A program made the translations under genes and the position numbers. Under the pieces are notes generated by a model. The model had not been told where the DNA came from. It ran no database searches and saw nothing but the letters and a program-made list of their open reading frames with translations. 64,000 nt of DNA from an uncultured Bacteroidota bacterium (lineage in GTDB: Bacteria; Bacteroidota; Bacteroidia; AKYH767-A; JABDAW01), in NCBI GenBank assembly GCA_903844645.1, contig CAIMUP010000006.1:2055-66054 (forward strand). The letters run 5' to 3'. The number at the start of each line of letters is the position of its first letter. Within the stretch, counting starts at the first letter, position 1. Positions 1 to 64,000 of the stretch are shown here, piece after piece.

Positions 1-626
1 AAGTCTGTGTTTCTGATGCAGGAGGCTGTCATCTTTGCGATTCAGTAACCATAGGCACAGGCAATTGTTCGGCGCATTTTGATCTCTATCCCGACACTAA
101 TATTCTACATCATTACTTCGCTGTGAACATGGCATCGGGCGTGCCTCCATTGACTTATGATTGGAATTGGGGAGATAACAGCACACATGATTTCACGCCC
201 TATCCGAGCCATCAATATGCCAATGCTGGAGCATACAATATCTGCCTGTCTATCACGGATTCGGTAGGGTGTACGAATACTTTTTGTTGTAATTATTATC
301 TGATGCGATTGAAGAATACGATTGTCTCCATCAATGTCGTGCATCCGAATTTCACAACGGGAATTATTGAGAATCCGATGTTGAATTATTGCACGATTGT
401 GCCGAATCCTTTCCATGATAAAACGACGATTATCATTCAAGGAAATACTACGAAAGAGACAGCCTTAATTATTTATGATTTGTTTGGGAGAGAGGTGAAG
501 AGCACGGTTGTTGGAACGAATAAACAATTCACGATTGATGCAGGAGATTTGCAACAGGGGATGTATTTCTATAAACTCGTGGACAATAGTGGGGCTTTGG
601 CAACGGGGAAATTGGTCATTCAATAA
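1..626 (+). CDS. C-terminal fragment of a secreted protein with a PKD domain and a T9SS type-A C-terminal sorting domain. The 5' end lies upstream of the window.
   Basis: The frame is open from the window edge. The PKD-like motif 'YDWNWGDNSTHDF...HQYANAGAYNICLSITDSVGC' is present. The C-terminal ~80 aa 'PNPFHDKTTIIIQG...YFYKLVDNSGALATGKLVIQ' matches the T9SS Por-secretion tail pattern. Confidence 0.6.
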   Translation, partial: VCVSDAGGCHLCDSVTIGTGNCSAHFDLYPDTNILHHYFAVNMASGVPPLTYDWNWGDNSTHDFTPYPSHQYANAGAYNICLSITDSVGCTNTFCCNYYLMRLKNTIVSINVVHPNFTTGIIENPMLNYCTIVPNPFHDKTTIIIQGNTTKETALIIYDLFGREVKSTVVGTNKQFTIDAGDLQQGMYFYKLVDNSGALATGKLVIQ

Positions 627-668
627 TTTAGATTTTCTTTTCTAATTTTGCCGCTCAAAAGAAAAGAA

Positions 669-1664
669 ATGGCTAAGACAAAATTTACAAAAGAAAATTA
701 CCTGCATTGGTACGAAAGCATGCTGCTAATGCGACGTTTTGAGGAGAAGGCAGGGCAATTATATGGCATGCAAAAGATCAAAGGCTTCTGTCATTTATAC
801 ATCGGGCAAGAGGCTGTGGTGGCAGGAGCAATGTCAGTCCTTCGTCCCGAAGATGCAATGATTACGGCTTATCGCGATCATGCACATGCTATCGCAAAAG
901 GCATTCCGGCAAAGGAAGTGATGGCTGAATTGTATGGCAAAGAAACTGGTTGCTCCAAGGGCAAGGGTGGTTCTATGCACATGTTCTCGAAGGAGCATCG
1001 GTTCTTTGGTGGGCATGGGATTGTAGGTGGGCAAATACCTCTTGGAGCAGGGATTGCTTTTGCAGAGAAATATCGTGGTTCGGATTTGGTTTGTGTGTGT
1101 TACATGGGTGATGGAGCGGTGCGCCAGGGAGCATTCCATGAGGCATTAAATATGGCGATGACTTGGAAGTTGCCTGTGATTTTTATCTGTGAAAACAATG
1201 GCTACGCAATGGGAACCTCTGTAGAACGAACCAGCAATGTTGCAGAGCTTTGGAAGTTAGGTTTGGCGTATGAGATGCCCTCTAAGCCTGTGGATGGAAT
1301 GTCTGTCGAAGAGGTTCATTATGCTATGGAAGAAGCTGTGGAACGAGCAAGGAAAGGTAATGGACCAACTTATCTGGAGATAAAGACTTATCGCTATAAA
1401 GGGCATTCCATGTCTGATCCGGCGAAGTATCGTAGCAAAGATGAAGTGGAACATTACAAAGCTTTAGACCCTATTGAAAGTGTATTGAATACTATTATCA
1501 AAAAGAAATACGCTACGAATGAGGAGTTGGAAGCAATCAATAACAGGGTGAAGGATATTGTTGAAGAAGCGGTGAAGTTTGCAGAAGAATCATCCTATCC
1601 GGATCCAAATGAATTGTACAAGGATGTTTATATGCAGGAAGATTATCCATACATACAAGAATAA
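669..1664 (+). CDS. pdhA: pyruvate dehydrogenase E1 component alpha subunit (TPP-dependent)
   Basis: The start is 'MAKTKFTKENYLHWYESMLLMRRFEEKAGQLYGMQKIKGFCHLYIGQEA'. A TPP-binding 'GDGAVRQGAFHEALNMA' motif is present. It is followed immediately by the E2 gene. Confidence 0.9.
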   Translation: MAKTKFTKENYLHWYESMLLMRRFEEKAGQLYGMQKIKGFCHLYIGQEAVVAGAMSVLRPEDAMITAYRDHAHAIAKGIPAKEVMAELYGKETGCSKGKGGSMHMFSKEHRFFGGHGIVGGQIPLGAGIAFAEKYRGSDLVCVCYMGDGAVRQGAFHEALNMAMTWKLPVIFICENNGYAMGTSVERTSNVAELWKLGLAYEMPSKPVDGMSVEEVHYAMEEAVERARKGNGPTYLEIKTYRYKGHSMSDPAKYRSKDEVEHYKALDPIESVLNTIIKKKYATNEELEAINNRVKDIVEEAVKFAEESSYPDPNELYKDVYMQEDYPYIQE

Positions 1665-1673
1665 TTATAAAAT

Positions 1674-2990
1674 ATGGCAGAAGTAATAAGAATGCCCAAG
1701 ATGTCTGACACGATGACAGAGGGCGTTATCTCGAAGTGGTATAAAAAGGTAGGGGACAAAGTAAAGAACGGTGAAGTCCTTGCCGATGTAGAAACAGATA
1801 AAGCAACGATGGAATTGGAATCCTATTCCGAAGGGACCTTGTTGCATATCGGAATCAAGGAAGGACAGGCAGTTCCGGTGGATGGAGTGATTGCCGTTAT
1901 CGGGAAGGAGGGAGAGGATTATAAAGCATTATTGAATGATGCCACTCCTAAAACCGAAGCCAAGAAAGAAGAGCCAGCAAAAGAAGCTGATAAACCAAAA
2001 GAAGAAGCAGCTCCAGCAAAGGAAGAGAAAAAAGATGATAGTAAGGATGCTAAGAAACATGCTGTTGCTGAAGAAAAGAAACCAGTTGAAGTAAAGAAAG
2101 AGCCAGTTGAATCAACCTCTGATGACAGGAAGAAAGCCTCTCCTCTTGCGATTTCATTAGCCAAAGAAAAAGGAATTGATTTGAATAAAGTCATTGGCAC
2201 TGGCGAAGGTGGACGTGTTGTAAAACGTGATATTGACTGGTATAAACCATTCATTGCACCGGCAGGAATGCTTACTCATCATGATAAAGTTGATAAGGAA
2301 AGCTATGACGAAGTTCCAATCTCTCAAATGAGAAAAACGATTGCGAAGCGATTAAGTGAAAGCAAATTCACCGCGCCGCATTTCTATTTGACGATGGAAA
2401 TTAACATGGACAATGCAATGGTAGCGAGAGAGAGCATTAATGCTGTTGCGAATACCAAAATTTCATTCAACGACCTTGTTATTAAAGCCTCGGCAGCGGC
2501 TTTGAGACAGCATCCTAAGGTAAATTCATCGTGGTTGGGGGATAAGATTCGCCATAACCATCATATTCATATCGGGGTGGCGATTGCTGTTGAAGAAGGC
2601 TTGTTGGTTCCTGTTGTTCGCTTCGCGGATAACAAGACATTAACCGAGATAGCAGCCGAAGTAAAGGTATTTGCACAGAAGGCGAAGGATAAAAAACTAC
2701 AACCGACGGATTGGGAAGGCAATACCTTCACCATTTCTAACCTCGGCATGTTTGGCATTGACGAATTCACGGCTATTATCAACACTCCCGATGCTTGTAT
2801 ATTGGCGGTCGGGGCTATTAAGCAGGTGCCGGTGGTGAAAGATGGCATTATCGTTCCTGGGAATGTGATGAAGGTTACCCTTTCATGCGATCACCGCGTG
2901 GTGGATGGTGCTACCGGATCTTCTTTCTTGAAGACGCTGAAATATTTCCTCGAGAACCCTGTTATTCTATTGGGGCAGGCGGCTATTTAA
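1674..2990 (+). CDS. pdhC: dihydrolipoamide acetyltransferase (E2) of the pyruvate dehydrogenase complex
   Basis: An N-terminal lipoyl domain ('VETDKATMELES') is present. It is followed by an Ala/Pro/Lys-rich linker, an E3-binding region and the catalytic 'SCDHRVVDGA' motif. Confidence 0.9.
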   Translation: MAEVIRMPKMSDTMTEGVISKWYKKVGDKVKNGEVLADVETDKATMELESYSEGTLLHIGIKEGQAVPVDGVIAVIGKEGEDYKALLNDATPKTEAKKEEPAKEADKPKEEAAPAKEEKKDDSKDAKKHAVAEEKKPVEVKKEPVESTSDDRKKASPLAISLAKEKGIDLNKVIGTGEGGRVVKRDIDWYKPFIAPAGMLTHHDKVDKESYDEVPISQMRKTIAKRLSESKFTAPHFYLTMEINMDNAMVARESINAVANTKISFNDLVIKASAAALRQHPKVNSSWLGDKIRHNHHIHIGVAIAVEEGLLVPVVRFADNKTLTEIAAEVKVFAQKAKDKKLQPTDWEGNTFTISNLGMFGIDEFTAIINTPDACILAVGAIKQVPVVKDGIIVPGNVMKVTLSCDHRVVDGATGSSFLKTLKYFLENPVILLGQAAI

Positions 2991-3026
2991 TAGCTTCTGC
3001 GTGGATAGGTTCACCCTATTATTCTT

Positions 3027-3722
3027 ATGATCAAGATTCTCATCGTAGTTGCTACCGAAGGCGAGGTAAAGTTGATTACAGAACACCTGGAGGTTATCAA
3101 TATCACCAATAAGTTCTTGAAACAATACCGATTCCAACAGGTGGAGATAGATATTCTGATCACTGGCGTGGGGATGGTGGCTACTGCCTATCATTTAGGT
3201 AAGCAATTGGCGCATTCTTTCTATACGATGACCTATAATATAGGCGTTTGCGGCAGCTTTATAAAGGATATTCCGCTCGGGACGGTGCTGCACGTTTCTT
3301 CTGATGCCTTCCCCGAAACAGGAGCAGAGGATGGCGTCGAGTTTCTATCTATTTTCGATATGAAATTAATAGGCAAGGATCAATTCCCATTCAAAAACGG
3401 CGAATTATTCTCCTATCATCCGCCGCAATTGCATGCTTTGAATAAAATAAAACAGGTGCGGGGAATCACAGTGAATACAGTCCACGGAAAGGAGGACAGT
3501 ATCCAACAAATCATTAACCGAAACCATCCCGAAGTAGAGACGATGGAGGGGGCTGCCTTCCTTTATTCATGCCTGATGGAGCAATTGCCGTGTGCACAAA
3601 TCAGAGCCGTGTCGAACTATGTGGAAAGGCGCAATAAAGACAGTTGGAAATTGGAATTAGCCATCGAAAACCTGTGCCACGTATTCATGGACATCCTTTC
3701 TGAAATCGCTTCGAGCAATTAA
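3027..3722 (+). CDS. mqnB: PNP/UDP-phosphorylase-family nucleosidase, likely futalosine hydrolase of the menaquinone pathway
   Basis: The fold resembles MTA/SAH-nucleosidase ('KILIVVATEGE', 'ILITGVGMVATAYHLGK', 'VETMEGAAF'). The 231-aa size and Bacteroidota context fit MqnB. The assignment is by family resemblance only. Confidence 0.5.
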   Translation: MIKILIVVATEGEVKLITEHLEVINITNKFLKQYRFQQVEIDILITGVGMVATAYHLGKQLAHSFYTMTYNIGVCGSFIKDIPLGTVLHVSSDAFPETGAEDGVEFLSIFDMKLIGKDQFPFKNGELFSYHPPQLHALNKIKQVRGITVNTVHGKEDSIQQIINRNHPEVETMEGAAFLYSCLMEQLPCAQIRAVSNYVERRNKDSWKLELAIENLCHVFMDILSEIASSN

Positions 3723-3762
3723 ATACTTTTATTCGCGATAGCTTTTATCGTATTCATCGTCG

Positions 3763-4367
3763 TATTGTTGCACCGCAAGGGCGGATGCAATCATACCACG
3801 ATGAAATTAGTATTAAGGATGGAATAAAACATGATGATGGCGAAGTTTTTCATCAAAAAGGGCAAACAAGGTATCAGAATCCCGACCAAAGCGATGCTTC
3901 TGAAAGGTTTTTCAATGGAGATGGCACCCATTACTATGGTATAAAAAATCAAAACCATAGTTATTGTTACTAAAAGGTATCTTATTGTTACTAAAAGGTA
4001 TCTTTTTGTTACTAAAACGTAAGTTATTGTTGCTATAAGGTAAGTTATTGTTGTTATAAGGTAAGTTATTGTTGCTATAAGGTAAGTTATTGTTGCTATA
4101 AGGTAAGTTATTGTTGCTATAAGGTAAGTTATTGTTGTTATAAGGTAAGTTATTGTTACTAAAAGGTATCTTATTGTTACTAAAAGATACGTTTGAGTTT
4201 TTTTGGCATATGTTTAAGCTACTATTTGTATCCCAATCACTTCAGCCACCATCGAAAAACCTTCCAGAAGCATTGCCTCGGTCGTGATTGTTAATCCTTG
4301 TTTGCCCTGTTTGATACTTTTTTCATCATCTTATTATGATTGCATCCGCTTTGGCGGTGCAACAATA
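3763..4367. mobile_element. MITE-like non-autonomous element. It has ~33-bp terminal inverted repeats enclosing a 21-bp tandem array.
   Basis: The left TIR 'tattgttgcaccgcaagggcggatgcaatcata' is at 3763-3795. The right end at 4335-4367 is 'tatgattgcatccgctttggcggtgcaacaata', whose reverse complement matches the left TIR except for the central 5 nt. The element exactly fills the gap between two convergent genes. Confidence 0.4.
3959..4192. repeat. tandem array of ~11 copies with a 21-bp unit ('aaggtaagttattgttgctat' and variants)
   Basis: Direct reading of the sequence shows a 21-nt periodicity. Copies diverge at 1-3 positions. Confidence 0.9.
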
Positions 4368-4399
4368 ATAGGATGATGGGTATTCTTATGAATAAGGTA

Positions 4400-5302
4400 T
4401 TAAGGCTGCTTCCGAACCTTCTCTAAAGGGGCACTGACGAGGTAAACGCCTGCGAAAATGAGCATAGATGCCGCGATTTGTACCATCGTAATGCGCTCAT
4501 GGTTCATCGAAAGCGAGAAAATGGTGGCGATAATCGGTTGGAGGTAGATATAAATGCTGACTATCTCGGGGCTGACTTCTTTGAGTGCTATAATATTGAA
4601 TAAATAGGCGATGAAGGTGCTGCCCACGACTACGAAGGCTACGCCGAGCCATATATTCGGGGTGAATGTGCTCCATTGTACGTCCATTAATTCGTCATAA
4701 CCGAAAAAAAGAACTACCGGCAGCCCGAAAATGAATACCCATTTGATAACTGTTAAGGGATGATATTTCAGCATCAATGGTTTGACCAACACAAGATAAA
4801 CGGCATAGAAAAAAGAGTTTAGAAAGATCCAAACATCGCCTGCGATGGCGTGCTTTCCGTCATCAGCATGCTTGGAAAATAAGATAAGAATCACGGCTCC
4901 TGATGCTCCGGCAAGGATACCGCCTACTTTCCACTTCGTAATGCGTTCTTTGATCAGCAAAGCAGCTACGAGTAATACAATCATGGGGTTGGTGGTGATG
5001 ATCAGGGATGCGTTGATGGCTCCTGTTAAGTTTAATCCTTTGAAAAATAATAACTGGTTCACGGCAATGCCTATCACTCCGCAGAAAATCAACATCGGGA
5101 AGTCTTTCCTATCTATTTTCTCGGTCTTAAAGAATGGGCTGATGAGGAAAAACAAGGTCGTCGCGCCCAACACGCGTAGTAATATGAAGCCCATCGGATG
5201 AATATAATCCTTCATCAACGATTTGGCGATGGTATAGTTCGCCCCGTAGATAAAATTGACGATGAGCAGGAAGATATGTGCTCGGAATTTTTTATTCATC
5301 AA
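4400..5302 (-). CDS. EamA/DMT-family transporter (10 TM)
   Basis: The 300-aa polytopic protein has duplicated EamA halves and starts 'MMNKKFRAHIFLLIVNFIYGANYTIAKSLM'. Confidence 0.8.
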   Translation of the reverse strand: MMNKKFRAHIFLLIVNFIYGANYTIAKSLMKDYIHPMGFILLRVLGATTLFFLISPFFKTEKIDRKDFPMLIFCGVIGIAVNQLLFFKGLNLTGAINASLIITTNPMIVLLVAALLIKERITKWKVGGILAGASGAVILILFSKHADDGKHAIAGDVWIFLNSFFYAVYLVLVKPLMLKYHPLTVIKWVFIFGLPVVLFFGYDELMDVQWSTFTPNIWLGVAFVVVGSTFIAYLFNIIALKEVSPEIVSIYIYLQPIIATIFSLSMNHERITMVQIAASMLIFAGVYLVSAPLEKVRKQP

Positions 5303-5320
5303 GACTTTTTCAGGGAAAGG

Positions 5321-5677
5321 TTATAGGTTTTGGAGGGCTTGCTGTGTTTCCTCAAAGGTCTTGGGTGCATTGCCGATGAATATCTGTTTCCCGATGATGA
5401 TCACCGGTCTCTTCAGAAAGGTATAGTCCTCAAGGATGTATTTTTTGTAATCCTTTTCCTGGAGATTCTTTTTCCCCAGCTCCATCGTCCTATACTTCAT
5501 CGCGTTTCGACTGAATAAATTCTCGAAACTGCCTGCAAGGTTCTGCATTTCGTCTAACTGTTGGGGCGTTATCTTTTCTTTTTTAATATCTTGTAAGATA
5601 AAATCCTGCGGCAACCGCAAGTCATCCATAATTCTCTTACACGTGCTGCATGTCGAGAGGTAATATATTTTCTTCAT
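5321..5677 (-). CDS. ArsC/Spx-family redox protein (YffB-like)
   Basis: 'MKKIYYLSTCSTCKRIMDDL' carries the thioredoxin-like CxxC start typical of the ArsC/Spx family. The upstream 29 codons of the listed ORF have no matching signal, so the start is placed at the internal Met. Confidence 0.7.
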   Translation of the reverse strand: MKKIYYLSTCSTCKRIMDDLRLPQDFILQDIKKEKITPQQLDEMQNLAGSFENLFSRNAMKYRTMELGKKNLQEKDYKKYILEDYTFLKRPVIIIGKQIFIGNAPKTFEETQQALQNL

Positions 5678-5834
5678 GCTGCAAAAGTAGGGAAATAACC
5701 GTAGAGGATTCCTGGCAACACCATCTTTCTCTCTAATACTAATGACAAAGGGGACTATCATCATAAGATGATAGTCCCCTTTGAATAGGATTTAAAGGCT
5801 AATGTTATAGGAGCATCAATTTGTTTATACTAAC

Positions 5835-7076
5835 TTAAAGAACTCCTTCGTCGTAGGCACTCTCGCCATGTAATGCTTCGTCCAAGCCTTTATCTTCTTC
5901 ATGATCGGCTACTCTTACAGGCGTAATTTTATTAATCACCGCCAGCATAATATAAGTAAAGATAAAGGCATAAACGGCTGCTCCGGCAGTGGCAGCTACT
6001 TGTTTGATGAAGAAGTTGGTGCCGCCATGAATCAAGCCGTCTGCGCCGTCAGGGTTAATGCCTTTGGCAGCGAATATCCCCAGACAAATCGTTCCGAGAA
6101 CGCCGCCTACGCCGTGCACTCCCCAAACATCGAGCGCATCATCCCATCCTCTGCGGTTCTTGAAATCAACCGCGATATAACATACAATTCCCGATGCGAT
6201 GCCTATTAAAGCAGCATACGGTAAAGAGATATATCCGGCAGCAGGTGTAACAGTGGCAAGCCCTGCTACGGCACCTGTCAGTAAGCCTACAAACTTTGGT
6301 TTCTTCTGTAAACTCCATTCTATTATCAACCAAGTAATCGCTGCGAAGGATGCGGCTACATCGGTGTTTAAAAACGCTAATCCGGTAATGGCATTCACAT
6401 TCAAGGCACTGCCTGCATTAAAGCCATACCAGCCAAACCAAAGCAAGCCGGTACCTAATGCAATCAGCGGAATGGAGTTTGGTTTATGGACAGGGTTTCT
6501 TCGTTTGCCGACATAGATAACGGAGGCAAGGGCAGCGAATCCGGCAGTGGCATGAACAACAATTCCACCAGCAAAATCGAGTACACCATGAGCCGCCAAT
6601 ATCCCTCCACCCCAGATCATGTGGACGAATGGATAGTAAACCAAAAGTTGCCACAGCATCAGGAAAATCAGATAACCTTTGAAGGTTACGCGGTTCATGA
6701 AGGCTCCTGTAATAAGGGCTGGCGTGATGATGGCGAACATCATCTGATAAGCCATAAAAACAAATTCAGGCAGCTTGGCATTACCTGAATAGGGAGTGTT
6801 CAAAGTAACACCGTTCATAAAGACTTTGTTGCAGTTACCGATGATGCCAAAGAGCCAATCGGAATGCGTTGCTACATCGCCACTGAAGCAAAGCGAGTAG
6901 CCGCAGATGAACCACATAATGGTCGTGATTCCCATGGAAACAAAGCTCTGCATCATGATGCCGAGAATGTTTTGTTTGCCGGCAAGACCTCCGTAAAAGA
7001 AGGCGAGTCCGGGTGTCATTAACATGACAAGGCTTGTTGCTAAGAGCATAAAGCCGGTAATACCTGTGTCGAACAT
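5835..7076 (-). CDS. amt: ammonium transporter
   Basis: The Amt/MEP signature is clear ('LLATSLVMLMTPGLAFFYGG', 'DFAGGIVVHATAGFAALA'). The protein is 413 aa with 11 TM. Confidence 0.9.
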   Translation of the reverse strand: MFDTGITGFMLLATSLVMLMTPGLAFFYGGLAGKQNILGIMMQSFVSMGITTIMWFICGYSLCFSGDVATHSDWLFGIIGNCNKVFMNGVTLNTPYSGNAKLPEFVFMAYQMMFAIITPALITGAFMNRVTFKGYLIFLMLWQLLVYYPFVHMIWGGGILAAHGVLDFAGGIVVHATAGFAALASVIYVGKRRNPVHKPNSIPLIALGTGLLWFGWYGFNAGSALNVNAITGLAFLNTDVAASFAAITWLIIEWSLQKKPKFVGLLTGAVAGLATVTPAAGYISLPYAALIGIASGIVCYIAVDFKNRRGWDDALDVWGVHGVGGVLGTICLGIFAAKGINPDGADGLIHGGTNFFIKQVAATAGAAVYAFIFTYIMLAVINKITPVRVADHEEDKGLDEALHGESAYDEGVL

Positions 7077-7118
7077 AATTTTTAGTTTTAGGGTTTAAGT
7101 TTGTTTAAGAATATTTGT

Positions 7119-8216
7119 TTAGAAAGAGATTCCGAGGTTCAATAATACTTCGTGACGGTTGTGTTGAGGCTTGTTATTCCATTGAAATATTTCTTGGTTT
7201 TTATCCATTATTAATTCTCTTGCCTCGAGGCGAATGTAGGCGTTGTCAATGGGTTTTAGCTCCAGTCCGTAAGTGATTCCATAGAGTTTTAAGCCTGTCA
7301 ATTCATTGTTTTTATCCGTAATGATGCCTGCCATAAAACCATTAGGGTCGTTGAATAATTCAAACCGCATATAGTCGGCAAATTTATGGGTAGTCTGGAA
7401 TTTAAAACTCAAGACCCCGCTAAGGCAATCAACAGTTTTATTCTGCTTGATGATGTTTGAGTTTTGTTGCAGAATATAATCCACCCCTACCTGCATCTTC
7501 AGCTTCCCTACCTGATAATTAGCGAAGATATTCTGGAAGATTCTATTGTGAGAAATCGTATCCGCGCCAAGCGGCGTATCATCCCCAATGTAGTTCGTAT
7601 AGCCTATGTTGGCATTATCATTAAAGGCATAAGTCAGGTTTAATCCGAGAGACTTTTTGTCGTTATTGTCTTCATAAATATTATATCCATTCAAGAAATA
7701 TAAATCAATCGAAAGCTTCGAGGAGGGATGATAATCCAACCGGAATCCACTCTCATAATACGGCTCAAAATAAGTCGACACCGACACCGAAGACGTGAAG
7801 TTTTCTTTCGGCAATAATCCCTCTGCACCGGTATGGGTACGGAAAAATCCGGCATCCAACCAGAGCTTGGAACAAAGCCGTACCCCTGCATGGGCTTCCA
7901 TGATTCCATTAAAAGTAGAGGACCATGCGCTGCGAGGAATATCACCATAATGAGCGGTAACGATGCCCCGAAATTTATCGCCATCGTACTGCGCCGTAAT
8001 CATCGCATGATTCAAGCCGAAGGAGTTGCTGCGAGCATCAACGGAAGGAAATTTTTGATAGTTGCCAATGCCGACAGAATCGGTATAGTAGGCATAATAT
8101 GCATCTACATAACCGCTAACTTTGATGGTTGCAGAATCCTTGTTTTCGGCATCAACAATTGCAGAGAAAAGGAGGGAGAAAAGGAGAATTAAAGAAAAAA
8201 GTAATGGTCGCTTCAT
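7119..8216 (-). CDS. outer-membrane porin, co-located with amt
   Basis: The signal peptide is 'MKRPLLFSLILLFSLLFSAIVDA'. An alternating beta-strand pattern rich in Y/G/N follows, and a C-terminal aromatic residue is present. It sits immediately upstream of amt, as in many Bacteroidota. The start was chosen at the internal Met with a signal peptide. Confidence 0.5.
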   Translation of the reverse strand: MKRPLLFSLILLFSLLFSAIVDAENKDSATIKVSGYVDAYYAYYTDSVGIGNYQKFPSVDARSNSFGLNHAMITAQYDGDKFRGIVTAHYGDIPRSAWSSTFNGIMEAHAGVRLCSKLWLDAGFFRTHTGAEGLLPKENFTSSVSVSTYFEPYYESGFRLDYHPSSKLSIDLYFLNGYNIYEDNNDKKSLGLNLTYAFNDNANIGYTNYIGDDTPLGADTISHNRIFQNIFANYQVGKLKMQVGVDYILQQNSNIIKQNKTVDCLSGVLSFKFQTTHKFADYMRFELFNDPNGFMAGIITDKNNELTGLKLYGITYGLELKPIDNAYIRLEARELIMDKNQEIFQWNNKPQHNRHEVLLNLGISF

Positions 8217-8418
8217 ACGGTAGTTTTTGTTTTTTATCGTGGCAAAAATAGAAATTAAAATATCAATAGCCAAAGAATCGGGAATAATAGTTGAGGATTG
8301 GAGAATTATTTTGCCCTTGGTCGGCGACTTCGGAGGAGAGTCGGAATCGAGATTTATCCCTAAAAACCCTCCAAAATGCCCCATTTTCCCAAAAACGACA
8401 TGCTTTTACGTTGTGGCT

Positions 8419-8670
8419 CCATCCGCGCGGATGGAACCCATCTGGAGCATCCGACATCTCCCAGCCACGCGGATGGAACCCATCTGGAGGAAGGAATGCC
8501 TCCCAGCCGTGCGGATGGAAGCCATCTGAAGGAAGGAATGCCTCCCAGCCACGCGGATGGAAGCCATCTAAAGGAAGGAATGCCTCCCAGCCCTGTGGAT
8601 GGAAGTTGTCGGAAGGAAGGAATACCTTCCAGCCACGCGGATGGGAGCTATCGAATGCTCCCTATCGAAT
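8419..8670. repeat. tandem array of ~6 copies with a 42-bp unit ('cccagccacgcggatggaagccatctgaaggaaggaatgcct')
   Basis: It was read directly and lies between the porin start and the nuoL stop. ORF-track entries 8291..8722 and 8376..8672 are stop-free artefacts of this array. Confidence 0.9.
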
Positions 8671-10569
8671 AAAATTATACAATAATATTGCGATGATTCC
8701 GGCTACCATCACGAAGATGTAAAAGCCGATGGCACCAGTCTGGACAAGGCGTAATGTTTTGCCTCCCCAGATAACTGTCTTGCCAATGGAGTTTACGAAA
8801 CCATCTATCATTTGTATCTCGATGATGTTGTTGAATTGCTTTCCAAACCAGTTGATCGGAGCAACAATGATGGCATCGTATAGCTCGTCTATGTAATATT
8901 TGTTGTAGATAAGATTTCTCAATGCGGGAGTCTGTTTATCATCGGCTGGAGGTACAGATGCCTTTTTGATGTAGCGGTTCATTGCCCACAAAACAATCAA
9001 TGCAAGAACTACTACTGCAACAATGATGATGGTATATTCAGCAAATTCGGAAGGGGCTTTTGCTTCGCTTTTTAAATCAGAGAATTCAAATATCGGGGCA
9101 AGATATTGACTTAAGAAATGATGTTCGCTCATGATCCTTGGCATTCCAAGAAAGCCGCCAACAGTGGAAAGGATAGCAAGAATAACTAATGGAATAGTGA
9201 TTGTTGCAGGACTTTCGTGAAGATGATGTTTCTGTTCTTCGGTGCCTCGGAAGGTGCTGTGGAATGTCAGGAAGAAAACGCGGAACATATAAATCGCTGT
9301 CAGAACGGATGTGAAACTTAATACGATGAAGATAATATTGGAGAATGGCCCGATGGTTAATGCAAGGATTTCGTCTTTAGAAAAGAATCCTGCGAATGGA
9401 GGAACGCCTGAAATGGCTAATGTTCCAAGGAGGAAGGTGATGTAGGTAATCGGCAGATATTTCTTTAATCCACCCATCTTTCTTATGTCTTGTTCGCCGC
9501 TCATAGCATGGATTACGCTTCCTGCTCCGAGGAATAATAAGGCTTTGAAAAAGGCATGTGTGGTGAGGTGAAACATTGCAGAACTATATCCTCCAACACC
9601 TAAAGCCACAAACATATATCCTAACTGGCTTACCGTTGAATATGCCAATACTTTCTTGATGTCATTCTGGAATAAACCGATAGTGGCGGCAACAAATGCA
9701 GTAAATAACCCAACAAATAAAACAATTGTTTGTGTGATTGGTGCGAGTGTGTAAAGCACGTTGCTACGAGCAATCATATAGATACCTGCCGTTACCATTG
9801 TCGCTGCATGGATTAATGCAGAAACCGGTGTGGGACCAGCCATTGCATCAGGCAACCATGTGTATAAAGGTATCTGCGCGCTCTTGCCCATTGCTCCAAT
9901 GAAGAGCAATAATGTTATCACAACTAATACTGAATCTCCTGATGCAAATCCTTTAGCTCCTTCAAAAACTTCTGCATAATTTACGCTGCCGAAGGTCATG
10001 TAGATTAAGAATATTCCCAATAAAAATCCTAAGTCGCCGATGCGATTCATGATGAAAGCCTTTTTGGCGGCATCATTGTAATCCTGATTCTTAAACCAGA
10101 ATCCGATTAATAAATAAGAACATAAACCTACGCCTTCCCAACCGATGAACATGATTACATAATTCGATCCTAATACCAACAATAGCATAGAAAAGACAAA
10201 CAAGTTGAGGTATGCAAAGAACCTTGTGAATCCTTCATCGTGAGACATGTATCCAATTGAGTAAACATGTATCAGGAAACCAACTCCGGTAATAATCAAA
10301 ACCATCAGCATAGACAATTGATCTATCAAAAAAGAGAAAGAAATATGTAATGTTCCGGAGTTAATCCAATCGAATAAATTTATGGTTGTTGCCTTATTTT
10401 CTCCGCTTAAAAACCCAAGGAAAATTGTTACAGCAATGATGAATGAACCGAGAACCGTTCCACTGGCAATGATTCCAGACAATGATTTAGTCAGGAATTT
10501 ATTTCCCAATCCTAAAATCAGGAAGCCTATCAAGGGTAATAGTGGTATCAGCCAAGCGTTTTGTATCAT
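8662..10569 (-). CDS. nuoL: NADH-quinone oxidoreductase subunit L
   Basis: The 635-aa antiporter-like subunit starts 'MIQNAWLIPLLPLIGFLILG'. It has the long C-terminal amphipathic helix region typical of NuoL. Confidence 0.9.
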   Translation of the reverse strand: MIQNAWLIPLLPLIGFLILGLGNKFLTKSLSGIIASGTVLGSFIIAVTIFLGFLSGENKATTINLFDWINSGTLHISFSFLIDQLSMLMVLIITGVGFLIHVYSIGYMSHDEGFTRFFAYLNLFVFSMLLLVLGSNYVIMFIGWEGVGLCSYLLIGFWFKNQDYNDAAKKAFIMNRIGDLGFLLGIFLIYMTFGSVNYAEVFEGAKGFASGDSVLVVITLLLFIGAMGKSAQIPLYTWLPDAMAGPTPVSALIHAATMVTAGIYMIARSNVLYTLAPITQTIVLFVGLFTAFVAATIGLFQNDIKKVLAYSTVSQLGYMFVALGVGGYSSAMFHLTTHAFFKALLFLGAGSVIHAMSGEQDIRKMGGLKKYLPITYITFLLGTLAISGVPPFAGFFSKDEILALTIGPFSNIIFIVLSFTSVLTAIYMFRVFFLTFHSTFRGTEEQKHHLHESPATITIPLVILAILSTVGGFLGMPRIMSEHHFLSQYLAPIFEFSDLKSEAKAPSEFAEYTIIIVAVVVLALIVLWAMNRYIKKASVPPADDKQTPALRNLIYNKYYIDELYDAIIVAPINWFGKQFNNIIEIQMIDGFVNSIGKTVIWGGKTLRLVQTGAIGFYIFVMVAGIIAILLYNFIR

Positions 10570-10571
10570 TC

Positions 10572-10898
10572 TTAATTCTCTAAATTTAATGGAATTTCAA
10601 TACCTGTTTTCTTTATTGTTTCAGTAAATGGATCACCATCCTCAAAGTAGGTAGCGTTGTAGGTATGCGGCTCGATTTCGTAAAATCGAGTACAAGCTCT
10701 TGATATTTTGTGAATATCGGCAAGTGAGCCACCATTAAAATCATCTGATACCAAAGCTAAATCAATATCACTCCACTGATTTGCTTGATTTCTTGCATAA
10801 GAACCAAACAAGATTACCTTCTTAAAAGTAACGCCCAAATCATTACATGCTTTGATGTAATCCTTTATATATTGCATTAGAGTTTCTTGCGTAAACAT
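10572..10898 (-). CDS. minimal nucleotidyltransferase (MNT, NTP_transf_2 family; MntA-like)
   Basis: Pol-beta-like motifs 'LFGSYARNQANQWSDIDLALVSDD' (GS...DxD) are present. The protein is 108 aa. Its stop lies 2 bp from the nuoL start. Confidence 0.75.
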   Translation of the reverse strand: MFTQETLMQYIKDYIKACNDLGVTFKKVILFGSYARNQANQWSDIDLALVSDDFNGGSLADIHKISRACTRFYEIEPHTYNATYFEDGDPFTETIKKTGIEIPLNLEN

Positions 10899-10910
10899 GG
10901 GTCAATTGTT

Positions 10911-11138
10911 TTAATTTCTAACACAACTATCTTCAATTATTGGTTCAGTAAAATGTGTTCTATAATATTCTCTCGCAAATTCTAAATCATCAAAGGGGCC
11001 AATCCAAACTCCATGTTTGCCCTTTTCAGCATCCTTTATCATACCTTGTCCATTTTGACAAAATCCACAATCAGACTGGTGAATTTTAGGACCATTAAAA
11101 TCTTTTGCTTGCCAGTTTTCATAGATATAATAACTCAT
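10911..11138 (-). CDS. hypothetical 75-aa protein, possibly metal-binding
   Basis: '...HQSDCGFCQNGQG...KHGVW...AREYYRTHF...DSCVRN' contains a CxxC. The intergenic gaps to both neighbours are only 6 and 12 bp. AT-rich codon usage is shared with the neighbours. No family was recognised. Confidence 0.5.
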   Translation of the reverse strand: MSYYIYENWQAKDFNGPKIHQSDCGFCQNGQGMIKDAEKGKHGVWIGPFDDLEFAREYYRTHFTEPIIEDSCVRN

Positions 11139-11144
11139 AATATT

Positions 11145-12104
11145 TTAATTTTTAATTTTATTTATTTCCCAAACAAGGTCATTAACCCCTGTCCAAACAC
11201 TACTTTCAAGACTTGAAATTGAATCCATAACTCCTATAATATTATTACTTAAATCCCCCATAGCATTGAGCAAATCCTTTTCAAATTTGCTATTAAAAAT
11301 CCCGAGTTTTTCAAATTCATTGTAGATAGTATAAAATAAGATTAACTCATTTCCTATTAAAGCATTTATCATTTTTATTGATATTTCATGGAGCGATTTT
11401 AGGTATTGATTTTGCTTTTCAAAGTTGTCTAATATCATTGAAACATTGTTATCAATATTTATCTCTCTCAACATAATTCTCTGCTTTTCCATTGAATTTT
11501 GTTTTGCTTTCAAATACTCATTTAATTTTACAAAAGGTAGTATATATTCTTTGTCAATTTGTTTTTGATTCTGTAAAAGTATTTCATTAAAACTTCTGAT
11601 TTCAGGTATCGTATTCGCTGTTAGGAATGTACTGACTTGTAATTGCAATTGATCTTCTTTTTCTTTGATTTCTACTAATTCTTTTTTTTCTAAAATGGAT
11701 TCCATTAATTCAAGATTTACTAAATACGATTCCATCATTTCTTCCAATAATACAAATTCATCTGAAGATACAATTCCGTAATGTGTACCATTATACAGGA
11801 ATGAATATTGAATTGAAAAAAGTTTGTTATATTTATGAAATGTTATAGTACTAAATGATTGAAACGGAATACAAATTGGATAATCTACATTTGGCCAACC
11901 AACAAAATATTTATTAGAAATCTGCCATCCAGATTTCTTAAACGAAAAAATATAATTGCCTAATTTGTTTATCCAGCCTTCTCTGTATATTTCAAACTGT
12001 TTCTTTAAATAGACTTCATTATTTTCAAAAAATTTATTAAAGAAAACCTCATTGAATTCATTAATGCTTTTTAGCTTTTCAAAATCAGATTCTTCAAAAT
12101 CCAT
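11145..12104 (-). CDS. hypothetical 319-aa cytoplasmic protein with an aromatic-rich N-domain and an alpha-helical/coiled-coil C-domain
   Basis: The ORF is long and AT-rich, with no TM segment and no signal peptide. No family was recognised. It is the first gene of a tightly packed three-gene unit. Confidence 0.6.
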   Translation of the reverse strand: MDFEESDFEKLKSINEFNEVFFNKFFENNEVYLKKQFEIYREGWINKLGNYIFSFKKSGWQISNKYFVGWPNVDYPICIPFQSFSTITFHKYNKLFSIQYSFLYNGTHYGIVSSDEFVLLEEMMESYLVNLELMESILEKKELVEIKEKEDQLQLQVSTFLTANTIPEIRSFNEILLQNQKQIDKEYILPFVKLNEYLKAKQNSMEKQRIMLREINIDNNVSMILDNFEKQNQYLKSLHEISIKMINALIGNELILFYTIYNEFEKLGIFNSKFEKDLLNAMGDLSNNIIGVMDSISSLESSVWTGVNDLVWEINKIKN

Positions 12105-12181
12105 AACTAATATATTTTTATTTTATGATATTTAAGGCTGCTAAAGTATAAAAAAAGCCATTTATAAGGTAAATCACCTTG

Positions 12182-12575
12182 AAAACACCGTCGCTGGACT
12201 TCCTCCAACGGGCGTTGGAATCATCCCAACGGGCGTTGAAACCGTTCCAATGCCTTTTGGAGCCTCCCAATGAGTCTTGAAACCATTCTAACGTCCGTTG
12301 AAACCATTCCAACGGGCGTTGGAACCGTTCCAACGCCTTTTGTGCCTCTCCAACGGGCGTTGAAACCATTCCAACGGGCGTTGGAGGAAGTCCAACGACG
12401 GTCAAAAACCCTTCAAATCGCATATTCGCACCGCCGAATCCAATATTCTTACCGTCGAATCGCATTCTCACACCGCCGAATCCAATATTCGCACCGTCAA
12501 ATCGCATTCTCGCACCGCCGAATCCAATATTCACACCGTTGAATCGCATTTCTTTATGCCCGAATCCAATATTAT
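12182..12575. repeat. two consecutive 21/42-bp tandem arrays
   Basis: The first unit is 'ccaacgggcgttgaaaccatt', flanked by inverted repeats at 12187-12210 and 12379-12402. The second unit is 'cgcattctcgcaccgccgaatccaatattcgcaccgtcaaat'. ORF-track entries 12118..12585 and 12270..12542 are artefacts of these arrays. Confidence 0.9.
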
Positions 12576-12578
12576 CCA

Positions 12579-12911
12579 TTACCACTTCAATTTATTCAAA
12601 AGATTAATGTCAATAGACTTGATATTCCGGAATATCATCACGATTATCGCTAATCCTACCGCTACTTCTGCTGCCGCTACTACCATGATGAAGAATACAA
12701 AGACCTGTCCTGCGGCATCTGAACGGTAGGTCGAGAAGGCTGTAAGGAGAAGCGTTGCGGCATTCAGCATCAATTCAATGGACATAAAAATAATGATGGC
12801 ATTCCGTCTGATTAATACCCCAAGAACTCCGATAGAAAAAAGTATCGCACTCAAATAAATATAGTGCTCTATCGGGATGGTTTTGGCGATATGTGTAATC
12901 TGGTCTGTCAT
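12579..12911 (-). CDS. nuoK: NADH-quinone oxidoreductase subunit K
   Basis: The 110-aa 3-TM protein ends in '[15 protein letters not shown]...[14 protein letters not shown]'. Confidence 0.9.
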
Positions 12912-12917
12912 GTTTGA

Positions 12918-13445
12918 TTATAATTCAATGGGTTCTTTGTCGCGTTTTCCGAGCATCACTGCGCCTACCATTGCCGAGAGAAATAATATGGATGATAATT
13001 CAAATGGCAGCAAGAAATCGCTGAACAATACCTTCCCCAAATTCTTCACCAATCCCACTTGATTGTTATAAGTCAAACCATCCGATAATCCCGCGCCCAC
13101 CACTTGTTCGGTAGCACCGCGGAAGGTTCCTATTAATGTCAACATTAATATGCCAGAGGCTATTACTCCCGCGAGTTTTAGCAAGGATGATTTATGTGGT
13201 TCTAATTCTTTATTCAAATTCAAAAGCATCACCACGAAGAGGAATAAAACCATAATGGCGCCTGCATAAACGATAATATGTACCACCGCCAAAAACTGTG
13301 CATTCAGCAAAATATATTGCCCGGCGATAGCGAAAAATGTCATCACCAAAAATAAAACACTATAAACAGGATTCTTACTAAACACAACCATCAGCGCGCT
13401 GAAGATGGCGAGGAATGCAAGAAAATAGAAGAAATAAGGTGCCAT
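12918..13445 (-). CDS. nuoJ: NADH-quinone oxidoreductase subunit J
   Basis: The 175-aa membrane protein has a NuoJ-like 'VYAGAIMVLFLFVVMLLN' segment. Confidence 0.9.
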   Translation of the reverse strand: MAPYFFYFLAFLAIFSALMVVFSKNPVYSVLFLVMTFFAIAGQYILLNAQFLAVVHIIVYAGAIMVLFLFVVMLLNLNKELEPHKSSLLKLAGVIASGILMLTLIGTFRGATEQVVGAGLSDGLTYNNQVGLVKNLGKVLFSDFLLPFELSSILFLSAMVGAVMLGKRDKEPIEL

Positions 13446-13452
13446 AAATCAA

Positions 13453-13995
13453 TTAGTCATTAAGATGCACATTAGTATCTTGTCGTTTCGAGACATCAAC
13501 GCGGTTTTCCATAGTCTCGACCAATTTATCTTTTCCATAAATAAAATCTGCACGATTATACATCGAAGGAACGGTTTCGGTGGTGAGGAATATCGCTTCC
13601 TTGGGGCAGGCTTCTTCGCATAATCCGCAGAAAATACATCGCAGCATATTGATTTCATAAACCTTTGCATATTTCTCTTCGCGATACAATTTCTCTTCGC
13701 CAGGCTGGCGTTCTTCGGCAATCATGGTGATGGCTTCTGCGGGACAAGAAACGGCGCAAAGTCCACAAGCAGTGCAGCGTTCAGCACCTTTATCATCACG
13801 TTTGAGGACATGCAATCCACGATAAACGGGAGCAAATTCTCGCGTCACTTCGGGATACCTGATGGTAGGCGATTTCTTGAACATGTGTTTAAAAGTAATG
13901 ATCAAGCCATTAAAAATGGCGGGTAAATACATCCTTTCGATGAGCGTCATCTGCCTTTTCTTCACCTGTACCGACCTGTTTGTTAGTGGTTGCAT
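13453..13995 (-). CDS. nuoI: NADH-quinone oxidoreductase subunit I (2x[4Fe-4S])
   Basis: Two ferredoxin motifs are present, 'CTACGLCAVSCP' and 'CIFCGLCEEACP'. The true start may be the internal Met at 13950. Confidence 0.9.
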   Translation of the reverse strand: MQPLTNRSVQVKKRQMTLIERMYLPAIFNGLIITFKHMFKKSPTIRYPEVTREFAPVYRGLHVLKRDDKGAERCTACGLCAVSCPAEAITMIAEERQPGEEKLYREEKYAKVYEINMLRCIFCGLCEEACPKEAIFLTTETVPSMYNRADFIYGKDKLVETMENRVDVSKRQDTNVHLND

Positions 13996-14235
13996 CTTAT
14001 TTTTTATTTTGAAGCCGCAAATCTAATAAAATCTCTTTAAAAGAAAGATGATATAAATCAGAAAGTCCTCCGTACCGATAGATCGGTTTTACCGAAGGCC
14101 TTTTCATTATTCCCAACATTTCGGGCATTAAATGAAAATAAATCGCGTTTTCAACGGGGAATTGGGAAAAATAAATTTTCATGCCCCCGACTGAAATTTT
14201 TTTATTGGCTATAAAAGAGTCATCATTTTTAAAAA

Positions 14236-14322
14236 AAACATGTTGTCGGCATCAGAAAACATGTTTTCGGCATCGGAAAACATGTTGTCGGCATCGGAAA
14301 ACATGTTGTCGGCATCGAAAGA
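14236..14322. repeat. tandem array of ~4 copies with a 21-bp unit ('aaaacatgttgtcggcatcgg')
   Basis: It was read directly. ORF 14209..14691 (which encodes a 'DADNMFS' heptad repeat) is an artefact of this array. Confidence 0.85.
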
Positions 14323-14412
14323 CACCTGTTTCACTCCTTTATATATAGGCAGCTTTTTGGGGATGCCGGAAACGATTTGGAAAATGTAGCGGAAATGGGG
14401 TATATTTGCGGG

Positions 14413-14874
14413 ATGAAATCTCAAACAATGATTTATAGAGAAGCCACCACCAGCGACATCAAGCAAATTCAAGTCGTTCGGCATTCGGTAAAAGAAAACA
14501 CGTTGTCGAATCCCGATTTGGTAACCGACCAAGATTGCGAAGAATTTCTGACCCTCCGCGGCAAGGGCTGGGTCTGCGAAATGGATGCGCAGATAGTGGG
14601 TTTTGCCATCGCCGATTTGCAGGATCATAATATTTGGGCATTGTTTCTTCGTCCTGAATATGAACATCGCGGCATCGGAAGGCACCTTCAAAACTTAATG
14701 CTGGACTGGTATTTTAATCAAACAAAAGAAACCGTCTGGCTCGGTACATCGCCGAATACGAGAGCAGAAAAATTCTACAGAACATCGGGCTGGCAAGAAA
14801 TCGGCACACATGGAAAAGGAGAAATAAAATTTGAAATGACTTATGAATTGTGGACGAATCTTCATAATGAATGA
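14413..14874 (+). CDS. GNAT-family N-acetyltransferase
   Basis: 'REATTSDIKQIQVVRHSV...FLRPEYEHRGIGRHL' contains the acetyl-CoA-binding R/Q-x-x-G-x-G/A motif. Confidence 0.8.
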   Translation: MKSQTMIYREATTSDIKQIQVVRHSVKENTLSNPDLVTDQDCEEFLTLRGKGWVCEMDAQIVGFAIADLQDHNIWALFLRPEYEHRGIGRHLQNLMLDWYFNQTKETVWLGTSPNTRAEKFYRTSGWQEIGTHGKGEIKFEMTYELWTNLHNE

Positions 14875-14916
14875 TCGTACTATTATCGGTTCAATCAGTC
14901 CCTTTGCATGATGAAA

Positions 14917-14960
14917 ATAAAAAAACCCTCCGAACCATGTGTTTCCTGATGGTCAGAGGG
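14917..14960 (-). terminator. putative rho-independent terminator for the anti-sigma kinase gene
   Basis: The stem 'ccctccgaacc...ggtcagaggg' on the minus strand is followed by a U-run (plus-strand A7 at 14917-14923). Confidence 0.4.
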
Positions 14961-14983
14961 CTTTATTCTCGGTTGAGTGAGAG

Positions 14984-15361
14984 CTACGCAGTGTGAAACA
15001 ACATCTCTACCGTGCTGCCATTGTCGGCAAAAATCAGTTGGTCGGCGAGGTGTTTCATCAAATAAATTCCTCTACCGCTCGGTTTTTCCAAATTCTCCTC
15101 GGCGGTAGGGTCCGGGAGGTTGTAATAATCGAAACCGTTTCCCTCGTCTTTGATGAAGAAAGAGATTTTGTCGGTATCGAAATGATAGGTCAGGACGATG
15201 GTTTTATCCTCGTCGCTGTGGTTGCCATGGTAGATGGCGTTTGTAACGGCTTCGGTTACTCCCATGAGCATCTTACCGTAACAATCTTCTGATATTTTAT
15301 ATTCATCGCAAATATCGTCTATCAGGCGTTCTACTGCATTTATACTTTCGGGTTTTGACAT
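14984..15361 (-). CDS. anti-sigma regulatory factor (RsbW-like Ser/Thr kinase with a HATPase_c domain)
   Basis: 'MSKPESINAVERLIDDICDEY...MGVTEAVTNAIYHGNHSDEDKTIVLTY...DEGNGFD...GRGIYLMKHLAD' shows the N, G1 and G2 boxes of the GHKL ATPase. Confidence 0.75.
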   Translation of the reverse strand: MSKPESINAVERLIDDICDEYKISEDCYGKMLMGVTEAVTNAIYHGNHSDEDKTIVLTYHFDTDKISFFIKDEGNGFDYYNLPDPTAEENLEKPSGRGIYLMKHLADQLIFADNGSTVEMLFHTA

Positions 15362-15412
15362 TAGTACTATTTTTTTAGGTGGATATTGTACAAGCATTAT
15401 AATTATTATTTA

Positions 15413-18400
15413 TTAGTTTTGGATTGACTGGAAATACTGGTCAACCTTTTGTCTGTAATAAGGATTTAATGAAGGGGGCAAAGTTTTTAACAATTCAATT
15501 TCTTTTAATTTGAGCCTTTTATACTCATCTAAATCGAAAGGGTTACGTTTTGCCACATTTTTTCCTTCTTTGCTTTCTCTTTTCTCGTCTTGCTCCCGTT
15601 CTTTTTCGGCTTTTTCGCTCTCTAATAATCTTGTTTTGATTTGGTCAATCCTGTTCAAGGTCTCTTGTGATATTCTATTATTGACCAAGTCCTTCTGTAC
15701 CTCCTCCATCTGTTGCGCCATCTTCCCGAGGTCGCCCAAAGACCCCTTTCCATCCTTATTTTCAGATTTATTCAGTTCATTCACAGCATCGCGGATGGCA
15801 GCCTGTTGAGCAGCCAACTTGGCTAATTGTTCGTTCATTCCGTTAGGTCCGTTTTCTCCATTCTTACCATTTTCTCCAGGCTTCGCACCGTCCTGCCCTT
15901 CTTTGCCATCTTTGCCGCCGGGTTTCTTACCGTTCTCACCCTTCTTTTGTCCTTCTTTTAATTTCTTGATAGCATCCGCCAAGTTATCTTGCATCTTCTT
16001 AATATCCGACATAGAATCTTTCTTTTTCCCCTTTCCAGGCTTCTTACAAGCCCCCGAACCCGGCTTGGCTTGCGATTCAGCCTGCTGCATCTGGCTCAAT
16101 GCCTCGGATAAAATCAGCGCGAGGTTATTCATCGAAGTCATGGCATATTGCTGATTGTTCCTCGCCATACCGGTATTGCGTTCCTCAAAGAAATCAAGCG
16201 ACTTATCTATATTCATGTTGATGGAGTTAATCTCTTTATTTACCGTGGAAGAAATCTGGGTAACCCGTTTGCTCAATGCCGTAAGACTGTCTTCAATCAT
16301 CCGCATATCGTCCTTCAGCTTGCGTTCGTCCTTTCCGATTTTGAGGTATTGAGGATTATTAACATCAAAGTCTTTCAATTGCCCCATCAACTCCTCTTGG
16401 TTGAACGATATGCGAATTAAATTCTCTAACAATGCCCGCAATGCAGCTTCATCCTCACCTTCCTTTTCGGCACCGGCAGCAGCAGCACTGGCAGCCATTT
16501 TATCTGCCATCTTCTTCATTTTGTCGGCGGCTTTCTTTTGAGATTTAGAGGCGTTGCTCTTCTTGTTTTGTTCCAGACTTTCTTTGGATTCCTTCTGCTC
16601 TTGTGAAATATCCTTCTGCTCTTCATCTGTATTCTCCATCTTCTCGGGAGTCGTCAGTTCTTGGTTCTTCTTTTCTATCTCCTTAATATCTTTTTTAATA
16701 TCCTCGAAGCTCTTGTTCAGGTCGTCCTGTTTCTTTTCAAGTTCTTTAGTATCGGCATTCTTCTCTTCAGTTTTGTCCGCGAGCTTCTTTTGTTCTTCCG
16801 CGAGCTTGTTGATCTTCTCCACCGTTTCCGTGAACTTCTTTTCTACTTCCATCTTCTTGAAGATCTCCAGTGTCCGGTCCATCTCCTTCTCGATGTCCTT
16901 ATTCGAATATTTCATCTCCTCCAACTTATCCTGAATCTTCTGTTTGTCCATGTTCTCCATAAGCTTTTTCAGTTCGTCCATCATCTTTTTCATTTCAGGA
17001 TTCATCAGCTTATCCATCAACTTATTCAGTTCCTCCTGCTTCTGCAGAATATCTTTATTGACTTCCTTATATTCCTTTTCGTTCTCTTGTTTCTGTTTGT
17101 TTTCCTTTTGAATTTCGGCAGCTTTGTTCTCCAATTTTTCCTCCCGCTTCATCACATCCTCAATCTTCTTTTTATCCTCCCAATTCAATGATTTCTTATC
17201 AAACATATCCTTGTTTATTTCATTCAAATCCTTCTCTAATTTCTTTGCATCGGCAAGCGCATCCTTCAATTCCTGCTTGATTGCATCACTCTTGGCTCCC
17301 GTGCTTTGCTCGATTTCTTTCAAAGTAGGAGCTTTGAAAATGTATGTCGCCGACCGTGTTGCCTTGCTTCCATTCACGCCGTCATTATCCCAAACTTCGA
17401 AGAAATATTCTATCTCATCTCCTGCCGAAACCTTCAAGTTTCCTGCATCCCAATAATAGAAGAACTGATCTTGCATGGCGTTGTTATGAACCGGAATAGC
17501 CTCGGCAAATTCCTTGCCCTTGTTGGCGGATGAATCATCGGTCTTGAGAAATTTATACACGAAATTCAATTTATTAAAACCATAATCATCCTTCACCAAA
17601 CCCTTGAAAAAATACCGCTTGGTGCTCAATGAATCCTTCTGTTGCTCAACATTTATCGTGGGGTACAAATCAGGAATCACGGTTACGGAATAGCGAATGG
17701 AATCTTTGCTTTTCAATTGAGAATTGGAGGTCGAGATGGCATAGTTGTCGCTTTCCATAAACTTCCGTGAGTAACCGAATTTATTTGCCTCGATGAGATG
17801 AACATCCACGACGGCATTGTCTTTAAAGATCAACTTCAGGGCATCCGTATTTCTCGTCAGGAATTTCCAGTTCACCTTCGTGCCGGCAGGGATATTAAAG
17901 TCGCCTGTATTCTGTAATTTATCGTTCGCCTTGCCGGTGTATGCCGGATATTCAAATGCTGCCTCGAAGGTCAGTACCAAGGGATTCGGGATCGCCACCA
18001 ACTCATATTCTTTGCTTGTTACGCCATTCCCGATGAGGTGGAAGGTGGTATTTTTTTGCACATTTTTAAAGTCGAAATGATAGCTTGCATTGTTCTCTTT
18101 TTCCAACTTAAACTGGTTGCCGCCGATCTCGATGTAGGCGTTCTCGGGGACTTCATTTCCCGCAATCCGAATATCCAACCGATAGTCCTCTTGCTGCACC
18201 GCTTTCAGGTCTTTATTCAAAACCTCGAAGGAGAAAGGCGCAGGTTTCTCGAAGTATGTCCGGTGTTCAATCATCCTTTTGGTGCCGTCTTTGAGAATGC
18301 TGGAATTGATGAAAAACAAGCCCAGGAAAATCATCAGGGGAACCAAGGCAAACTTGAGATATTTCTTATTCTCCGTCAAATCGATTGCGGAAGTGAACGG

Positions 18401-18910
18401 AATGGGCTTCAGTTCACGCGTCTTTTGGTTGATGCTCGCCTCGATCAGTTGCGCTGTATTCGGGTCTATCGTAGCTTGTTGCTGGGCATTCAGTTGCAGG
18501 GTATTAATTAATTTATCCTTGATGTCGCCGAAGTGATTCCCGATGATTTTCGATGCTTGCTCGTACGAAATAATCGTGCCTAACCGATACAAATGGAACA
18601 AAGGCAGGGCGACATAATTCCCTAACACGTAGGCATTCGTCGCGAGGAAGAGATAAAAAAGCGACGTCCGGACGGCGGTATTAAAATGCCCGAAATATTC
18701 GCCAACCGCCACCGTCAGATAAAATAAAAGCGAAATAGTGAACGTATAAAGCGCACCGCGAATAAGCTGATTCTTGTAATATTTCCTGATGAACTCATCC
18801 AACTTGGCGATGAGGGTCTGATAATTTGAATTCTGATTTTCCATAGTCTTAGCCGTCTGTTTCATGTTATTTAATGCTGCAAATTTACTCAAAAACGAAT
18901 ACATCGGCAA
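15413..18910 (-). CDS. large membrane-anchored protein (DUF4175-like, tentative) with N-terminal TM helices, a central beta-rich region and a long Lys/Glu-rich coiled coil
   Basis: The ORF is 1165 aa. Hydrophobic segments 'ALYTFTISLLFYLTVAV' and 'LFYLFLATNAYVLG' lie near the N-terminus. The C-terminal third consists of K/E-rich heptads. Confidence 0.65.
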   Translation of the reverse strand: MPMYSFLSKFAALNNMKQTAKTMENQNSNYQTLIAKLDEFIRKYYKNQLIRGALYTFTISLLFYLTVAVGEYFGHFNTAVRTSLFYLFLATNAYVLGNYVALPLFHLYRLGTIISYEQASKIIGNHFGDIKDKLINTLQLNAQQQATIDPNTAQLIEASINQKTRELKPIPFTSAIDLTENKKYLKFALVPLMIFLGLFFINSSILKDGTKRMIEHRTYFEKPAPFSFEVLNKDLKAVQQEDYRLDIRIAGNEVPENAYIEIGGNQFKLEKENNASYHFDFKNVQKNTTFHLIGNGVTSKEYELVAIPNPLVLTFEAAFEYPAYTGKANDKLQNTGDFNIPAGTKVNWKFLTRNTDALKLIFKDNAVVDVHLIEANKFGYSRKFMESDNYAISTSNSQLKSKDSIRYSVTVIPDLYPTINVEQQKDSLSTKRYFFKGLVKDDYGFNKLNFVYKFLKTDDSSANKGKEFAEAIPVHNNAMQDQFFYYWDAGNLKVSAGDEIEYFFEVWDNDGVNGSKATRSATYIFKAPTLKEIEQSTGAKSDAIKQELKDALADAKKLEKDLNEINKDMFDKKSLNWEDKKKIEDVMKREEKLENKAAEIQKENKQKQENEKEYKEVNKDILQKQEELNKLMDKLMNPEMKKMMDELKKLMENMDKQKIQDKLEEMKYSNKDIEKEMDRTLEIFKKMEVEKKFTETVEKINKLAEEQKKLADKTEEKNADTKELEKKQDDLNKSFEDIKKDIKEIEKKNQELTTPEKMENTDEEQKDISQEQKESKESLEQNKKSNASKSQKKAADKMKKMADKMAASAAAAGAEKEGEDEAALRALLENLIRISFNQEELMGQLKDFDVNNPQYLKIGKDERKLKDDMRMIEDSLTALSKRVTQISSTVNKEINSINMNIDKSLDFFEERNTGMARNNQQYAMTSMNNLALILSEALSQMQQAESQAKPGSGACKKPGKGKKKDSMSDIKKMQDNLADAIKKLKEGQKKGENGKKPGGKDGKEGQDGAKPGENGKNGENGPNGMNEQLAKLAAQQAAIRDAVNELNKSENKDGKGSLGDLGKMAQQMEEVQKDLVNNRISQETLNRIDQIKTRLLESEKAEKEREQDEKRESKEGKNVAKRNPFDLDEYKRLKLKEIELLKTLPPSLNPYYRQKVDQYFQSIQN

Positions 18911-18941
18911 AAAGTTCCTTAAATGTTGGTTAAATTATTTT

Positions 18942-19026
18942 GAAAACGGGTTGTCCTTTTCAGAAAACGGGTTGCCGTTTTTTGAAAACGGGTTGCCGTT
19001 TTTGGAAAACGGGTTGCCGTTTTTAA
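18942..19026. repeat. tandem array of ~4 copies with a 21-bp unit ('gaaaacgggttgccgtttttt'), each unit a 7-bp-stem hairpin
   Basis: It was read directly. It lies 30 bp upstream of the start codon at 18910. Confidence 0.85.
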
Positions 19027-19206
19027 GGTTTTGAGGGTCCAAAATGACACTTTTATAACTTAAAATGATAGTCAATCCCAACGGACACGTGGGTTTCTAT
19101 TAGTAATTTTGGAATTTATGGGAAAAGTAAAAGGTCTAAAGTTCAAAGTTGGGATGCTCCACAACTTCAAACCTTAGACCTTCCACTTTAAGCCCTTCGG
19201 GAGGGA

Positions 19207-21879
19207 TTATTTTATAAATATTTTGTCGGTAAAGGTAGTGCCCTGCCCCTTGATATTTAACCAATAGATGCCTGCCGGCAGCGTCCCGACATGAATCGTT
19301 TTCGTGAAGGACGATAGCGGCGGCAGCACAGCTTCATGATATACCACCTGCCCCAAAAGATCTATCAGTTCGATAGTTAATTCCTCATGTTTCACGTCCT
19401 TGAAATCCAGATAAAAGTTGCCGTCGCTCGGATTAGGATATACCTGAATATTCAGGGCGGTAGCCTTCAGTTCATGGATGCCGGACAACCCCACCGTGAG
19501 CGAATGGGTATTAATTATCGAGGTACAGCCGCTATCGTAAACCGTCAGGCTGACATGCCGCTGCCCGATGGTCGTCCAGTAGATATGTTGCGGACCTTGT
19601 ACCGTCCCTCCCGGGGTTGCCGTTCCTAAAGGATAGGTCCAATTGTAAGTAGCATTAATCGGGGCGTTGCCCGTGTAAGTCGCGGTAATCTGTTGCCCTT
19701 GTACGGGGCTGGCATTGTTAATGCTGAAGTTGGAGGTATAAATCGGTCTCGGAACCATGTTCGGACGGGCAGCTGCTGGACCGGCACCGCAGCCGTTTAC
19801 TCCGGCAACCGTGAGGGTTAAGGACGTAGAACCAACGAATAGTGGGATGGAATCAACCGTACTCGTACCCGCCCATCCTGTTCCTGCAACGATTGTCCAG
19901 ACATAGTCTGTAATGCCGGAGATCGGCGTGGTTTTAAACCAAACAATGGTTCCCTGGCATAATGCCGAATCATACGTAATGGTACCTGGCGAAACGGTGA
20001 TGGGGCTTGCATTCGCGGTAATGGTTATTGAATCAGCAATGCTGGATCCGCAAGGATTGTTCACGGTTACTTTTAATACCGCAGAGCCAGTGCCGGCAGT
20101 AATATATATGGAATCGGTAGTGCTCGATCCGCTCCATCCCGTTCCGGTGATGGTCCAGGTATAGGAGGTAGCCCATGGCGCAGGATTGACGTAGAATAAG
20201 GTAGTGCCGCTGGTGCAGGCATCAGAGGGACCCATGATCGGGGCAGGTGGTGGTACGTTGCATTGGTATATCTTGGCGAATTCGGTATTCCATAGGGTAT
20301 TTCCGGTGCAATATTCCTGAAGGGTGAAGAATGTCTGGTTGTCCGAAGGATCTACGCAGGTGGCGGAATAATCTCCCCATCGGTTTTTCGGACCTCCCAA
20401 TGTTTGATAATAATAAGCCGTTCCGCCCTTGTACATATACGGGTTTCTCATGGTATTAATAGCATCGGCTGCGCCACGATAAGAGAAGGCACAACTGGGG
20501 TGCATGTTTGATGCTAACATAGAATACCCGACAACCATATCATTTGCCTGATTCACGGCAACCGAAGGATAGACGTAGTTAGTATCTATCGCGGTAGCAT
20601 CATCTATCAAATTGTTTTGAATAATATTCCCCACAGTATCTACTTGCCACCATGCTACCGAGACCCGTGTCGGGTTGCCCACAGGAAGATACGCATTGTG
20701 AGCAAACCAAAGATAGTTATTCCGATAAACACAACTGGAGATCCGGTCATCGCCCACCGCTATTTTATGAGTCGTTCCTGATTGCGGACCAGTATCTGCG
20801 CCTGTTGCGCTACCATTATTCTCCCAAGGGATAGTCCCTGTGTAAGAGGTAACAGTCGAAAATACCGGAGCGGTAGGTGTTCCTGATATTTTGAATAACG
20901 TAACGGCGGCACTCGGACCATCGGCGGTTTCGAGGCAAAACAAATCATTCATCGTCGCATCATAGGTGAAGGCTGGACAAATGCAAAAGTTGCTTGTCAG
21001 ACCTGATATTAAAGTATGTTGAGCATTGGTGCCGGCAAGGATATTCGCTTTGTTGAATATAAAAATCTGGTCTTCGGCAAACGCACCCGAAGCATTGTTA
21101 AAGAGATTTCCATTCACCACAATCCAATTTTTATTAAACCCTAATTCAGGATAATCCAACCAATTCGCACCCGTAGCATCTATCAGGATACGGAACAAGT
21201 GCCACGTCCCAGTCGGATCGTTCGTTGCCGAAGCTCCTATTAGTAAATACGAAACCGTTTGTGCAGCATTCAGCGACAAAGCCGTAACGATATACCTATT
21301 AGTATAAGGATCGTAAACACATTTCGGGTCGAAGCAGCTCATCCCGCCGCCTAAGGAAGACCAAAAGCTGGTCAGCGAAACGGGGGCTTGCGATTGAACT
21401 CCTGTTTTGCTCGTAATTTTAACTTGCGTGTTAAAAGTCTGCAAGATATGGTTCGGTCCGACGGCACAAAAGATGTCGGGAGGAATAATCTGCCCCGATT
21501 GTGTTAATCCTGCGAAGATGGTATCAGGCGTGGGCGAGGCAATGTTACTACTTTTCATCCTTTTGCTCAAGGTTTTCGATTTAGTGTTATCCGTCCCGTA
21601 ATTCGGAATAGGCGGTATTTCGCTGTGATTAAATTCCGATTCCGGAATGTTATGTTTCATCGGGTTCAAGGGGTTTTTCGGGTCCGTATCGGGATGCGTC
21701 GCATCGTATAATAGCATATCCGAGTAGCTTACGGTACTGCTATTTTGTTCGTAGCCCGTCGTACCCGGGTGGGTAGTTTGAGAATATTGGGCTGCGAGGT
21801 TATTATTAAGGAATAATAAAGCTCCTATTATAAGGAGTGCAAAAATCGGGAGGCGGCGCATGTGATTCATAAATTTCAT
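19207..21879 (-). CDS. secreted 890-aa protein with C-terminal Ig/PKD-like domains and a T9SS type-A sorting domain
   Basis: The signal peptide is 'MKFMNHMRRLPIFALLIIGALLFLNNNLAAQ'. The C-terminus 'IQVYPNPSDGNFYLDF...GIYWLNIKGQGTTFTDKIFIK' is a typical T9SS tail. Confidence 0.75.
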   Translation of the reverse strand: MKFMNHMRRLPIFALLIIGALLFLNNNLAAQYSQTTHPGTTGYEQNSSTVSYSDMLLYDATHPDTDPKNPLNPMKHNIPESEFNHSEIPPIPNYGTDNTKSKTLSKRMKSSNIASPTPDTIFAGLTQSGQIIPPDIFCAVGPNHILQTFNTQVKITSKTGVQSQAPVSLTSFWSSLGGGMSCFDPKCVYDPYTNRYIVTALSLNAAQTVSYLLIGASATNDPTGTWHLFRILIDATGANWLDYPELGFNKNWIVVNGNLFNNASGAFAEDQIFIFNKANILAGTNAQHTLISGLTSNFCICPAFTYDATMNDLFCLETADGPSAAVTLFKISGTPTAPVFSTVTSYTGTIPWENNGSATGADTGPQSGTTHKIAVGDDRISSCVYRNNYLWFAHNAYLPVGNPTRVSVAWWQVDTVGNIIQNNLIDDATAIDTNYVYPSVAVNQANDMVVGYSMLASNMHPSCAFSYRGAADAINTMRNPYMYKGGTAYYYQTLGGPKNRWGDYSATCVDPSDNQTFFTLQEYCTGNTLWNTEFAKIYQCNVPPPAPIMGPSDACTSGTTLFYVNPAPWATSYTWTITGTGWSGSSTTDSIYITAGTGSAVLKVTVNNPCGSSIADSITITANASPITVSPGTITYDSALCQGTIVWFKTTPISGITDYVWTIVAGTGWAGTSTVDSIPLFVGSTSLTLTVAGVNGCGAGPAAARPNMVPRPIYTSNFSINNASPVQGQQITATYTGNAPINATYNWTYPLGTATPGGTVQGPQHIYWTTIGQRHVSLTVYDSGCTSIINTHSLTVGLSGIHELKATALNIQVYPNPSDGNFYLDFKDVKHEELTIELIDLLGQVVYHEAVLPPLSSFTKTIHVGTLPAGIYWLNIKGQGTTFTDKIFIK

Positions 21880-22103
21880 CTAAATTTTAAGGTATAGTAA
21901 CAGTTTATTTTATTAATTTCGAGGGGCAAAATTAGCAATAAGTTTTGAGATAGCCACCATTCGGCAAGAAATCCTTCAAAAAATCCAAATCATAAAACCG
22001 AGGGAGGGAGGGAATTATTCTCCGAAAAACGCCCTTTCCTTCCCCGAAAACCTTTTATCAAACCATAATGCCCTGATATTCATCGAAAAGAGAATTGTTT
22101 GCC

Positions 22104-22355
22104 ATCCCCTGAAACATGTTTGAAGGGCTTTGAAACATGTTTGAAGGGCTTTGAAACTATTCTTGAGGGCTTCAAGAATAGTATGTGGAGAGCAAATACT
22201 ATTATGTGGAGAGGAAATACTATTATGGGGAGAGGAAATACTATTATGTGGAGAGCAAATACTATTATGGGGAGAGCAAATACTATTATGTGGAGAGGAA
22301 ATACTATTATGTGGAGAGGAAATAATAGTATGTGGAGAGGAAATACTATTCTTGC
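22104..22355. repeat. two abutting 21-bp tandem arrays joined by a palindrome ('catgtttgaagggctttgaaa' x3, then 'tatgtggagaggaaatactat' x9)
   Basis: It was read directly. The junction 'ctattcttgagggcttcaagaatag' is palindromic. ORFs 22099..22392 and 22151..22399 are artefacts of these arrays. Confidence 0.9.
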
Positions 22356-22528
22356 GGAGCGAAAGAATCTTTTTGCCCCTTTCGGGGGATAAAATTTGAA
22401 TTGATAAAATGGAAGGCGGCGGCGGTTTTTGGGTTTGAGATCAGGGAAAAAGAAGGGGTGGCGAAAGAATCGGATAATTTATTTAGTTTTGACCCGTTCA
22501 CAAATCGTAAATTCTTATTCTTAATTTC

Positions 22529-24493
22529 ATGAAAAATGTCTTGGCAAATCGCCGATTAAACTTTCTCCTCGGGATGCTGATTTTGGGTGCCGTCCTGATT
22601 CTTATACCCAAAAATAATTCCGCCCAAAGCCCTCTGAAATACGAAGCTCTGAAGCTCGGATTCCCCGATAATAACGCTGTAATTACCGAGATTAAAGAGG
22701 AAATGATGATTGATATCAAGGACTCGGGCTTGGCGATGACCGGGCTGAATAGTTTTGAAATAGTGTATCTCAACGACCGCGTAAAAGACCTCGCGGGCAA
22801 GGAAATTTATTGTTCCGATTTCTGCGAAGTAAGCAATATCAAAGCCCAAACCATCACCTCCGATAAAAATGGCGGCAGGGTAATGATGGTACGCGATTTT
22901 TTTAAGAAAGATGACTTCGGCAAAGGGATTTTTTATGGCAGCGGCAAGAAAATAGAATTCTTGTTTCCCGGCGTAACAGAGGGTGCACGGTCGTTTGTAA
23001 CTTATAAACAAAAAATTCGGGACCCGCATTTTCTCACACCGTTTTACTTTGGGAGTTATGCTCCCGTCGTCAGCTCCGAATACTCCATCACCTTCCCCAA
23101 AGAAGTAAAGATAAAGGCGAAACTATACGGCAGCGACACATCAAATATTAAGTTTACCGTAACACATAAAAATAAATATACCACCTACACCTGGAAAGCG
23201 AACTTAGTCCCCGAGTACGATTTCGAAGAAGATGCTCCGCCATACAGTTCCTTCGCCCCACATGTAATAATCTCTATCGAAGAATATATTTACGACGGCA
23301 AAACGATTAAAGTGTTGGGCGATATTGATGATTTATACTCCTGGTATTCCACACTCACCGCCAAGGTGAATGTAAAGGAAGACTCTGTCCTGAAAGCCGT
23401 CGTAGATTCGCTCTGCAAAGGCGTGAGTGATGATAAAGAAAAAGCTCGCCGTATCTTTTACTGGGTTCAGGATAAAATAAAATACGTCGCCTTCGAGGCA
23501 GGATTAGAGGGCTTTGTACCACGCAATGCCGCCTTGGTATGTTCACGCCGCTACGGCGATTGTAAGGATATGGCAAGCATCTTAACGAACATGATGAAGT
23601 TCGCAGGAATCAAGACCCACCTGACTTGGATCGGCACGCGGGATATTCCTTATTCCTATTACGATGTGCCTTTACCGATAACCGATAATCACATGATCGC
23701 CTGTGCCGAAATTCATGGGGAGAAACTCTTTTTCGATGCCACCGGCAGATGTACTCCCTACGGTTTCCCCACAGCAATGATTCAAGGAAAGGAAGCCTTG
23801 GTCGGCAGTCCGGAAGGACATTGGGAAGTGATAAAAATACCCATCGTTGAACAAGAAAAAAACCGTATGACCGACACAATCAATGTTGCTATTGAGAATA
23901 AAATTATGAAAGGAACCGGAAAAGCCGTGTTCTCCGGCTATCGCAAATTGGATGTCTATTATCGCAAATTTAATAAGTCGAAAGACGAAGCCGATGATGC
24001 TATAAAATCATTCATAAGCAAAGGAAATAATAAGTTCAACGTTACAAATTTTTCCTACACCGGTTTAGAGGACAGGGATCAGGATTTAACGATAAACTAT
24101 GAATACACTTTACCCGATTATGCCCAAGTAGTCAATGATGCCATCTACATAAATCTGAATCTGAACAAGAGTTATAAGGACAATGAAATCAATCTCGTAA
24201 AGCGGAAGAATGATTTGGAATCAGAGTATAAATATATGAGCAGTTATGTTACGAAACTGGAGATACCGAAGGGATATTCTATCAAGTACCTGCCTCCAAA
24301 CAATTCTTTCAAGGATGATGAATTCGGGTATGATATAACCTACATCCAGAAGGGTGATTTTATCTATTGCGATAAGAAAATTTATATGAATCATCTGCTA
24401 CTAAAGAAATCGAAGTTCGAAACATGGAACAAGATGACAAAACAATTGAGCAAGGACTACAAGGAAGTAGTCGTGCTTACTAATTCGAAATAA
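22529..24493 (+). CDS. DUF3857 plus transglutaminase-like cysteine-protease-fold protein (catalytic Cys present)
   Basis: A signal peptide is present. The core 'RRYGDCKDMASILTNMMKFAGIKTHLTWIGT...DNHMIACAEIHGEKLFFDATG' carries the Cys...His...Asp spacing of the transglutaminase-like superfamily. Confidence 0.7.
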   Translation: MKNVLANRRLNFLLGMLILGAVLILIPKNNSAQSPLKYEALKLGFPDNNAVITEIKEEMMIDIKDSGLAMTGLNSFEIVYLNDRVKDLAGKEIYCSDFCEVSNIKAQTITSDKNGGRVMMVRDFFKKDDFGKGIFYGSGKKIEFLFPGVTEGARSFVTYKQKIRDPHFLTPFYFGSYAPVVSSEYSITFPKEVKIKAKLYGSDTSNIKFTVTHKNKYTTYTWKANLVPEYDFEEDAPPYSSFAPHVIISIEEYIYDGKTIKVLGDIDDLYSWYSTLTAKVNVKEDSVLKAVVDSLCKGVSDDKEKARRIFYWVQDKIKYVAFEAGLEGFVPRNAALVCSRRYGDCKDMASILTNMMKFAGIKTHLTWIGTRDIPYSYYDVPLPITDNHMIACAEIHGEKLFFDATGRCTPYGFPTAMIQGKEALVGSPEGHWEVIKIPIVEQEKNRMTDTINVAIENKIMKGTGKAVFSGYRKLDVYYRKFNKSKDEADDAIKSFISKGNNKFNVTNFSYTGLEDRDQDLTINYEYTLPDYAQVVNDAIYINLNLNKSYKDNEINLVKRKNDLESEYKYMSSYVTKLEIPKGYSIKYLPPNNSFKDDEFGYDITYIQKGDFIYCDKKIYMNHLLLKKSKFETWNKMTKQLSKDYKEVVVLTNSK

Positions 24494-24508
24494 TTTTAAT
24501 TAAATATT

Positions 24509-26470
24509 ATGAACATTAAACTAAAAATTCTATGTCTTCTTTTCATCCTTCCCGCCTGCTTGTTTTCAAAACAAATCTTGCGTTTTAAGTGGGAGGAAAA
24601 TCCCGTCCCTCATAAACTCACTGCCGAATTGGATAAAGAATCCGCAGTGATTATAGACAACTTTGTTCGGGAAGAATATTACTACAACCACAACAATAAT
24701 ATTGACCTTTATCGTACAGTTCATAAGATCATCAAGCTGAATGACGATAAGGCTATCGAACGATATAATAAGATTTATGTTTCCATGCACAATGTGGACT
24801 TGGTGGTAGAGATAAAAGGTCGGTCAATATCCAAGAACGGAGTCGTGAAAGAGGTGGAGAAAAGTGCCATGAAGGTATTGGATCAAAATGATAACAACGG
24901 GTCCTATAAAATATTTGCCATTGATGGTTTGGAGATTGGGTCGGAGGTGGAATATTATTACATCGTGAAAAAATACCCTGTGTTTTTTGCCAGAGAATTC
25001 ATGCAGCATGAAAACCCTACCTTACATTCTCGGATAGAAATTATTTCTCCCGAAAAAATCCTTTTTAAATCGAAATGTTATAACCAGTTCCCTCCTTTGA
25101 AAGACACGGTTATCGAGGAACGCAATTATCTGATAGGGGAAGCCACAAATATCCCTGAATTGCGGCAGGAGGAGTATTCCGCTTCGTCTGCTAACCTGAT
25201 GAGGGTAGAGATAAAAATCAGTAAGAGCACCGAAAAGGAGGATAAAGATTTATTGACCTGGCAAGATGCAGCGAGGACTATCTACGAACGTATTTATCTT
25301 GCTGAACATGCTTCAAATTACAGAGACCGGCTCGATAGAATCCTTAAAGATATGCACATGAAAAACATGGATGAAACAGCCCAGGTATGCGCTATCGAAA
25401 ACTATATCAAAACTAACTTCGCATTGAAGGGTGTGAGTGGTGATGAATTCAATAATTTCAACAACATCCTAAAGAACAGATATACCGGCGAGGCGGGCAT
25501 GGTCAAGCTCTTTGCAGGTATGTTGACGGAGGCAAATATTAAGCACGAAATAGTCTTAACTACCGACCGGAAAGAGATTCGGTTCGATGGCGAGTTCGAG
25601 TCCTGGAATTACCTCGACAATTACCTCATCTTCTTCCCCGATTTAAACAAATATATTGCCCCGGCAGAGATGGCTTTTCGCTTCCCGATGTTCCCCGCGT
25701 TGTGGTCCGACAACGACGGTTTGTTTATTAAAACCATCACCCTCTCAAAGAAAGAAATGGGCTACGGAGAGATCAAACACATCCCTACTTTCGATGCCGA
25801 CATCAGCTACGATGACCACGATATATCCATAAAATTCAATGACGATTTGAGCGATGCCACCATGCACGTAAAGCGAAGCATGTCGGGCTTCAACGCCATG
25901 AACATCCAGCCCTATATTAAGTTGATAACCGAAGAAAAAAGGAACGACGAAGTCATCAGATTATTAAAGGACAGCGAGAAAGAATCGAAGGCGAAGAATA
26001 CAAGATTAGAGAACGACGATTATACAATCTCCCCTTTTTACAAACCCTTCATTGTGGAGGGAGACCTGGTCGGGACGGGCTTTTTGGAGCAGGCAGGCAA
26101 GGATTATTTATTCAAGATAGGCACCGTCATCGGTCCGCAAGGGCAACTCTATGCCGAGAAGAAAAGGGAGAACGCCGTGGAGCTGGAAAACAAGCATCGG
26201 TACAACAGAAATATCTCTTTTAACATCCCGAAGGGCTATAAAATCAAGAACCTGGCAGACCTCAACCTCGATGTCTCGCATAGCAGCAACGGAGTTCGCG
26301 ATTTCAGCTTCACATCCTCCTATAAAATGGATGGCGACCGCGTCATAATCAAGGTCGAGGAGTTCTACAAATCCATCGCCGCACCGCTCACCGAGTTTGA
26401 AACCTTCCGAAAGGTAATCAATGCCTCCGCCGACTTCAATAAAGTAACCTTGGTCATCGAAAAGGAATAA
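24509..26470 (+). CDS. DUF3857/transglutaminase-like paralogue lacking the nucleophile Cys (probable pseudoenzyme)
   Basis: The 653-aa protein has the same architecture as its upstream neighbour. The equivalent core reads 'YTGEAGMVKLFAGMLTEANIKHEIVLTTD', with the Cys replaced. Confidence 0.65.
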   Translation: MNIKLKILCLLFILPACLFSKQILRFKWEENPVPHKLTAELDKESAVIIDNFVREEYYYNHNNNIDLYRTVHKIIKLNDDKAIERYNKIYVSMHNVDLVVEIKGRSISKNGVVKEVEKSAMKVLDQNDNNGSYKIFAIDGLEIGSEVEYYYIVKKYPVFFAREFMQHENPTLHSRIEIISPEKILFKSKCYNQFPPLKDTVIEERNYLIGEATNIPELRQEEYSASSANLMRVEIKISKSTEKEDKDLLTWQDAARTIYERIYLAEHASNYRDRLDRILKDMHMKNMDETAQVCAIENYIKTNFALKGVSGDEFNNFNNILKNRYTGEAGMVKLFAGMLTEANIKHEIVLTTDRKEIRFDGEFESWNYLDNYLIFFPDLNKYIAPAEMAFRFPMFPALWSDNDGLFIKTITLSKKEMGYGEIKHIPTFDADISYDDHDISIKFNDDLSDATMHVKRSMSGFNAMNIQPYIKLITEEKRNDEVIRLLKDSEKESKAKNTRLENDDYTISPFYKPFIVEGDLVGTGFLEQAGKDYLFKIGTVIGPQGQLYAEKKRENAVELENKHRYNRNISFNIPKGYKIKNLADLNLDVSHSSNGVRDFSFTSSYKMDGDRVIIKVEEFYKSIAAPLTEFETFRKVINASADFNKVTLVIEKE

Positions 26471-26603
26471 TTGCTCTTTTCATAGTCCAAATCGGACTCG
26501 GAAATTCTTCCTTTTTTAGAAGCGATTGTTGAGTTTTGGGAGGATGAAAGGGGGTAATGACGGAATAAGCGGTGATAATGAGAGATTTAAACTGAATCGA
26601 GCT

Positions 26604-26770
26604 TGAGATTTCCTGAGTGAAACCCCATATTTCCTGAGTGAAACCCCATATTTCCTGAGTGAAACCTGAGATTTCCTGAGTGAAACCCGAGATTTCCTGA
26701 GTCAAAACCGAGATTTCCTGAGTCGAAAATCGTCTTTTATCAAAGCAAAAAGGGTTTCGACTCAGGAAAT
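26604..26770. repeat. tandem array of ~6 copies with a 21-bp unit ('atttcctgagtgaaaccccat') and a terminal inverted copy
   Basis: It was read directly. The cap pair is 'tttcctgagtcgaaa' at 26714-26728 and 'tttcgactcaggaaa' at 26755-26769. ORF 26454..26807 is an artefact of this array. Confidence 0.9.
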
Positions 26771-26922
26771 TGGGAATCCGAATCAGCATTTTTTTGATCT
26801 CGTTCATGAAATTTTTGAAGGCTCTTTTGGTAATTTTTAATGATGATACCGTTTCAAGATTTTATTTACAGATAATTCGCGGCGTATTATATATCTTTGC
26901 CGCCGAATTAAATAATTGAGAT

Positions 26923-28143
26923 ATGGGATGTGGAACGTGTTCAACTGGCGGAGGAGTTTCCTCGGGTTGTAAAAATAATGGAACTTGCGGCACCAGCGGC
27001 TGCAACAAATTGAATGTGCATAACTGGCTTAGCGATATTAAACTGCCCCAAGGATATCCTACTTTCGACATTGTCGAGGTACGGTTTAAGGGCAGTCGCA
27101 AAGAGTTTTATAAGAACTCCAACAAGCTCGACTTTAAGGTCGGCGATGTCGTCGCGGTAGATACCAATCCCGGGCACGATATTGGGATTATCTCGATGGT
27201 AGGCGAGTTGGTACGGTTTCAATTACGCAAAAAAGGCGTTGCCGAAACCTCTCCCGACATTGGGAATATCTTACGCATGGCGCATGAAACGGATCTTAAG
27301 AAATGGAACGAGATGAAATCTTTGGAATTCGATACGATGCACAAGACCCGCACCATTGCCTTGGAATTAAGGCTCGAGATGAAGGTCAGCGATGTCGAAT
27401 TTCAGGGCGACGGCAGGAAAGCAGTATTTTATTACACTGCCGATGGGCGGGTTGACTTCCGTGAATTAATCAAACGATTAGCGGTCGCATTTAAGGTCAA
27501 GATCGAGATGAAACAAATCGGGATGCGCCAAGAAGCGAGCCGGTTAGGAGGCATCGGATCCTGCGGTCGGGAATTGTGTTGCTCCACGTGGCTCACCGAT
27601 TTCAAATCCGTTTCGACCAGTGCCGGCAGGTATCAAAACCTGGCGTTGAACCCCGTAAAACTTGCCGGGCAGTGCGGCAAATTAAAATGTTGCCTCAACT
27701 ATGAATTGGATAGTTATCTGGATGCTTTAAAAGATTTCCCGGATACCAATATCTCTTTACAAACCGAGAAGGGATGGGCGAATCATATCAAAACAGACAT
27801 CTTCAAAAGAACCATTTGGTATGCGTATTCTCGCAATAAAAACAGGAAGGATGACGAAGATTCCATTCAGGTTGATGAAGCATGGCAACCCTTGAGCGTG
27901 GAGCGGGTGAAGGAGATATTGGAGATGAATAAAAAAGGTGTCAAGCCGCCTGATTTGAAGGACTATACCCGCATAGAGGATGAACCCGTTAAGCAAGTGG
28001 ACTATGCCGATGCCGCAGCACAGGACAGCATCACGAGGCTCGACCATTTGAAGCGGAGCAAGAAAAAGAAAAAGAGAAGCAACAACAATAATAAACCGAA
28101 GCCAAACCCGAATGCAAAGCCGAACGCGGTAGCTAAAAGTTAG
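26923..28143 (+). CDS. PSP1 C-terminal domain protein (RicT/YaaT-like) with a Cys-rich N-terminus and a Lys-rich tail
   Basis: The conserved PSP1 block 'CGRELCCSTWLTDFKSVSTSAGRYQNLALNPVKLAGQCGKLKCCLNYELD' is present. The N-terminus is 'MGCGTCSTGGGVSSGCKNNGTCGTSGC'. Confidence 0.75.
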   Translation: MGCGTCSTGGGVSSGCKNNGTCGTSGCNKLNVHNWLSDIKLPQGYPTFDIVEVRFKGSRKEFYKNSNKLDFKVGDVVAVDTNPGHDIGIISMVGELVRFQLRKKGVAETSPDIGNILRMAHETDLKKWNEMKSLEFDTMHKTRTIALELRLEMKVSDVEFQGDGRKAVFYYTADGRVDFRELIKRLAVAFKVKIEMKQIGMRQEASRLGGIGSCGRELCCSTWLTDFKSVSTSAGRYQNLALNPVKLAGQCGKLKCCLNYELDSYLDALKDFPDTNISLQTEKGWANHIKTDIFKRTIWYAYSRNKNRKDDEDSIQVDEAWQPLSVERVKEILEMNKKGVKPPDLKDYTRIEDEPVKQVDYADAAAQDSITRLDHLKRSKKKKKRSNNNNKPKPNPNAKPNAVAKS

Positions 28144-28152
28144 TGCGGTGCG

Positions 28153-28623
28153 ATGAAGAGATTAAGTGGTATCGGCGTCGCGGTTTTCATAATATTATTT
28201 CTGACTTCGTGCGATAAAAACAGGGTCTTCGAAGAATATAAAACCATCCCCGAAAGCCTTTGGTATATCAACAACAAGGTGTCGTTTCAGGTGGCTATTA
28301 CTGACACGGTTTCTGCTAATAATTTGTACATCAATATCCGCAATTCAGGGTCGTACGGGTACAGTAATTTGTTCGTTTTCCTAACGACCTACCTCCCCGA
28401 TAATTCTGTTTCAAAAGATACTTTGGAATGCCCCCTTGCCGATGCTTCTGGCAAATGGCTCGGCAGCGGATTGGGCGATATTTGGGATAATAAAATCCTG
28501 TTTAAACGCAATTTCCGGTTTCCGCATTCGGGCACTTATCGGTTCGAGATGGTTCAAGGAATGCGGCTGAATCCGTTGCCGATGATTGCCGATGTGGGTC
28601 TGCGAATCGAAAAGGCGAAGTAA
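28153..28623 (+). CDS. gldH: gliding-motility lipoprotein GldH
   Basis: The lipoprotein signal is 'MKRLSGIGVAVFIILFLTSC'. The protein is 156 aa and lies immediately downstream of a PSP1 gene, the conserved Bacteroidota gldH context. Internal 'NLFVFLTTYLP' and 'GTYRFEMVQGMR' motifs resemble GldH. Confidence 0.55.
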   Translation: MKRLSGIGVAVFIILFLTSCDKNRVFEEYKTIPESLWYINNKVSFQVAITDTVSANNLYINIRNSGSYGYSNLFVFLTTYLPDNSVSKDTLECPLADASGKWLGSGLGDIWDNKILFKRNFRFPHSGTYRFEMVQGMRLNPLPMIADVGLRIEKAK

Positions 28624-28631
28624 GTCAGGAT

Positions 28632-28725
28632 CTCTTATTAAATACCCCGAAACGCAGTTTTTATTCCCCGAAACAATGGCTTTTCAACGGTAAGAGAAGG
28701 GTTTTGGCATATTTAATGGCTTTTA
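28632..28725. repeat. dispersed ~95-bp intergenic element, copy A of a family also found at 47920-48012
   Basis: 'ctcttattaaatacCCCGAAACgcagtttttattccCCGAAACaatggcttttcaacggtaagagaagggttttgg' has ~75% identity to copy B. It contains the duplicated motif 'ccc(c/t)gaaac'. Confidence 0.7.
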
Positions 28726-28924
28726 AAAAGTCATTATTAATTGAAATTGGCAGCAACCAACTACCGGTTGGCAGCGCAGGAACTTCTAATTTTTGGTTTC
28801 GAGGAATCGGTACTAGGGGTGGAATTTTTTTATTGTCAGGATATTTTTTACTTTTGCCCCCGTAGATAAATCGGGGATGCCGAAAACCGAATAGAGTAAG
28901 CGCAAAAAATTAAAGAATAATACA

Positions 28925-31900
28925 ATGAATAAAATGAAACAAGCAACCATGAACCTAAGAACAGTCGGGAAAAGCGTTCTTCAGATGTTACTTATTATCG
29001 GCTTCACGCTGGGGATTAATACCATGGCGAATGCGATGAAATTAAGCAGCAGCATTGCCGCGACCATGTCCGCAATGAGAACACCCTGCCCTCCGCCAGA
29101 TCAGCCGGATGTGATCACCGGGAATGTTGTAATCTGTCCTCCCGGATCGCCGCAAACGTACTCTATTCCAGTCGTTACCGGAGCGACGGATTATACCTGG
29201 ACCTTGCCTTCGGGATGGACCGGAACTTCCACAATAACGACCATTGATGCTACCGCAGGAACGGTTGGCGGAACCATTACCGTTACCGCGAATAACGCTT
29301 GCGGAAGCAGTATTCCGCGAACCTTGGATGTGGTAGTGAATACGGAATTATTTCCGGTAATCACCGCGATGGGTCCTACTTCTTTTTGCTTTGGTGGTTC
29401 CGTCATCTTGGATGCAGGGGCAGGCTACGCTTCCTATACCTGGAATACAGCTGGGACGGATGAAACCATCACGGCAACTGCCAGCGGCACCAGCTCTGTT
29501 ACCGTTACCGATAATTATGGATGCCTTGGCGTGGCTACGCAAGATATTTTTGCGAATGCATTGCCGACACCGCATATACTTACCTTCGCCGATTCGACAT
29601 TTTGTTTAGGCGATTCTGTTCAATTGGAATCAGGGAATTTTAATTTGAATGCACTCGTTCCTTATACCAATTGGAGTTGGAGTTCGGGAGAAATCACAGA
29701 GGTTGTTACCGAGCATGCACAAGGAATTTATACCGTTACCGTTACCGATATGAATGGCTGCACGGGAAGCAAATCGGTACATGTTACGGTAAATCCACAT
29801 CCTACTCCGACGATTACCTCGGCAAGTCCTTTTACCTCTTGTTTAGGCGGTTCCATTGTTTTGGATGCAGGAGTTTTTCCGCAATATCATTGGAGCACTT
29901 CTAACATCGGAGAAACCATTACTGTATCAGCTACAAATACCTATTCGGTAACCGTAACGAATAGTAATGGATGTACCGGAACGGCTTCGGTGAATGTGAA
30001 TTTATTAGCAGGACCAGCACCTACGATTACTGGGATTTTATCTTTCTGCTCCAATACCCCAGGCACCACGTTGGATGCAGGAACTTATACTTTATACTCC
30101 TGGAGTAATGGCGGAACAGACGAGACAACAACGGCTACCACTGCGGGAACATATACCGTTACTGTAACAGATAATGTGGGCTGTACAGGAACGAATTCCG
30201 TAACCGTAACGATGAATACATCGCCTACACCAAGTATCACCCCAAGTGGTGCTACCAGTTTCTGTGCTGGAGGATCAGTATCCTTAGATGCGGGGATTTT
30301 TGCCTCCTATCTTTGGAGCAGTACCGCCACAGGAGAAGCAATAACAGCTACCGCAAATGGAACTTACATTGTTACCGTTACCGATATGAATGGATGTACC
30401 GGTTCGGCATCTCAAATGGTTATTGTCAGTCCAGCTATTAATGCTGTTATCACTGCAAGTGGGGCTACCACTTTTTGTGCGGGAGGCTCTGTAACATTAG
30501 ATGCAGGGACTTATACATCATACTCTTGGAGTAATACTGCCACCGATCAAACAATCATGGTTGCTGCTTCGGGAATTTATTCGGTAACGGTTACTGATAA
30601 TATCGGATGTACAGGAATAGCTTCGCAGATTGTTACCGCAAATACCAATCCTACACCGACCATTACTCCGAGTGGTTCTACCACTTTTTGTAGCAATACC
30701 TCAATTACTTTAGATGCCGGAGTTTACTCTTCTTATTTATGGAGCAATGCGGCAACAGATGAAATAGTAACTGCCTCGTCCAGTGCAATGTGGACAGTAA
30801 CGGTTACCGATGCGAATGGATGTACCGGAACAACTTCTGTTACCACCACATTCAATGCAGCACCATCACCAGTAATTACTCCAAGCGGACCGACCACATT
30901 TTGTAGTGGAGGATCAGTAACATTGGATGCTGGAGTTTATTTATCTTATATCTGGAGTAATACCGAAACTAATGAAATGACAACAGTAAATACAAGTAGT
31001 AATTTTATGGTTACTGTTACCGCCGCCAACGGATGTACCGGAGCGACTTCGCAAATGGTTACAGCTAACCAAAATCTCAATGTAAATATATCCGCAAGCG
31101 GTCCAACTTCATTTTGTGCCGGGGGGACGGTTATCTTAAGTCCTGGATTTTATTTGAGTTATCTTTGGAGTGATGCAAGTACCGATGCAACATTAATGGT
31201 TAATACCGCAGGGACTTATTCTGTAACTGTTACCGATGGGAATGGATGTACAGGTGTAGCTTCACAAGGAGTCATTATTAATTCAAATCCAACACCAACA
31301 ATTACCCCAAGCGGTTCAACAACATTCTGTAGTAATAACTCTATAATGTTAGATGCAGGGGTTTATGCTTCGTTCATCTGGAATACTTCCGAAACTAATG
31401 AAACAATTACCGCATCAACAGCTAATACATTCAGTGTTACCATTACTGATAATAATGGATGTACCGGAATAGCTTCTATCATAACAACGGTGAATATTGC
31501 CCCTTCTATTTCAATCGCAGCGAGTGGTTCAACAACCTTCTGTAATGGAGGTTCGGTAACTTTAGATGCAGGATCAGGTTTTACTATTTATACTTGGAAC
31601 AATACAGGGACTGATCAAACAACAATTGTAATGACTGGAGGAAATTATATTATAACTGTTACAGATGCAAACGGATGTACCGGAGCAGCAAGCCTCATGG
31701 TTACTGTTAATGCAAGTCCTACCCCTTTGATTACACCGAGTATTTCTGCCAATATCTGTGCAGGCACTTCTGAAACATTGGATGCTGGGGTTTATGCAAC
31801 ATACCTTTGGAGTACAACTGGAACAGATGAGATGATTTCAGTTAATGCATCAGGGAATAACAGTGTAACTGTTACTGATATGAATGGATGTACAGGATCT

Positions 31901-34900
31901 GCTTCATTGATAATTACGGTAAATACAAACCCAACTCCTTCAATAACTCCAAGTGGATTTACAACATTTTGTGATGGAGGTTCTATAACCTTGGATGCAG
32001 GAGTTTATGTTTCCTACATTTGGAGCAATACAAGCACCAATCAAATGACTACAGTAATGACAAGCAGTAATTACATAGTAACTGTTACAGACATTAATGG
32101 CTGCACTGGAATTGCTTCTCAAATGGTTGCCGTTAATTCTAATCCTATTACTATAATAACCGCTTCTAGTTCCACTACTTTCTGCATTGGGGGCTCTGTA
32201 ACTTTAGATGCCGGTGTATTTGCATCTTACATGTGGAGCAATGCTGGAACAGATGAAACAACAATAGTAACAACGGGTGGCATCTATTCTCTAACAATAA
32301 CTGATATGAATGGTTGCACTGGAATAGCTTCACAAACAGTTACAGTAAATCAATTACCATTACCAACCATTACCTCAAGCAACTCAACTACGTTCTGTGC
32401 CAACGGTTCAATCATATTGGATGCTGGAATGTATTCGACTTATCTGTGGAGTAACACAGAAACGGATGAAACTATTATTGTTAATTTATCGGGTACTTTT
32501 TTAGTAACTGTAGCTGATGGAAATGGTTGTACAGGTATAGCTTCAATAACAACAACAGTTAATGCAAATCCAACTCCTTCCATAACACAAAATGGAGCTA
32601 TTCTTAATACAGGTATTTATTCTTCCTACTTATGGAGTACCGGAGCCACTACAGACTCTATTAATGTCTTGGTAAATGGTACTTATACCGTTACTGTTAC
32701 TGATGCGAACGGATGTACTGGTTTAGCTTCAATGGTAGTTTCGAGTACGGCTTGTGCAGATGTTGGTGCTGGTGCAGCTTATATAACAAATCAGCTTGAC
32801 AATACCGTATCAGTTATTAATATTGCAACAAACACTGTTACAGCTACAATCCCTGTTGGTAATCATCCTGTTGGAGTATCAGTTAGTCCAGATGGAACTA
32901 AGGCATATATTGCGAATGAATTTGGTCCTTCAATAAGTGTAATAAATACTGCTACAAATACTGTTTCGGCTACAATTAGTGTTAGTGGTGCTCCTTATGG
33001 TATAGTAGTAAGCCCAGATGGAAGTAAAGTATATGTTGCAAATGTCAGTGCCAATTCAGTAAATGTAATAAATACGGTTTCAAACATTGTTTCTACTACA
33101 ATTCCAGTTGGTCTTTCTCCTGAAGGAATAGCGGTGAGCCCTGATGGGACAAATGTATATGTTGCGAATCAAAGTGATAATGCAGTAAGCGTAATAACTG
33201 CTGCAACAAATACAGTATCAGTTACAGTACCAGTTGGTGCTGATCCTTTTGGTTTAGTTGTCAGCCCTGATGGAAGTAAGGTATATGTTACTAATGAAAC
33301 CGGAGGTACAGTAAGTGTAATAACCACTGCTACGAATACTGTTTCAGCTACAATTAATGTTGGTATTGCTCCGCAGGGTATATCCATGAGTCCTGATGGG
33401 AGTAAGGCGTACGTTGTGAATGGAAATTCTAATTCAGTAAGTGTAATAAATACAGTTACCAATACTGTTTCAGCTACGATTCCGGTTGGTAGCGACCCTT
33501 GGGGTATATCTGTAAACTCAGATGGAAACATGGTATATGTCGTAAATGATAACTTTACTGGTACGGTAAGTGTAATAGACACTTTAACCAATACTGTTAC
33601 AGCAACAATTACTGTTGGTTCTGGTCCTGCTGGGTTTGGTAATTTCATTTCTGCTTCCACATCCCTTACCCCTGTTATCACTGCTAATGGTAATACAACT
33701 TTCTGTCAAGGTGGTTCTGTTACTTTAGACGCAGGAAGTTATACTTTTTACCTTTGGAGTAATGGTGCAACAACAGAAACAATCACAGCCATTGACAGTT
33801 CCAATTATTCTGTAACTGTTACTAATGTAAATGGTTGTACGGGAGTTGCCTTGCAATTGGTTACTGTTCATGCAAACCCAATTCCATCAATAGCTGCCAA
33901 TGGACCGACAAGTTTCTGTAATGGAGGTTCTGTTACTTTGGATGCAGGAAACTATACATCATACAATTGGGATGATGGGGACTTTACAGAAACAACAATT
34001 ATAATGAATAATGGATTATCATCTGTTACAGTAACAGATGGAAATGGGTGTACTGGAGTTAGTTCTCAAATGGTAACAGTAAATCCTAGTCCCACTCCAA
34101 CTATAAGTCACTCCACTCCAACAACATTCTGTAGTGGAGATTCTGTAGTGTTAGATGCTAATGTTTACCTTTCTTACATATGGAGTACTTACGCTACAAC
34201 AAGAAAGGTTACTGCTACAACAGGTGGCACTTTTTCAGTTACCGTTACTGATGTTGACGGATGCACAGGGGTTACTTCAATAAATGTAATTGTACATAAT
34301 AACCCTAATCCAATAATTACAAATACGGGGAGTCTTACTTTTTGTGACGGTGGATCAGTAATATTAGATGCTGGTATTTCTTATACCTCATACTTATGGA
34401 ACACTGGGGAAACCGATCAAATGGAAACTGAATTCTCTGGAGGTACTTATTTCGTTATTGTTACTAATGGTAATAACTGTACGGGTAGTGCATCAATAGA
34501 TGTTGTAAATAATCCATTACCTAATCCAGTCATAACACCCAATGGTCCGGTGAACTTCTGCGTAGGAGGTTCTGTTACTCTTGATGCAGGTATTTTTAAC
34601 TCTTATATTTGGAGTACTACTGAAACAACCCAATCAATTGCAACAACAAATAGCGGAACATATGATGTTACGGTAACTGATATTAATGGTTGTACAGCCA
34701 CTGCTTCACAGGTAGTAGTAGTTTCATTAAATATTACATTCAGCATTACACCAACTGGTCCGACTACCTTCTGTAGTGGTGGTTCTGTAACTCTTGATGC
34801 AGGTGTTTACAATTCCTATAATTGGAGTACATCTGAAACAACAGAAACAATTTCCGTTTCAACTTCAGGAACATATACTGTAACTATTACTGGCAATAAT

Positions 34901-37900
34901 GGCTGCTCGGGTACATCTTCAATAACAACAGTGGCTAATCCTTTACCAACACCTTTAATTACAGCAAGTGGTCCGATTAGTTTTTGTGCGGGAGGCTCTG
35001 TAACATTAGATGCGGGAATATACACTAACTATATTTGGAGTACTACAGCAACAACCCAGACAATTAATTCTAATAATAATGGGAATTATTCGGTGACAGT
35101 TACTGACGCAAATGGTTGCACCGGAAGTACATCTCAAACTATTTCAGTTTATGCTAATCCTATTCCTTCAATAATCTCAAATAATCCGACCACATTCTGT
35201 ATCGGAAGTTCAACGACCTTGGATGCTGGATCTTTTTCTTCTTATGTATGGAGTTCTTCTGAAACTTCTGAAACAGTAACTGTATCTACTGCTGGAACTT
35301 TCATGGTTACTGTTACCGATTCTCATGGCTGCACAGGATCAGCTTCCCAATCTATAATTGTAAACACATTACCAACTCCAATAATAACGGCGATTGGTCC
35401 GACTAGTTTTTGCAATGGTGGTTCAGTTAATTTGGATGCCGGTACTTTTGTTTTTTATAATTGGAGTTCTGCTGCTACTACTGAAATTATTACTGCCGCT
35501 ACCAATGGAGTCTTTGGTGTTACTGTTACGGACAACAACGGATGCACTGGAATCACATCGCAAGCTGTAACAGTCTATAGTAACCCTAATCCTACAATTA
35601 CACCTAATGGTCCTACGAGTTTCTGTGATGGAGGAATGGTTGATTTGAATGCAGGTTCTTTTGTTTCGTTTGCTTGGAATACCGGTGAAACAGATCAAAT
35701 CGTTACCGAGTATTCTAATGGTACTTATCTGGTAACTGTTACTGATAGTCATGGATGTACGGGAGAAGGTTCAATACTTGTAACTGTTTATTCGCTTCCG
35801 AGTCCGACAATTACTCCAAGTGGACCAACAGTATTTTGTAATGGAGGTTCTGTTACGCTTAATCCAGGAAGCTATGCGAGTTATTTATGGAGTACTGGTG
35901 CTACAACTGCTTCTATTTCTGCTACTATAGCAGGCACTTATTCTGTAACCATTACAGACAATCATGGTTGTACAGGATCTGCTTCACAAACGGTTACCGT
36001 TAATCCATTACCGATAGCATCTATTACTCCAAACGGACCAACTTCATTCTGTCAGGGTGGATCTGTAGTATTGGATGCCGGAAATGCGCTTACCTATCAT
36101 TGGAATACAGCAGCGACAACCGAATCTATCACAGTTACCGTTAATGGTGTATATTATGTAACCATATCGAATGGTTTCAATTGCACTTCCGTTACTTCGC
36201 AAGTGGTTACTGTAACGACCAATCCTATTCCTGTAATATTTGCTAATGGTCCCGTAACATTCTGTGCCGGAGATACGGTAAGTTTAGATGCCGGTGTATG
36301 GTCTTCTTACCTTTGGAGTACAGGAGCAACTACTGAAACGATAACTGAAACGATTTCCGGGACATATACTGTAACCGTTACCAATATCGGGGGGTGTACG
36401 GGTTCTACATCGAGCATTGTTACTGTAAATACAAATCCTACTGCTGCTATTACTCCAAGTAGTACTACTACATTCTGTCAGGGTGGTTCTGTATTCTTAA
36501 ATGTGGGTGCTTATGCTTCATTCATTTGGAATACGGGGGCTACCACGGGAATAATTTTGGCAACAAACAACGGTACTTATTCAGTAACGGTTACTGATGT
36601 GAATGGATGTACTGCTATCGCTTCAATCAATGTTACTGTGAATGCAAACTCTACTCCTGTGATTACGCCAAGCGGTCCTATTTCCTTTTGTGCGGGTGGT
36701 TCGGTGAATCTTGATGCTGGTTCTTATGCTTCTTACCTTTGGAATACGGGGTCAACGATTCAAACGCTTTCAAACATTAATTCGGGCGGCACATATATGG
36801 TTACTGTTACGAATGGAAACGGTTGTACAGGGACAGCATCCATACTTATTACCGTAACGGTGATTCCTACTCCGAACATTATTGTTAATGGTCCGCTGAC
36901 ATTCTGTAGTGGTACCGATTCTGTTCAATTTGATGCCGGAAACTTTGCCTCTTATTCCTGGAGTACGGGTGCTACTACCCGAAGAATTGTTGTATTCACC
37001 AGCGGAACGTACATTGTTACGGTAACGAATGCCGGTGGATGTACAGGATCATCAAATCGGGTGGTAACGGTGAATCCTACCCCGAATCCTACCATCGTTC
37101 CGAACGGATCGGTTACCTTTTGTATCGGAGGTTCCGTCAATCTGGATGCAGGAGTCTATCCTACTTATCATTGGAGCACAGGTGCGACGACAGAAACCAT
37201 TAATAATATCAATACATCCGGTACTTACATGGTAACAGTAACCTCGGCTGCCGGATGTTCTGCCACGGCATCACAAGTAGTTACCGTTAATGCTTTACCG
37301 ACACCGATTATCACGGCGAATGGACCGATCATGTTCTGCATCGGGGGAAGCGTAACGCTTAATGCGGGAGTAGGATATACTAACTACATTTGGAGCACCG
37401 GAGCGACGACCAATACCATTAATGTATCGGCAGCAGGAACGTATCATGTAACGGTTACGAACAACAATGGCTGTACTGGGTTTACATCGCAAACAATTAC
37501 CGTCAATCCGCTTCCTAATCCAACGATTACGGCTAACGGTCCCCTGACATTCTGTAGTGGCGGCAACATCATCTTAGATGCCGGCAATTGGTCCACTTAT
37601 CTTTGGAATACAACGGCTACAACGGAGACCATTACGGCTTCTTCTTCAGGAACATACAGTGTTACCATTACGAATAACAACGGTTGTTCAGCCTCCACGG
37701 CTCAAACGGTTACCGTCAATCCTCTTCCGACCGTTACCGATACTTCTACCCTCTCAAATGTATGTATTCAGTGGGCTATCTTCAATCTTAACGGCGGCAT
37801 TCCGGCAGGCGGAACGTATTCAGGAATAGGAGTGGTTTTAAATCAGTTCAATCCGAACCTTGCGGGGCTTGGAACGAGAACGATTACCTATATTTATACC

Positions 37901-38227
37901 GATGGAAACGGTTGTACGAACTCGGCGACGCACAATCTGATCGTGAATCCTTGTACCGACGTGCCAACGATTACCGATGCCGATTTCGTAACGCTATTCC
38001 CGAATCCTAACGACGGTAATTTCACCGTTAAGTATTCTGTTTCGACTGCCGTTACGGCAATCCGAGTAGTGGATATTACCGGAAGGATCGTCCTTATCCA
38101 CACCTTATCCGGCATTGAGGGAAGCCAGGAAATCAATGCCTCCGACCTTGCGAAAGGAGTGTATTATTACGAAGTGATGACCACCGATGCCATCCTTGCG
38201 AAAGGCAAAATGGTGATCGTAAAATAA
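28925..38227 (+). CDS. giant 3100-aa T9SS-secreted adhesin-like protein. It has ~35 tandem ~80-aa Ig-like (HYR/SprB-like) repeats, an embedded YVTN-type beta-propeller, a distinct penultimate domain and a T9SS type-A sorting domain.
   Basis: A signal peptide is present. Repeats follow the pattern '[24 protein letters not shown]...ITA...GTY.VTVTD.NGCTG..S'. The propeller region at 32750-33650 carries '...[25 protein letters not shown]...SPDGSKVYV' about 8 times. The C-terminus is '[15 protein letters not shown]...[11 protein letters not shown]...KMVIVK'. Confidence 0.85.
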
Positions 38228-38255
38228 CGTTCCTCCCGAATAATTTCTCATTCCA

Positions 38256-38288
38256 AGAGCCGCTACCATCGTAGCGGCTCTTTTTTTG
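38256..38288 (+). terminator. rho-independent terminator of the giant adhesin gene
   Basis: 'agagccgcta ccatcg tagcggctct ttttttt' gives a 10-bp perfect stem, a 6-nt loop and a T7 run. Confidence 0.75.
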
Positions 38289-38319
38289 TTGGTTCTTTTT
38301 TACCTTCCCGTTTTTCTTT

Positions 38320-38900
38320 GGAGATGATGGGTGAAATCAGGTTTGATACCCGATATTTTCCTGAAATCATTCGTTTTTTTCCTGAAATCACTCCTATTTT
38401 CGGGAATTTGAGGCGTGATTTTGGGAATTTGATGCATCATTCCAAAACCGTTACTCGTCTATTACACGCATTATCAAGTCATTTTCACGAAACAGGTCGT
38501 CATAAAAAGTAAACACATCGTCTTTTCGATGAAACTTATCGTAGTTTCGATGAAACTGGGTGCAGTTTCAATGCAACTGGGTGCAGTTACGATTAAACTG
38601 GGTGCAGTTTCAATCAAACTGGGTGCAGTTTCATTGCAACTGGGTGCAGTTGCATTGAAACTGCACCCAGTTTCATCGAAACTACGATAAGTTTCATCGA
38701 AAAGACGACAAGATGCATTTAAAAGACGATAAGATGCATCGGAATGACGAATAAAAAACTTGGAATGACGAATCATTTAAGAGGAATGACGAGTCTTTTT
38801 CTTGGAATGATTCGTAGTTTTCTTGGAATGATGTGTCTTTTCTTTGGAATGATTCGTATTTGATTTGGAATGACGAATAGATGGATCAGAATGACTTATA
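38320..38900. repeat. compound region of at least three different 21-bp tandem arrays, with an orientation flip through a perfect palindrome
   Basis: The unit families are 'cctgaaatcattcgttttttt', 'tcgatgaaactgggtgcagtt' and 'cttggaatgacgaatcattta'. The perfect inverted repeat 'aactgggtgcagtt/gcattgaa/aactgcacccagtt' lies at 38638-38673. ORFs 38318..38512 and 38474..38776 are artefacts of these arrays. Confidence 0.9.
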
Positions 38901-38972
38901 AAAATCTTTTTTTTATGAATCTTATTCCACGAAAGATGCAACAAAAGAGGCGGATGACTCCTCGTTTTCTTT

Positions 38973-41900
38973 TTATCTGATCAAAGTAATATACCCGCTT
39001 CTGCCTACGGGTTTATCAGTCGGGCTAACCGCCCCGAAGATGTAATAATAAGTACCATCAGGGACTTCATTGCCGGCAGCATCATAACCATTCCATCGGT
39101 ATTGCGGCTGATAACTTTCAAATAATAACTGTCCCCAGCGGTTGAATATCTCGAGGTGATAATGGCTGTATCCTTCGGCATCAATCGTGAAATAATCGTT
39201 GATGCCATCGCCATTCGGCGTAAAAGTATTGGAGCCGATGATGAGGCAGCTATCAGCGGTAATATCAAGGAACATTGTATCGGCAGGGGCAGCACATTTT
39301 GCATTGGGATTGGTCGTGATGAAAGAAATTTTATACGTTCCGGCAACATCATAAATAATATTAGTCGGAATAGCATCGGTACTGGTTTGCCCATTGCCAA
39401 AGTTCCAATAATAATTGCTGCCATTAGTGCTGGTATTGGATATTGTAATCGCCAAAGGGATGCAACCCGTGAGCGGAGTACCAGAGAAATTGCTGGTAAT
39501 CTTCATCGAATCCTGAATATAAATATAATCTTTCTGGATGCTTGAATCCATTACCCTCCCGCAAATGGAAGTATCGTTGATGGTGATTAATTTAATAGTG
39601 AATAACCCCGAATCAGTGAAGGTATGTGTAGGATTCGTCGCGAAGCTGATGGTACTATCGCCAAAACTCCAGAGATAAGACGTTCCGTTGGTACTGGCAT
39701 TGGTAAAAGTAACGGTCAGCGGGTTGCATCCAAACAAAGTATCGGCAGCGAATGCAGATAAAATAACAGGGGGACTAACGATTGATAGATAGGTTAGATG
39801 AGAGGTGTCATTACATCCCCCTGTATTGCTTGCCACCAAGGTAATGGTGTAGATTCCGGCTTGTGTGTATGTTGTCGTAGGATTCATTAAGTTGCTGGTA
39901 TCGAGGTTGCCAAAGTTCCAGTGATAATAGATTGCATTGGAGCTTGTATTTGTAAAATTCACGGTGAATGGAACGCATCCTATCATAGTATCAGCGGTGA
40001 ATGCCGCGATAGGTTTCGGATAGATGGTAATGTAATTCGTCATGATAACCGTGTCGCTGAATGTGCCACAGGGATTGGTGTTGAACGTAATCAGCTTTAC
40101 AGAATAAGAGCCGGAAGCGGTGTAGATATGGCTTGGATTTTGAAGGTTGCTAAAGCCATTATCTCCAAAAGACCATTGATAAGAAGTCCCATTGATACTT
40201 GTATTGTTGAAGGTTACGGTAAGCGGCTCACATCCCACCAATGGTGCAGCATCAAAGGCACTCGTAACCGCATTGGTAGCAGTAGTAACCACCACGCTAT
40301 CCATTGCCGAGCATCCTGAAGAGTCCGTAATCATCAAGCGATACACGCCTGGTTGCGCAACAGTATCATTAATAAAATTACTACCACCGGGAAGCCAATG
40401 ATAAGTCATCATTCCTGCATTCCCGAAGAGTACCAAAGAATCGCCAGCACAAAGGACTTGGTTGTTAGATATAATCATCGCTGATGGATTGGATTCAAGT
40501 ACCGTAGCAGTAGCCGTCGTAGTGATACCGCACGAAGTGATGGAACAAGTATAGGTTCCACTTGCATGAACATACTCCGTTAAACCATTTCCAGACAAAG
40601 GAGCATTCCAAAGAACAGTACTATTTGGATTGGTAACAATGGTTAATAAAACCGAATCTCCTGTGCAGAAAGTGGTATTCGGAGGGAGTTGCAAATACGG
40701 GGTAGTATATTGTGCGATTTCTATTTCATTCGTTACGAGAAGGCAACCATTGTTATCAAGAACGATACAATAATAAATCCCAGGTTCGGCAGCGTACATA
40801 GTGCTGGTATTTCCACCGATAGGACCTCCCGGACCTTGCCAAAGATAGTTTCCGGCACCAGTACAGATTAGTTCTGCCGAATCATTAGGGCAGATAAACC
40901 CGCTGGAAGGAATACTATTGATGATGGGTTGGATATTGGTAGTAACAATGGTAGATGTAATGGCTGAACAGCCACCTACATTGGTAACGGTTAACGAATA
41001 AAGTCCCTCTGTTGATACCCACAGGCTGTCGAGATGAATTGAATTGGTAATAGGGGTGCTCCAAGTGTAAATATCTCCACTGGATGCGGTAAGTAAGGTC
41101 GAATCGCCAAGACAATAAAAAGGATTACCACTAATAGCAGCCGTAGGAATGGGCACGACCCTCACATAGATGCTTCGGGAAATAACAACAGTATCTGAAT
41201 CGCAAGCCGTAGCCCGAAGTATCATTGCAGTGATGGTATATAACGATGATTGATTCGGGACGAAATTATTACCATCGGGTGGGTTGCTAAAACAATTGGA
41301 GGTGATGTCGTTGTAGGTGAAAGTATTGGGCGTAACCGTCCAATAGATTAAGGGATTATCAGGATTGGAGCTTAGGGCATAGGGATCATAAGCGAGATAA
41401 GGTGAGCAAAGAACCGAGGCATTGGGATTAGTCAATGTATCGAAGACAAACATAGCAAACGGAAGCCCTTGGCAAATGGAAATAGTATCGCTCCCCAATG
41501 TATCCTGAATACATAGCATACCGGGAATAATTGGGACAAGCGCACTATCCATAATGACTTGTACATAGTTCGAATTATTGCATCCAAAGGAATCGGTAAC
41601 GGTGAACGTATATTGCCCGGAGTAATTCACAACCAACGTGGAATCATTCAGCGGACCTCCATTCCATTGATATTGATTCATGATGGAATCCCTGCCTGTG
41701 AGAAGCACAGGACCAGCCGGACAAAGCACTATCGGACTCGGGTTGATTGCATTTGTATTAATAACGTGGTCGTCAGTAATGGTGGGCTTCGGGGGTGTGG
41801 GATGAATCATTACATACATGCTATCTGATGAGACAAAACAACCGTCTTCAGTGGTTTGCCGAACCCAATAAGAGCCGGAAACAGTTACCGAATATAAGTT

Positions 41901-43550
41901 AGCATTTGTAGCACCGGTGGACCAAAGGTAGGTGAAGGTGGGTCCGATTGCGCCACAGGTATTGCTGTTGGTGTAGAGCGTTCCTGAATTACAGAAATGC
42001 ACGGTATCCTGATTGCTGGGAATGATATACACCTTCTTCATATCGCGGTTGCAGGCAGAATCGGTGCGGATATAATAATCATAGGGCTGGCGGGCTGTAT
42101 CTATTGCTCGGGCAATAAAAATATCGCTGCTGCCATGCGATAGCCAATGTTCATAGTTATCATAATTAGTATCGTTACAGTACCCGCTTACACAGCCATC
42201 AACCAATGAATAATTATAGCCGATAAGTTTTGAATGCTGCACCGGAAAATTAATCTTCTTATAAAATCCGCCAGTTATCAATATCTGTCCGGTGGTATCT
42301 ATCGCGATGCCGGTTCCGTTATCGTTATATTGTCCTCCTGTTTGACGACTCCAGAGCCACGTGCCGGAAGGATTCCACTTCGATACATAGATATCCCAAT
42401 ACCCTATGCTATTAAAAGTTCCTTGTCCGTAATGGTCGGCATATTCTGCGAGGCGACACTGAAAGTTGCCGAGTACGCACAGGTTGTTCGAGCGATCTAC
42501 CGCCATATTTTTTACTGTAAAACCAGCATCGGAGCCTGATGTAGTATTCCAAATCATATTCCCTGCGCCATTAAACTTTGCCAAGAAGATTCGGTTGGAA
42601 TATGTATTCGTCAGCGTAGTGTTATTAGGGCAGGAGTAGAAGGTGAGATCGCCCTGGAAATCGCCTGCGACAATCATATTCCCGATATTATCCACTGCGA
42701 TGGCTCGTGGAATTTCCAAGCCGCCACCGCCAGCCTTTCGGAACCATAATTCGTTGCCACTGGCATCGTATTTAAGAATGAACAAAGCATTATACATTTG
42801 GTTATCGTGCTGCACATCGAAGGTGATGGTATCGCTGAATTGCCCCGTTACATAAGCATTCCCCCATGCATCGCAAGCGATGGCAAGTCCGCGGTCATCG
42901 GCGGGTCCAGAGCCTTTCTTAGCCCATAGAAAATTGCCATTGGCATCTAATTTGGTCGTGAAAACATCCACGCTGCCATTCATGCTGATTAAATTAATAC
43001 TCCCAAACATCGCCGAGCCGGAAAACTGCCCAGTAACGATGACATTCCCCGAAAAATCTACCGCGATTCCATTCCCAATATCGCCACCGGTGCCGCCACA
43101 ACTCTTTGCCCATTGGCAGATGCCCCCACTGTCATATTTCGCTATGAAAATATCTTGCAATCCGGCAGCAGTAACCGTGTATGCCCCGAAATGCGCCGTC
43201 CCATAAAAATACCCCGTAACGTAACTATTCCCAATCGCATCTACCTTGATGGCGGTGGGGCGGTCAATGCCCGTTCCACCCGCTTTTATTGCCCAATCAT
43301 ATTCCCCGGAATGGTTCAGCTTGACGATATAAATATCCGTGTTGCCGGCAGCATGCAAGGTCGTCGTTCCGAAGGTGGCATAGGTCGTGAAATACCCCGT
43401 CGAATACGAATTTCCGTTCGCATCGGTCGCAATATCCACCCCCTCATCAATGGTGATGCCGCCAGCCCGTTGCACCCAATATTGCTGGGCGATGCAAGTG
43501 AAAAACGTAACGTGAAGAATGAAAAGAATCAGCACTAATTTTTTGGTCAT
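38973..43550 (-). CDS. giant 1525-aa secreted protein with SBBP beta-propeller repeats, multiple PKD/Ig domains and a T9SS type-B (gliding-motility-associated) C-terminal domain
   Basis: The signal peptide is 'MTKKLVLILFILHVTFFTCIAQ'. It is followed by repeated 'D..GN.YVTG.F.G...FG' SBBP units. The C-terminus 'FTPNGDGINDYFTID...YHLEIFNRWGQLLFES...WNGYDAAGNEVPDGTYYYIF' is the type-B sorting-domain pattern. Confidence 0.85.
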   Translation of the reverse strand: MTKKLVLILFILHVTFFTCIAQQYWVQRAGGITIDEGVDIATDANGNSYSTGYFTTYATFGTTTLHAAGNTDIYIVKLNHSGEYDWAIKAGGTGIDRPTAIKVDAIGNSYVTGYFYGTAHFGAYTVTAAGLQDIFIAKYDSGGICQWAKSCGGTGGDIGNGIAVDFSGNVIVTGQFSGSAMFGSINLISMNGSVDVFTTKLDANGNFLWAKKGSGPADDRGLAIACDAWGNAYVTGQFSDTITFDVQHDNQMYNALFILKYDASGNELWFRKAGGGGLEIPRAIAVDNIGNMIVAGDFQGDLTFYSCPNNTTLTNTYSNRIFLAKFNGAGNMIWNTTSGSDAGFTVKNMAVDRSNNLCVLGNFQCRLAEYADHYGQGTFNSIGYWDIYVSKWNPSGTWLWSRQTGGQYNDNGTGIAIDTTGQILITGGFYKKINFPVQHSKLIGYNYSLVDGCVSGYCNDTNYDNYEHWLSHGSSDIFIARAIDTARQPYDYYIRTDSACNRDMKKVYIIPSNQDTVHFCNSGTLYTNSNTCGAIGPTFTYLWSTGATNANLYSVTVSGSYWVRQTTEDGCFVSSDSMYVMIHPTPPKPTITDDHVINTNAINPSPIVLCPAGPVLLTGRDSIMNQYQWNGGPLNDSTLVVNYSGQYTFTVTDSFGCNNSNYVQVIMDSALVPIIPGMLCIQDTLGSDTISICQGLPFAMFVFDTLTNPNASVLCSPYLAYDPYALSSNPDNPLIYWTVTPNTFTYNDITSNCFSNPPDGNNFVPNQSSLYTITAMILRATACDSDTVVISRSIYVRVVPIPTAAISGNPFYCLGDSTLLTASSGDIYTWSTPITNSIHLDSLWVSTEGLYSLTVTNVGGCSAITSTIVTTNIQPIINSIPSSGFICPNDSAELICTGAGNYLWQGPGGPIGGNTSTMYAAEPGIYYCIVLDNNGCLLVTNEIEIAQYTTPYLQLPPNTTFCTGDSVLLTIVTNPNSTVLWNAPLSGNGLTEYVHASGTYTCSITSCGITTTATATVLESNPSAMIISNNQVLCAGDSLVLFGNAGMMTYHWLPGGSNFINDTVAQPGVYRLMITDSSGCSAMDSVVVTTATNAVTSAFDAAPLVGCEPLTVTFNNTSINGTSYQWSFGDNGFSNLQNPSHIYTASGSYSVKLITFNTNPCGTFSDTVIMTNYITIYPKPIAAFTADTMIGCVPFTVNFTNTSSNAIYYHWNFGNLDTSNLMNPTTTYTQAGIYTITLVASNTGGCNDTSHLTYLSIVSPPVILSAFAADTLFGCNPLTVTFTNASTNGTSYLWSFGDSTISFATNPTHTFTDSGLFTIKLITINDTSICGRVMDSSIQKDYIYIQDSMKITSNFSGTPLTGCIPLAITISNTSTNGSNYYWNFGNGQTSTDAIPTNIIYDVAGTYKISFITTNPNAKCAAPADTMFLDITADSCLIIGSNTFTPNGDGINDYFTIDAEGYSHYHLEIFNRWGQLLFESYQPQYRWNGYDAAGNEVPDGTYYYIFGAVSPTDKPVGRSGYITLIR

Positions 43551-43699
43551 CGGGGATAAATGGGCGATTAAAAAGCGATTATTCGAAGAAGGGGTTGAAT
43601 TATAAAACGCAACTTTTACGAGAAGTCCCCGATTTTGGTTGCATAGAATGGAATAAGAGGGTTTTTCAATAGGAAAACGCTTCTCTTGGCGACCGAGAG

Positions 43700-43835
43700 C
43701 GTTCTCTTGGTGTCCCCCGCGATGGCGGTGGTGCCCAAAAAAGTGGCGGTGGCGTTCCCCGCGATGGCGGCGGTGTCCAAAAAAGTGGCGGTGGCGTCCA
43801 CCGCCACTTTTTTGGACGCCACCGCCAAGGTATTT
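43700..43835. repeat. 42-bp tandem array ('ccccgcgatggcggtggtgcccaaaaaagtggcggtggcgtt') ending in a 16-bp-stem palindrome
   Basis: It was read directly. The palindrome 'aaaaaagtggcggtgg cgt ccaccgccactttttt' lies at 43779-43813. It sits in the divergent promoter region between the 1525-aa gene and the 43889 gene. ORFs 43616..43828, 43666..44016 and 43686..43880 are artefacts of this array. Confidence 0.9.
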
Positions 43836-43888
43836 TCGCTAATAATTTTCCCATCCGTTTATTTTCTTTGCCCTGTATGAACTTAAAA

Positions 43889-45019
43889 ATGGGTATAACG
43901 AATAAAATCTTCCGCCTGCTGCTATTGTTGTCCGCCGTTTTGGTGAATAACAACCTCGTTTTAGGGCAAGATTTTATCAATTCCGATGGCAAGGAAGAGC
44001 TTATTGTCGGAGCCAATGCCCATTACGGATGGGTCATTGTGCATCATGCCAGCTTCCGGAATTTAATAACAGGGCATACCCGCGCTTTTGAAGTCAATAT
44101 TGGGAAACAAACCATCCACAAGAACAGTTGGAACGAGTATTATCGCTACCCGACCGTCGGCATCAGTTATTACTTCGCCGACATCGGCAATCCTGCCCAG
44201 TTAGGCTATGTTGATGCCCTATACTCCTGGATAAACTTCCCCTTGGTTCGTAGTAAAGCCCAGACTTTCAGCTTTCGCCTCGGAACCGGTTTGGGATACA
44301 TCACGAAGAAGTTTGATCGCGTAGAAAACTACAAGAATGAGGTCATTGGATCGCACATTAACGGAGTCATGCACTTCAATTTTATGAATGCCTTTAACCT
44401 TACGCGGCAGTTGGCATTTTATACCAATATCGGCATTACCCATTTGAGTAACGGGGCTTACAAAACGCCTAACCTGGGCATCAATATTTGTACTGGCAGT
44501 GCCGGTTTCAGCTACCGGTTCGGCAAAGATACGCTGCACTTCCCGAAGCACCGCGAACGGCTTCCTTTTATCAATAAAAAGTGGCATTACAACCTCCTGA
44601 TTGCTGGCGGCGCGAAGGAAGTAGTGCCCCCTGATGGTCAAAAATTCTTCGTTTATACCGTTTCTGCCCTCGCTTTGCGGAAAATGGGGTATAAAAGCAG
44701 CCTCGGATTGGGGCTGGATTACTTCCACGATGCTTCTTTGCAAGCCCTCCACCTCGGCGATAGCAATAACATCGGGAAACCGTTTACTACGGGGCGGGTG
44801 GGCATCTATGCGGCGCATGAATTGCAGATTAATAAGGTCAATATCGTTATGAATATCGGGTATTATCTCCTCGATGATTACAAAGCGAATGGAGCGATCT
44901 ACAACCGGCTTGGTTTCAAGTATTATTTCCTTCAAAACCTGTGTGCAAATGTTACTTTAAAGACCCACTGGGCGAAGGCTGATTTCCTGGAGCTGGGCAT
45001 TGGTTATAAAATTAAATAA
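43889..45019 (+). CDS. putative outer-membrane beta-barrel protein, possibly a lipid-A acyloxyacyl-hydrolase-like protein
   Basis: The signal peptide is 'MGITNKIFRLLLLLSAVLVNNNLVLGQ'. Amphipathic beta-strands with aromatic girdle residues are present, and the protein ends in 'LGIGYKIK'. The family assignment is tentative. Confidence 0.4.
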   Translation: MGITNKIFRLLLLLSAVLVNNNLVLGQDFINSDGKEELIVGANAHYGWVIVHHASFRNLITGHTRAFEVNIGKQTIHKNSWNEYYRYPTVGISYYFADIGNPAQLGYVDALYSWINFPLVRSKAQTFSFRLGTGLGYITKKFDRVENYKNEVIGSHINGVMHFNFMNAFNLTRQLAFYTNIGITHLSNGAYKTPNLGINICTGSAGFSYRFGKDTLHFPKHRERLPFINKKWHYNLLIAGGAKEVVPPDGQKFFVYTVSALALRKMGYKSSLGLGLDYFHDASLQALHLGDSNNIGKPFTTGRVGIYAAHELQINKVNIVMNIGYYLLDDYKANGAIYNRLGFKYYFLQNLCANVTLKTHWAKADFLELGIGYKIK

Positions 45020-45022
45020 ATC

Positions 45023-45760
45023 ATGAAGAAGAACATCCTTTTGCCTCTCCTTTCGTTCCTTTTAGTCCTCCAATTCAGTTGTAAAAACGACCCCTTGGCA
45101 GATTGTTTTTACAGTACGGGTAAGATTACTTCCGAAAGCCGCGAGTGCAGCCAGAACTTCAGTACCATCACGGTTTATGACAACATTAATTTGATCTATA
45201 CCGATGATTCCGTTGCCAGTATCCGCGTGGAAGCCGGCAACAATCTGCTGTCCGACATTACATCCGACATTACCGATGGCAACCTGATCCTGCACAACAA
45301 TAATCGCTGCAATTGGGTCCGCCGATTCGATATTCCGGTGAACATTTATGTCCATTCCAATACGGTTACGAAACTGGTCGGTCGCAATTCCGGAAATATC
45401 ACTTCTGCGAATATTATTCATCGCCTCGTTTTTGAATTCCAGGGCTGGAGTTCGACCCATTTCGACCTCTCGATGGAGGTCAATGAACTCGATTGCAGCC
45501 TCAACCTCGATGCCTGCGATGCTACCGTTCGCGGACATGCTAATACTTGCTTTTTGTGGAGTGCCGGCAATGGCGAATTCCATGGCGAAAGCCTCGTATG
45601 CGACTTTCTTTCGCTCACCAATATGAGCACGGGGGATGTTTTCGTCAATACCCCCTCGGTTTTGTGGGTAAATATTCTCGATGAAGGCAATGTTTATTAC
45701 AAGGGCAACCCTTCTATAGCTGCCGTGGTTAAAGGCGTTGGGCGATTAATCAAGGAATAG
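45023..45760 (+). CDS. DUF2807-like lipoprotein (putative adhesin head 'GIN' domain)
   Basis: The lipoprotein signal is 'MKKNILLPLLSFLLVLQFSC'. Repetitive 'V.V.G.G.L' beta-solenoid-like segments follow. It overlaps the upstream stop by 4 bp, which suggests an operon. Confidence 0.5.
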   Translation: MKKNILLPLLSFLLVLQFSCKNDPLADCFYSTGKITSESRECSQNFSTITVYDNINLIYTDDSVASIRVEAGNNLLSDITSDITDGNLILHNNNRCNWVRRFDIPVNIYVHSNTVTKLVGRNSGNITSANIIHRLVFEFQGWSSTHFDLSMEVNELDCSLNLDACDATVRGHANTCFLWSAGNGEFHGESLVCDFLSLTNMSTGDVFVNTPSVLWVNILDEGNVYYKGNPSIAAVVKGVGRLIKE

Positions 45761-45828
45761 GTTTTTAATGGAAATCGGGGTTGAAATTAGCGTAATTGAC
45801 CTCCATAAAACAAAAGTTTAAGCCTACT

Positions 45829-45965
45829 ATCTTACGCTAATTGCCTGCTCACTTACGCTAATTGCCTGTTCACTTACGCTAATTCTGACCTCACTTACGC
45901 TAATTGCCTGCTCACTTACGCAAACTATCAGCCCACTTACGCAAATGCTGACCTCGGTTACGCTT
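45829..45965. repeat. tandem array of ~6 copies with a 21-bp unit ('cacttacgctaattgcctgct')
   Basis: It was read directly. Confidence 0.9.
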
Positions 45966-46048
45966 TTTATTGGATTCATAGCGGCTATTTTCAGGGATAT
46001 AATCTTTTCCTTGGCGATGCGTTCTTATGCCATAAAGAATATTATAAA

Positions 46049-46564
46049 ATGAAAACCGCAACGTACATTTTCCTCGCCATTTTTCTTTCTAATTTAATGG
46101 CATGTGCCCAAAATAAAGGCAAAGAAGGAGCTACTAATCCGAACACTAATTCAAATACTAAAACTATGAATGATACCGTCGTAAAAACCGATGAAGAATG
46201 GAAGAAAATCCTCACTCCCGAGCAGTATCGGGTAACGCGGGAAGCCGGCACCGAGCGGGCTTTCAGCGGTGCACTCTGGGATAATAAAAAGAAAGGAACG
46301 TACTATTGCATCTGTTGCGATAATCCGCTATTTTCATCCGATACCAAGTTTGAATCGAGCTGTGGCTGGCCCAGTTTTTTCGCTCCGCTGAACAAAGAAC
46401 ATGTGAAAGAAAACGTGGATCGCGGCTTCGGCATGGTGCGTACCGAGGTGGTCTGCAATCGTTGCGGAGCACACCTCGGGCATGTCTTTGAAGACGGTCC
46501 GAAACCTACGGGATTGCGCTATTGCATGAATTCTGCTTCGATGAAGTTCAAGGAAGACAAATAG
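46049..46564 (+). CDS. msrB: peptide-methionine (R)-S-oxide reductase, exported lipoprotein form
   Basis: '[25 protein letters not shown]...[16 protein letters not shown]' carries the MsrB zinc and catalytic Cys signature. The N-terminal '[19 protein letters not shown]' is a lipobox. Confidence 0.9.
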
Positions 46565-46670
46565 TTCGTCGGAATCGGGGAATAGAATATCCCGCCCTGC
46601 CATCCGTCATAAGGAATATGACCTTTAATTGGAAATTTTTCCTATCTTTGCACCGCAAATAATAAAAACT

Positions 46671-47738
46671 ATGGCAAAAGTAACATTTAATAATAAGATT
46701 TCCCCCTTCTTCGATACCCTTCGGGAGCGGGTGGATGCCTATTTCGCGACGAATAATATCAAACAAACGGGGAATTATAAGCTATACACCAAAACTATTG
46801 TCCTCGCGGTGGGGGTACTGGCGACTTATGCCGTGTTGGTGTTTCTGAATCCGCCTGTTTGGTTGGCAATTATCCTTTGTTGTATCTTCGGGCTGAACCT
46901 CGCTGCTATCGGCTTCAACGTGATGCACGACGGGGCACACGGAAGTTTCAGTTCTCGCAAATGGGTGAATAATTTCGGGGCATTTACCCTGAATATGATG
47001 GGCGGAAGTTCCTATATCTGGAAGATAAAACACAATATCAACCACCATACTTTCACTAATATCGAGGGGATGGACAGCGATATTGACATTAAGTTCTGGA
47101 TGCGCCTCCACAAGGAACAAAAGCACTATTGGTTTCATAAATTCCAGTATCTTTATTTCATTATTTTCTACGGCAGCTCCTATTTGATGTGGGTTTATTA
47201 CCTCGATTTCGCGAAATACTTCTCCTCCAAGATCAGCACCACCAGTTTCCGCAGGATGGAGCTTAAAGACCACTTTTCGTTCTGGATTTCCAAGGTCGTT
47301 TATACTGGTTTTTTCATCGTCATTCCCATCATTTTGGTCGGCTTAATCCCAACCCTCATCGGTTATTCCATCACGGTCATTGTTTGCGGCATCACCATCA
47401 GCATCGTATTCCAATTAGCCCACATTGTGGAACATACCGAGTTCCCGATGCCTGATTTAATCACCAATAAAATCGAAACCGAGTGGGCGATTCATCAAGT
47501 AATTACCACTGCCGATTTTGCTACGCACAACAAGTTCATCAGTTGGTATGTCGGGGGTCTGAATTTCCAGGTCATCCACCATTTATTCCCGAAAGTGAGT
47601 CACATTCATTACCCGAATATCTATCAAATAGTGAAGGATACCTGCGAACAATATAACGTCCCTTACAAGGAATATCCGACTATTTTCAGCGCGATTAAAT
47701 CTCACGTTTCGCAGTTGAAAGAACTCGGCGTTCAGTAA
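46671..47738 (+). CDS. membrane fatty-acid desaturase
   Basis: Three His boxes are present: 'HDGAHGS', 'HNINHH' and 'QVIHHLFP'. Four TM segments are present. Confidence 0.85.
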   Translation: MAKVTFNNKISPFFDTLRERVDAYFATNNIKQTGNYKLYTKTIVLAVGVLATYAVLVFLNPPVWLAIILCCIFGLNLAAIGFNVMHDGAHGSFSSRKWVNNFGAFTLNMMGGSSYIWKIKHNINHHTFTNIEGMDSDIDIKFWMRLHKEQKHYWFHKFQYLYFIIFYGSSYLMWVYYLDFAKYFSSKISTTSFRRMELKDHFSFWISKVVYTGFFIVIPIILVGLIPTLIGYSITVIVCGITISIVFQLAHIVEHTEFPMPDLITNKIETEWAIHQVITTADFATHNKFISWYVGGLNFQVIHHLFPKVSHIHYPNIYQIVKDTCEQYNVPYKEYPTIFSAIKSHVSQLKELGVQ

Positions 47739-47919
47739 AATTATTCACCCTTTTCCTTGAATTAAATCATCGTTGTTCTTCTGCTTCCCAAAACATTCCG
47801 CAATTTCGCGCCATGTTAATAGCTGATTCCGATACCGCTAAATTTCAATCCCCGAAGATATTCTCGATGAAAATCGGGCTTCGCCTATTGGCAGCCAAAA
47901 ATTTCATCTCGAGATGCAA

Positions 47920-48012
47920 CTCTTATTAAATACCAAAAATCACAGTTTTTATTCCCTGAAACACCCGTTTTGTAACGGTAATGGAGGGGTTTTGGAGGAG
48001 TTAATGAGGATT
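47920..48012. repeat. dispersed ~95-bp intergenic element, copy B of the family at 28632-28725; it directly precedes a 21-bp array
   Basis: 'ctcttattaaataccaaaaatcacagtttttattccctgaaacacccgttttgtaacggtaatggaggggttttgg' aligns with copy A over its full length. Confidence 0.7.
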
Positions 48013-48035
48013 AATTTCTCTTTAATTTTGGAAAT

Positions 48036-48168
48036 CGCTTACCTGCCCATGCCGCTGTCTCACTTGCCCGTACCGCTGTCTCACTTGCCCGTGCCGCTGT
48101 CTCACTTGCCCGTTCCGCTGTCTCACTTGCCCGTGCCGCTGTCTCACTTGCCCGTGCCGTTGTCTCAC
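48036..48168. repeat. tandem array of ~6 copies with a 21-bp unit ('cttgcccgtgccgctgtctca')
   Basis: It was read directly. ORFs 47914..48183 (which encodes an 'LPVPLSH' heptad repeat) and 48022..48225 are artefacts of this array. Confidence 0.9.
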
Positions 48169-48349
48169 ATGTTTTTCAAATAAAATAAAATTTAAATATA
48201 CTATTAACTTACTAAAATTAAACAATGGAAACTTTACAACAGAGAATTAACAGATGGTTTTTTAAACCTTAAACTTTTTTTGTTGGAGATGTATTGCCAT
48301 GTAAAAAACTTTGTTTAACTTTGTAGTCTAATAATTATAAAATAATAAG

Positions 48350-50233
48350 ATGAAACAAAAATTACATTCCACCAAAATCTTTGCAGCAGCCCTCGCGATG
48401 CTGCTCCTAATCCTCACCGGCAGCGTCGCCAATGCCTGCAATGCCAACTTTACCCACACCAATGTCTGTGTCGGCGACACTATCTGGTTTTATGCAGCCG
48501 ACCAATACGCAGTCTATACTTGGGACTTCGGCGACTCGACCTCGATGACCAACATTAATCATGACACCGCCACGTTTCATGTCTATCAAAACACGGGTAC
48601 CTATTACGTTACTCTTTTCGTGAATATCGGGGCAGAATGGGATTATCTGACGCAGATAATTACGGTTGGCACGACCTGTTTTAATGCAGGCTTCACCACC
48701 GTTTGTGGCGGTTCTTACATGGAAACATTTAACGATGTCAGCATCGGGAATATGACCTATCGTCGCTGGACTTTTGGGGAGCCTTCATCAGGACCAGACG
48801 ATACTTCCTTTCTTTGGAATCCGTACCATACCTATGCCGCAGCAGGGAATTACAGCGTTACCTTAATCGTATCCGATGGAGTAAATACAGACACCTTGAC
48901 GCAGGTCGTGGTCGTTCCCGCAAACTGCATCTCGGCAAATATCGGGACGAATATCATGGGTAATTGCTACAACGATTCTACGCATTACAATGTTTATTAT
49001 ACCGGCACTATCACGTCCTATTCCTGGGACTTTGGCGACCCGAACAGCGGAGCAGATAATTATTCTACGCTTGCCATTCCGGCACATCTTTACACCGCCA
49101 TCGGGACGTATGTCGTTCGATTAATTATCACGGATGGCACGAGTACCGATACGATATATAGCGTTCAGATAGTGGCAGATTGTACCTGCTGGGCAGGCGA
49201 TTGCAACCGCGATGGCGAAGTGAATGGCGAAGATATTTTCGCTATCGGCATCTATTATGGAAGCCACGGCTTGACACGACCAAATGCCAGCAACAGCTTC
49301 ACTTCGCAGCCTTCTACCGATTGGAGTTCGGTGATGTGGAACTATATGTACCTGCAAGTTTTGGCTGATAAAAAATATGCCGATTGCAATGGCGACAGCA
49401 CCATCAATTCCTTGGATATGATCGCGATTAATAACAACTATGGCATGCACCATAATACCCACAACAACCGCTCCGCAATGCCCGAAGCTTTACCAACCGA
49501 TCCTGCGATGTATCTTCAGTTTCCGGTAAGTTCCACACCCGATGGCAGTGTGATTACCGCAACGATAAATTTGGGTACATCGGCTATTCCGTTTACGTAT
49601 CTTTATGGCTATTCATTTACTATTAATTTTGATACCGCGTTGGTGATTCCAAACTCCACAACCGTTGATGTCAGCGGAAATTGGTTAGGTAATGCAACTA
49701 ATGAATTAAGCATTTCTCATGCCTATACCGACAGGATTGAGGAAGCAGTTGTTCGGTACGACCAAGTTCAGATAGCCGCAGGATACGGACAAATAGGAAC
49801 GGTTACTTTTCACATTCGCCCAAATGTTTTTGGTACGCTGCATGCCACGATTAACCCTACGGCAAAGGCTATCACAACGACCATGTTTAATAATACCGTA
49901 GCGAGTAATCAAGAAATTTTTAAACCTGTGAATTTAATGGGCAGCGACTTGGATATTTTTATCCCTGTAGGCATTAATGAAGCTGCGAGTAGTTACGATG
50001 GTATCTCTGTCTTCCCAAATCCTACGAATGAATTGTTGACCATCAGTCTTAATAAAACGGAAGCTACTGAAATTAAAATTACCAATACCTTGGGCAAGGT
50101 GGTTTACAGTGATAACGGGCAGTTCAAGACTACCCTTCAGGTAAATACATCTAATCTTTCGACAGGTATTTACTCCTTATCTTTAGTAACGAAGGACGGA
50201 ATACTTGTAAAGAAATTAAACATCATTAAATAA
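48350..50233 (+). CDS. secreted 627-aa protein with PKD domains, two dockerin-like Ca-binding repeats and a T9SS type-A sorting domain
   Basis: PKD motifs 'YTWDFGDSTSMTN' and 'YSWDFGDPNSGADN' are present. Dockerin-like 'DCNRDGEVNGEDIFAI' and 'DCNGDSTINSLDMIAI' repeats follow. The C-terminus is 'ISVFPNPTNELLTISL...GIYSLSLVTKDG...KKLNIIK'. Confidence 0.75.
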   Translation: MKQKLHSTKIFAAALAMLLLILTGSVANACNANFTHTNVCVGDTIWFYAADQYAVYTWDFGDSTSMTNINHDTATFHVYQNTGTYYVTLFVNIGAEWDYLTQIITVGTTCFNAGFTTVCGGSYMETFNDVSIGNMTYRRWTFGEPSSGPDDTSFLWNPYHTYAAAGNYSVTLIVSDGVNTDTLTQVVVVPANCISANIGTNIMGNCYNDSTHYNVYYTGTITSYSWDFGDPNSGADNYSTLAIPAHLYTAIGTYVVRLIITDGTSTDTIYSVQIVADCTCWAGDCNRDGEVNGEDIFAIGIYYGSHGLTRPNASNSFTSQPSTDWSSVMWNYMYLQVLADKKYADCNGDSTINSLDMIAINNNYGMHHNTHNNRSAMPEALPTDPAMYLQFPVSSTPDGSVITATINLGTSAIPFTYLYGYSFTINFDTALVIPNSTTVDVSGNWLGNATNELSISHAYTDRIEEAVVRYDQVQIAAGYGQIGTVTFHIRPNVFGTLHATINPTAKAITTTMFNNTVASNQEIFKPVNLMGSDLDIFIPVGINEAASSYDGISVFPNPTNELLTISLNKTEATEIKITNTLGKVVYSDNGQFKTTLQVNTSNLSTGIYSLSLVTKDGILVKKLNIIK

Positions 50234-50254
50234 AGGCATACCTTTTAATGTAAA

Positions 50255-50291
50255 CAAAAAAGCGGCACACTATGTACCGCTTTTTTGTTTT
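50255..50291. terminator. bidirectional rho-independent terminator between convergent genes
   Basis: 'aaaaaa gcggcac acta gtaccgc tttttt gtttt' forms a stem with one mismatch. An A-run lies 5' and a T-run lies 3', so it can serve both strands. Confidence 0.55.
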
Positions 50292-50310
50292 ATGATTCAG
50301 GAAGTATGCT

Positions 50311-52032
50311 TTACTTCTGCACCACAAACTTCCCTCTCACGCTCACTCCCTCTCCATTGGAGAGGGCTGGGGTGAGGCAATAGAAATAAATGCCTGCGCC
50401 CCAGGTGGAAATAGAGATGGTATTATCAATGCCGCAGAGCTTTTCTTTATAAACTACAGCACCCAGAAGGTCGGTAATAAGTAATGTTTCATTGGGGGTG
50501 TAGGATGCGTGGTGAATGTTGAGAATGGTGGAGGCAGGGTTGGGGTAAATAAAAAATTCACTTATATTCTTAGATAGTTCTTTAATACCAACCGCGCTCG
50601 GACTAACCATAAATTGCCCCATCATTCCTGCATCCTCGTGCATCAGAATATGACAATGGTACATATAAGGAACTACTGTATCTGCAAAGTCAGTGAACTT
50701 AGTAATAAATCGAACCGAGTCATAAGGTGGTACAAGAATGACATCCTTTTTTCCTTGTTCTTCAGGAGTGGCAGATATTCCATTTCTATCAAGAATATAA
50801 AAATACTCATCGTGCAGATGGAAGGGATGTGCGACCATTGTTTTATTAACCAATGTCCAGACTTCAACGCTGTTTAGTGGAATCACATAATCTATTCGCA
50901 TCATATCAAAAGTGCTATCATTAAAATAAAACGGACCGTCCATAACGGTATCGTTATCGGCTGTAAAATTAATTTGTCTGTAAGCGTTTACCTGATTTTC
51001 TTGATAAGGATTATTTGCAATTAGTGTTGAAGGAATTGTTGTTACAGGATTTGTCGTTGGTGGTACAACATTAAACTTCAGGATATTAAAATTAATGCCA
51101 TTCAAAGGACTATCCATAGGTGGTCCTCCGCTCATTGGCATCGTTGGTCCGCCTTGTATTCCCATTGGTAATTCAGCACCATAAGACATCAAATAAAAAG
51201 TCTGCCCGTTCATACCATTTAAGTTTAAAAGAATTTCAGCACGCTCACCTGGCGCAATGCGAATTCTTGTGGTATCATGTGGAAGGTCAAGCAAACCGCC
51301 ATCAGTTGCTATCTGATAAAAATGTAAAGGTGATGTAAAACCAAAATTAAAAGCTCGTTCGCCGGAAGCATTCAATAATCGTAACCGGATAACCTGTGCG
51401 GGGACATCTAAATATGTTGAATCACTATTATTTGCACGTGTTCCATTGACAAGCAAAGTGCTATCTTGCATTCCAAGTTGCATTGCCTGATTTAAGGAAT
51501 CATATTGTTGGCATTGAACAATTATTGGAAAATCATCTATGCCATATTTTCTTGGTAAAGTCAAAGTTGCTTCCGCGCTATCTCTGACAATAATTAATCC
51601 CGCAGCACCCTTGATTGCCTGAACCGCCGTTTTCATATCAAGGTGAGGATGATACCAGTATGTTGCAGCATCATTCATAACTGTAAATTGAGGATTCCAA
51701 GAAGCATTATTCAGGATAGGAGAATGTGGTCCACCATCCCACTTTGCGGGTACATGTAAGCCATGCCAATGAATAGTTGTGGTATCTCCTATTTGGTTAT
51801 TAACGGTGATATTTACATTGGTTCCATTGTTTAATATCAGGGTTGGTCCTAAGTAATGGTTTGCATTAAAGGCATAGGTTTGGGAAATCATTCCAGAGAA
51901 AAACTGAACGCTATCTTTATGCATCGTAAGGTTATAATTAGGTCCTGTTAATGTATCTGGAATGAACAATGGAGTTTGTGCAATTGTTCTTATTGCAATT
52001 AATAAAAAAATAAAGATGGTTGTTTGTCTCAT
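50311..52032 (-). CDS. multicopper oxidase (three-domain, laccase/CueO-like) with a T9SS type-A sorting domain
   Basis: The copper ligand motifs 'IHWHGLHVP', 'HPFHLHDE' and 'YMYHCHILMHEDAGMMGQF' are present. A signal peptide is present. The C-terminus 'FFIYPNPASTILNIHH...GIYFYCL...GKFVVQK' is a T9SS tail. Confidence 0.85.
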   Translation of the reverse strand: MRQTTIFIFLLIAIRTIAQTPLFIPDTLTGPNYNLTMHKDSVQFFSGMISQTYAFNANHYLGPTLILNNGTNVNITVNNQIGDTTTIHWHGLHVPAKWDGGPHSPILNNASWNPQFTVMNDAATYWYHPHLDMKTAVQAIKGAAGLIIVRDSAEATLTLPRKYGIDDFPIIVQCQQYDSLNQAMQLGMQDSTLLVNGTRANNSDSTYLDVPAQVIRLRLLNASGERAFNFGFTSPLHFYQIATDGGLLDLPHDTTRIRIAPGERAEILLNLNGMNGQTFYLMSYGAELPMGIQGGPTMPMSGGPPMDSPLNGINFNILKFNVVPPTTNPVTTIPSTLIANNPYQENQVNAYRQINFTADNDTVMDGPFYFNDSTFDMMRIDYVIPLNSVEVWTLVNKTMVAHPFHLHDEYFYILDRNGISATPEEQGKKDVILVPPYDSVRFITKFTDFADTVVPYMYHCHILMHEDAGMMGQFMVSPSAVGIKELSKNISEFFIYPNPASTILNIHHASYTPNETLLITDLLGAVVYKEKLCGIDNTISISTWGAGIYFYCLTPALSNGEGVSVRGKFVVQK

Positions 52033-52101
52033 ACTATTAGTTAAAAAAAACGGGCAGCAAACTTTTCTTGAATGCTGCCTGTCTTATCGAAGTAATGATA
52101 A

Positions 52102-52983
52102 TTATTGTTTAATAAATTTTTTGCTTATTGTTCCTTCATTGGTAATCACTTTCAATATATAATTTCCTTGTGGTAGGTTCGCAACATCAAGCGATGTAGT
52201 AGCTGTAGGATGAATCTGTTGAAAGGACTTAACCATTTTTCCACTGATGTCACTAATTTCTATGTTAACATTCTTTCCATTAATGGTACTCAAATCAACT
52301 GTCATGGTGGTTGCTACCGGATTAGGAAGAATGCTGATTGGTGTAGTCAAAGCAACTTCATTAATTCCGGCGACAGATCCTGTAAAGGCAAGCATATCTA
52401 CCCACAAATAATCATTGGCTGTAGGTGTCATACCACTTGCTCTCAAAACAATTACACAAGTATCAGGATAACCTCCATCAGCATAAACAAAATTAATGGT
52501 GAACGCTGCCCAGCTCATTGCCATACCAGACAATGTTTGATTAGCTGCTGCAACAGTAACACGTTGTCCTAATCCAGCATCCCAACGGGTAAGTAAACAG
52601 GAAACAGAACCTTGGCTACTTCCATAAATCATGTGTTGCCATTTTCCGGTTAAGCTAACGGGGCGCACTGTGCATGGCAGACCTGAATTTGGTAACATGG
52701 AAGTTGTATCCAATGTTCCGCTTACTGCAATTCCATTAACTACATTTGCCCCAATAGTTTTAGAAGTTAGTTTTAAATAAGATGCTCCAGGGCTGCCTGG
52801 TGTACCTTTCTCGCAAGTGTAAACCATAGCTGCACTTGTCATTGAATTAAGATTGCCCCAACTATCGGGCACACTGTAAGAACCCATACTGGTCCAGGTT
52901 TCAAAGCCCCCATTAGGAACTTGTGCTTTGGAAATCGTTACTACGAACATCAAAGCGAATAAAATTGTGTAAATTCTTTTCAT
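52102..52983 (-). CDS. secreted 293-aa protein of unknown function with a T9SS type-A sorting domain
   Basis: The signal peptide is 'MKRIYTILFALMFVVTISKAQ'. The mature protein begins 'VPNGGFETW'. The C-terminus is 'ILPNPVATTMTVDL...GNYILKVITNEGTISKKFIKQ'. Confidence 0.7.
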   Translation of the reverse strand: MKRIYTILFALMFVVTISKAQVPNGGFETWTSMGSYSVPDSWGNLNSMTSAAMVYTCEKGTPGSPGASYLKLTSKTIGANVVNGIAVSGTLDTTSMLPNSGLPCTVRPVSLTGKWQHMIYGSSQGSVSCLLTRWDAGLGQRVTVAAANQTLSGMAMSWAAFTINFVYADGGYPDTCVIVLRASGMTPTANDYLWVDMLAFTGSVAGINEVALTTPISILPNPVATTMTVDLSTINGKNVNIEISDISGKMVKSFQQIHPTATTSLDVANLPQGNYILKVITNEGTISKKFIKQ

Positions 52984-53014
52984 CGTTTTATTTTTTTTAA
53001 TTTATTTAAGTTTC

Positions 53015-53476
53015 TTATTTTTTATTAATCTTCTCCAAGTCCATTCCACACTTTGGACATTTACCAGCTTTATCACTTGTAACTTCGGGGTGCATTGGGC
53101 AAGCGTAGGTCATTGCAACATTCATTTTCTCGGTTTTCTTTTTACTGTCTTTTTCCATCATTGAGCATTTGTCCATCTTACCGCTCATGTCCATACATTC
53201 ACCTTCTTTCATTTGCATTTTCTTTCCGTCTTTCATAATACATTCGCCATTGGTCATACACTTAGTTCCATTTTTCATGGTCATGTCTTTTTCCATTGGT
53301 GTGGATTTTCCGTCTTTCATGCACCTCATTTTTCCGTTTTTCATCATGCAACAATCTTTCATTGCTGTAGAATCGGATTTGGTTTGTGCAAAAGAATTAG
53401 TTGCTGTAAAGCATACAACCAGCATGAGCATTGAAGCAATCATGGTGGCAATCATTTTTTTGTTTTTCATTTTCAT
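53015..53476 (-). CDS. Met/Lys/Cys-rich periplasmic metal-binding protein with a C-terminal heavy-metal-binding domain (HMBD, YxCPMHPxV...CPKCGM)
   Basis: After the signal peptide the sequence is dominated by 'MKDGK/MKNGK/MKEGEC/MMEKD' motifs, about 25% Met. It ends 'YACPMHPEVTSDKAGKCPKCGMDLEKINKK', which matches the HMBD found on Cu/Ag efflux adaptors and P-type ATPases. Confidence 0.7.
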   Translation of the reverse strand: MKMKNKKMIATMIASMLMLVVCFTATNSFAQTKSDSTAMKDCCMMKNGKMRCMKDGKSTPMEKDMTMKNGTKCMTNGECIMKDGKKMQMKEGECMDMSGKMDKCSMMEKDSKKKTEKMNVAMTYACPMHPEVTSDKAGKCPKCGMDLEKINKK

Positions 53477-53479
53477 TAT

Positions 53480-54577
53480 TTATTTCATTATCTTTTGTGT
53501 GATTATAGAATTATCCGTTTTTATTTGGATAACATAAATTCCACTTTGAAACTTAGACATATCAATGATCTTACTGGTAGCATCCAATGTTTCTTTGTAA
53601 ATAGTTTGCCCTAATACATCTGCAATAGAAATTTCCTTGAACGATTCGCCATTGGATTGAATGGTAACTTTATCGGTAACAGGGTTTGGATAGATACCAA
53701 ATAATTGACCGTTAGTAGGATTATCAATGCCTGTAGTAATAGCATCTACAACATCTACCGAAAGGATAGAAGCTGATGCCATTCTGTTTAACTGATGAGA
53801 GATACACATACTATCTATACATCCATGTCCATCAGAAATGTATAAGCAAATGGTATAATATCCAGCGGCAGCATATCCATGTCCGGGATGAGAAATAGTA
53901 TCAGAACTGTTGTCTCCCCAAGTCCATAAATAAGAGATAGGTGCTGCACCAGATGATGCGTCAACTGCCCAATAATGATGTGGATGCGTGGTATCCGCGT
54001 GAAGCGAAAAATTAGCATGGCAAGTACCGCTGTAATGATGATTCCCTACATGGAATGTATCGCAAGAATGGCAGTTATTAGAATCGGTTACGCAAACCCA
54101 ATACGTTCCGGGTGCTAAATGATCACGATAATGATTCGTCGAACCATCATTCCAAAGGAAGGTATATGGAGGCGTTCCGTTGGTAAGCGAAAGCGAAATC
54201 CAGCCATCATGACAAGTATCGCAAGTAGCGATTTGTGTGGTTCCATGAACTTCCAAATGACAATGATGGATTCCGGTAACGACAACCGAATCGCAATAGG
54301 TGTCGCAGGCATGATGATTGTCATCATACATCGTAACGCATACCCAATACGTTCCCGGGTAGTCAAAAACATGGGTAGGATTGGTAACATGGTCGTTGTC
54401 GCCATCGCCAAAATGCCAGTAAAATGTCGGAGTTGTAGGTCCGGTACTGGTGTTGGTGAAGGCGATGGTGTTGTTGGCAGTTTGATGCCAAGTGAAGCCT
54501 GAAGTGCAGGTTGCTGTAGCTTCGGAAATCGTTAAAACGAACATCAAAGCAATTAAAATGGTGTAAATTTTTTTCAT
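53480..54577 (-). CDS. His/Cys-rich PKD-domain protein with a T9SS type-A sorting domain
   Basis: PKD-like 'FYWHFGDGDNDHVTNPTHVFDYPGTYWVCVT' and 'YLWTWGDNSSDTISHPGHGYAAAGYYTICL' segments are present. Very His/Cys-dense segments include 'HHCHLEVHG', 'CDTCHDGW', 'NNCHSCDTFHVGNHHYSGTCH' and 'THPHHYW'. The T9SS tail is 'GIYPNPVTDKVTIQ...GIYVIQIKTDNSIITQKIMK'. Confidence 0.75.
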   Translation of the reverse strand: MKKIYTILIALMFVLTISEATATCTSGFTWHQTANNTIAFTNTSTGPTTPTFYWHFGDGDNDHVTNPTHVFDYPGTYWVCVTMYDDNHHACDTYCDSVVVTGIHHCHLEVHGTTQIATCDTCHDGWISLSLTNGTPPYTFLWNDGSTNHYRDHLAPGTYWVCVTDSNNCHSCDTFHVGNHHYSGTCHANFSLHADTTHPHHYWAVDASSGAAPISYLWTWGDNSSDTISHPGHGYAAAGYYTICLYISDGHGCIDSMCISHQLNRMASASILSVDVVDAITTGIDNPTNGQLFGIYPNPVTDKVTIQSNGESFKEISIADVLGQTIYKETLDATSKIIDMSKFQSGIYVIQIKTDNSIITQKIMK

Positions 54578-54604
54578 CTTTTTATTTATTAAATTATTAA
54601 TTTT

Positions 54605-56065
54605 TTATTTTTCTACCGAAAACTTTCCTTGATAAGCTTCCTTGTTATTTTTTAGCTGATAAAAATAAATTCCATTGCTCCAACGCGAGACATCAATCGA
54701 AGTATTTATACCATTAATTAATTGCTGATGAACCTCTCTGCCCGCAACATCGGTGATCAATAATTCTTGATTATCCGTCTTGGAATTGATGAAGAAATTT
54801 ACCGATGTATTCGCGGGATTAGGATAAACAACACAGCTTAAATTGCTTGACAAATTATCCGAAGCATTTGTAATAACAGCATTAAATGTTCCCTTTCTAT
54901 ATCTCACAACTCCTGCGCCATCATCTTCCCAAACCACATGAATGGTATTTATTCCAAGCACAACATCGGCATTGGTAATGTTATTCAAATCAACGGTATC
55001 ATACATTGTAGGAAACCCATTGGCAATATTATTTGTGAATAAAACAGGTAGCTGGTCATTGTTACTTACAGTTTGTTTCCAAACTATTGCTGCGGCATTT
55101 CCATTGTTTGCCATGCGGGGATAATTCTGGAGGGTTAAGCCGGAAATCGAGCCGGTCAATGCCACTGTAGGTCCTGCTGTTAAATTACTAACAGAGGATT
55201 TGCTATAATAACATCTATCCATTCCACTTGCGCCACTCATAAAAGCCGAATACAAAGTATCACCGATAATAAATCCATCAGGTCCGCTGGATGGGCAGGA
55301 CATCAACATCCAATTATTTTGATCAACCCTCATTCCATTCGTAAAAGCCGAGCCGCCATTGGTAGAAATCCCTGCCCAGGTATTACGATAATTCGCATTA
55401 GCATCGCGATAAGACATGGCAACGTTATTGCCGGAACTGATAATAGCACCCGGACAGCAATCGCAAATATATCCGCCTGACCAACCGCTTGCTAACACAC
55501 TTGGCGAAAAAGTCATTCCATAATCATTGGATTTTGCAACCGTCCAACGGGCATTGCCAAATGAAGAATTAAATCTCATAAATCCAACCAAAGGATTGCC
55601 TGAACTATTAGTGGTAACAGTCGGGAAGCGGGTAAGGCTATCATTAAAATCTACCTGAACAGGCATCGAAAAAGTCATGCCGCCATTGTAGGAATGAACC
55701 ATGAAAATATGATTGGTATCCGAACCTTCCGGCTCTCTTTTATAGACCATGTACACCGTATCGCCATGCGAAGCAATATCGGGACCAGCCCATGTTTCAG
55801 CCATTACATCATGTGTTCCGGGATTAACAGCCATAGGCGTGACAAACATACTCCCGTTCCAGCGAGTAAAATAGGCTTTCCCGCTATTATTGTCCCCCCA
55901 TAAAACCAATGGGTTTCCGGCAGCATCGAGCGTGATACGCGGATGATGGTTCTGATAACCTGCAATGGCAACAGTTATCGGAGCAGACCATGTGATTCCG
56001 CTTTGAGCTTTGGAAATCGTAACCACGAACATCAAAGCAATTAAAATGGTGTAAATTTTTTTCAT
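54605..56065 (-). CDS. BNR/sialidase-like beta-propeller protein with a T9SS type-A sorting domain
   Basis: The signal peptide 'MKKIYTILIALMFVVTISKAQ' is identical at the DNA level to the start of the 53480..54577 gene. The repeated 'S.D.G.TW' BNR-like motifs are weak. The C-terminus is 'VVYPNPANTSVNFFIN...GIYFYQLKNNKEAYQGKFSVEK'. Confidence 0.65.
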   Translation of the reverse strand: MKKIYTILIALMFVVTISKAQSGITWSAPITVAIAGYQNHHPRITLDAAGNPLVLWGDNNSGKAYFTRWNGSMFVTPMAVNPGTHDVMAETWAGPDIASHGDTVYMVYKREPEGSDTNHIFMVHSYNGGMTFSMPVQVDFNDSLTRFPTVTTNSSGNPLVGFMRFNSSFGNARWTVAKSNDYGMTFSPSVLASGWSGGYICDCCPGAIISSGNNVAMSYRDANANYRNTWAGISTNGGSAFTNGMRVDQNNWMLMSCPSSGPDGFIIGDTLYSAFMSGASGMDRCYYSKSSVSNLTAGPTVALTGSISGLTLQNYPRMANNGNAAAIVWKQTVSNNDQLPVLFTNNIANGFPTMYDTVDLNNITNADVVLGINTIHVVWEDDGAGVVRYRKGTFNAVITNASDNLSSNLSCVVYPNPANTSVNFFINSKTDNQELLITDVAGREVHQQLINGINTSIDVSRWSNGIYFYQLKNNKEAYQGKFSVEK

Positions 56066-56098
56066 CTTTTTATTTTTTTAATTAATTAGAGTGCAAAG

Positions 56099-56257
56099 TT
56101 ACAAATAATATTTGAGATAACCAAAATCCCTCCCCATTTCTTCTGTATAATTCTCGCTTTCCAAAATCTTTTTGCCTAATGCACGAAATCGAATTTCGAA
56201 CTTTGAATCAATCGCTTTTGGCATCTTTTTGTAACGTGGTTTCTTCGGTATTTTCAT
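56099..56257 (-). CDS. possible small basic protein (52 aa) between the 308-aa orphan gene and the BNR gene
   Basis: I translated this by hand. It is below the ORF-track cutoff. The sequence is 'MKIPKKPRYKKMPKAIDSKFEIRFRALGKKILESENYTEEMGRDFGYLKYYL'. There is no homology support. Confidence 0.25.
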   Translation of the reverse strand: MKIPKKPRYKKMPKAIDSKFEIRFRALGKKILESENYTEEMGRDFGYLKYYL

Positions 56258-56270
56258 TGTTATTTATTTA

Positions 56271-56303
56271 AGACCTTCAAGGATTTAAAAACCTTGAAGG
56301 TCT
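56271..56303 (-). terminator. perfect 12-bp-stem hairpin downstream of the 308-aa gene
   Basis: 'agaccttcaagg atttaaaaa ccttgaaggtct' is followed on the minus strand by an A/T-rich tract. Confidence 0.5.
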
Positions 56304-56339
56304 GGTTTCTGATTTCTAATTTTTAATTCCTAATTGACT

Positions 56340-57266
56340 TTAGATTCCTTTCACCGTTATCCATACTACATCGCAGAAACTGCCGGTGCGTTTATCGTCT
56401 AACAGATAGATTGCCTGATAGCCCCACAATGCACTTGCGCCTACTGCGGGCAATGCGCTCATGTCAGTAAAATGCGGCAATTTGGGTTTATCCAAAGCTA
56501 CCATGCCGCTTCCATTCGATGAATTTTTCTGCAATTCAACACCATCATAAATACTTTTTACATATTTGATTTCGGGATGACCACCCGCCACCAATTCCCA
56601 ACGCAGATGTGGCTTTGCCGTCAAAGGGTTAATGGAGGAATGTCCTATCTCGAAGCCCAAAGTCTCGCCATCGGTAACGCTATAAATACTCTTTTGGACT
56701 TTGATTCGCTGCACTTTCTCGCGATAGCGGGCAACGATTCCCGGAGCAACAGAAGTGGGCGGCGTGGAAACATCAACGCCCACGGGCCACGCTGATACAG
56801 AAGTACCAGTTCCGAACAACAATTCATCCCCCTTTGAGGTCCACTTTTTGGCATAAATAGGACCTTCGGTGTGCTTGGTGGCATAAAACCGAACATACGC
56901 AGCATCATTCACCACTTCGGTCACATCGGAAGCGATAAATTTGTACTTCGTGGCAAGGGTTCCCGGAAGGTTCAGAGCAAATTTATCCAACTGGTTTGCC
57001 AGCAACGGAATTTCTTGTTCAACATAATCCTTTGGCTTAACGATCGTCGCAAGAGCAATCAAGAAAGGTCTGCCCTCTATCATGATTACAGTACCCTCGT
57101 TTCTTTCCTTTTCCATCAATTCCGGCATAAGAAATTTTCCTTCCTTTCGGAGGGCAATCTCTTCAATGATTCTACGGTTTTTCATTTCTCTTTCCAGCAA
57201 TTCGTGGAAAGGAAGCATCACCCCGTTTTGGAGTGGTAAAATTTCTTTAATGTTTAAATTTTTCAT
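56340..57266 (-). CDS. hypothetical 308-aa cytoplasmic protein of unknown function (orphan)
   Basis: It is a long ORF starting 'MKNLNIKEILPLQNGVMLPFHELLEREMKNRR'. It has no signal peptide, no TM segment and no recognisable family. Its GC content is visibly higher than that of the flanking T9SS genes. Confidence 0.6.
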   Translation of the reverse strand: MKNLNIKEILPLQNGVMLPFHELLEREMKNRRIIEEIALRKEGKFLMPELMEKERNEGTVIMIEGRPFLIALATIVKPKDYVEQEIPLLANQLDKFALNLPGTLATKYKFIASDVTEVVNDAAYVRFYATKHTEGPIYAKKWTSKGDELLFGTGTSVSAWPVGVDVSTPPTSVAPGIVARYREKVQRIKVQKSIYSVTDGETLGFEIGHSSINPLTAKPHLRWELVAGGHPEIKYVKSIYDGVELQKNSSNGSGMVALDKPKLPHFTDMSALPAVGASALWGYQAIYLLDDKRTGSFCDVVWITVKGI

Positions 57267-57332
57267 TCGTTTTATTATTTAATTTTCGTTAATTGTATTA
57301 TAAATCAGTGTATTGTTGCATGAGAAAGCATA

Positions 57333-57545
57333 TTATCTACGCCAGATAATGTATAATCTAAGCCAGCGGGACGCCCCGCTGACCGTGAAGGGAGCCCCGC
57401 TGACGCAAAAGGTATCCCCGCCGACCGCGAAGGGAGCCCCGCTGGCGTAAAAGGTATCCCCGCTGACCGCGAAGGTATCCCCGCTGACCGCGAAGGTATC
57501 CCCGCTGGCGCAGATAATATCCCCGCTGGCGTAAATAATCCGGAA
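57333..57545. repeat. TIR-flanked tandem array of ~8 copies with a 21-bp unit ('ccgctgaccgcgaaggtatcc')
   Basis: The TIRs are 'attatctacgccag' at 57333-57346 and 'ctggcgcagataat' at 57505-57518. ORFs 57305..57622 and 57358..57588 are artefacts of this array. Confidence 0.9.
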
Positions 57546-57656
57546 ATCGCTGCGGAAAATGGATCAGCATATCCTGACAATAGTCCAAACCACACCCCTA
57601 AACTTCCCAGCAAGTTTTTCATCTTGCAGATAAATTTGGAAATATTTGAGAAACTA

Positions 57657-57742
57657 CTAGTAGAGTAGAGTATAGTAGAGTAGAGTATAGTATAGTAGAG
57701 TAGAGTAGAGTAGAGTAGAGTAGAGTAGAGTAGAGTAGAGTT
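57657..57742. repeat. simple hexanucleotide repeat (tagagt)n of about 14 copies
   Basis: It was read directly. ORF 57657..57896 is an artefact of this repeat. Confidence 0.9.
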
Positions 57743-57927
57743 TCGCCGGGCGAAAATTATCAGAAAAATTTCCTAAAATGCAAACTCCGCCCAAGTTTTT
57801 TTGAGAGCCGTTTGCGAGCTTCTGATATGTGTTTTGAATGTTCATTTTTCTGTTTGAGAGTGCAATATTACTAAAAGTTTTTATTCTTCCAAACATTTGT
57901 GCAAATATTTTTGGTGAGCGAATGGTA

Positions 57928-58917
57928 TTAAACCAACTTATTCATCACCAGATACTCTGCAATCTGAACAGCATTGGTGGCAGCTCCCTTTCGCAAATTA
58001 TCAGCAACAATCCACAGGTTTAAGGTATTAGGATTCGATTCATCGCGCCGGATTCTTCCTACAAAAACATCGTCCTTACCGAAGGCAAAAAGAGGCATCG
58101 GATAGTTGTAATTCGCAGGGTCGTCCTGAACAATAATTCCTTTGGTAGATGAAAGAAGATTTCGGACTTCATCCACTTCAAAATCATTTTCAAATTCAAT
58201 ATTCACCGTCTCGGAATGCCCGCCAGTAACCGGAATACGAACCGCGGTAGCTGTAATTCGGATAGAATTATCGCCCAGAATCTTTCGGGTTTCATTCACC
58301 ATTTTCATCTCCTCTTTGGTGTATCCATTATCTGTAAATACATCGCATTGAGGAATACAATTTCTATCTATCTGATAGGGATAAGCCATCTCCCCTACGA
58401 TTCCATTCCGTTCATTTTCCATTTGGCTGACCGCTTTCGCACCTGTCCCGCTTACGGATTGATACGTTGAAATCACTAACCTTTTTATCTTATATTTCTT
58501 ATGAAGCGGATTCAAAACCATCGCCATCTGGATGGTCGAACAATTAGGATTGGCAATGATTTTGTCTTCGCGACTCAATACATTTGCATTGATTTCAGGA
58601 ACGATTAATTTCTTGCCCGGATCCATTCTCCATGCCGAAGAATTATCAATAACAACTGTACCCACTTCAGCAAATTTAGGAGCATACTCCAAGGAGGTAT
58701 TTCCACCCGCAGAGAACAGCGCAATAGCAGGCTTTTGAGTAATGGCATCAGCCATACTTATTACCTTATATTCCTTAGAATTAAAAGTAATATTCTTACC
58801 AACAGACTTCTCTGTTGCTACAAGAATCAACTCTGAAACTGGGAAGTTCCTTTCTTCTAAAACCTTTAACATCATGCCTCCAACCAAGCCGGTTGCGCCT
58901 ACTACAGCTACTTTCAT
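57928..58917 (-). CDS. asd: aspartate-semialdehyde dehydrogenase
   Basis: The Rossmann motif 'MKVAVVGATGLVGGMMLKVL' is present. The catalytic 'NPNCSTIQM' segment and the 329-aa size fit Asd. Confidence 0.9.
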   Translation of the reverse strand: MKVAVVGATGLVGGMMLKVLEERNFPVSELILVATEKSVGKNITFNSKEYKVISMADAITQKPAIALFSAGGNTSLEYAPKFAEVGTVVIDNSSAWRMDPGKKLIVPEINANVLSREDKIIANPNCSTIQMAMVLNPLHKKYKIKRLVISTYQSVSGTGAKAVSQMENERNGIVGEMAYPYQIDRNCIPQCDVFTDNGYTKEEMKMVNETRKILGDNSIRITATAVRIPVTGGHSETVNIEFENDFEVDEVRNLLSSTKGIIVQDDPANYNYPMPLFAFGKDDVFVGRIRRDESNPNTLNLWIVADNLRKGAATNAVQIAEYLVMNKLV

Positions 58918-59004
58918 ATTCTTATTTTTTAATATTTTTTAACGATTGTAAATCCATGTCCGCGATTAATTGTACTTTTAAATTTTCAAACTAAATTTAT
59001 TCTT

Positions 59005-60564
59005 ATGAAAACGCAAATATACAGATTCAAAAGTTTTGCTGCATTGCTGCCGAAACTATGCCTGCTTATTCTTATTCTATTTACCTTCTCTATGCCTGCA
59101 AATGGACAGATTGCTGATGATTTTTCGGATGGTGATTTCAATAATAATCCAACATGGAGCGGCGATGTCGGAAGCTTTAAAATCAACACCTCAAAAGAAT
59201 TGCAATTGAACGGGGTTGCTGCAGATACTTCCTATTTATCCACCCCAAATACTTCTATCAATAATACGGAATGGGACATCTGGTTGAAGATTTCTTTAGC
59301 TCCTACGGCAGGGAATAACGAACGTATTTATTTAGTCTCCGATCAGGCGAATCTGAAAGGAAGTCTCAATGGATATTTTATCTATTTGGGGGCTAATAAA
59401 AATATTGCCATGATAAAACAAACAGGCAATGTAACAGTAAATATTTTTACAGGCATCGCGCAGCATGTCAACAAAACAGTAAATAGTATTGGTCTGAAAA
59501 TTACCAGAGACAGCCTTGGGCTATGGACAATATATTCCGATACAACCGGTGGAATCAATTATATTCCTGAAGGCAATCCATTTATGGATAGCACCTTTAC
59601 CACAACAAATTATTTCGGGGTCGTTTGCCAATATACTGTCAGTAATGCAACCAAGTTTTACTTCGATAATATTTATGTAGGTGGGATTAAAACCAATGCC
59701 CTTCCGAGTCTTATTCCCGATAGTTTCGACATTGTGGTGAATGAAATTATGTACGACCCCATATCAGGAGGTAGTGATTTTGTGGAGCTTTATAATCGTT
59801 CCGATAAAACTTTTGATTTGAAAGATATATCCATAGCCAATGTGGGCTTTACTTCTGGTATTGTGATGGATACTGTTCCCATTACCGGAACCAGTCGTTT
59901 GTTCCTTCCTGGTGAATATATTGTGCTAACGGCGAGTATCGCAAATGTCCTGTTTCAATACCCTAAATCAATCCCAAATAGCTTTATCGAACTACCTGTT
60001 ATGCCCCAGTTCTATGCCGATAGCGGAGGGGTTGCTATCATTAGCTCGAATAAAATCATTGACCAGTTTCAATATTCCAATGCTATGCAATTCCCGATGC
60101 TAAACGACTTACATGATGTAAGTTTGGAGCGACTGAATTTCGATAGAATGACGCAGGATAATACCAATTGGCATTCTGCTTCGGAGGGGGTTGGGTTTGG
60201 GACTCCGGGGTATAAGAATTCTCAATTTGAATCCAACGAAAGTGTTCAAAACAACTTCTATTTAGAGCCTGAAATATTCTCTCCGGATAATAATGCTTAC
60301 GAGGATGTGGTGAACCTTCACTATCATTTTAAGACTGCTGGAAATGTTGGAACGATCACTATCTTTGATGCCAAAGGAAGGTTGGTTAGAAATCTTGTTT
60401 CTAACGAGTTATTGGGGACTGATGGCGCGTATAGTTGGGATGGGATTAATAATCAAAATACCAAGGCGGGTGTAGGAATTTATGTGGCTTATCTTTCTGT
60501 TTTCGATTTAAAGGGTGTTACGAATTCTTTCAAAAAGACGTGCGTACTTGCGGCGAATTTATAG
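59005..60564 (+). CDS. secreted lamin-tail-domain (LTD) protein
   Basis: A signal peptide is present. The LTD signature 'VVNEIMYDPISGGSDFVELYNRSDKTFDLKDISIAN' is present. A C-terminal beta-sandwich follows. Confidence 0.65.
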   Translation: MKTQIYRFKSFAALLPKLCLLILILFTFSMPANGQIADDFSDGDFNNNPTWSGDVGSFKINTSKELQLNGVAADTSYLSTPNTSINNTEWDIWLKISLAPTAGNNERIYLVSDQANLKGSLNGYFIYLGANKNIAMIKQTGNVTVNIFTGIAQHVNKTVNSIGLKITRDSLGLWTIYSDTTGGINYIPEGNPFMDSTFTTTNYFGVVCQYTVSNATKFYFDNIYVGGIKTNALPSLIPDSFDIVVNEIMYDPISGGSDFVELYNRSDKTFDLKDISIANVGFTSGIVMDTVPITGTSRLFLPGEYIVLTASIANVLFQYPKSIPNSFIELPVMPQFYADSGGVAIISSNKIIDQFQYSNAMQFPMLNDLHDVSLERLNFDRMTQDNTNWHSASEGVGFGTPGYKNSQFESNESVQNNFYLEPEIFSPDNNAYEDVVNLHYHFKTAGNVGTITIFDAKGRLVRNLVSNELLGTDGAYSWDGINNQNTKAGVGIYVAYLSVFDLKGVTNSFKKTCVLAANL

Positions 60565-60639
60565 GGAATAAGTTGTAGGTGAAATAGGGTGGGGGAGGTG
60601 GATAAAAACTTTCTCTTGGGGTGTTGGGGAGTCTTCGGT

Positions 60640-60890
60640 TCGACACTAATTTTATGCCATTGGAAAAGGAATTTATACTATTGGAAAAGGAACTTTGTCG
60701 GGGTTTGATTTACTTTATTCGATGCCTATTTTATTATTCACTATGGTTGTTTTAATTTCTACGATTCCGTTTTGAATTTCTACGAGGGTTGTTTTAGTTT
60801 CTAAGGTTTCGTTTTGAATTTCTACCATGGGTTTTGGAACTTATACGATGGCTGTGGCGGTTTATACGTCCTGCACCCGTGTTTTAATAT
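60640..60890. repeat. degenerate 21-bp tandem arrays ('ccattggaaaaggaatttata' x2, then 'gttttgaatttctacgagggt'-like x6)
   Basis: It was read directly. It is more diverged than the other arrays. Confidence 0.7.
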
Positions 60891-61017
60891 AGCTATATAG
60901 ATATTATTATTATCAGCGTATTACATGGTGGTAATAATTCAATTAATCGAGAATTTGGAATTTTGGAGTTTTCGGGAAAGGGGTTGAAATTGGGGAGGAA
61001 ATAAATAGGATTTTGCC

Positions 61018-62553
61018 TTATTTTATTCGTTCGATTGCGGCTTGTAATCTTTTTAATACCTCTTGTTTTCCTAATAATTCTGCCATTTCCCAGAGGACGG
61101 GACCGCCTCCTAAACCGCTTAAACAGACTCTGAAAACTTGCATGACAGAGCCTGGATTTACTCCTTCGCTTTCGCAAGATTGTTTGAATGATTTTTCTAA
61201 TTCTGGGGCATTCCAATTTTCTATTTTATCAAAATCAGCACTTGCTTTTGCGATGGCTGTTTTTGCATTTTCGTTCCACTTTTTCTTGATCACTTCTTCG
61301 TCATATTTATCGGGAGCGATGAAAAAGAAACTTCCGAGATTCCAAAATTCTTTGATGAAATGCGCCTTCTCTTTTATTAAACGGCAGACGTTTTCTACAT
61401 AAATTTCATCAGGATTAAAACCTCTTTTATTAAGGTCTGTGAGAAACTCTTTTGCCAGTTCTTTATCATCTTTTTTGCGGAGATATTGTTGGTTAAACCA
61501 CTTGGCTTTGTCGGGATCGAACTTGGCTCCGGACTTGCTTACTTTCTCAAAAGAAAACTGTGCAATGAGTTCTTCCATGCTCATCATTTCGGTATTATGT
61601 CCGGGATTCCAACCGAGCAATGCGATGATATTTATCATGGCTTCGGGGAAATATCCTTGCTCGCGATAGCCTGATGAAATCTCGCCACTTGCAGGGTCTT
61701 TCCACTCCAAGGGGAACACCGGAAAGCCGAGTTTATCGCCATCGCGTTTGCTTAATTTTCCGTTGCCATCGGGCTTTAATAAAAGAGGGAGATGGGCGTA
61801 TTTAGGCATCGCATCTTCCCAACCGAGGTAGCGGTAAATAAGCAGATGAGCGGGGGCAGAGGGCAGCCATTCTTCGCCGCGAACGGCATGGGTGATTTCC
61901 ATTAAAATATCGTCCACAATGTGGGCAAGATGATAGGTGGGCATGCCATCGGATTTCAACAAAACTTTGTCATCAACTTGGGAAGAATGTACGACGACCC
62001 AGCCACGAATAATGTCATGCAAACGTATCTCTTCGTTGCGCGGCACCTTGAGGCGAATGACATAAGGTTCGTTGTTTTCGAGACGTCTTTTTACTTCGTC
62101 TTCAGGGAGGGTCAAAGAGTTTTTGAGGGTTTGACGAGTGATGGAATTGTATTGAAAAGGCTTGTCTTTCGCCTTTGATAAACGCTCACGGATGGCATCT
62201 AATTCTTCTGTGGTATCGAAGGCGTAATAGGCATGACCGCTTGCGATTAGTTGCTCGGCATATTTTTTATAAACGCCTTGTTCTTTCCTTTCTGATTGAC
62301 GATAAGGTTCATGTTTTCCTCCTACGGAAACGCCTTCATCAATAGTAATTCCGCACCATTTCAAGGACTCGATAATATACTCTTCGGCACCCGGAACGTA
62401 ACGGGTTTGGTCGGTATCTTCGATCCTCAACAAGAAGTCGCCACCGTGATGTTTTGCGAAAAGATAATTGTATAAAGCTGTTCGCACACCCCCGATATGT
62501 AAGGGACCTGTGGGCGAGGGGGCAAATCTTAATCTGACTTTTTTATTCTCCAT
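61018..62553 (-). CDS. gltX: glutamate--tRNA ligase
   Basis: 'RLRFAPSPTGPLHIGGVRTALYNYLFAK' carries the HIGH motif. The 'KLSKR' motif (KMSKS) is present. The protein is 511 aa. Confidence 0.9.
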   Translation of the reverse strand: MENKKVRLRFAPSPTGPLHIGGVRTALYNYLFAKHHGGDFLLRIEDTDQTRYVPGAEEYIIESLKWCGITIDEGVSVGGKHEPYRQSERKEQGVYKKYAEQLIASGHAYYAFDTTEELDAIRERLSKAKDKPFQYNSITRQTLKNSLTLPEDEVKRRLENNEPYVIRLKVPRNEEIRLHDIIRGWVVVHSSQVDDKVLLKSDGMPTYHLAHIVDDILMEITHAVRGEEWLPSAPAHLLIYRYLGWEDAMPKYAHLPLLLKPDGNGKLSKRDGDKLGFPVFPLEWKDPASGEISSGYREQGYFPEAMINIIALLGWNPGHNTEMMSMEELIAQFSFEKVSKSGAKFDPDKAKWFNQQYLRKKDDKELAKEFLTDLNKRGFNPDEIYVENVCRLIKEKAHFIKEFWNLGSFFFIAPDKYDEEVIKKKWNENAKTAIAKASADFDKIENWNAPELEKSFKQSCESEGVNPGSVMQVFRVCLSGLGGGPVLWEMAELLGKQEVLKRLQAAIERIK

Positions 62554-62599
62554 AATATGTATTTAATTGGGGGCAAAGATAGGATTCTAAGGTATGATT

Positions 62600-62650
62600 T
62601 ATTGCAAACAAAATTGGCAGATAAAAAGCGTTATGCTTTCTATCTGCCAA
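62600..62650 (-). terminator. putative terminator of metK
   Basis: The 10-bp inverted repeat 'ttggcagata...tatctgccaa' at 62614-62650 is followed on the minus strand by 'attttgtttg'. The loop is long, 17 nt. Confidence 0.4.
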
Positions 62651-62673
62651 TTATTAATTGCTTTATAAATTTA

Positions 62674-64000
62674 TTATTGTTGCGGCGTATCGGTAGCAGG
62701 TGTAGAAGGGGTTTCTACACTTGGAGTATCTACTGAAGGAACAACTTTTCTTGGTCTTCCTCTTTTGCCTGGACCGCTGGAAGATTTTGGTTGATAATTG
62801 GAATAAGAACGAACTCCTTTTTCGCTTGTTGGATAAATTTCTCCACTAACATTGGGAGCAAATTCTTTCTTTACATAGCCTTTGTATCCATGACGAAATC
62901 CAAAAACTTCCTTGATTTTTTCTACATAATCTAATTTCTCCCAAGTGAAAGTTTCAAATTCTTTAAATAGTTTTCCACCGCGATCTCCTTTATATTCTAC
63001 TTTCAACATCTCTGGCTTTCTGCCCATGTGTCCGTAAGAAGCAGAAGGTAAAAAGATAGGATTCTTCAAGCCGAAACGCTTCACAATAGCTCCCGGACGC
63101 ATATCGAAAATACCTTTTACAATATTTGAAATCTCGGTATCGCTGTATTTCTTTCCGTTTGATTTTTTCACCTTGCAGGAGTAAAAAGTATTTACATACA
63201 AGCCTACCGGTTCTGCAACTCCGATAGCATAAGCTACCTGAACCAAACATTCGCTGGCAAGCCCTGACGCAACAATATTCTTCGCAATATGACGACAAGC
63301 ATACGCCGCAGAACGATCTACCTTCGAGGAATCTTTTCCAGAGAAAGCACCGCCTCCATGAGGAGCACGACCACCATAAGTATCAACAATAATCTTACGC
63401 CCAGTCAAGCCTGTATCGCCATGAGGACCGCCAATTACAAAGCTACCGGTCGGGTTGATATGAAACTTAATATTCGTCTTGAAATACTTCTTCATTTTAT
63501 AAGGAAACCTCGCACGAACCTTCGGCATGATGTATTCAATCATATCTTGGGTAATCTGTTTCGTCATCATCATATTCGCCATCTCACGACTTTGATCGGT
63601 ATCTTTTTCAGGTTTAATCCAATCATCATGTTGGGTAGAAATAACAACCGAATCAATCCTCACTGGCTTGCCGCGATCATTATATTCAATCGTAACCTGC
63701 GACTTCGCATCAGGACGAAGATAGTGCATTTTCTTTGGAAGACCCGTCCTCCGAACCTTCTGCAACTCCTTCAATATCATGTGCGAAATTTCAAGAGCCA
63801 ACGGCATAAAGTTACGGGTTTCATTCACCGCATACCCAAACATCATCCCCTGATCTCCCGCACCTTGTTCTTCATCCTTGCCACGTTCCACGCCACGGTT
63901 AATATCCGCCGATTGTTCATGCAAAGTAGTGATCACTCCGCAGGAATCACCATCGAATTTATACTCCGATTTCGTATAGCCGATGTCATTAATAACCCGA
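62674..64000 (-). CDS. metK: S-adenosylmethionine synthase; the N-terminus lies beyond the window end. It carries an unusual ~65-aa low-complexity C-terminal extension.
   Basis: MetK signatures 'GAGDQGMMFGYA' and 'GGPHGDTGLTGRKIIVDTYGG.APHGGGAFSGKD' are present. The frame stays open to the window edge. The canonical C-terminus '...FTWEKLDYVEKIKE' is followed by 'YKGYVKKEF...SSGPGKRGRPRKVVPSVDTPSVETPSTPATDTPQQ'. Confidence 0.9.
   Translation of the reverse strand, partial: RVINDIGYTKSEYKFDGDSCGVITTLHEQSADINRGVERGKDEEQGAGDQGMMFGYAVNETRNFMPLALEISHMILKELQKVRRTGLPKKMHYLRPDAKSQVTIEYNDRGKPVRIDSVVISTQHDDWIKPEKDTDQSREMANMMMTKQITQDMIEYIMPKVRARFPYKMKKYFKTNIKFHINPTGSFVIGGPHGDTGLTGRKIIVDTYGGRAPHGGGAFSGKDSSKVDRSAAYACRHIAKNIVASGLASECLVQVAYAIGVAEPVGLYVNTFYSCKVKKSNGKKYSDTEISNIVKGIFDMRPGAIVKRFGLKNPIFLPSASYGHMGRKPEMLKVEYKGDRGGKLFKEFETFTWEKLDYVEKIKEVFGFRHGYKGYVKKEFAPNVSGEIYPTSEKGVRSYSNYQPKSSSGPGKRGRPRKVVPSVDTPSVETPSTPATDTPQQ

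What the first reader, a model, noticed from the sequence alone, without database searches (positions are those of the whole stretch)
26604..26770. Arrays are capped by inverted copies of their own unit or bounded by short TIRs
Several arrays end in a hairpin made from an inverted unit or are bracketed by inverted repeats:
- Array 26604-26770 ends with 'tttcctgagtcgaaa' (26714-26728) and its reverse complement 'tttcgactcaggaaa' (26755-26769).
- Array 43700-43835 ends in 'aaaaaagtggcggtgg cgt ccaccgccactttttt' (43779-43813).
- Array 38320-38900 reverses orientation through the perfect palindrome 'aactgggtgcagtt gcattgaa aactgcacccagtt' (38638-38673).
- Array 12193-12410 is bracketed by 'accgtcgctggacttcctccaacg' (12187-12210) and 'cgttggaggaagtccaacgacggt' (12379-12402).
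- Array 57333-57545 is bracketed by 'attatctacgccag' and 'ctggcgcagataat'.
This recurring architecture looks like a rolling-hairpin or snap-back amplification footprint, or a mobile-element structure. Plain replication slippage would not produce it.
Basis: seen in the sequence. Interest (0 to 1): 0.7.

Follow-up and report, generated by a model that had tools for sequence, protein, structure and literature searches.

The report
21-bp repeat arrays with inverted caps
In this uncultured Bacteroidota genome about a third of the DNA between genes is 21-bp tandem repeats, and roughly a third of these arrays carry a reverse-complement copy of their own unit at an end, a real and non-random feature most likely made by replication strand-switching and not by a transposon.

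Summary

- **Strings:** all quoted strings exist; one has a one-base transcription slip.
- **Significance:** 6 of 38 array flanks hold an inverted match to their own array that beats all 648 mismatched array/flank controls. In 16.9 kb of the same genome outside the window, 4 of 9 further arrays do too.
- **38.5-kb "palindrome":** it is part of a perfect 62-nt inverted repeat.
- **One family:** five arrays share a layout of inverted unit, 26-nt spacer, then direct array. The two arms differ between loci but stay exactly complementary (8 of 16 pairs changed on both sides, none on one side only).
- **Limit:** about half of the arrays have no inverted copy.

**Background.** The arrays belong to a published but unexplained class: tandem repeats of constant size (20-21 nt) and variable sequence.

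**Strain comparison.** Near-identical strains differ only by whole units (multiples of 21 bp) inside the arrays. Ends and caps are unchanged.

**Against a mobile element.** I found no target-site duplications, shared termini, transposase or empty sites. Rolling-hairpin amplification does not fit long direct arrays.

**Most likely origin.** Short-range template switching at hairpin-prone units, with ordinary slippage changing copy number. A functional hairpin or a protein-binding module is not excluded.

The parts
26605..26728 (-). Focal array: 5.9 copies of a 21-nt unit (gagatttcctgagtgaaaccc on the + strand). On the - strand it is the direct-array part of a five-member module family.
   Evidence: TRF; 21-nt rows; copy number differs between strains by -21 and at least +42 bp, only among the identical internal units.
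26713..26770 (.). Cap hairpin of the focal array: arms 26713-26728 and 26755-26770 (16/16 complementary) with a 26-nt spacer at 26729-26754. The arm centres are 42 bp apart (2 x 21).
   Evidence: DNA fold -18.1 kcal/mol, z = -4.2; aligned with four paralogous modules, covariation.
43708..43827 (.). Array of 42-nt units (two 21-nt halves) ending in a palindrome: 43775-43794 / 43798-43817 (20/20, 3-nt loop). Extended arms are 30 nt at 93%.
   Evidence: fold -36.4 kcal/mol, z = -10; terminator-like on both strands; strain L095 has one extra 42-bp unit, and strains L087/L096 have 2 uncompensated changes in the left arm.
38518..38708 (.). Perfect 62-nt inverted repeat (38518-38579 / 38647-38708), each arm about 3 units, around a 67-nt block of direct units.
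   Evidence: 21-nt rows show one register across 38312-38900; identical in strain L095.
12187..12402 (.). Array of palindromic-core units (tccaacgggcgttgga + 5 nt) bracketed by 12187-12210 / 12379-12402 (23/24 complementary).
   Evidence: identical in strains L085 and L086.
57330..57539 (.). Two inverted units (57330-57373) followed by eight direct units (57374-57539). The inverted units match the subtype of the two rightmost direct units (15/16 for 57330-57345 against 57505-57520).
8415..8652 (.). Array of 42-nt units whose first core (8419-8434, ccatccgcgcggatgg) is a perfect 16-nt palindrome. The other five cores are quasi-palindromes (5-6 of 8 pairs).
45783..45964 (.). One inverted unit copy (45785-45799, 14/15) lying 31 nt upstream of array 45831-45964.
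22154..22354 (.). Hairpin at the junction of two arrays (22154-22166 / 22172-22184). Array 22182 is bracketed by 22173-22186 / 22341-22354 (13/14). Unit 22320 carries an in-situ inversion of a 10-nt stretch.
   Evidence: +105 bp in strains L081 and L083.
3754..4376 (.). Long imperfect inverted repeat (3754-3925 / 4245-4376; best 67-nt core 84% complementary) flanking array 3959-4193. The arms are not made of the array unit.
   Evidence: the array is 84 bp shorter in strain L085 with arms unchanged.

Best explanation
The arrays belong to the published class of bacterial tandem repeats with a constant unit size (20-21 nt, two helical turns) and variable sequence. Here they sit at very high density in an uncultured Bacteroidota genome.

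**Copy number (shown).** It changes by ordinary whole-unit slippage or unequal exchange among the near-identical units in the array interior.

**Caps and brackets (shown).** They are DNA-level inverted duplications of one to three array units.

**How they arise (inferred).** Short-range template switching makes them and keeps them matched to the array. During replication, the nascent strand in a hairpin-prone unit switches to the complementary strand or folds back on itself. It copies a stretch in the opposite orientation and then switches back. Many units have a dyad-symmetric core, which favours this.

**What this accounts for.**
- the single change of orientation in each array;
- arms that are more perfect than neighbouring direct units;
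- clustered changes that perfect a palindrome;
- an inverted spacer;
- strictly Watson-Crick co-variation of the two arms across paralogous modules.

The structures are not transposons and not products of rolling-hairpin replication. What sets the 21-bp period remains unexplained.
For: **Known class.**
- Period 21 is the only periodic signal in the spacers, with peaks at exactly 21, 42 and 63. It covers 34% of intergenic bases against 1.3% of coding bases (TRF).
- The class is described in PMC8161180.

**Interior slippage.** All length differences between near-identical strains are multiples of 21 and internal.

**Inverted copies are non-random.** 6 of 38 flanks in the window and 4 of 18 flanks out of sample exceed all 648 control pairs.

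**Template-switch signatures.**
- Core 8419 differs from the consensus at exactly the two positions that make it a perfect palindrome.
- Unit 22320 has atactattat replaced by its reverse complement.
- The inverted repeats of 62, 20 and 16 nt are 100% complementary, while direct units in the same arrays match only 63-90% in the period-21 TRF rows.
- Arm homogenisation, spacer inversion and clustered multi-nucleotide changes are the documented outcomes of template switching. I take this from the abstracts of PMC8604942, PMC7202029 and PMC9435742 listed.

**DNA-level complementarity.** In the five-module family, 8 of 16 stem pairs changed on both sides and none changed on one side only. No G-U type intermediates are seen. 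87.5% of cells are paired, and 0 of 500 shuffles reach that.

**Dyad symmetry.** Units have longer perfect dyads than shuffled units (mean arm 4.13 against 3.41, sd 0.17).
Against: - No polymorphism was caught in which a cap appears or is perfected, so the direction of each change is inferred, not observed.
- Sporadic template switching does not by itself explain why five modules in three spacers share a spacer of exactly 26 nt with a conserved sequence. That needs common descent by an unknown duplication or dispersal route, or selection.
- In module down4 the inverted unit matches the interior consensus unit 18/18 but not the two adjacent units. This needs long-range templating or selection.
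- Perfect complementarity is equally expected if a hairpin, a cruciform or two-orientation protein binding is under selection.
- The mechanism says nothing about why the period is 21.
Confidence: 0.5

Rival explanations
1. **Functional DNA module.** The phased 21-bp units are binding sites for a lineage-specific DNA-binding or nucleoid protein. The inverted unit, exactly two periods away on the same face of the helix, is a functional partner site, or the hairpin or cruciform itself is the signal. This resembles iterons plus an inverted-repeat operator, or the tandem-repeat centromeres of plasmids. Selection keeps the arms matched.
For: - The 26-nt spacer has no indels in the five modules, so the arm centres are exactly 42 bp apart.
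- Some stem positions are invariant (T17/A62, G18/C61, C22/G57, A25/T54).
- GGAAA/TTTCC occurs in 7 of 23 units, against 1.1 expected from shuffled units and 6.8% of random window pieces of that size.
- Units are enriched in dyad symmetry.
- PMC8161180 itself proposes protein polymerisation on constant-size repeats.
Against: - Unit sequences differ greatly between arrays, from AT-rich to units such as ccccgctgaccgcgaaggtat, so one protein cannot read them all.
- About half of the arrays have no inverted partner.
- Arrays occur in convergent, divergent and tandem spacers alike, so no link to promoters is evident.
- Strains L087 and L096 carry two uncompensated changes in one arm of the 43779 palindrome.
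- The motif enrichment was found post hoc and is only modestly significant family-wise.
Confidence: 0.22
2. **Non-autonomous mobile or foldback-type element.** The structure would be inverted terminal units with one terminus amplified in tandem, like Drosophila foldback elements or pneumococcal BOX elements, spread by a transposase encoded elsewhere in the genome.
For: - Five homologous modules lie in three different spacers up to about 41 kb apart.
- Several arrays are bracketed by inverted units (12187/12402, 22173/22354, 38518/38708, 57330/57539).
- The habit is lineage-specific, as expected after an invasion.
Against: - No target-site duplications or shared outer termini at any bracket or module.
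- Termini differ from array to array.
- No transposase or RAYT-like gene appears in about 90 kb of gene calls.
- No empty site was seen. All strain differences are internal unit changes.
- Two of the three spacers hold adjacent pairs of modules, which local duplication explains.
Confidence: 0.1
3. **Transcribed structured RNA.** The arrays are transcribed and the cap pairs with a unit to form a long stem that acts as a terminator, a processing or stability signal, or part of a small RNA.
For: - Strong predicted hairpins (z = -4 to -10).
- The 43790 palindrome with A and T runs on either side looks like a bidirectional intrinsic terminator.
- PMC8161180 reports transcription of the 52-nt repeat class in Bacillus coagulans.
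Against: - Only 1 of about 10 caps is terminator-like, and it sits between divergent gene starts. Terminator-like sites are not enriched over shuffles.
- No Rfam family matches any array.
- Stem covariation shows zero G-U type single-sided changes among 80 cells, which is unusual for a stem selected at the RNA level.
- Module orientation relative to the flanking genes is not consistent. This is my own reading from the coordinates of the arrays and the called genes.
Confidence: 0.1
4. **Chance matches or assembly artefacts.**
For: - Palindromic unit cores give some trivial reverse-complement matches (self-RC scores of 10-20 for arrays 12204, 14235, 22110 and 38543).
- Short-read assemblies often break at these arrays.
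Against: - Scores exceed all 648 mismatched controls and all shuffles, including arrays whose units are not palindromic (26605, 43708, 45831, 57374).
- The pattern replicates out of sample.
- The sequences are identical in independent assemblies from several samples.
Confidence: 0.02

Closest known systems
Constant-size (20-21 nt), variable-sequence tandem repeats of bacteria (Subirana & Messeguer, J Bacteriol 2020, 202:e00229-20; Int J Mol Sci 2021, PMC8161180)
   Same: - Exactly 21-nt period
- Many arrays with unrelated units in one genome
- Non-coding
- Species-specific
- Hints of a short shared word
- Two helical turns noted as a possible meaning
   Different: - The host is an uncultured Bacteroidota. 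The 2021 paper names Bacillus and other Firmicutes, Cyanobacteria and Actinobacteria.
- The density is very high: 19 arrays in 64 kb, about a third of the intergenic DNA.
- The readable 2021 paper uses 'inverted' only once, for interspersed repeats in general, and never 'palindrom' or 'hairpin', so it does not describe inverted caps on these arrays. The 2020 paper could not be read here.
Quasi-palindrome template-switch mutagenesis and short-range template switching. Ripley's model and the E. coli work of the Lovett laboratory are from my own knowledge. PMC7202029, PMC8604942 and PMC9435742 are cited from their abstracts as listed.
   Same: - Imperfect inverted repeats become perfect through clustered changes
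- Spacers invert in place
- Short inverted copies of nearby sequence are created
   Different: - Here the substrate is a tandem array, so the inverted arm can be templated from any of several units and tracks the array as it evolves.
- Arms of up to 62 nt (three units) are larger than typical quasi-palindrome events.
BOX elements of Streptococcus pneumoniae (boxA-(boxB)n-boxC) and Drosophila foldback elements (own knowledge)
   Same: Modular layout: partly complementary ends that can pair, with a short module amplified in tandem; located between genes.
   Different: - Those families share one sequence across the genome and are regarded as mobile.
- Here each array has its own unit and termini, apart from one five-member family.
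- No target-site duplications or transposase were found.
Iteron-type plasmid origins and tandem-repeat centromeres such as sopC of F and parC of pSK41 (own knowledge)
   Same: Direct repeats of about 20-22 bp in helical phase, plus an inverted copy of the same site nearby; units that contain a dyad-symmetric core.
   Different: - These arrays are chromosomal and present in most spacers of 100 bp or more (13 of 17).
- No rep or par gene lies next to them.
- The sequences are unrelated between arrays.

Membership tests
Constant-size variable-sequence tandem repeats (Subirana & Messeguer) | Unit length constant at 20-21 nt across the arrays of one genome | tested here: met
   TRF gives about 19 arrays with period 21, 42, 63 or 84. 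Autocorrelation peaks only at lags 21, 42 and 63.
Constant-size variable-sequence tandem repeats (Subirana & Messeguer) | Unit sequence differs between arrays or families | tested here: met
   Consensus units. The 16-mers of each array do not recur elsewhere beyond chance. One five-member family of related units exists, as the papers also describe families.
Constant-size variable-sequence tandem repeats (Subirana & Messeguer) | Not protein-coding | tested here: met
   All arrays lie between long ORFs. The overlapping ORFs have no Pfam match. Unit variation shows no excess at third codon positions.
Constant-size variable-sequence tandem repeats (Subirana & Messeguer) | Species-specific occurrence | tested here: met
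   There are none in 21 kb of a relative with a 58%-identical protein (L093). About 2 non-coding arrays occur in 1.5 Mb of other Bacteroidota loci.
Constant-size variable-sequence tandem repeats (Subirana & Messeguer) | A short characteristic word shared by the repeats of a species | tested here: inconclusive
   GGAAA/TTTCC is in 7 of 23 units, and GAAA/TTTC in 12 of 23. The binomial p against window background is 7e-4, but the word was picked post hoc.
Quasi-palindrome / template-switch products | Clustered changes that convert an imperfect inverted repeat into a perfect one, or invert its spacer | tested here: met
   Core 8419 has 8/8 pairs against 5-6/8 in its sister cores. Unit 22320 has atactattat replaced by ataatagtat.
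Quasi-palindrome / template-switch products | Ancestral and derived states observed directly (polarity of the event) | not testable with these tools
   The available strains are nearly identical and carry the same caps. DNA of the sister species (P0002, 73% identity) is not held.
MITE / foldback / BOX-like mobile elements | Target-site duplications flanking the terminal inverted repeats | tested here: not met
   The flanks of nine brackets or caps and of the five modules show no matching direct repeats.
MITE / foldback / BOX-like mobile elements | The same termini at many dispersed copies | tested here: not met
   Termini are array-specific. HMM, PWM and covariance-model scans find only five related modules in three spacers.
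MITE / foldback / BOX-like mobile elements | Empty sites in related strains | tested here: not met
   No empty site occurs in any strain contig. All differences are internal multiples of 21 bp. The strains are very close, so this test is weak.
MITE / foldback / BOX-like mobile elements | A partner transposase in the genome | tested here: inconclusive
   None appears among the Pfam-annotated gene calls over about 90 kb. The rest of the genome was not available.
Iteron origin / plasmid centromere | An adjacent rep or par gene and a single locus per replicon | tested here: not met
   The neighbours are housekeeping genes (PSP1, GldH, nuo, metK and others). Arrays occur in 13 of 17 spacers of 100 bp or more.
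Intrinsic terminators | GC-rich stem with a short loop followed by a T run, placed at a gene's 3' end | tested here: not met
   Only the 43790 palindrome qualifies, and it lies between divergent gene starts. The other caps have 23-32 nt loops or no T run.
Rfam RNA families | A match at the gathering score | tested here: not met
   The only hit in the window is DUF805b at 28870-28902, outside any array.

The most novel reading that the evidence does not exclude
The capped arrays are a distinct, lineage-specific class of genetic element. The layout is a hairpin module with a variable stem, a fixed 26-nt spacer and one arm amplified in 21-bp phase. It would either be propagated by a still unknown mechanism that measures length, or serve as a cis-acting platform, for example for a nucleoid protein that recognises phased sites and a terminal inverted site. 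In that case the arm complementarity is maintained because it is needed. The caps would then be the first structural clue to how the constant-size bacterial repeats are made or used.
Probability: 0.2. Interest if true: 0.8.

Novelty: new variant of a known kind. Interest (0 to 1): 0.55.

Why it matters
Constant-size, variable-sequence tandem repeats are a published puzzle. Nobody knows what sets the 20-21 nt size or what the arrays do.

This genome is an extreme case. It adds a feature that the one paper on this repeat class that I could read does not describe: a sizeable fraction of arrays carry an inverted copy of their own unit, and that copy evolves in step with the array.

- **If the caps are template-switch products**, the arrays are natural hot spots for a mutational process that is otherwise hard to observe in bacteria. 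They would also be a source of new hairpins and palindromes next to genes.
- **If the caps are maintained by selection**, they point to a hairpin or to two-orientation protein binding, which would give the first experimental handle on the function of the arrays.

There is also a practical consequence. The arrays break short-read assemblies and give rise to false "hypothetical protein" gene calls.

Tried and rejected
**Hypotheses tested and rejected**
- **Coding repeats.** The ORFs overlapping the arrays have no Pfam match and unit variation shows no codon-position bias.
- **Known RNA families and tRNAs.** Neither overlaps an array.
- **Terminators.** Terminator-like sites are not enriched, and only one cap qualifies.
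- **Dispersed copies of units or termini.** The 16-mers of each array (up to 2 mismatches) recur in the window at chance level. This test proved too strict: a diverged five-member family came to light only when sequence outside the window was read.
- **Target-site duplications and shared outer termini.** None were found.
- **Consistent side for the cap.** In tandem spacers the cap faces the downstream gene's start in only 3 of 4 informative cases, which is not significant. This is my own reading.

**Searches that found nothing useful**
- **More module members.** An nhmmer profile, a PWM of the spacer and a covariance model found no further members in the window, the extensions or 1.1 Mb of relatives.
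- **Spacer motif in viral contigs.** There were 7 hits. By my rough estimate of the collection's size that is no more than chance for 16 specified bases, and I did not follow them up.
- **Closer relatives, for an empty-site test.**
  - The genome and metagenome scans reached only 66% and 64% protein identity.
  - DNA of the 73%-identity sister (P0002) is not held.
  - The 58% relative has no arrays and a different downstream gene.
- **The one clear array in another MAG** (L040). It has no inverted copy.
- **The 2020 J Bacteriol paper.** It could not be read.

Full report
**1. What is at the coordinates**

Positions 26605-26728 hold 5.9 copies of a 21-nt unit, gagatttcctgagtgaaaccc. The last unit contains atttcctgagtcgaaa at 26713-26728. 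Its perfect reverse complement lies at 26755-26770, 26 nt further on.

The other four examples in the finding are also present.
- The 38638 palindrome was quoted with one extra base.
- The two 57.3-kb strings lie at 57332-57345 and 57505-57518 and are 13/14 complementary.

**2. Context: a genome full of 21-bp arrays**

TRF finds about 19 separate arrays in the 64 kb, all with period 21 or a multiple of it, and nearly all with different units.
- They lie between long ORFs.
- Identity-by-lag in the spacers has sharp peaks only at 21, 42 and 63 nt.
- Period-21 windows cover 34% of intergenic bases and 1.3% of coding bases.
- The 38312-38900 spacer keeps a single 21-nt register throughout while its units gradually change.

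The organism is a Bacteroidota member: the window encodes GldH, type IX secretion sorting domains and PSP1. The nearest genomes and metagenome contigs reach only 64-66% identity for PSP1.

The habit is lineage-specific.
- A relative whose DUF3857 protein is 58% identical has no such arrays in 21 kb.
- 1.5 Mb of other Bacteroidota loci hold about two non-coding arrays of this kind.

The ORFs that overlap arrays have no Pfam match, and variation between units shows no excess at third codon positions.

[quoted passage not shown] That paper uses "inverted" only once, for interspersed repeats in general, and never "palindrom" or "hairpin". I could not read their 2020 paper.

**3. Are the inverted copies more than chance?**

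For each of 19 arrays I took the best ungapped reverse-complement match between the array and its own 120-bp flanks.
- The 648 mismatched array/flank pairs gave a maximum score of 11.
- Six of 38 real flanks scored 12 to 36, and none of 100 dinucleotide shuffles reached any of them.
- Four of these six arrays have non-palindromic units (26605, 43708, 45831, 57374), so the matches are true inversions.

Further inverted repeats lie inside the TRF bounds:
- the 12187/12379 bracket (23/24);
- a bracket around array 22182 (13/14);
- a hairpin at the junction of arrays 22110 and 22182;
- a perfect 16-nt palindrome as the first core of array 8419.

The largest is a perfect 62-nt inverted repeat, 38518-38579 / 38647-38708, made of three unit types per arm and enclosing 67 nt of direct units. 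Array 3959 is flanked by a long imperfect inverted repeat that is not made of its unit.

As an out-of-sample test I fetched 16.9 kb of the same genome beyond both window ends, from a 94-kb contig of a near-identical strain. Nine more period-21 arrays were found, and four of them have an inverted flank copy scoring 14 to 21.

The pattern is therefore real, but it covers roughly a third to a half of the arrays, not all of them.

**4. What near-identical strains show**

Exact-protein look-ups returned contigs from several independent samples. Every length difference in an array-bearing spacer is a multiple of 21 and lies among near-identical interior units:

| Array | Difference between strains |
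|---|---|
| 3959 | -84 bp |
| 22182 | +105 bp |
| 26605 | -21 bp, and at least +42 bp |
| 43708 | +42 bp |

- Arrays with diverged units are identical between strains.
- The ends and the inverted copies never differ, with one exception: strains L087 and L096 carry two uncompensated changes in one arm of the 43779 palindrome.
- No empty site was seen.
- Caveat: these are short-read assemblies. Several contigs break, or carry a gap of N bases, at arrays.

**5. A family with a conserved module**

Reading the out-of-window arrays showed that four of them, together with the focal array read on the minus strand, are homologous.
- Each has an inverted unit of 16 nt or more, a 26-nt spacer, and then the direct array.
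- The spacer has no indels in any of the five and contains the conserved pattern AAAC-N2-TTTTT-C..GGA..AA.A.
- The centres of the two arms are 42 bp apart, which is exactly two periods.
- The arm sequences differ between loci but stay complementary:

| Measure on the 16-pair outer stem | Result |
|---|---|
| Pairs with a change on both sides | 8 of 16 |
| Pairs that vary on one side only | 0 |
| Cells that form a standard pair | 87.5% |
| Shuffles reaching that pairing percentage or the covariation score | 0 of 500 |
| Cells paired when the 3' partner is slid by 1-3 columns | 17-51% |

The complete absence of one-sided G-U type changes points to exact reverse-complementarity at the DNA level, not to an RNA stem evolving by compensatory steps. 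With five sequences this is suggestive, not conclusive.

In one module (down4) the inverted unit matches the interior consensus unit 18/18. It does not match the two adjacent units, which are almost identical to the focal array's first units. The inverted copy therefore tracks the bulk of its array.

An HMM, a spacer PWM and a covariance model found no further members in the window, the extensions or 1.1 Mb of relatives.

**6. Mechanism**

Slippage explains the copy-number changes but cannot invert DNA.

Rolling-hairpin replication predicts copies that alternate in orientation, which is not what is seen.

A transposon predicts target-site duplications, shared termini, a transposase and empty sites.
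- The first two are absent.
- No transposase appears among the gene calls for about 90 kb.
- No empty site was found, although the strains are too close for that to be a strong test.

Short-range template switching fits best. The abstracts listed (PMC8604942, PMC7202029, PMC9435742) describe its known outcomes as homogenised arms, inverted spacers and clustered multi-nucleotide changes. All of these are present here:
- Core 8419 differs from its sister cores at exactly the two positions that make it a perfect palindrome.
- Unit 22320 has a 10-nt stretch replaced by its own reverse complement.
- The arms are 93-100% complementary, while direct units in the same arrays match only 63-90% in the period-21 TRF rows.

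Units are also richer in dyad symmetry than shuffled units, which would favour hairpin formation and strand switching.

I rate this explanation at about 0.5. No event was caught in progress. The conserved 26-nt spacer and the three-spacer distribution of one family need either common descent by an unknown duplication route or selection.

**7. Rivals**

- **Functional DNA module** (phased protein binding with a partner site in the opposite orientation, or a cruciform). The exact 42-bp spacing, the invariant stem positions and the enrichment of GGAAA/TTTCC-type words keep it alive. The great diversity of units, the many uncapped arrays and the uncompensated changes in one strain argue against it.
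- **RNA role.** This is weakly supported. Only the 43790 palindrome is terminator-like, and it lies between divergent gene starts. No Rfam family matches an array.
- **Chance or artefact.** This is excluded.

**8. Verdict**

It is partly wrong: this is not rolling-hairpin amplification, and nothing supports a mobile element.

The arrays belong to a known but unexplained class. The self-complementary caps, their concerted evolution with the arrays and the conserved five-member module appear to be a new feature of that class.

Noticed in passing
window 1-64000 (all spacers of 100 bp or more): Period-21 arrays occupy about 34% of intergenic bases and occur in 13 of 17 spacers of 100 bp or more. 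No other period is present. At 19 arrays per 64 kb this is a very dense case of the constant-size repeat phenomenon.
   Followed up: partly
window 12118-12585 (- strand): Two adjacent arrays form one open reading frame of 155 codons with a 14-residue repeat (NIGFGGxRMRFDGx). It sits inside the nuo operon, overlapping the nuoK stop and ending 14 nt before the next gene. Gene callers annotate it as a protein. It has no Pfam match and no codon-position signal. The operon also carries non-nuo genes between nuoK and nuoL.
   Followed up: partly
window 28870-28902 (+ strand): Rfam match to the DUF805b RNA motif (37.9 bits, gathering score 35.6) just upstream of the 3100-residue secreted protein gene at 28925-38227.
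   Followed up: no
window 57659-57741: A pentanucleotide microsatellite, (AGTAG) x 16.6, lies in the same spacer as array 57374. It has the same length in the strains compared.
   Followed up: partly
window 32819-33490: 126-bp repeats (5.3 copies, 70% matches) inside the 3100-residue ORF. They are coding repeats, unrelated to the intergenic arrays.
   Followed up: no
window 3754-3925 and 4245-4376: A long imperfect inverted repeat (arms of about 130-170 nt, best core 67 nt at 84%) fills the convergent spacer around array 3959. It is not built from the array unit, and its origin is unexplained.
   Followed up: partly
L083 (N gap within the focal array), L084, L087/L096, L088, L091/L092 (contig ends): Independent short-read assemblies break or leave gaps exactly at the arrays, so these repeats fragment metagenome assemblies of this organism.
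   Followed up: partly
L040 184-416 and L034 2500-2717: Two other Bacteroidota MAGs each carry one period-21/84 array with related units (ttttcgtttccg...), which also contain TTTCC. The L040 array has no inverted copy.
   Followed up: partly
window 22249-22265 (against L082), 57490-57492 (against L089), 43784-43786 (against L087/L096): Between otherwise identical strains, the substitutions inside arrays come in tight clusters of 2-4 within a few bases to 17 nt. That suggests exchange between units or template switching, not independent point mutations.
   Followed up: partly

Follow-up and report, generated by a model that had tools for sequence, protein, structure and literature searches.

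In E. coli the multicopper oxidase (MCO) CueO converts Cu(I) to Cu(II) in the periplasm. The MCO of the locus studied here, which lies in the window (the whole 64-kb stretch of DNA that was analysed, from an uncultured Bacteroidota bacterium), resembles CueO and staphylococcal Mco in its three domains, in the presence of all T1 and T2/T3 ligands and in having Met residues near the substrate copper, but it carries a Sec leader and a T9SS tail with no Tat leader, is predicted to lie outside the outer membrane and not in the periplasm, has a short, invariant Met loop where CueO has a long Met-rich helix, and is accompanied by a conserved jelly-roll gene as its dedicated partner. The pco/cop systems (PcoA/CopA, PcoC/CopC, PcoE/SilE and CusF) likewise pair an MCO with small metal binders that are secreted and rich in Met or His, and the overall logic of oxidation and sequestration outside the cytoplasm is the same. 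The binders found here are however a DUF6799-HMBD protein and a PKD-SprB array, T9SS is the route of export, no homology of either binder to PcoC, CopC, CusF, PcoE or SilE was detected, and PcoB, PcoD and PcoRS genes are not found in the window. The preliminary description had compared the Met-motifs of the former protein to those of CusF, CopC and PcoC, and this likeness is one of composition.

The HMBD is homologous to a domain of Legionella pneumophila CopA (PDB 8OVL; HMBD PF19335), with C-P-M-H-P...C-P-x-C-G-M retained, and the Ag+/Cu+ ligands of the Legionella domain have been defined by NMR as M44, C59 and M61 (PMC11970713). In Legionella it lies in the cytosol, where it is fused to a pump and serves as a regulatory sensor, whereas here it ends a small free-standing signal-peptide protein, following DUF6799. 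Described T9SS cargo, comprising proteases, CAZymes, nucleases, the adhesins SprB and RemA, and Hbp35, has the same Sec leader and type-A C-terminal domain as the exported proteins of this locus, and although haem-binding Hbp35 is a precedent for a cargo that binds a metal cofactor, the list in a review of the system holds no oxidase or copper-related cargo (PMC10202324); a paper linking T9SS and multicopper oxidases was likewise not found in our literature search. Finally, the predicted fold of the jelly-roll passenger is common to Bacteroides PCMD-type jelly-rolls (BT_2081, 3hbz; BVU_0247, 3s30; BT3745, 4het) and CBM4/16 modules, with Foldseek E-values of 4.8e-8 to 1e-4 at an identity of only 14-18%, but the family differs from these in having an invariant His/Met/Trp set and in being tied to an MCO gene instead of glycan-utilisation genes.

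The locus is a run of five same-strand genes on the minus strand, from 56065 to 50311, separated by gaps of 27, 3, 31 and 69 nt. Three co-directional genes had been described in the span 50311-54577, and all three are indeed present on the minus strand, but a fourth gene, which went unmentioned, lies inside the span, and a fifth T9SS gene on the same strand abuts it. The fifth, which is the first of the run, encodes a 486-aa T9SS type-A cargo protein (54605..56065, minus strand; Por_Secre_tail 52.3 bits, TIGR04183 51.8 bits), for which a sub-threshold BNR match (E 0.013) in a relaxed scan was the sole further Pfam hint; its orthologue adjoins the MCO gene in the closest related locus, L062 (60% identity), and is part of the gene run of the MCO in L068 (52%). 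Runs of T9SS cargo genes are often seen elsewhere (L007, L067, L068).

The MCO itself (50311..52032, minus strand; 573 aa) belongs to the CueO/Mco clade and consists of a Sec signal peptide, the domains Cu-oxidase_3 (100.6 bits), Cu-oxidase (31.0 bits) and Cu-oxidase_2 (89.7 bits), and a T9SS type-A tail. The tail scores above the curated cut-offs of both Pfam (Por_Secre_tail, 35.5 bits against 27) and NCBIfam (TIGR04183, type A, 36.8 against 23), which bears out its original identification; it is not a peculiarity of this enzyme but the rule of the family, being present in all of the 120 best homologues, none of which has a twin-arginine motif. The copper-ligand motifs are complete and each is kept in at least 99% of these homologues, and M298, M300, M306 and M399, located near the substrate-copper region of CueO, are invariant among them. 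The nearest solved structures are those of CueO and Mco enzymes (CueO 6evg, E 3.9e-65; 6xj0, E 2.2e-64; E. coli CueO 1kv7, E 1.2e-55), and the NCBIfam CueO equivalog score of 305 lies below the cut-off of 525.

The previously overlooked fourth gene (52102..52983, minus strand) encodes a 293-aa T9SS type-A cargo protein with a CBM/PCMD-like beta-jelly-roll. Co-conservation of the oxidase, Met-rich and PKD genes had been named as a point to check; it is the 293-aa gene and the MCO that form the conserved core of the locus, the other two being accessory. The 293-aa gene or its orthologue stands directly upstream of the MCO gene in the window and in L062, L063 and L064, and two genes upstream of it, within one run, in L068; the four orthologues are 49-67% identical. 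The family is of uniform length (849 matches of about 296 aa), and at least 22 contigs, recognised by identical length, are common to the lists of the best 120 matches of the two core proteins. No Pfam match was obtained for the passenger domain, whose model (pLDDT 74) has BT_2081 as its best fold match (E 4.8e-8), with 3s30, 4het and CBM4/16 modules following, and the residues W115, Q116, H117, M118, M154, M156 and W158 are invariant. No function has so far been described for this family or for the His-rich PKD subclade discussed below.

Upstream of the core lies the gene for a 153-aa protein (53015..53476, minus strand) with a signal peptide, a Met-, Cys- and Lys-rich DUF6799 part (90.8 bits, E 4.7e-26) and a C-terminal HMBD (57.2 bits, E 1.5e-15). 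Its five MK[DNE]G motifs and the terminal YACPMHPEV...CPKCGM are as first described, whereas the Met content, given as about 25%, comes to 17.6% for the whole protein and to 22.6% for DUF6799 taken by itself. The HMBD matches the N-terminal domain of Legionella CopA (8ovl) at E 2.7e-7, and C-P-M-H...C-x-x-C-G-M and the three sulfur ligands (M, C, M) of that domain are kept. An orthologue with 70% identity adjoins a CopB-type ATPase in L005. The protein had been counted as part of a T9SS-exported suite, but since it has no T9SS tail it is probably periplasmic, and it is probably a Cu(I)-binding protein.

The remaining gene (53480..54577, minus strand) encodes a 365-aa T9SS type-A protein, in which Pfam and NCBIfam models identify PKD_4, an SprB repeat, PKD_4 and Por_Secre_tail in that order. 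Its His content of 7.1% is the highest in the window, against a family median of 1.3%, and as the long open reading frames of the window average 1.8% His and 2.6% Met, both this and the Met-rich protein are far from background in composition. All 26 His fall in the passenger (residues 23-265), where they make up 10.7%, and the linker and tail have none. The His/Cys strings quoted in the preliminary description are all present, but its picture of loops packed with these residues is accurate only as regards the density of His, since His is not clustered along the sequence (12 pairs within 4 residues against 10.6 expected, p = 0.35) and Cys is not special to this protein. The number and positions of Cys are constant across the PKD family, at 14 or 24-25 per architecture, as expected for disulfides, and the cysteines thus appear to be family-wide and structural. 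Conservation in orthologues therefore holds for Cys throughout the family, but for His it extends to 10 of the 26 residues and to a subclade of four members, most of the family being His-poor; even there the invariant fraction of His, 38%, does not exceed that of residues on average, 40%. The subclade is monophyletic, and on one branch of the tree His content increases in steps.

In this subclade, each of the three loci whose flanks could be read has copper genes beside the PKD gene, with MCO, CopB-type ATPase, CusA/CzcA pumps and HMBD proteins counted as such. An unrelated His-rich PKD gene, from a Flavobacteriales MAG, is followed immediately by the genes of an HMBD lipoprotein and of CusA and CusB. 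About 40 loci of more distant PKD relatives have no copper gene within 10 kb. His-richness does not by itself predict copper context: no copper genes are nearby for P0048, P0082 and the L012 protein (4-6% His), for the Chitinophaga-type multi-PKD proteins of L019 and L021-L023 (4-6%) or for the sister pair P0002/P0003 (3-4%).

The context of the MCO was judged in six loci, and in five of them genes of copper type (HMA/HMBD, CusA/CzcA or CopB-type ATPase) are near: the DUF6799-HMBD gene in the window, an outer-membrane protein with a C-terminal HMBD in L010, an HMA lipoprotein overlapping the MCO stop codon in L063, an HMA lipoprotein followed by a CusA/CzcA pump, a CusB-like adaptor and another HMA protein in L064, and a CPH-type CopB-like ATPase directly downstream in L068. 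The exception is L062, whose MCO is 75% identical and where no metal-binding gene adjoins the pair. CopA, Cus and regulator genes are absent from the 64-kb window. In L063, genes for a TonB-dependent receptor, a PepSY-like protein and a two-component system precede the pair. A copper role for the locus, which had been proposed from linkage to the MCO, finds its support in this gene context; the proposal as a whole holds in part, with the PKD and Met-rich genes as accessories.

On balance we favour the view that a conserved surface core of MCO and 293-aa protein, assisted by two accessory metal binders, handles copper. With their Sec leaders and type-A tails both core proteins should reach the outer membrane or beyond, and the MCO, exported onto or past it, would most likely turn Cu(I) into less toxic Cu(II). 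The accessory DUF6799-HMBD protein would bind Cu(I) in the periplasm via Met and Cys sulfur, and the roughly 26 exposed His of the PKD-SprB-PKD protein at the surface would bind Cu(II), either soaking it up like a sponge or passing it on. What was observed is the domains, tails, ligand residues, synteny and His pattern; we infer the cellular locations, the metal preferences, the oxidase activity on Cu(I) and any contact between the proteins. Read in this manner, the locus suggests a mode of copper handling beyond the outer membrane that has so far gone unstudied.

It is unlikely, if quite conceivable, that the MCO is instead an oxidase of laccase type that works outside the cell on phenolics, on pigments or on material of a humic or lignin-like kind. 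The 293-aa jelly-roll protein and the PKD protein would then serve to target substrate or to retain it at the surface, and the Met-rich HMBD protein, perhaps with the His-rich protein, would gather copper to load the enzyme, serving supply and not defence. The CBM-like fold of the conserved partner also fits a laccase acting on polymeric substrates, insoluble or polymeric substrates would suit an extracellular MCO, source databases label homologues of the MCO 'bilirubin oxidase', the L062 pair has no adjoining metal-resistance gene and efflux genes are absent from the window. CotA-type laccases are however matched much more weakly (E 1.1e-21) than CueO/Mco, the invariant Met residues occupy a CueO-like substrate-copper region, and CusA/CzcA in L064 and the CopB-type ATPase in L068 directly adjoin the MCO; as such efflux genes remove copper, detoxification fits better than supply. 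Some multicopper oxidases oxidise Fe(II) or Mn(II), and the receptor and regulatory genes upstream of the L063 pair would be in agreement with a ferroxidase or manganese oxidase in surface iron or manganese handling, but we consider this highly improbable, given that the recurring neighbours are of copper/silver type (HMA, HMBD, CusA/CzcA, CPH-type ATPase) and that no iron or manganese transport gene recurs in the loci examined.

Rather improbable, too, is the notion that copper handling is confined to the MCO and the HMBD protein. The 486-aa, PKD and 293-aa proteins would then be ordinary T9SS adhesins or stalks that are neighbours by chance, and the His of the PKD protein would be a peculiarity of composition in this lineage, unconnected with metals. 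The AlphaFold model of the PKD protein (pLDDT 86.9) indeed has no fold matches other than tandem Ig/PKD arrays of a generic kind, GhpA and S-layers among them, its His are neither clustered nor unusually conserved, other His-rich PKD proteins lack copper neighbours, and runs of T9SS cargo genes are common. Against chance stand the 293-aa gene, which closely precedes the MCO gene in five loci of different lineages, and the further contigs shared by the two, the copper genes at every readable locus of the His-rich subclade plus the independent Flavobacteriales case, and the stepwise rise of His on one branch, which would not be expected of drift alone.

As to its expression, the run looks like a five-gene operon, given the short gaps and a single intergenic -7 box. 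The candidate box, TAACTTTG (56094..56101, minus strand), fits the Bacteroidetes TAnnTTTG consensus, lies 36 nt 5' of the 486-aa gene and is the sole intergenic match to this consensus on the minus strand between 50000 and 57400. Following the 293-aa gene and ahead of the MCO start lies a hairpin, GGCAGCA...TGCTGCC followed by T8 (52043..52081, minus strand; -17.1 kcal/mol), which recurs at the equivalent position in L062 and is possibly a partial terminator or attenuator. A strong hairpin flanked by A and T runs is found just 3' of the MCO stop codon (50252..50290, minus strand), in an 80-nt intergenic stretch folding at -32.0 kcal/mol; it is common to the MCO gene and the convergent gene ending at 50233, and likely marks the end of the operon.

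The copper locus is a run of five minus-strand genes arranged head to tail with intergenic gaps of 27, 3, 31 and 69 nt, and encodes, from its 5' end, a T9SS cargo protein of 486 aa (54605-56065), a His-rich PKD protein of 365 aa (53480-54577), a DUF6799-HMBD protein of 153 aa (53015-53476), a jelly-roll T9SS cargo protein of 293 aa (52102-52983) and a multicopper oxidase (MCO) of 573 aa (50311-52032). The preliminary description of this DNA had picked out the second, third and fifth of these genes, and the motifs that it quoted are all found, but it omitted the first and the fourth. From the spacing and from consensus matches we infer that the five genes form one operon, possibly with attenuation ahead of the oxidase. 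A candidate Bacteroidetes -7 box, TAACTTTG, lies 36 nt 5' of the 486-aa gene and is the sole intergenic match in a consensus search, while a scan for sigma-70-type promoters and terminators gave an outcome no better than shuffled sequence. The MCO stop codon is followed by a strong hairpin, and a weaker hairpin (GGCAGCA...TGCTGCC) with a T8 run is found downstream of the 293-aa gene, ahead of the MCO start (52043-52081, minus strand). The latter is kept (at about 9930-9965) in L062, the homologous locus closest to the window with an MCO that is 75% identical, and may act as a partial terminator setting the ratio of partner to oxidase. The GC content of the cluster (0.37-0.42) falls inside the range of the window (0.31-0.47) and gives therefore no sign of recent foreign origin; the locus is also present on metagenome contigs, which reach 94 kb in length. 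When Pfam was searched with relaxed settings for the 486-aa protein and for a 308-aa protein, sub-threshold hints only were obtained, such as BNR at E 0.013.

The MCO has the cupredoxin domains Cu-oxidase_3 (100.6 bits), Cu-oxidase (31.0 bits) and Cu-oxidase_2 (89.7 bits), each above its Pfam gathering score, and when the patterns HxH, HxH, HxxHxH and HCHxxxHxxxxM were sought its copper-ligand motifs were located as HWHG at 88, WYHPH at 126, HPFHLH at 402 and HCHILMHEDAGMM at 459. In an alignment with 119 homologues (n = 120) the copper-ligand residues are each kept in at least 99% of the sequences and M298, M300, M306 and M399 in 100%. The first three of these methionines lie in a short invariant loop, QGGPTMPM..PPMDSPLNG, which may correspond to the Met-rich insert with the substrate Cu(I) site of CueO, and M399 is found three residues ahead of the first T1 His motif. 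CueO and Mco enzymes are the nearest solved structures, and the top NCBIfam model is likewise CueO (NF008205), with 305.2 bits against an equivalog cut-off of 525, so that the MCO is, as judged from its sequence, a relative of CueO and not an equivalog. E. coli CueO is exported by the Tat system, whereas the MCO is without a Tat leader and has a T9SS type-A tail. Indeed none of the 120 family members has a twin-arginine motif, and the tail is present on all of the best 120 homologues (62-75% identical, about 570 aa) among at least 7,982 found at E 1e-10 in 8,000 candidates scored. The tail is consequently the rule of a large Bacteroidota family rather than a peculiarity of the window gene, the T9SS-tailed oxidase is widespread, and a CueO-type oxidase is here predicted from its tail to be routed outside the cell through a different secretion system.

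Type-A tails scoring above the curated cut-offs of PF18962 and TIGR04183, respectively, are found on the MCO (35.5 and 36.8 bits), the 293-aa protein (54.5 and 59.8), the PKD protein (63.3 and 61.2) and the 486-aa protein (52.3 and 51.8), while neither profile detects a C-terminal sorting domain in the 153-aa protein. The Sec leaders, read by eye from the sequence, are MRQTTIFIFLLIAIRTIAQ in the MCO and MKKIYTILIALMFVxTISKAQ in the 293-aa, PKD and 486-aa proteins, and the window carries additional cargo genes with Por_Secre_tail and CHU_C tails. In the papers searched we found no link between multicopper oxidases or laccases and the T9SS, a co-mention in genomic-island work on Flavobacterium psychrophilum being unrelated, and a 2023 review of T9SS cargo has no oxidase or copper function among the cargo (PMC10202324).

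The 293-aa protein has the T9SS tail as its sole Pfam domain, also in a relaxed scan, and belongs to a family of 849 matches with very uniform length. Orthologues are found directly upstream of the MCO in L062 (67% identical) and in two further homologous loci, L064 (54%) and L063 (49%), and two genes upstream of it in L068 (57%). Furthermore, 22 longest-contig sizes coincide exactly between the top-120 lists of this family and of the MCO family, which is hard to explain unless both genes share those contigs. The oxidase seems always to be accompanied by this unnamed partner. The AlphaFold model (pLDDT 74) is a beta-jelly-roll, the best fold matches being PCMD-type proteins of Bacteroides (3hbz, 3s30 and 4het) and CBM4/16 modules. 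The residues invariant in the family alignment include W115, Q116, H117, M118, M154, M156 and W158, and the His/Met/Met/Trp set among them is reminiscent of the Cu(I) site in CusF, which we take as a lead only.

In the 153-aa protein Pfam recognizes DUF6799 (PF20606) at residues 40-101, with 90.8 bits against a cut-off of 26.8 and profile positions 1-63 of 63 covered, followed by HMBD (PF19335) at residues 124-149, with 57.2 bits against 23.6. The N-terminal domain of CopA from Legionella (8ovl) is a match of the HMBD at E 2.7e-7, such that C126-P-M128-H129...C139-P-K-C142-G-M144 aligns to C42-P-M44-H45...C56-P-L-C59-G-M61. According to NMR the residues M44, C59 and M61 of the Legionella domain bind Ag+/Cu+ (PMC11970713), and their counterparts M128, C142 and M144 are all kept. 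The methionine content, previously put at about 25%, measures 17.6% in the whole protein and 22.6% in the DUF6799 part, and the comparison with CusF, CopC and PcoC that had been drawn along with it is not borne out by homology: the protein has no Pfam, NCBIfam or PDB match to these and the likeness is compositional only. Since it has a signal peptide but lacks a T9SS tail, the protein is probably periplasmic; a reading as lipoprotein was rejected upon inspection because the context of the sole N-terminal Cys, LVV-C, does not fit a lipobox. DUF6799 and HMBD are common, 6,171 representative proteins being found with an E-value of 1e-3 or lower. Many of these have tandem HMBDs, and a form of some 150 aa that shares the architecture of the window protein recurs among them. 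No mention of DUF6799 was found in the literature, and the literature citing PF19335 concerns a ferredoxin-like MXCXXC chaperone and has no bearing on the zinc-ribbon-like HMBD of the 153-aa protein.

The PKD protein contains PKD_4 (62.7 bits) and SprB (34.1 bits) domains by Pfam, and its model is all-beta and locally confident (pLDDT 86.9), although a fold search with it returned generic tandem Ig/PKD arrays only and no metal-protein analogue. The number of cysteines is constant in the PKD family, 14 in the form with two PKD domains and 24-25 in that with three, and they occupy invariant columns; they are structural and not peculiar to the window gene. The histidines behave differently, as they make up 7.1% of the window protein against a family median of 1.3%, and all 26 are found in the passenger (residues 23-265), that is the protein without linker and tail, where they amount to 10.7%. 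In a tree the window protein is part of a monophyletic His-rich subclade together with the homologues P0004 (5.2% His), P0008 (5.6%) and P0006 (3.8%), the sister pair having 3.2-3.9% and the remaining tree at most 2.3%. Within the subclade 10 of the 26 histidines (55, 63, 89, 104, 149, 180, 187, 200, 201 and 233) do not vary and 13 occur in three or more of the four members, a conservation about that of the average residue (40% invariant), and most members of the PKD family lack histidines of this type. Nor are the histidines clustered in the sequence beyond chance (p = 0.35). The subclade consists of four sequences from three loci, and scanning a genome collection with the four-member alignment gave one close relative only, the P0004 locus. 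Closely related surface proteins spanning 1% to 7% His form a natural series for asking whether a PKD scaffold can become a metal binder.

Copper-type neighbours are found beside the MCO in five of the six loci examined. In the window this is the DUF6799-HMBD protein; in L010 an outer-membrane barrel with a C-terminal HMBD and an HYC_CC_PP (DUF8199) protein; in L063 an HMA lipoprotein, whose gene overlaps the MCO stop codon; in L064 an HMA lipoprotein, a CusA/CzcA pump fused to an outer-membrane factor, a CusB-like adaptor and another HMA protein; and in L068 a CPH-type ATPase with a His-rich N-terminus directly downstream of the MCO, followed by a Met-rich protein and DUF3347. The L068 ATPase is 65% identical to an enzyme of a further locus, L005, which scores above the copper-ATPase cut-off. 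The exception is L062, the closest relative, with no copper-type neighbours. The His-rich PKD subclade likewise has a copper context in all three loci with readable flanks (the window, L003/L010 and L005): in L003/L010 a T9SS-tailed MCO lies one gene from the PKD gene, and in L005 a CusA/CzcA pump, the copper ATPase and a DUF6799-HMBD protein with 70% identity to its window counterpart are near it. A fourth case comes from an unrelated GC-rich Flavobacteriales MAG. Here a T9SS protein with PKD repeats, each containing about seven His, is encoded immediately upstream of a His/Met-rich HMBD lipoprotein, a pump of the CusA/CzcA family and a pair of CusB-like adaptors, of which one has an HMBD. 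By comparison, some 40 loci that encode more distant PKD relatives yielded no match to copper genes within 10 kb. However, a general rule that His-richness of PKD proteins predicts a copper context is refuted by several unrelated proteins with 4-6% His and no copper neighbours (P0048, P0082, the L012 protein and Chitinophaga-type proteins); the sister pair has none either.

Copper tolerance of Gram-negative bacteria is conventionally cytoplasmic and periplasmic, relying on CopA, CueO, Cus and Pco. For the present locus we envisage a mechanism in which the jelly-roll protein and the MCO form a core pair, exported by the T9SS and acting at the cell surface, where the oxidase would turn Cu(I) into Cu(II) ahead of cell entry, while the DUF6799-HMBD protein would buffer Cu(I) in the periplasm and the His-rich PKD protein would bind Cu(II) on the surface. 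While the sequences show the domains and tails, the copper ligands, the synteny and the pattern of histidines, the locations, metal specificities and activities in this scheme, as well as any contacts between the proteins, are inferred, and as a whole we hold it to be somewhat more probable than otherwise. The secreted copper system of the preliminary description is in this respect partly supported, by the gene context only. Source databases name the MCO homologues 'bilirubin oxidase' and 'blue copper oxidase', and together with the CBM-like fold of the partner this would agree with an extracellular laccase and a substrate-binding partner, the metal binders then serving copper supply; pumps and ATPases of copper type beside the MCO fit this main rival less well and we consider it unlikely. 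A more sceptical reading, according to which copper concerns the MCO and the HMBD protein only and the other genes encode ordinary surface proteins, could point to the chance-level distribution of the PKD histidines and to other His-rich PKD proteins without copper neighbours, but it leaves the pairing of partner and oxidase and the recurrent copper context of the His-rich subclade to coincidence, and appears to us quite improbable.

Should the proteins act as proposed, copper would be oxidised and trapped by Bacteroidota while still outside the outer membrane. Members of this phylum abound in soils, waters and guts, environments that receive copper from fungicides, feed additives and host immunity. 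A wider notion, which we put forward tentatively and hold to be less probable than not, is that many Bacteroidota may possess a conserved T9SS-delivered layer of copper defence beyond the outer membrane, made up of a surface cuprous oxidase, a dedicated jelly-roll partner binding or presenting Cu(I) via its invariant His, Met and Trp residues, and lineage-specific additions, among them T9SS proteins of thioredoxin type and a PKD scaffold turned by evolution into a Cu(II) sponge of histidines. Were this wider notion true, metal detoxification would join the functions recognized for T9SS cargo, and two metal-binding modules would be new, one being the 293-aa family and the other the His-rich PKD subclade. 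Domain and family catalogues already contain the oxidase family, DUF6799 and HMBD, while the T9SS routing, the dedicated partner gene and a His-enriched PKD subclade associated with copper loci appear to be undescribed.

Larger sets of genes in one direction are found in L068 (3694-18222; Chitinophagales MAG, ERZ27256645 k141_3728783) and L010 (2021-11448), comprising a pair of T9SS proteins of thioredoxin type that carry a CGAC motif, an outer-membrane barrel (in L010 the one ending in an HMBD), a T9SS protein of 224-232 aa and the T9SS-tailed MCO, to which only L068 adds DUF3347, a Met-rich protein of 483 aa and a CopB-like ATPase. The T9SS cargo families that travel with copper genes therefore number at least five. 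The small Cys/His-rich DUF8199 (HYC_CC_PP) protein is encoded just upstream of the partner and MCO pair in L063 (8578-8964), L064 (8578-8964) and L010 (4261-4647) and is not found in the window. L064 furthermore encodes a secreted protein of 136 aa (12150-12560), flanked by the HMA lipoprotein on one side and the CusA/CzcA pump on the other, with no Pfam match and a His-rich stretch, HYYHHAREHKD...HKHYSDHHQN. In the Flavobacteriales MAG, SVL2_sbin.57, the His-rich PKD-repeat gene is apparently split between two contigs of similar coverage (L025 9735-10780 and L029 2-679), the split falling at near-identical tandem repeats and the 3' half lying upstream of the HMBD lipoprotein and Cus-type pump.

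In the window, the block of T9SS cargo genes at 48350-57266 is flanked by intergenic repeats, namely G+C-rich tandem arrays with a 21-bp period at 48044-48168 (6 copies) and 57374-57539 (about 6-8 copies), whose units bear no obvious mutual likeness, and an (AGTAG)n run of 16.6 copies at 57659-57741. The convergent neighbour on the plus strand (48350-50233) encodes a 627-aa T9SS cargo protein that combines three PKD domains with a dockerin-like segment; it has an ordinary His content of 2.2% and apparently falls outside the copper set. Finally, the first 66 nt are near-identical in three non-homologous T9SS cargo genes of the minus strand (56000-56065, 54512-54577 and 52918-52983; 57/66, 56/66 and 54/66 identical), the initial 41 nt being identical in the 486-aa and PKD genes, and encode the signal peptide that the three products have in common. 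Orthologues of the PKD gene elsewhere have leaders differing from that of the window, and a similar '...ALMF..AISKAQ' leader is found on unrelated cargo genes in L062, L010 and L068; the near-identical leaders could have arisen by gene conversion or recombination at the leader-coding repeats.
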